This document shows positions 1 to 12,019 of a stretch of DNA of 12,019 nucleotides, in pieces; within the stretch, counting starts at the first letter, position 1, and the number at the start of each line of letters is the position of its first letter. The position numbers and the translations under genes were made by a program. The notes under the pieces were generated by a model. The model worked only from the letters and a program-made list of their open reading frames with translations. It was not told the DNA's origin and made no database searches. This DNA is from a virus, in IMG/VR virus record IMGVR_UViG_3300029955_000438. The stretch is one strand, 5' to 3'.

Positions 1-173
1 CCAATCGCGAAGAGCTCGAAGCCTTCCTCGCCAAGATGGAGGAGGAGATGCGCGAGGCCGCCAAGAAATTCGAATTCGAGCGCGCGGCCAAGATGCGCGA
101 TCTCATCCGCGAACTGCGATTGGAGAGAGATCGAAGAGGCAAGAGGACTAGCCGAAGCTGCGCTGACCAATAG
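1..173 (+). CDS. 3' fragment of a UVR-domain protein (UvrB/UvrC C-terminal-like helical hairpin); the 5' end lies outside the window
   Basis: Frame 3 is open from the window edge and translates as ...NREELEAFLAKMEEEMREAAKKFEFERAAKMRDLIRELRLERDRRGKRTSRSCADQ*. The core EEMREAAKKFEFERAAKMRDLIREL matches the UVR motif of the UvrB C-terminus (…EFEEAARLRDEI…). Stop codon TAG at 171-173. Confidence 0.55.
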   Translation, partial: NREELEAFLAKMEEEMREAAKKFEFERAAKMRDLIRELRLERDRRGKRTSRSCADQ

Positions 174-195
174 CCAAAAAAAATCTCTAAAACAA

Positions 196-227
196 TAGCC
201 AAAAAGGTGTCAACCCCGGTATACTGT
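196..227 (+). promoter_or_regulatory. Sigma70-like promoter, copy 1 of a conserved phage promoter: -35 TAGCCA (196-201), 18-nt spacer, -10 TATACT (220-225) embedded in CCCCGGTATACTGT
   Basis: The 14-mer CCCGGTATACTGT recurs at 4324-4337 and 10059-10072, each about 20-25 nt upstream of an SD plus ATG. The spacing to a TAGNCA -35 element is 17-18 nt in all three copies. Confidence 0.6.
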
Positions 228-247
228 GATTGGAGAGAAGAAACCAC

Positions 248-2656
248 ATGAAACTAGGAACCGCAGGTAGTGCAATGGAAGTTGGTGGGGCATTAACCCG
301 CCCCAGAGCATTCTCGTTCAACAACAGTGCTTTGGCTTTCAAGCTCTTTTCGTCGGGCATCTACAATAGCAAGATTGAAGCTATCCTCCGCGAATTGGCT
401 TGCAACGCCAGGGACGCTCATGTCGCTGCTGGCAAAGCCGACACACCTTTCGAGATTCACCTGCCTACCGCTTTCGACCCGACCTTCCGCCTTAATGACT
501 TCGGCACTGGCCTGAAGTACATCGAGGGGGGCTGCAAACAGTGCCATGGTGTTGGTCTTGTAGAGACCCAGCACGGTGATACCCCCTGCCCCGACTGCGA
601 CGGCACTGGCGACTATGATGCCGTCATTAGCCTGTACTGCATCTACTTCGCCAGCGACAAGAACGACTCCAATGAGTTCATCGGTGCCATGGGCATCGGC
701 TCCAAGAGCCCCTTCTGCTATGACGAAAAGGGCGGCGGATTCTCTATCACCAACCGCTACGAGGGTGTCACCCGCATCTATCAGGCAGCGGTACACAATG
801 GCTTCCCCACGGTCGTCCTTCAGAGCAAGGAGGATACCCCGGACTCCCCCAATGGGGTGGAAATTTCCCTCCCGGTAAAGATTGGTGACATCTGGGAGTT
901 TGAGAACAAGGCACGTAGTGTGTTCGAGTTCTTCTCCCCGTTGCCGATTTTCAACAAAGAAATTTCGATAAACAAACAGATTTACACCATCAGAACCGAG
1001 AAGTGGGGTCTGCGTGACAACACCGTCAGCACCATCAGCGGTCTCCGGGCGATTCAGGGCATCGTGCCCTACGATGTGGGCGACATCGACATCAGCCGCA
1101 TGAATACCCACCAGCGGCGTATCAGCGAGATGGAGTTGGATATCTTCCTCCCGATTGGCGACTTGGAAGTTACCGCTTCCCGCGAGTTCATTCAGTTGGA
1201 CGAACGTACTGTCGGCAACATCCTGAAGGCTCTAGACGGGGTTCATGAGGGGATGTTGGAGGAAATCAAGAAGAAGATTGACCAGTGCGCTGCTGTCTGG
1301 GAAGCACGGCTCCAGATTTACGACCTGACTTCGCGAGGCGGAAGCCTCGGCAAGATTGTCAACGATGCCTACAACAACGGTCTACTCTTGGGCAACTACA
1401 GCCACTTCACCATGAGCGATGAGATGGCCGTGGTCAACAAATCCGACTATGAGGGCATTCAGCTCACTCAGTACAGCTACAATTTTCGGGCTGAGAAGAG
1501 AGCCAAGAAGGAATCACTGTTCTCCTTCAACGCCGCGTCTGTCAAAAACATGCGTGACCGCATCGCAGAAGACCCGACATGCCGCAAGAACTACGATGTA
1601 CGGGTGGAAGTCGAGCCCAAGGTGGCCTTCGTCATCAATGACCTGAAGGTCTCTGCGGATAAGTACATTGGCTACTTCCTCCAGTGCGCGGTTGACCGTG
1701 GCGGCAAGACGTTGGTGTACTGCGTCAATCGTCAGAACAAGTCAGTGGACATGAGCACGGTGATGTCGCAGGGGCTCACCATGATGGAGAAGCTTGGCAA
1801 TCCGCCTGTCACCCTCGCTTCCGAGCTGAAGGCACGCTATGGCGAATTTGTGGACACTCCGCGAGAGAAGGGAGTAGCCATCCCCCGCCAACGCCGCAAC
1901 GTCTCGGTACTGGTGAACGAAGTGCCCCACCCCCGCCGTGGCAGCGCGGGCTGGGCGAAGGCTTGGGACAAGGCTGACAACGATGTCATCGACCTCCCCG
2001 GCATGAAGTATTACGTCATTACGGATGGCAGTGGCTCCGGCCACGAGTCCACGGGGTTCTACAAAGCCCGGGAGTTCGTGAGGTTTGTCAATTCGGTTCG
2101 CGAGTCGAACCTTCTGGATGTTCCGGTCTACGGTCTGAAGGCTAACTCGAAGCTGATTGAAGGTGCTGATTGGAAGCCCTACATGCCAGCGGTCTGGGCG
2201 GCTGTCAAGAAGCACATGACCCCGGCTCGTGAACAGCGCATGACCATGGTGGATTGCATTGGCAACTTCTCTACCAGTTGGGATTTCGTGTTCGATTACA
2301 TGACCGAGCACCCCATGGACGCAGAGAGCCCGGTACAGCAGTTCGTAGTCAAATTGAATAAGGCCAAGGAGAGCCGCACTAAGGCGGAAGGCACTGCGTT
2401 GCAGAGCGTACTTCAGGTAGCCGCCGCCCGTAATAAGTACACGATGCCGCAGCGAGTGGTTATCGACTTCGGGAAGAAGTGGGATGAAGTAAAAGAATTC
2501 TACCCGATGATGAAATATACTGGCCGTTCTAGCTGGATGGCTGGTACAATAGAGGAAGCGGTGGTAGTAACCAACTACTTCAAGCTGGAAGATGCGAATC
2601 GTGAAGCACAGTCCAGCATTAACGATAACATCAAGGAGATGACCGCATATGTCTAA
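248..2656 (+). CDS. rIIA: rIIA-like protein: N-terminal GHKL (Hsp90/MORC-type) ATPase domain with an inserted DnaJ-like zinc knuckle, followed by a large C-terminal region
   Basis: ATG at 248 is preceded by GGAGAGAAG (233-241). The track ORF starts at TTG 230, but 248 is better placed relative to the SD. Bergerat motifs are present: N-box ILRELACNARDAH (nt ~386-421; compare Hsp90 RELISNASDA), G1 box LNDFGTGL (nt 491-514), G2 box IGAMGIGSKSPF (nt 677-712; compare Hsp90 IGQFGVGFYSAF). Between G1 and G2 sits CKQCHGVG…CPDCDGTG (nt 533-610), i.e. 2x CxxCxGxG. The stop overlaps the start of the rIIB-like gene immediately downstream, matching the T4 rIIA-rIIB arrangement. Confidence 0.8.
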   Translation: MKLGTAGSAMEVGGALTRPRAFSFNNSALAFKLFSSGIYNSKIEAILRELACNARDAHVAAGKADTPFEIHLPTAFDPTFRLNDFGTGLKYIEGGCKQCHGVGLVETQHGDTPCPDCDGTGDYDAVISLYCIYFASDKNDSNEFIGAMGIGSKSPFCYDEKGGGFSITNRYEGVTRIYQAAVHNGFPTVVLQSKEDTPDSPNGVEISLPVKIGDIWEFENKARSVFEFFSPLPIFNKEISINKQIYTIRTEKWGLRDNTVSTISGLRAIQGIVPYDVGDIDISRMNTHQRRISEMELDIFLPIGDLEVTASREFIQLDERTVGNILKALDGVHEGMLEEIKKKIDQCAAVWEARLQIYDLTSRGGSLGKIVNDAYNNGLLLGNYSHFTMSDEMAVVNKSDYEGIQLTQYSYNFRAEKRAKKESLFSFNAASVKNMRDRIAEDPTCRKNYDVRVEVEPKVAFVINDLKVSADKYIGYFLQCAVDRGGKTLVYCVNRQNKSVDMSTVMSQGLTMMEKLGNPPVTLASELKARYGEFVDTPREKGVAIPRQRRNVSVLVNEVPHPRRGSAGWAKAWDKADNDVIDLPGMKYYVITDGSGSGHESTGFYKAREFVRFVNSVRESNLLDVPVYGLKANSKLIEGADWKPYMPAVWAAVKKHMTPAREQRMTMVDCIGNFSTSWDFVFDYMTEHPMDAESPVQQFVVKLNKAKESRTKAEGTALQSVLQVAAARNKYTMPQRVVIDFGKKWDEVKEFYPMMKYTGRSSWMAGTIEEAVVVTNYFKLEDANREAQSSINDNIKEMTAYV

Positions 2657-3881
2657 CCTACAGGCAGCAGTACCCTACATCATGACGCCCGATTTCGTAT
2701 CGGTAATCGTCAGAGGACGCTCGTTCCAGTTGGTTCCCAGCCACCCGACATTCAAGCAGGTGGTCGCTGCCCTGAAGGCAAAGGCGTGGGCGAAGATTCC
2801 GAAACTGGTCTCGCTGGCGGAGCAGATTGCCAACCAAAGCCACGGCCACGTCAAGATTGAAAGGGGTCTGGTGACATACAAAGGCCGCGAAGTCAACTCG
2901 ACTCTGACCAAGCGGATGCTTGAACTCATCGACCACGGTCAGCCTGTGGCTTCGCTGCTGAAGTTCATGGACAACCTGTACAAGAACCCGCAGCCGGAAG
3001 CTATCTCTGAGTTCTACGAGTGGCTGATGGATAACGAGTTGCCGATCTATGACGACGGTACCTTCGCGGCGTATAAGTACGTCCGTGACGACTACACGGA
3101 TACCCACACGGGTACCGTACTGAACACACCCGGCGAAATCATCATCACTTCCCGCAACCTGGTGGACGCCAACTGGCGGACGCAATGCGCCTCAGGCTAC
3201 CACGTGTGCTCGAAGAAGTATGGCACGTATGGTTCGAAGTGCATGGAGGTGAAAATTCACCCGCGTGATGTCCTCTCGGCCAACGGTGGCAAGATGCGTG
3301 TCACCCGCTACGAAGTCATGAGAGAACTTGGTAACAAGGACGAAATCGAGTTCACGGCTGAGGGCTACGCTGAGTTGGAGGGTAAGGGCGTGCTGGCTAT
3401 TAACAAGGAACGTCGCGACCTGATTAAGGCTTTGACCTCGCTCCCGGCTGTAAAGCGTCTGGTGCGTAACAAGAAGCTGAACCCCAAGTCATTCCGTAAG
3501 GCATCACTGGTTCGTTTGCAGAGTTGGCTCACGAAGTTCGGCGAGACGGTTCCGGTGGAACAGTCCAAGCTGTTCGAGAACCCGCTTCGCCCCGCACGTG
3601 TGGCGGCTAAGCTGACCACTTCGCAGGTGGCAAAGGCCATGGACGTGTCCACGGCTGAGGCATACAACCTCGAACGCAAGAAAAACCCCACACAGGACGA
3701 GATTGACTCGTATCTCGAAGGAATCATCGCTCTGACTAAGGCTGCCGGGGTTGCTTACCCAACACCTGCGTCAGCAGTCCCGGAGGAAGATGAGCGCGTC
3801 GATCTGGGCGAGCCCTCCGACGAGGAAGATGAGTACGAGGAAGATGAGGACTGTGACGAGGAAGACGACGGGGGTTACTAA
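2649..3881 (+). CDS. rIIB: rIIB-like protein with an extended C-terminus ending in a polyacidic tail
   Basis: ATG at 2649 lies inside ATGTCTAA, overlapping the rIIA stop at 2654-2656. AAGGAGA sits 9 nt upstream. The core …YDDGTFAAYKYVRDDY…TQCASGYHVCSKKYGTYGSKCMEVKIHPRDVLSANGGKMRVTRYEVM… aligns with the T4 rIIB core (…GYFYAWKVVRSNY…CSRGLHVCSKSY…VKVHPRDVVS…KMRTCQYEVV…). The C-terminus is DEEDEYEEDEDCDEEDDGGY. Confidence 0.85.
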   Translation: MSNLQAAVPYIMTPDFVSVIVRGRSFQLVPSHPTFKQVVAALKAKAWAKIPKLVSLAEQIANQSHGHVKIERGLVTYKGREVNSTLTKRMLELIDHGQPVASLLKFMDNLYKNPQPEAISEFYEWLMDNELPIYDDGTFAAYKYVRDDYTDTHTGTVLNTPGEIIITSRNLVDANWRTQCASGYHVCSKKYGTYGSKCMEVKIHPRDVLSANGGKMRVTRYEVMRELGNKDEIEFTAEGYAELEGKGVLAINKERRDLIKALTSLPAVKRLVRNKKLNPKSFRKASLVRLQSWLTKFGETVPVEQSKLFENPLRPARVAAKLTTSQVAKAMDVSTAEAYNLERKKNPTQDEIDSYLEGIIALTKAAGVAYPTPASAVPEEDERVDLGEPSDEEDEYEEDEDCDEEDDGGY

Positions 3882-3918
3882 CAATTCGGGGTAGTCCATT
3901 CTCCTTCTACCCTGCCCG

Positions 3919-3953
3919 AACCGGGAGCCGTACAGGGCTCCCGGTTTATTTTG
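3919..3953 (+). terminator. Rho-independent terminator after rIIB
   Basis: Perfect 9-bp stem CCGGGAGCC (3921-3929), loop GTACAG, stem GGCTCCCGG (3936-3944), then TTTATTTT (3945-3952). An extra A:T pair flanks the stem. Confidence 0.8.
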
Positions 3954-3987
3954 AAAATTCTTCAAAGGATCGAATCAGGGGGATTCT

Positions 3988-4308
3988 ATGAGCGCGAGTA
4001 AGTGGGCACAGTGCCCACGATGCACAATAAACAACGAGAAGGAAGCTGATAAAAAGGACAGGGAGGCTCTCCTTTCCTACGGAAAAGTCACCCCAGAGCG
4101 GTACCTTGCTCAGCTTACGGAGGCCGCAAAGTACAGGGCTGACTTGCGCTCCGAAGACCAGTGTACGCTCCGGGAAGACTACACGCTGGGCACGCTTATC
4201 TACAAAGAATTCAATGGCCAGATAGCGTTTTACGTGCGATATTCCTCTCGCTGCGACCGATGCGGCTGGAAATTTACGTTTACGCACGATGAAGAGCTAA
4301 AATTGTAG
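3988..4308 (+). CDS. Small (106 aa) zinc-ribbon-like protein of unknown function
   Basis: SD AGGGGGA sits upstream of ATG 3988. There are two CxxC pairs, CPRC near the N-terminus and CDRC near the C-terminus. The gene sits between the rIIB terminator and the Ku promoter with no promoter of its own. Its stop TAG (4306-4308) overlaps the -35 of the next promoter. Confidence 0.6.
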   Translation: MSASKWAQCPRCTINNEKEADKKDREALLSYGKVTPERYLAQLTEAAKYRADLRSEDQCTLREDYTLGTLIYKEFNGQIAFYVRYSSRCDRCGWKFTFTHDEELKL

Positions 4309-4337
4309 ACAAATCTGGTACTTCCCCGGTATACTGT
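4306..4337 (+). promoter_or_regulatory. Conserved promoter, copy 2: -35 TAGACA (4306-4311), 18-nt spacer, -10 TATACT (4330-4335) within CCCCGGTATACTGT; drives the Ku gene
   Basis: Near-identical to the copy at 10042-10072 (TGTTAGACAAA…CCCGGTATACTGTAAA). It is followed by SD AAGGAGA (4344-4350) and ATG 4360. Confidence 0.65.
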
Positions 4338-4359
4338 AAACATAAGGAGAAACACCAAA

Positions 4360-5346
4360 ATGGCAAAGGCAAAGAACACATCGAAGACCGAAACCCCCGT
4401 CGCGGCTCCCGCGAAGCCTAGTGTCGCCGACCTCTCCAGCAAGTTGAACAACCTTCTCCACCCGAAGGTTGAGTTCGCCGATGTGAACGCCGCCGCCCCC
4501 GAGAAGGTTGGCTGTGGCCGTTCGACTTGGTCGGGTAAGCTGGTCGTCATCGAGGGCGCGAATGGCCTGACCGTCCCCGTCAAGACCTACAAGGTCATTG
4601 AGGACTCCGAGAAGTTCAAGACCAACATGATTCACCAGTGCAACCACGAAGCCTCTGAAGAGGCTCCCGTGTACGGACAGCTTAAGCAGGGTGCGATGAA
4701 GTGTGAGGCGTGCGAGGCGATTGTCGAGCGTGCCCAGTCCCTGAAGGGCATGAAGGATGACGACGGCAAGTTTTTCGTCATCACTGACGACGAGAAGAAG
4801 GGCTGCATGGTTCTGGCCGACAAGGTCATGACCGTTGAGAAGCTGGTTCCGGCGACGGAAGTTGACCCCCTGTACTTCGAAGCTGCCGAGTACCTCGGAG
4901 CCGATGGTGGTTCGATTGTCGAACGCGCCCTCGCCGTCTTCCGCGAGATGCTGGTGAGCACGGGTCAGGTGGCTGTTGCTCAGACCGCTCAGAGGGGGCG
5001 TGAACAGACTGTCATCATCCGCCCTTTGAAGGTTGGTCTGGCGGTTCACTTCGTGTACTTCGAACACGAAATCCGCATCTTCGACAAGGTTGCCCCGGTT
5101 GTCCTGAGCGAGGACGAGAAGACTCTGGCGAAGCAGCTTGGCGAGGCGATGTCTGACAAGTTCGTCTCCTCGGACTACAACGACAAGTTCTCGATTCGCT
5201 TCCGCAACCTGCTGACCGCCAAGAAGGCTGGCGTGGCCGCTCCTGAAGTCAAGAAGCAGGACGCCACCGCAGTGGTCACGGTTGACCTGATGGCCGCTTT
5301 GAAGGCTTCACTGGCCAACAAGAAGGCTGCAAAGGCTGGTAAGTAA
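4360..5346 (+). CDS. ku: Ku-like DNA end-binding protein (NHEJ Ku homologue) with an N-terminal K/A/P-rich extension and a basic C-terminal tail
   Basis: Matches to bacterial Ku: RSTWSGKLV…VPVKTY (compare Mku RAIWTGSIAFGLVNVPVKVY), CEACEAIV (compare CEACGEVV), FFVITDDE (compare MVAITDDD), EVDPLYFE (compare DVDPMMFD), HFVYFEHEIR (compare HTLLWPDEIR). The C-terminal VDLMAALKASLANKKAAKAGK resembles the lysine-rich Ku tail. About 50 extra residues (MAKAKNTSKTETPVAAPAKPS…) precede the core. Confidence 0.85.
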   Translation: MAKAKNTSKTETPVAAPAKPSVADLSSKLNNLLHPKVEFADVNAAAPEKVGCGRSTWSGKLVVIEGANGLTVPVKTYKVIEDSEKFKTNMIHQCNHEASEEAPVYGQLKQGAMKCEACEAIVERAQSLKGMKDDDGKFFVITDDEKKGCMVLADKVMTVEKLVPATEVDPLYFEAAEYLGADGGSIVERALAVFREMLVSTGQVAVAQTAQRGREQTVIIRPLKVGLAVHFVYFEHEIRIFDKVAPVVLSEDEKTLAKQLGEAMSDKFVSSDYNDKFSIRFRNLLTAKKAGVAAPEVKKQDATAVVTVDLMAALKASLANKKAAKAGK

Positions 5347-5353
5347 CGACATC

Positions 5354-5385
5354 GTGGGGGTAGGCTAGCACCCCGCCCCCACTTT
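5354..5385 (+). terminator. Possible weak terminator hairpin after ku
   Basis: GTGGGGG (5354-5360) pairs with CCCCCAC (5376-5382) across a 15-nt loop that contains the GCTAGC palindrome. It is followed by only TTT, so it is weak. Confidence 0.35.
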
Positions 5386-5471
5386 CAAGATTGAGCTGAC
5401 AAAACACGTGCGGTCTGGCCGATGTGCTGAATTCATCGTATCCTCGCCGCTGAATATTTTTCGGAGATGAC

Positions 5472-5717
5472 ATGGAAAAATTTAGCACGAGTGCCCCCAT
5501 TGAAGTACCATCTGAAGTGAAAGCTGCTCTGGATGCGTTCGTTGAGGACGACGGGCTGGAGTACGCCGACAACCAGCGGTATGGCTTGACCTCCGACTTG
5601 ACCTCCATGGCGTTGTTCGAGGAAGCCAGAAGCCGGGGGTGCTGTGGTAGCTTTGAAACCACAGTGACTGACCTGCAAGGCCGGGAGTGGATGGTCGGGT
5701 GCAACTACGGCCACTAA
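5472..5717 (+). CDS. Hypothetical 81-aa acidic protein with a C-terminal Cys cluster
   Basis: GGAGA SD sits 5 nt upstream of ATG. Codon usage fits the + strand genes. The protein ends …RSRGCCGSFETTVTDLQGREWMVGCNYGH. No family recognised. Confidence 0.45.
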   Translation: MEKFSTSAPIEVPSEVKAALDAFVEDDGLEYADNQRYGLTSDLTSMALFEEARSRGCCGSFETTVTDLQGREWMVGCNYGH

Positions 5718-5770
5718 AGCCAAACCTCGGTTGTCCGGGGATACTAAACCACGGAGGTAGAAAGGGTGGT

Positions 5771-6595
5771 ATGCTACACTTCATATTCCCGGCTGACCCG
5801 CTGAACCCGAAAAAGCTGGATGAGTATTTCGCCCCGCAGGCGTCCGCTCTGAAACGCTACCCCAACTCTGTGTACTCCACTGAGGCAGGTGGAATCTGGG
5901 GAGATTGCAGTAACAACCCGAGAGGGTTCGATGGTGCTGTGGTAGTGTATCGTGGCTGGATGCTAAACTCGGCTGAATACCGCGCTATGACAGACAAGGT
6001 GAAGACGATGGGTGGGCGGCTGTTTACTCGCCCGGAGGACTACATTCGCTGTCACCACCTGCCGTGCTGGTACCCGCTGATAGCGGGGCTGACTCCTGAT
6101 ACTGTAGTTTTTCCTGAGTTCTGTTTCACCCCGCAGTTCAACCTCGTGCTGGCTCTACAGGCATTGGGGTGGGAGCACTACTTTATCAAGGACTATGTGA
6201 AGTCCCTGAAGCTGGAGAACCATCCATCGGTGACGACACCGCAAGATGTCCTCACACTGCTTGATGCCATGACAAAATTCCGTGGCAAGTTGGAGGGCGG
6301 CATCTGTGTTCGCCGGGTGGAGAAACTGACCGACGAACGCCGCTTCTTCGTTATCCAAGGACGGACTATCGGGGTTTCGGGGGAGTGGGCAAAGGTGGAC
6401 ACCAACGGTATTTACGACCTGCTTGAGACTGTTCGTACCCGCGTGGCGTCTCCCTTCTACTCCGTGGACATCGCGATTCGCGACGACGGCCAGCCTCGGG
6501 TGGTAGAAATTGGAGACGGTCAAGTATCAGACTTGGTTGGTAACTGGACCCCGGAGGCGTTTGCCAACATTTGGGCCGGAGTGTACCATGATTAA
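5771..6595 (+). CDS. ATP-grasp superfamily enzyme (probable peptide/amino-acid ligase; R2K/RimK-like clade is a guess)
   Basis: The C-terminal half carries the ATP-grasp catalytic-core pattern …RRFFVIQGRTIGVSGEWAKVDTNG…FYSVDIAIRDDGQPRVVEIGDGQVSDLVGN… (E-x-G/N metal-binding loop). Start ATG 5771 follows GGAGGTAGAAAGGGTGG. The upstream in-frame extension to GTG 5687 has rare codons and AT-rich third positions, so I reject it. The stop overlaps the next ORF. Confidence 0.7.
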   Translation: MLHFIFPADPLNPKKLDEYFAPQASALKRYPNSVYSTEAGGIWGDCSNNPRGFDGAVVVYRGWMLNSAEYRAMTDKVKTMGGRLFTRPEDYIRCHHLPCWYPLIAGLTPDTVVFPEFCFTPQFNLVLALQALGWEHYFIKDYVKSLKLENHPSVTTPQDVLTLLDAMTKFRGKLEGGICVRRVEKLTDERRFFVIQGRTIGVSGEWAKVDTNGIYDLLETVRTRVASPFYSVDIAIRDDGQPRVVEIGDGQVSDLVGNWTPEAFANIWAGVYHD

Positions 6596-6707
6596 ATTTT
6601 GGGACAGGTTGCTCAAGTCGGAAGTCGATATAGTTCGTACCTTGATAAACCTCACCTTGATTCACGAGGTCGATTTTTACTTGGGAGACGATAGTGAAGA
6701 AGAATAA
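6588..6707 (+). CDS. Micro-ORF (39 aa, MIKFWDRLLKSEVDIVRTLINLTLIHEVDFYLGDDSEEE) bridging the ATP-grasp and Pth2 genes
   Basis: ATG 6588 lies within CCATGATTAA, overlapping the ATP-grasp stop at 6593-6595. Its stop at 6705-6707 overlaps the Pth2 GTG start at 6694. It may be a genuine coupling peptide or only an artefact of the overlap. Confidence 0.3.
   Translation: MIKFWDRLLKSEVDIVRTLINLTLIHEVDFYLGDDSEEE

Positions 6708-12019: not shown

Follow-up and report, generated by a model that had tools for sequence, protein, structure and literature searches.

This locus raises the question of whether a short motif that recurs ahead of several viral genes is a promoter and, if so, what reads it and which genes it controls. 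The window, i.e. the whole 12,019-nucleotide stretch of DNA that we analysed, contains three exact matches to CCCGGTATACTGT, at positions 215–227, 4325–4337 and 10060–10072, all on the + strand. Direct reading and a pattern search agreed on these sites, and the original prediction, which had placed three complete copies at 196–227, 4306–4337 and 10042–10072 on the + strand, thus had the coordinates right. Allowing for as many as two mismatches brought up no other site on either strand of the 12,019-nt window. Dinucleotide shuffles gave an expectation of 0.18 matches to CCCGGTATACTGT, and three matches were reached in 1 of 200 shuffles. A generic sigma-70-like scan of the window returned the three motif copies as its top three matches. 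Of the genes ahead of which the motif lies, rIIA (from position 248) matches phrog_612 (E = 1e-98) and ku (from position 4360) matches Pfam Ku (E = 2e-20), and the earlier gene calls of rIIA, rIIB, Ku, ATP-grasp R2K, PTH2 and MVP-like were all borne out.

We extended the search to 31.4 kb of the phage, comprising the window and flanks joined from matching JGI/ENA metagenome contigs of up to 36 kb, among them Ga0486840_000034 (36 kb) and Ga0311343_10003036 (28 kb); the whole genome is probably much larger. A scan allowing mismatches revealed a fourth, variant copy beyond the window (aaaTAGACAaacccccggtactCCCCGTATACTCT, L015 18894–18925), which has the form TAGACA-N18-TATACT, with CCCCG and CT replacing CCCGG and GT. 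This copy sits in a divergent intergenic region ahead of a gene for a 261-aa ATP-dependent-ligase-like protein (phrog_114, E = 4.5e-6). All four copies are intergenic and oriented toward the next gene. Intergenic DNA makes up 13.4% of the 31.4 kb, and the probability that 4/4 copies would fall in it by chance is ~3e-4. The original prediction also held that copies 2 and 3 share a longer context, and this is so for the strings TAGACAAA and CCCGGTATACTGTAAA; by contrast, TGTTAGACAAA is present in copy 3 only, the corresponding sequence in copy 2 being TTGTAGACAAA. A megablast search of the INPHARED phage collection with the whole window gave no match. Scanning IMG/VR for CCCGGTATACTGT-N3-8-GGAG gave three matches, two of them the same sequence, which were unrelated to this phage by blastn and tblastx and which we took to be chance matches.

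Each copy has the parts of a bacterial promoter. The first, P1 (196–227, + strand), precedes rIIA-rIIB and consists of a -35 hexamer TAGCCA at 196–201, an 18-bp spacer that ends in CCCGG (215–219), a -10 hexamer TATACT at 220–225, and GT at 226–227. An UP-like A/T-rich tract occupies 174–195 on the same strand, with a putative function assigned by analogy to UP elements (PMC2988021). The string CAATAGCCAAAAA occurs twice near P1, at 168–180, where it starts 6 nt ahead of the UP-like part, and at 193–205. The predicted transcription start of P1 is ~232, the first G of GGAGAG, and the rIIA ATG is at 248. The second copy, P2 (4306–4337, + strand), precedes the ku operon and has TAGACA at 4306–4311, again an 18-bp spacer, CCCGG at 4325–4329 and TATACT at 4330–4335; the TAG of its -35 hexamer doubles as the stop codon of a 106-aa ORF. 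The predicted start of P2 is ~4342, followed by the Shine-Dalgarno sequence AAGGAG at 4344–4349 and the ku ATG at 4360. The third copy, P3 (10042–10072, + strand), precedes a 241-aa gene and further downstream genes and has TAGACA at 10042–10047, a 17-bp spacer, CCCGG at 10060–10064 and TATACT at 10065–10070, with a predicted start at ~10077, the first G of GGAGGG, and the ATG of the 241-aa gene at 10091. Its UP-like A/T-rich tract (TTTGAAAATTAATGT) lies at 10027–10041 on the + strand.

All four copies have an A/T-rich tract upstream and TATACT as their -10 hexamer. Measured against TTGACA, TAGACA matches at 5/6 positions and TAGCCA at 4/6, at 17 or 18 bp from the -10. Folding of the region from -45 to +5 of each copy gave no significant hairpin (z-scores of about 0 to +1), and there were no Rfam matches across the window. 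The distance from the end of the motif to the ATG is 20 nt for rIIA, 22 nt for ku and 18 nt for the 241-aa gene, and the Shine-Dalgarno sequence starts only 4–8 nt past the end of the motif; the earlier statement that each copy lies 20–25 nt upstream of a Shine-Dalgarno sequence plus ATG therefore holds roughly for the ATG (18–22 nt) but not for the Shine-Dalgarno sequence. With an UP-like tract, a -35 box, a 17/18-bp spacer and a TATACT -10, the motif has the sigma-70 promoter architecture that had been proposed for it.

We identified relatives of the phage by rIIA alignment, which yielded 2 IMG/VR loci and 61 metagenome loci; a scan of GTDB species genomes with the rIIA alignment found no relative. 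The rIIA identity of these relatives was at most 56%, except for one fragment of the same phage. Some of them lie on contigs of 143, 340 and 436 kb (Ga0210388_10000011 and Ga0326728_10000058 are those at 340–436 kb), indicating that the clade includes very large genomes. The nearest group keeps the gene order rIIA-rIIB-ku-...-PTH2-MVP, and the closest Ku relative (P0002, from ENA ERZ1426850) has 87% identity. A promoter of the same build stands ahead of rIIA in almost every relative, and also ahead of ku, the ligase gene and the 241-aa gene where these are present; orthologous rIIA promoters were found in about 30 relatives and orthologous ku promoters in 11. For example, the promoter before the homologue of the 241-aa gene in L030 reads TAGCTA-N18-TAGATT-N6-GGAGAG.

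We aligned 45 unique orthologous promoters from the relatives on their -10 hexamers. The form TAnnnT was present in all 45, G at -13 in 44 (and in 4/4 copies of this phage), and an 18-bp spacer in nearly all, with a family-wide -35 form of T-R-S-M-C-R. Conservation is bipartite, covering -36 to -29 and -17 to -5, and ends short of the start site. Tracts of the gAAAAAAttt type occupy -60 to -38 in most of the nearest group's promoters, in keeping with the UP-like tract of P1. The gap between the -10 and either (A/G)GGAG or the ATG is 6 nt in most of the 45. In L026, L027, L028 and L032 the ku coding sequence begins with precisely the 7th nt past the -10, and a gene in L086 does likewise; these leaderless arrangements pin the expected start site and the -10 assignment independently of RNA data. 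A generic pattern of the architecture gave 1–7 matches per relative locus, with at least 3 in 7 of the 10 loci scanned, against an expectation of 0.3–1.2; in most loci the matches lay mainly on the coding strand, directly ahead of genes. The occurrence of the same architecture ahead of rIIA, ku, the ligase gene and the 241-aa gene in distant relatives supports the earlier proposal that the motif defines a co-regulated gene set.

The GC-rich CCCGG abutting the -10 had been taken for an additional recognised element, conserved beyond what sigma-70 requires. All four copies in this phage have CCC(G/C)G at this place, and the remainder of the spacer varies. Among 11 promoters of the nearest subclade, counted with this phage excluded, C-17 was kept in 1, C-16 in 10, C-15 in 7, G-14 in 9 and G-13 in all 11. 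Conservation is weak at a second patch, where 8/11 promoters of the subclade have GG at -23/-22. Beyond the subclade, only G-13 of the CCCGG is general. Other lineages have TGG (the canonical extended -10), nTG or nCG at the same place: group D, L026 and L031 have TGG-TATAAT, and the promoters of L086 have the form TAGCCAAA-N15-G-TATAYT, without CCGG. The constrained part is thus (C)CGG at -16 to -13, reduced to G-13 across the family. In extended -10 and sigma-S promoters, sigma region 3 reads the -13 to -15 zone (PMC6719511, PMC3333887, PMC2988021), and by analogy CCGG may be an extended -10-type contact with sigma region 3. Because the constrained bases fall in the zone read by sigma region 3, no separate factor is required. 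The proposal of an additional recognised element is therefore upheld in so far as CCGG, and above all G-13, is constrained in the extended -10 zone; it does not extend to C-17, and a separate factor is unnecessary.

The positions of two strong intrinsic terminators suggest how the genes are divided among the promoters. An intrinsic terminator after rIIB, T1 (3918–3955, + strand), has a 12-bp GC-rich stem at 3918–3947 followed by UUUAUUUU; its fold of -25.2 kcal/mol has a z-score of -4.1, and 0/200 shuffles folded equally well. The string TTTGAAAATT of the P3 UP-like tract recurs directly after the T1 stem, at 3950–3959. A second intrinsic terminator, T2 (9730–9760, + strand), lies after the MVP-like gene and has a 10-bp stem followed by UUUUUCU (-22.3 kcal/mol, z = -3.2). 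We found no convincing terminator between P2 and T2; a hairpin at 5354–5382 lacks a U-tract and has a z-score of -1.75. The probable P2 unit (4360–9712, + strand) would comprise ku, an 81-aa gene, ATP-grasp R2K, a 39-aa ORF, and the PTH2-like and MVP-like genes, and the reading frames of R2K, the 39-aa ORF and PTH2 overlap. We infer that the P1 unit is rIIA-rIIB, ended by T1; that the P2 unit runs from ku to the MVP-like gene and is ended by T2; that the P3 unit consists of the 241-aa, 195-aa and 65-aa genes and onward; and that the P4 unit is the DNA-ligase-like gene.

Since P2 and the next terminator enclose the ATP-grasp, Pth2 and MVP genes, these are probably co-transcribed from the ku promoter, which is the simplest reading of the gene order. 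A different conserved motif, TTGCA(C/A)(C)TTCC...AGTA(T)AGTA, lies upstream of the MVP-like gene (window 7164–7188; L029 6717; L027 10941), suggesting that this gene may have a second, different promoter of its own. The original prediction had placed the MVP, ATP-grasp and Pth2 genes, which lack the repeated motif, in another temporal class. That assignment fits poorly with the position of all three genes within the P2 unit; what speaks for it is the separate motif upstream of the MVP-like gene.

We consider it probable that the motif is a strong sigma-70-family promoter of five parts, present in at least four copies and most likely used by the host primary-sigma holoenzyme without phage proteins. 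The alpha-CTD would contact the A/T-rich UP-like tract at about -60 to -38, sigma region 4 the -35 box TAG(A/C)CAAA, sigma region 3 the (C)CCGG at -17 to -13, with G-13 and G-14 as the constrained bases, and sigma region 2 the -10 hexamer TATACT. The 6-nt discriminator would place the RNA start 7 nt past the -10, such that the 5' ends of the mRNAs fall on the Shine-Dalgarno sequence or a few nt from it; the P1 and P3 mRNAs would begin with GGAG, and those of several relatives at the ATG, i.e. leaderless. The four copies would thereby head four units: rIIA-rIIB, ku to the MVP-like gene, the 241-aa block and the DNA-ligase-like gene. If the host primary-sigma holoenzyme acts alone, these would be pre-replicative ("early-type") promoters, as are the early promoters of T4. 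Both the genes concerned (rII, Ku, ligase) and the likeness to T4 early promoters suggest pre-replicative expression.

Several alternatives were weighed against this reading. That the motif is a chance resemblance or a functionless repeat can be excluded: nothing beyond the small copy number speaks for it, and the shuffle statistics, the top-three rank in the promoter scan, the intergenic placement and the retention of the architecture in relatives with rIIA identity of at most 56% leave it with virtually no probability. It is very improbable that a repressor or some other DNA-binding regulator uses the conserved CCGGTATAC as an operator overlapping the -10, with the identity of the copies reflecting protein binding. 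Direct reading does show that GTATAC is a 6-bp palindrome and that CGGTATACTG is palindromic at 8/10 positions, and a second, GGT-containing patch lies 10–12 bp upstream in all four copies, with GG retained at -23/-22 in the subclade at the frequency given above. The palindrome extends no further, however; its -7 position must be T for the -10, and -6 and -5 are variable in relatives. Moreover, the positions that are conserved lie where polymerase is known to make contact, and no candidate regulator gene was found nearby. A further possibility concerns a role besides promoter activity. The promoter-early/stem-loop cassettes (PeSLs) of T4-like phages join a strong promoter of sigma-70-like type to an AT-rich region and a stem-loop with G/C tracts (PMC2839356, PMC4122927), and the near-identical copies could likewise serve as homology patches for modular gene shuffling; we regard such an added role as possible though doubtful. 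It would explain identical stretches of 30–45 nt within one genome. PeSLs mediate the insertion and deletion of ORFans (PMC2839356, PMC4122927), and here ORFs of 106 aa and 78 aa that have no homologue in any relative lie between terminator and promoter, at a place where the ku promoter of relatives adjoins the rIIB terminator; TTTGAAAATT, too, is found both directly after T1 and directly before P3. Against this role, the contigs compared at each of the four sites (10–18 per site) were all identical, with no recombinant junctions or indel polymorphism, there is no stem-loop within or beside the promoters in this phage, and only four copies are known.

The alternative that bears most directly on our reading concerns the protein that recognises the promoter. 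A phage-encoded or phage-modified factor, either a sigma-70-family protein or a MotA/AsiA-like "sigma appropriation" pair, might read TAG(A/C)CAAA and/or CCGG, making this a middle-type class; we judge this rather unlikely. In its favour, and counting against a canonical primary sigma, the -35 is never TTGACA; its second position, a T that is normally well conserved, is A or G in 42/45 promoters and keeps the T in 3/45. The element ahead of the -10 is CGG or CCG and not the canonical TGn, which also counts against our preferred reading. Each lineage has its own uniform -35/-10 variant on the same orthologous genes (TAGMCA/TATACT here, TGGACR/TATAMT and TACCYG/TAGWWT elsewhere), a pattern that co-evolution with a factor encoded by the phage would also produce. 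The spacing is fixed at 18 bp, G-13 is invariant, contigs of 143–436 kb offer ample room for phage transcription factors, and the rIIA and rIIB genes of T4 carry MotA-dependent middle promoters (PMC2988021). By contrast, every variant of the box, at the normal -35 position, conforms to TnnnCA, and that of group B is TGGACA in 5/6 promoters; a primary-sigma holoenzyme acting unaided works with just such UP-like tracts and a full TAnnnT -10; and a MotA-box-like TGCTT at -30 is absent. There was no transcription-factor Pfam or PHROG match near the sites, and tblastn of 856 kb of loci with an approximate E. coli RpoD query, a search of low sensitivity, found no sigma-like ORF. A broader form of the alternative would have the promoter class read not by a TTGACA-preferring primary sigma but either by a clade-encoded, co-evolving sigma-70-family or sigma-remodelling factor, or by a sigma of altered specificity in an uncharacterised host phylum. 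We hold this to be unlikely; it is suggested by the avoidance of T at -35 position 2, the conservation of the A-tailed box (TAGCCAAA/TAGACAAA), the fixed spacer and invariant G-13, and the variants that are lineage-specific yet uniform within a genome. If a phage factor proved necessary for the -35 box, phage-directed promoter specificity would have gained a new example.

We conclude that the motif represents a family of phage promoters that is well supported yet in essence ordinary, and not a new mechanism. Its main oddity is the combination of a non-TTGACA -35, near-fixed 18-bp spacing and a near-invariant G-13 across a clade of large uncultivated phages. For this clade, which has no close match in INPHARED, the analysis provides a promoter model (UP-like tract, T-R-S-M-C-R, 18 bp, G-TAnnnT, 6 nt, start) and an operon map (rIIA-rIIB / ku to MVP / 241-aa block / ligase). 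The sharing of one promoter class by the Ku and ligase genes suggests a co-expressed module for DNA-end joining or end protection. The predicted starts at or near the Shine-Dalgarno sequence (in relatives, at the ATG itself) provide a hint about the translation-initiation habits of the hosts.

The motif was compared with several known classes of promoter. A T7-like single-subunit RNAP promoter was rejected, since conservation is bipartite and there is no contiguous block of ~20 bp spanning the start, and an N4 hairpin promoter was rejected since the conserved hairpin is absent. Sigma-32-type promoters have a -10 of the CCCCAT type; a sigma-32-like reading was discarded because relatives lack the C-run and keep TAnnnT. 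Sigma region 3.0/3.1 reads determinants at -13/-14, through E458 in sigma-70 and through K173, with C-13, in sigma-S. As in extended -10 promoters, the conserved bases at -16 to -13 abut the -10, with G-14 in 3/4 copies. Unlike in TGn promoters, position -15 is C and not T in all four copies, the ligase copy has C at -14, and the invariant base is G-13; the motif is accordingly not a TGn extended -10 promoter, and the contact we propose is deduced from the sequence. TATACT is the sigma-S-preferred -10 hexamer, but a sigma-S (RpoS)-type promoter was rejected because -13 is G and not C in 4/4 copies and in 44/45 family promoters.

T4 phages offer the closest parallels. Like T4 middle promoters, the motif pairs a -10 of host type with an upstream box other than TTGACA, and in T4 such promoters also lie ahead of rIIA/rIIB. 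Unlike in T4 middle promoters, the box is at the normal -35 position (17/18 bp) and not centred at -30, and its sequence bears no relation to (a/t)(a/t)(a/t)TGCTT(t/c)a. The MotA-box reading fails on both position and sequence, the region from -36 to -26 being TAG(A/C)CAAAnn with no TGCTT, and no MotA or AsiA homologue was seen near the sites. The motif shares with PeSLs a repeated sigma-70-like promoter, an upstream AT-rich region, G/C-tract terminator hairpins, ORFans and, in relatives, terminator-promoter adjacency. It differs in that the hairpins lie 280–360 nt upstream, with an ORF between, and the promoter itself has no stem-loop. A PeSL-type stem-loop within or adjoining a cassette of ~100 bp is thus missing from this phage; in several relatives the terminator does abut the ku promoter.

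T4 early promoters combine UP, -35 and TGn elements with a -10 and have extra consensus positions, forming an "uber" class used by the unmodified host sigma-70 holoenzyme (PMC2988021). The motif described here differs from them in its -35 of TAG(A/C)CA (T-R-S-M-C-R in the family), which is neither TTGACA- nor GTTTAC-like, in its 18-bp spacer, in the replacement of TGn by (C)CGG with G-14 and G-13, and in predicted starts that coincide with the Shine-Dalgarno sequence or lie a few nt from it or, in relatives, fall on the ATG. It resembles them in being a multi-element promoter with an UP-like A/T tract, a -35, an element abutting the -10 and a near-consensus -10, in having consensus positions beyond those of the host, and in occurring as many near-identical copies before pre-replicative functions such as rII.

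A variant fourth copy of the promoter lies ~8.5 kb past the end of the window, in flanking DNA of the same phage (L015 18894–18925, equivalent to L014 19913–19944). This copy reads TAGACA-N18-TATACT, with CCCCG replacing CCCGG and CT replacing GT, and is located upstream of a gene encoding a 261-aa ATP-dependent-DNA-ligase-like protein. In the fourth copy, the distance from the -10 hexamer to the first ATG downstream is precisely 7 nt; this ATG opens an ORF of only 20 codons, and the ATG of the ligase-like gene is ~140 nt further downstream. Midway along the spacer, at positions -23/-22, all four promoter copies of this phage carry a GG(T) patch (e.g. GG at window positions 209–210, 4317–4318 and 10053–10054), which is also conserved in 8 of the 11 promoters from the nearest relatives (group A).

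Several ku genes of relatives, together with one other gene, have their start codon at a distance of precisely 7 nt from the -10 hexamer (L026 3885–3900, L027 5598–5613, L028 4274–4289, L032 4351–4366 and L086 9223–9238), implying that transcripts beginning at the predicted start would be leaderless. For most rIIA promoters, the predicted 5' end of the transcript would be (A/G)GGAG, placing a Shine-Dalgarno sequence at the extreme 5' end of the RNA. The -35 box of the promoter upstream of rIIA in this phage is contained within the downstream copy (window 193–205) of a direct repeat of CAATAGCCAAAAA; the upstream copy, 25 nt away (168–180), overlaps the stop codon of the UVR-domain gene (171–173).

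Two small ORFs each follow a terminator and precede the promoter of the next unit: one of 106 aa with CxxC...CxxC motifs (window 3988–4308), and a hydrophobic one of 78 aa (9770–10006). We found no homologues of either ORF in any relative, and in relatives the terminator adjoins the promoter. Both look like inserted ORFans that lack a promoter of their own. The sequence TTTGAAAATT occurs twice, after the rIIB terminator (3950–3959) and before the promoter of the 241-aa gene (10027–10036).

No rIIA relatives were found in GTDB species genomes, and the search of the JGI collection yielded none closer than 56% rIIA identity. Contigs bearing rIIA relatives are 37 kb (L035), 436 kb (L046), 144 kb (L053) and 340 kb (L069) in length, suggesting that the clade probably consists of jumbo phages.

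A second, different conserved motif, TTGCA(C/A)(C)TTCC-N7-8-AGTA(T)AGTA, is present in three phages between the PTH2 gene (5') and the MVP-like gene (3') (window 7164–7188, L029 6717–6738 and L027 10941–10970). This motif may represent a second promoter class or an MVP leader element. Two paralogous genes for R2K-type ATP-grasp proteins occur within 13 kb (window 5771–6595 and L020 2781–3626), and the PTH2-like peptidyl-tRNA hydrolase gene follows the copy in the window. The MVP-like gene (window 7253–9712, L086 12799–15414 and L027 from 11556 onward) is kept across this phage clade, always close to ku and PTH2; in this phage, its 819-aa product has the domains of the eukaryote-type Major Vault Protein (MVP_shoulder, E = 3.5e-26; Vault_3, E = 1e-9).

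Follow-up and report, generated by a model that had tools for sequence, protein, structure and literature searches.

A Ku gene on phage DNA raises the question of what a DNA end-binding protein does for a virus, and the gene considered here adds a second one, namely, what is served by a long N-terminal extension that is absent from canonical Ku. The gene occupies positions 4360–5346 (+ strand, 328 codons plus stop) of a 12,019-nt stretch of viral DNA, hereafter the window. Catalogued phage Ku proteins are rare: two surveys have listed 11 phages each, one of them covering actinophages only (PMC11936186, PMC8136500), and a review of 224 jumbo phages contains no LigD in its text and Ku only within a cited title. 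Phage-encoded Ku as such is known; what is new is a sizeable lineage, found so far on phage-like contigs only, in which Ku combines an N-terminal arm bearing a conserved helix with a reduced C-terminal tail.

Identity and start of the Ku gene

The first-pass annotation of this DNA had recognised Ku core motifs in the translation, and profile and structure searches bear it out. The 328-aa product, whose N-terminus is as quoted there, matches PF02735 in Pfam with 74.2 bits against a curated cut-off of 25 (E = 1.7e-20, residues 69–245) and PHROG 4873, “Ku-like DNA end binding”, with E = 2.4e-29. Its sequence matches in the PDB are B. subtilis and M. tuberculosis Ku (E about 1e-14). With the Ku_bact equivalog TIGR02772 of NCBIfam, it scores 134.5 bits (E = 4.3e-39), which is below the 150-bit cut-off; judged by these sequence matches, the protein is a clear Ku_bact homologue, too divergent for automatic equivalog naming. 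In Foldseek, an AlphaFold2 (AF2) monomer model (mean pLDDT 83) is matched best by the solved bacterial Ku structures 9i91 and 9vnq (E about 2e-11). The gene product is a bona fide bacterial-type Ku.

According to the PF02735 alignment, further profile and structure matches, the core with its beta-barrel, bridge, and pillar helices spans residues 54–290 (4519–5229, + strand), so that 53 residues precede it. Like the M. tuberculosis (Rv0937c) and B. subtilis (YkoV) proteins of the PF02735/TIGR02772 type, the phage Ku has the core fold, the bridge, the DLMAALKxSL helix, and a Lys-rich C-terminal end, and a homodimeric ring on DNA ends is presumably common to them as well. It differs from cellular Ku, in which only 2–4 residues precede the core, in its 53-residue arm, in a basic tail cut to 10 residues, and in a 12-residue insertion in the bridge, as well as in being phage-encoded, with no multidomain LigD next door and a score under the NCBIfam equivalog cut-off. 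The bridge retains a Cys/His zinc-ribbon remnant (C92/H94...C115/C118). These residues were considered as a hallmark of the arm-bearing lineage and rejected, being frequent in canonical Ku as well.

The ATG at 4360 is the earliest possible start after the upstream in-frame stop, and a Shine-Dalgarno sequence, AAGGAG, can be read 10 nt ahead of it (4344–4349, + strand). Further upstream, a sigma-70-like promoter was located by a promoter scan and a 12-mer search (4306–4335, + strand). It consists of a -35 TAGACA (4306–4311), an 18-nt spacer, and a -10 TATACT (4330–4335) lying in the block CCGGTATACTGT. This 12-mer has three exact copies in the window (at 216, 4326, and 10061), all on the + strand and before start codons, while 0.06 are expected. 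Aside from the Ku copy, the one at 216–227 belongs to a like promoter (196–225, + strand) upstream of rIIA (ATG 248), and the one at 10061–10072 to another (10042–10070, + strand) upstream of a 241-aa gene (ATG 10091). A promoter pattern with a fixed spacer gave no match, owing to a 1-nt difference among the spacers. On L032, a similar TAGACAAA...TATACT element is found ahead of the ligase gene, which is discussed below. The dedicated conserved promoter claimed earlier is therefore real: Ku has its own sigma-70-like promoter for transcription, and promoters of this type also stand before rIIA and the phage ligase gene. At the other end of the gene, folding reveals a G+C-rich hairpin right after the stop codon (5354–5382, + strand; -18.4 kcal/mol, z = -1.87, with 10 of 200 shuffles folding equally well), a possible terminator that is weak because the T-run after it is short, and that the terminator scan did not call.

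One might suspect that the extension arises from faulty annotation and that translation truly starts near residue 54, as the arm does contain, in frame, a TTG at codon 29 and a GTG at codon 42. Such a reading is scarcely credible. The promoter and the Shine-Dalgarno sequence stand immediately upstream of ATG 4360; relatives at 33–41% identity retain an arm of like layout, and this layout, with the helix, is conserved as protein across about 35–45 clusters (50% identity); and the first internal Met (M100) falls within the beta-barrel. In five of the six relatives or lineages examined, a TATACT-type -10 element is found directly upstream of the ATG of the arm, none being evident in L011. The distance from this element to the ATG is only 6 nt in L028 and L041, which again argues against a downstream start and suggests that their Ku mRNAs are leaderless. 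A mis-called start was thus discarded, in agreement with the first-pass annotation.

An arm-bearing Ku lineage on phage-like contigs

The arm comprises residues 1–53 (4360–4518, + strand) and, as judged from the alignment and the AF2 model, is made up of a basic MAKAK tip, an A/P/K/T linker, a helix, a second linker, and a P47-E48-K49 motif. The conserved core Arg is preceded by 53 residues here, versus a median of 3 and a maximum of 15 in 103 other Ku proteins; in bacterial Ku the core characteristically begins only a few residues in, which is not so here. For comparison, 17 N-terminal residues in B. subtilis Ku have been termed “unusually long” (PMC4889933). The extension of about 50 residues reported from the sequence is thus genuine, while its description as K/A/P-rich misses what exceeds low complexity, namely, an amphipathic helix that is conserved and, besides, a PxEKK motif. 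The helix (residues 22–33, VADLSSKLNNLL; 4423–4458, + strand) is predicted by AF2 in the best-modelled part of the arm, where pLDDT per 10-residue block runs 55/74/87/63/62, and its motif [VI]A[DE]LSAxL is conserved throughout the lineage. The basic MAK(A/K)K tip, the A/P/K/T linker, and the PxEKK motif are further features common to the lineage. Ten copies of the gene from metagenomes show 100% DNA identity and are thus uninformative on synonymous variation in the arm; the homologue P0002 is 87% identical.

A profile search over 1.84 billion representatives showed how widely this architecture is distributed. Of the matches listed, about 50 score above the canonical plateau, and most of these begin within profile positions 1–35. 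The 58 N-extended proteins have a median of 45 residues at the N-terminus and a C-terminal tail of 11.5 (about 11 for the lineage), versus 2 and 28, respectively, in 83 canonical proteins. A neighbour-joining tree built from the core alone contains a clade of 35 proteins, 34 of which are extended, and the window Ku falls in this N-extended clade. With about 35–45 clusters at 50% identity, this is a distinct Ku lineage, marked by an N-terminal arm of 35–60 residues and by a basic C-terminal tail that is shortened.

Wherever the context of a lineage member could be read, its contig is phage-like; the usual gene order is rIIA-rIIB-Ku, which is found in the window, in L026/L028, L039, and L041, and in the IMG/VR contig L011. 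The assignment of the window Ku to phage DNA holds likewise, its contig being phage-like; searched with the whole window for near-identical DNA, 50,697 phage records yielded no match. Among 43 cellular relatives, mostly from Acidobacteriota MAGs, none has the arm; in two of them (L059 and L085) a LigD-sized ligase gene adjoins Ku.

At the opposite end of the protein, an alignment of 110 Ku sequences delimits a linker and the conserved “minimal C-terminus” helix (…TVDLMAALKASL; residues 291–318, 5230–5313, + strand), which lies next to the core as in bacterial Ku. D309, L314, and L318 are invariant among the 110 sequences, and L310/M311 are nearly so. In B. subtilis Ku, the minimal C-terminus is required for LigD binding (PMC4889933). 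What follows the DLMAALKASL motif is a short basic tail, ANKKAAKAGK (5314–5343, + strand), so that the lysine-rich tail noted earlier does exist, with 4 Lys, and is reduced to 10 residues rather than typical, the median in other Ku being 28–34. The extended C-terminus of bacterial Ku is variable, with a mean pI of about 11.4, and usually has tens of residues, the lengths ranging from 1 to 155 (PMC4889933).

The first-pass annotation proposed that the extension serves as a DNA-binding or host-protein recruitment arm, which is plausible. Another conceivable role is that of a targeting or packaging signal that loads Ku into the capsid for co-injection or directs it to a phage compartment. The MAK tip, present in 28 of the 58 N-extended proteins, and the short, conserved helix borne on a flexible linker do resemble a short linear targeting motif, and a protector of incoming ends would profit from co-injection. 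Nevertheless, this role seems highly improbable, since the Ku gene stands among non-structural genes and has a promoter type common with rIIA, and a search for the helix motif on other phage proteins of the readable loci found none.

The phage ligase and the fate of DNA ends

The statement that no ligase partner is in view is true of the 12-kb window, where Pfam and PHROG profile searches reveal no ligase gene, and does not extend to the contig. A wider search for LigD or ligase genes, as had been proposed, found that a minimal ATP-dependent DNA ligase is encoded on the same strand, 15.3 kb downstream of Ku, with no LigD polymerase or phosphoesterase domain seen in roughly 36 kb. The same arrangement occurs in two divergent relatives, the distances in the three lineages being 15.3, 8.7, and 14.4 kb; Ku and the ligase thus co-occur in all three lineages with at least 15 kb of readable downstream sequence.

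The ligase is small (261–271 aa) and consists of nucleotidyltransferase plus OB domains. It matches DNA_ligase_A_M of Pfam (E = 1e-13), it is matched best in NCBIfam by TIGR02779, an NHEJ ligase domain, and its nearest families are LigD/LigC ligase domains. The conserved blocks in the consensus of 37 homologues are presumably motifs I and III–VI, with motif I reading KxNG instead of the canonical KxDG. The AF2 model (pLDDT 94.4) is matched in Foldseek by LigIV, archaeal ligases, and the LIG domain of M. tuberculosis LigD, the latter having the highest identity (19%) among the best structural matches. Compared with two-component NHEJ, in which Ku acts with LigD, the phage likewise has Ku and an ATP-dependent ligase with TIGR02779 as its top NCBIfam match, whereas its ligase is devoid of polymerase and phosphoesterase domains, has KxNG rather than KxDG, and is encoded 9–15 kb from Ku instead of in an operon.

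We consider it about an even chance that Ku and its partners form a phage end-binding module for end joining or end protection, in which the arm takes over part of what the C-terminal extension does. Ku would be expressed with the shared promoter class, and T4 rII, taken as an analogue, makes early expression probable. The homodimeric ring of Ku would thread onto double-stranded phage DNA ends, either the termini of the genome or ends left by host-nuclease cleavage, and would block exonucleases there. A ligase, most likely the phage’s own minimal ATP-dependent enzyme, could then be recruited via the minimal C-terminal helix and probably also via the N-terminal helix on its flexible basic tether, and the ends would be resealed. 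The role that we infer for the arm is thus to assume part of the DNA contact and partner recruitment that the long basic C-terminal extension provides in cellular Ku.

Several observations speak against joining as the mechanism: the ligase gene is not adjacent to Ku, its motif I is KxNG, and POL/PE domains were not seen in roughly 36 kb. Large rII-type phages generally package DNA by the headful mechanism with terminal redundancy, and end joining would then not be needed for their circularisation.

The best-known precedent for phage Ku is provided by mycobacteriophages Omega and Corndog, and the protein studied here might act in their manner, that is, recruit host LigD so that the injected genome is circularised through the joining of its short cohesive ends. 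These phages infect Actinobacteria and are reported to have no ligase of their own and to join their cos ends by means of host LigD (PMC12848934, citing Pitcher 2006). The minimal C-terminus is conserved in our protein, and its nearest cellular relatives are from Acidobacteriota MAGs, including L059 and L085 with a LigD-sized ligase gene beside Ku. Omega gp206 and Corndog gp87 are also phage-encoded Ku of the bacterial type, with 26–28% core identity to the window Ku. However, in gp206 the core is at the very start, with no arm, so the parallel is incomplete; the window Ku belongs to a separate N-extended clade and is neither closely related to the actinophage group nor built in the same way. 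Furthermore, its gene has a rIIA-rIIB-Ku neighbourhood, and since the phage encodes its own ligase, dependence on host LigD is not required. Host-LigD recruitment is accordingly a doubtful explanation of this locus.

Capping of DNA ends is useful to phages on its own, as exemplified by Mu Gam and T4 gp2. Ku might likewise only cap phage ends against host exonucleases, with no ligation, the ligase being a replication enzyme. That the phage ligase is simply replicative may be so, as in the contig of one homologue its gene is near genes for a DnaG-like primase and DNA polymerase A; the lack of adjacency to Ku fits as well, and it may be contact with DNA, rather than binding of a partner, that the short basic tail and the arm adjust. 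On the other hand, the lineage strictly conserves the minimal C-terminal helix that B. subtilis Ku needs to interact with LigD (PMC4889933), Ku and the ligase co-occur in three of three lineages and have similar promoters in the window’s phage, and the nearest named family of the ligase is an NHEJ ligase domain. We regard pure protection as possible and lean against it. Mu Gam itself may be a functional analogue: its end capping is described in PMC8136500, according to which it binds ends, blocks exonucleases, and can promote joining by ligase (citing Bhattacharyya 2018). At the sequence level, it is a different family; Ku is the sole Pfam match of our protein at E ≤ 0.1, and its significant BFVD matches are two phage Ku only, with no Gam among them.

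A module that handles ends by joining or protection would have a plausible selective reason in the example of PhiKMV-type repair, in which double-strand breaks due to CRISPR or restriction nucleases are closed again by a phage ligase; the abstract of this work presents such repair of nuclease cuts as ligase-dependent and does not mention Ku (bioRxiv 10.64898/2026.09.21.753257). End protection, circularisation, and a recruitment arm, all suggested at first pass, remain plausible. What can be said is that, in a family of large phages with rII genes, N-extended Ku is accompanied by a minimal ligase. Should the two proteins work together, they would constitute an autonomous end-protection or end-joining kit, with a bearing on how phages survive DNA-cutting defences. 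Moreover, the lineage is a natural experiment on how flexible arms of Ku control DNA threading, synapsis, and ligase recruitment, and as both proteins are small and their motifs sharply defined, these hypotheses are directly testable.

A weak likeness between the two ends of Ku

The helix of the N-terminal arm bears a weak sequence resemblance to the C-terminal DLMAALKxSL helix, which is the only non-trivial place in Ku resembling the arm (hhalign P = 0.016); the weakness of this similarity is a further point against the joining mechanism. A strict PSSM comparison of the N-terminal and C-terminal arms was not significant (7 sequences), a softer one gave a mean z of 0.68 with 23% of 44 sequences above z 1.64, and self Smith–Waterman alignment gave a mean z of 0.47. 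A C-arm HMM ensemble scored the N-terminal arms at a mean of 1.33 bits, versus 0.12 ± 0.21 for shuffled ones, with single scores of at most 7.7 bits and with the sequences being related to one another. The arm as a copy of the C-terminal arm is hence a lead suggested by sequence likeness and not a finding.

Taken further, the lead would make the arm a relocated or duplicated ligase-recruiting C-terminal arm that, along with the KxNG ligase, provides self-contained end joining used by large, probably jumbo, phages against host restriction, CRISPR, or other nucleases. We hold this to be unlikely. If it were true, each Ku dimer would display four recruiting helices, and the system would be a repair-based counter-defence. 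The layout of the arm as it would be read under this proposal is a Lys-rich start, a P/A-rich linker, and a DL-x-A-x-L helix.

Identity of the phage Ku and architecture of its arm

The open reading frame at 4360..5346 (+ strand, 328 codons), with the N-terminus quoted in the first-pass annotation, encodes a protein matching Pfam Ku (PF02735; 74.2 bits, E=1.7e-20, residues 69-245), PHROG 4873 "Ku-like DNA end binding" (E=2.4e-29) and NCBIfam Ku_bact (E=4.3e-39; 134.5 bits, below the equivalog cut-off of 150), and aligning from residue 70 with the PDB sequences of B. subtilis and M. tuberculosis Ku (E~1e-14). An AlphaFold2 model built with 110 homologues as input (mean pLDDT 83) matched best, in Foldseek, to 9i91 and 9vnq, both solved structures of bacterial Ku (E~2e-11), and next to eukaryotic Ku70/80. 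Judging from these sequence and predicted-fold matches, the gene is a genuine Ku, as the first-pass annotation had proposed; the protein is homologous to bacterial Ku and presumably works alike. The conserved minimal C-terminal helix is present. Two features of a typical bacterial Ku are missing: an N-terminus starting at the core and an equivalog-level NCBIfam score. The protein is not a member of the Gam family and falls outside the actinophage Ku group.

Few phages are known to carry Ku. Two surveys each count 11 phages with Ku, and the one naming them lists only actinophages (PMC11936186, PMC8136500); a 224-genome jumbo-phage overview does not discuss Ku, and term searches met it there only in a cited title. 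Two matches in BFVD are significant.

In an alignment of 110 Ku, 53 residues precede the nearly invariant core Arg in the window Ku and 36-61 in its six closest relatives, whereas in the other 103 the number never exceeds 15 and its median is 3; the N-terminal extension described earlier as absent from canonical Ku is real. Conversely, only 10-21 residues follow the DLMAALKxSL helix in these seven proteins, against a median of 34 (minimum 15) in the remaining 103. In a search of 1.84 billion representative proteins with a profile made from these seven, some 50 among the matches listed outscored the plateau of canonical Ku, most of them beginning within profile positions 1-35 and thus including the arm. 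Lengths measured against a core-only HMM separate the two groups cleanly, with a median N-terminal overhang of 45 and C-tail of 11.5 residues in N-extended Ku (n=58), and 2 and 28 in canonical Ku (n=83). A neighbour-joining tree built from core columns alone places 34 extended members in one clade of 35; the extensions of those outside it are short or unrelated.

The arm consists of a basic tip ("MAK" starts 28 of the 58 N-extended Ku), a variable linker rich in A/P/K/T, an amphipathic helix conserved as [VI]-A-[DE]-L-S-A-x-L-x-x-x-[LM] (V22-L33 in the window, VADLSSKLNNLL), a second linker, and a P-x-E-K-K motif adjoining the core. AlphaFold2 predicts residues 22-33 as helical with a block pLDDT of 87, beside 55-63 for blocks 1-10 and 31-50, and 74 for block 11-20. 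Binding helices on flexible tethers typically show such a pattern.

ATG 4360 is the earliest possible start downstream of an in-frame stop. An artefact of start-codon choice is a scarcely tenable explanation of the arm, because the -10 hexamer TATACT (4330-4335, +) and the Shine-Dalgarno sequence AAGGAG (4344-4349, +) lie directly upstream of this ATG, a TATACT/TATATT element also precedes the arm's ATG in relatives at 33-41% identity, with one exception (L011) among the six relatives or lineages examined, the first internal Met (residue 100) is located within the barrel, and the arm is conserved as protein across the lineage. The earlier opinion that a mis-called start is unlikely is supported. 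At two related loci, L028 (about 1745-1769) and L041 (about 6240-6263), the Ku ATG has TATACT just 6 nt before it and lacks a Shine-Dalgarno sequence, which suggests leaderless Ku mRNAs beginning at the arm's start codon. The window Ku mRNA would have a leader of roughly 18 nt with AAGGAG if transcription starts about 7 nt past the -10 element.

Resemblance of the arm to the C-terminal helix and a possible role

The arm helix resembles the C-terminal helix TVDLMAALKASL, and in HMMER the C-terminal part of the core model gave a weak second match in the arm. A C-arm HMM built from canonical Ku only gave an ensemble mean of 1.33 bits for real arms versus 0.12±0.21 for shuffled ones, with single arms, whose sequences are related, reaching at most 7.7 bits; Ku self-alignments were weak (mean z 0.47). 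In hhalign, the profiles of the arm and the C-terminal helix aligned in register (P=0.016), and this helix was the only non-trivial Ku region matched by the arm. Duplication or convergence of a ligase-recruiting helix would fit this similarity but is not proven by it. A targeting or packaging signal is a very improbable identity for the arm.

In B. subtilis, Ku needs its minimal C-terminus to bind LigD, and through its basic extended C-terminus it binds DNA, favours bridging and restricts threading (PMC4889933); in M. tuberculosis both C-terminal regions of Ku tune DNA affinity and ligase stimulation (PMC9638933). We infer, with a probability of about 0.5, that Ku rings would load onto the ends of phage DNA, shield them and recruit a ligase, the arm adding another tethered helix together with some basic charge, which would compensate for the shortened basic C-tail. 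Pure end protection by Ku is less likely. Mu Gam together with host ligase can promote joining (PMC8136500), and nuclease cuts are repairable by a phage ligase (10.64898/2026.09.21.753257). What the first-pass annotation observed stands, and its interpretation does so only in part.

A minimal ligase encoded by the same phage

Pfam and PHROG searches found no ligase gene within the 12-kb window, so the earlier remark on a missing ligase partner is correct for the window; for the phage it is not. Contig Ga0311363_10006731 of this phage carries a ligase-like gene, cut by the locus end, at L032:19066-19796 on the same strand as Ku; this gene begins 15.3 kb downstream of Ku and is preceded by a promoter of the Ku type, TAGACAAACCCCCGGTACTCCCCGTATACT. 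In phages of the P0005 and P0003 lineages, an orthologue is found 8.7 kb and 14.4 kb downstream of Ku, respectively. Ku and the minimal ligase co-occur in three lineages, and the loci given for the ligase family are the one on L032, L028:11449-12264 and L038:10001-10786. Neither the N-extended Ku lineage nor its pairing with a KxNG minimal ligase was found described in open-access full text.

Members of the family have 261-271 aa and match Pfam DNA_ligase_A_M (E=1e-13). In NCBIfam they come closest to the NHEJ ligase domain TIGR02779, to LigD and to a LigC-like model, in each case far below the cut-off; automatic annotation often labels these proteins "LigD". Across the roughly 36 kb covered, no LigD polymerase or phosphoesterase domain was seen. 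The conserved blocks in a consensus of 37 homologues are presumably nucleotidyltransferase motifs I, III, IIIa, IV, V and VI, with motif I being KxNG instead of KxDG in 36 of the 37, and a Cys-containing C-terminal tail is also conserved. The AlphaFold2 model (pLDDT 94.4) matches ligase catalytic cores, among them those of human LigIV and of archaeal ligases and, at the highest identity (19%), the LigD ligase domain of M. tuberculosis. On the contig of another homologue, the neighbourhood of the ligase includes primase-like and DNA polymerase A genes, and so the enzyme may be the phage's general replication ligase.

Phages Omega and Corndog use host LigD, according to PMC12848934 (citing Pitcher 2006), and the Ku of mycobacteriophage Omega (gp206) differs in starting at the core, without an arm. 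Circularisation by host LigD appears improbable for the window phage, which has the ligase-like gene described here.

Canonical, arm-less Ku accompanies ligase-like ORFs on other IMG/VR viral contigs, adjoining it at L013:10834-11727 and L025:10876-12279 and about 9 kb downstream at L020:19478-20698; such viral pairs may be commoner than the literature suggests. On L024 (IMG/VR 3300012794_000012), two different canonical Ku genes adjoin convergently, at 9710-10600 (+) and about 10603-11463 (-), and could form a heterodimeric Ku.

Promoters, neighbours and relatives

A promoter scan placed the Ku promoter, TAGACA-N18-TATACT, at 4306-4335 (+), with others of the same type at 196-225 (+) and 10042-10070 (+). 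The window has exactly three copies of the 12-mer CCGGTATACTGT, all on the + strand and ending 19-23 nt before the ATG of rIIA, Ku and a 241-aa gene; shuffles gave 0.06 expected copies, and 0/200 reached three. The dedicated conserved promoter noticed earlier is thereby confirmed, its type being common to rIIA and the phage's ligase gene. A G+C-rich hairpin 3′ of the Ku stop codon (5354-5382, +; -18.4 kcal/mol) barely outdoes shuffled sequences (z -1.87) and has no long T-run, so it is treated as a weak terminator candidate.

The window has no DNA-level match to a cultured phage, and tblastn with Ku matched only actinophage Ku (~27% identity). The exact protein is present on 20 metagenome contigs (longest 36 kb), all with one gene order. 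Ku is neighboured by rIIA-like (PHROG E=1e-98) and rIIB-like (PHROG E=2e-56) genes and followed by an R2K-clade ATP-grasp protein (5771..6595, +; PF14243 E=6e-18), a PTH2-like peptidyl-tRNA hydrolase homologue (6694..7122, +; E=1e-5) kept near Ku in relatives, and an 819-aa major-vault-protein-like protein (7253..9712, +; MVP_shoulder E=3.5e-26, Vault_3 E=1e-9) with no PHROG match; fibre-sized proteins with collagen/CBM lie farther downstream. The vault-like protein is conserved in related phages (L028:4715-7273, L029:12787-15411; phmmer E~1e-291), its gene being a few kb downstream of Ku in all three, and the P0003 lineage retains both PTH2 and the vault-like protein as Ku neighbours. A preprint has described viral MVPs (10.1101/2023.11.10.566534).

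The rIIA-rIIB-Ku order recurs in four other lineages: P0005 (contigs of 101-124 kb, up to 310 kb per index), P0006, P0004 and L011, a 75-kb IMG/VR viral contig and the only one of 15 IMG/VR Ku loci with this kind of arm. The order (window 248..3881, +; L011, L026/L028, L039, L041) is kept though the Ku proteins are 33-41% identical, and may reflect simple synteny or a functional link between rII and DNA-end handling.

The 43 nearest cellular Ku, 24-33% identical to the window Ku, all start with "MA(T/S)xVWKG" and have no arm. They come mostly from Acidobacteriota MAGs, which weakly hints at an Acidobacteriota host or gene donor; several are from peat or bog projects, per record titles. At two Acidobacteriota loci (L059, L085), a LigD-sized ligase gene adjoins Ku.

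In the window rIIA, weak Pfam hits point to a zinc-finger-like insert of DnaJ type (CXXCXGXG) at about residues 96-129. Only in the window's phage does a gene for a zinc-ribbon-like protein (106 aa, CxxC...CxxC; 3988..4308, +) separate rIIB from Ku; in relatives, Ku directly follows rIIB. Finally, the window begins within the 3′ end of a gene (36..173, +) whose 217-aa product has a UvrB/UvrC "UVR" motif, listed with L001:5161-5814 and L003:9-611. On another contig of the phage, the gene in this position is called as a 200-aa UvrB C-terminal fragment (Helicase_C + UvrB + UVR); a phage gene derived from UvrB and a gene call truncated at the contig end are both conceivable.
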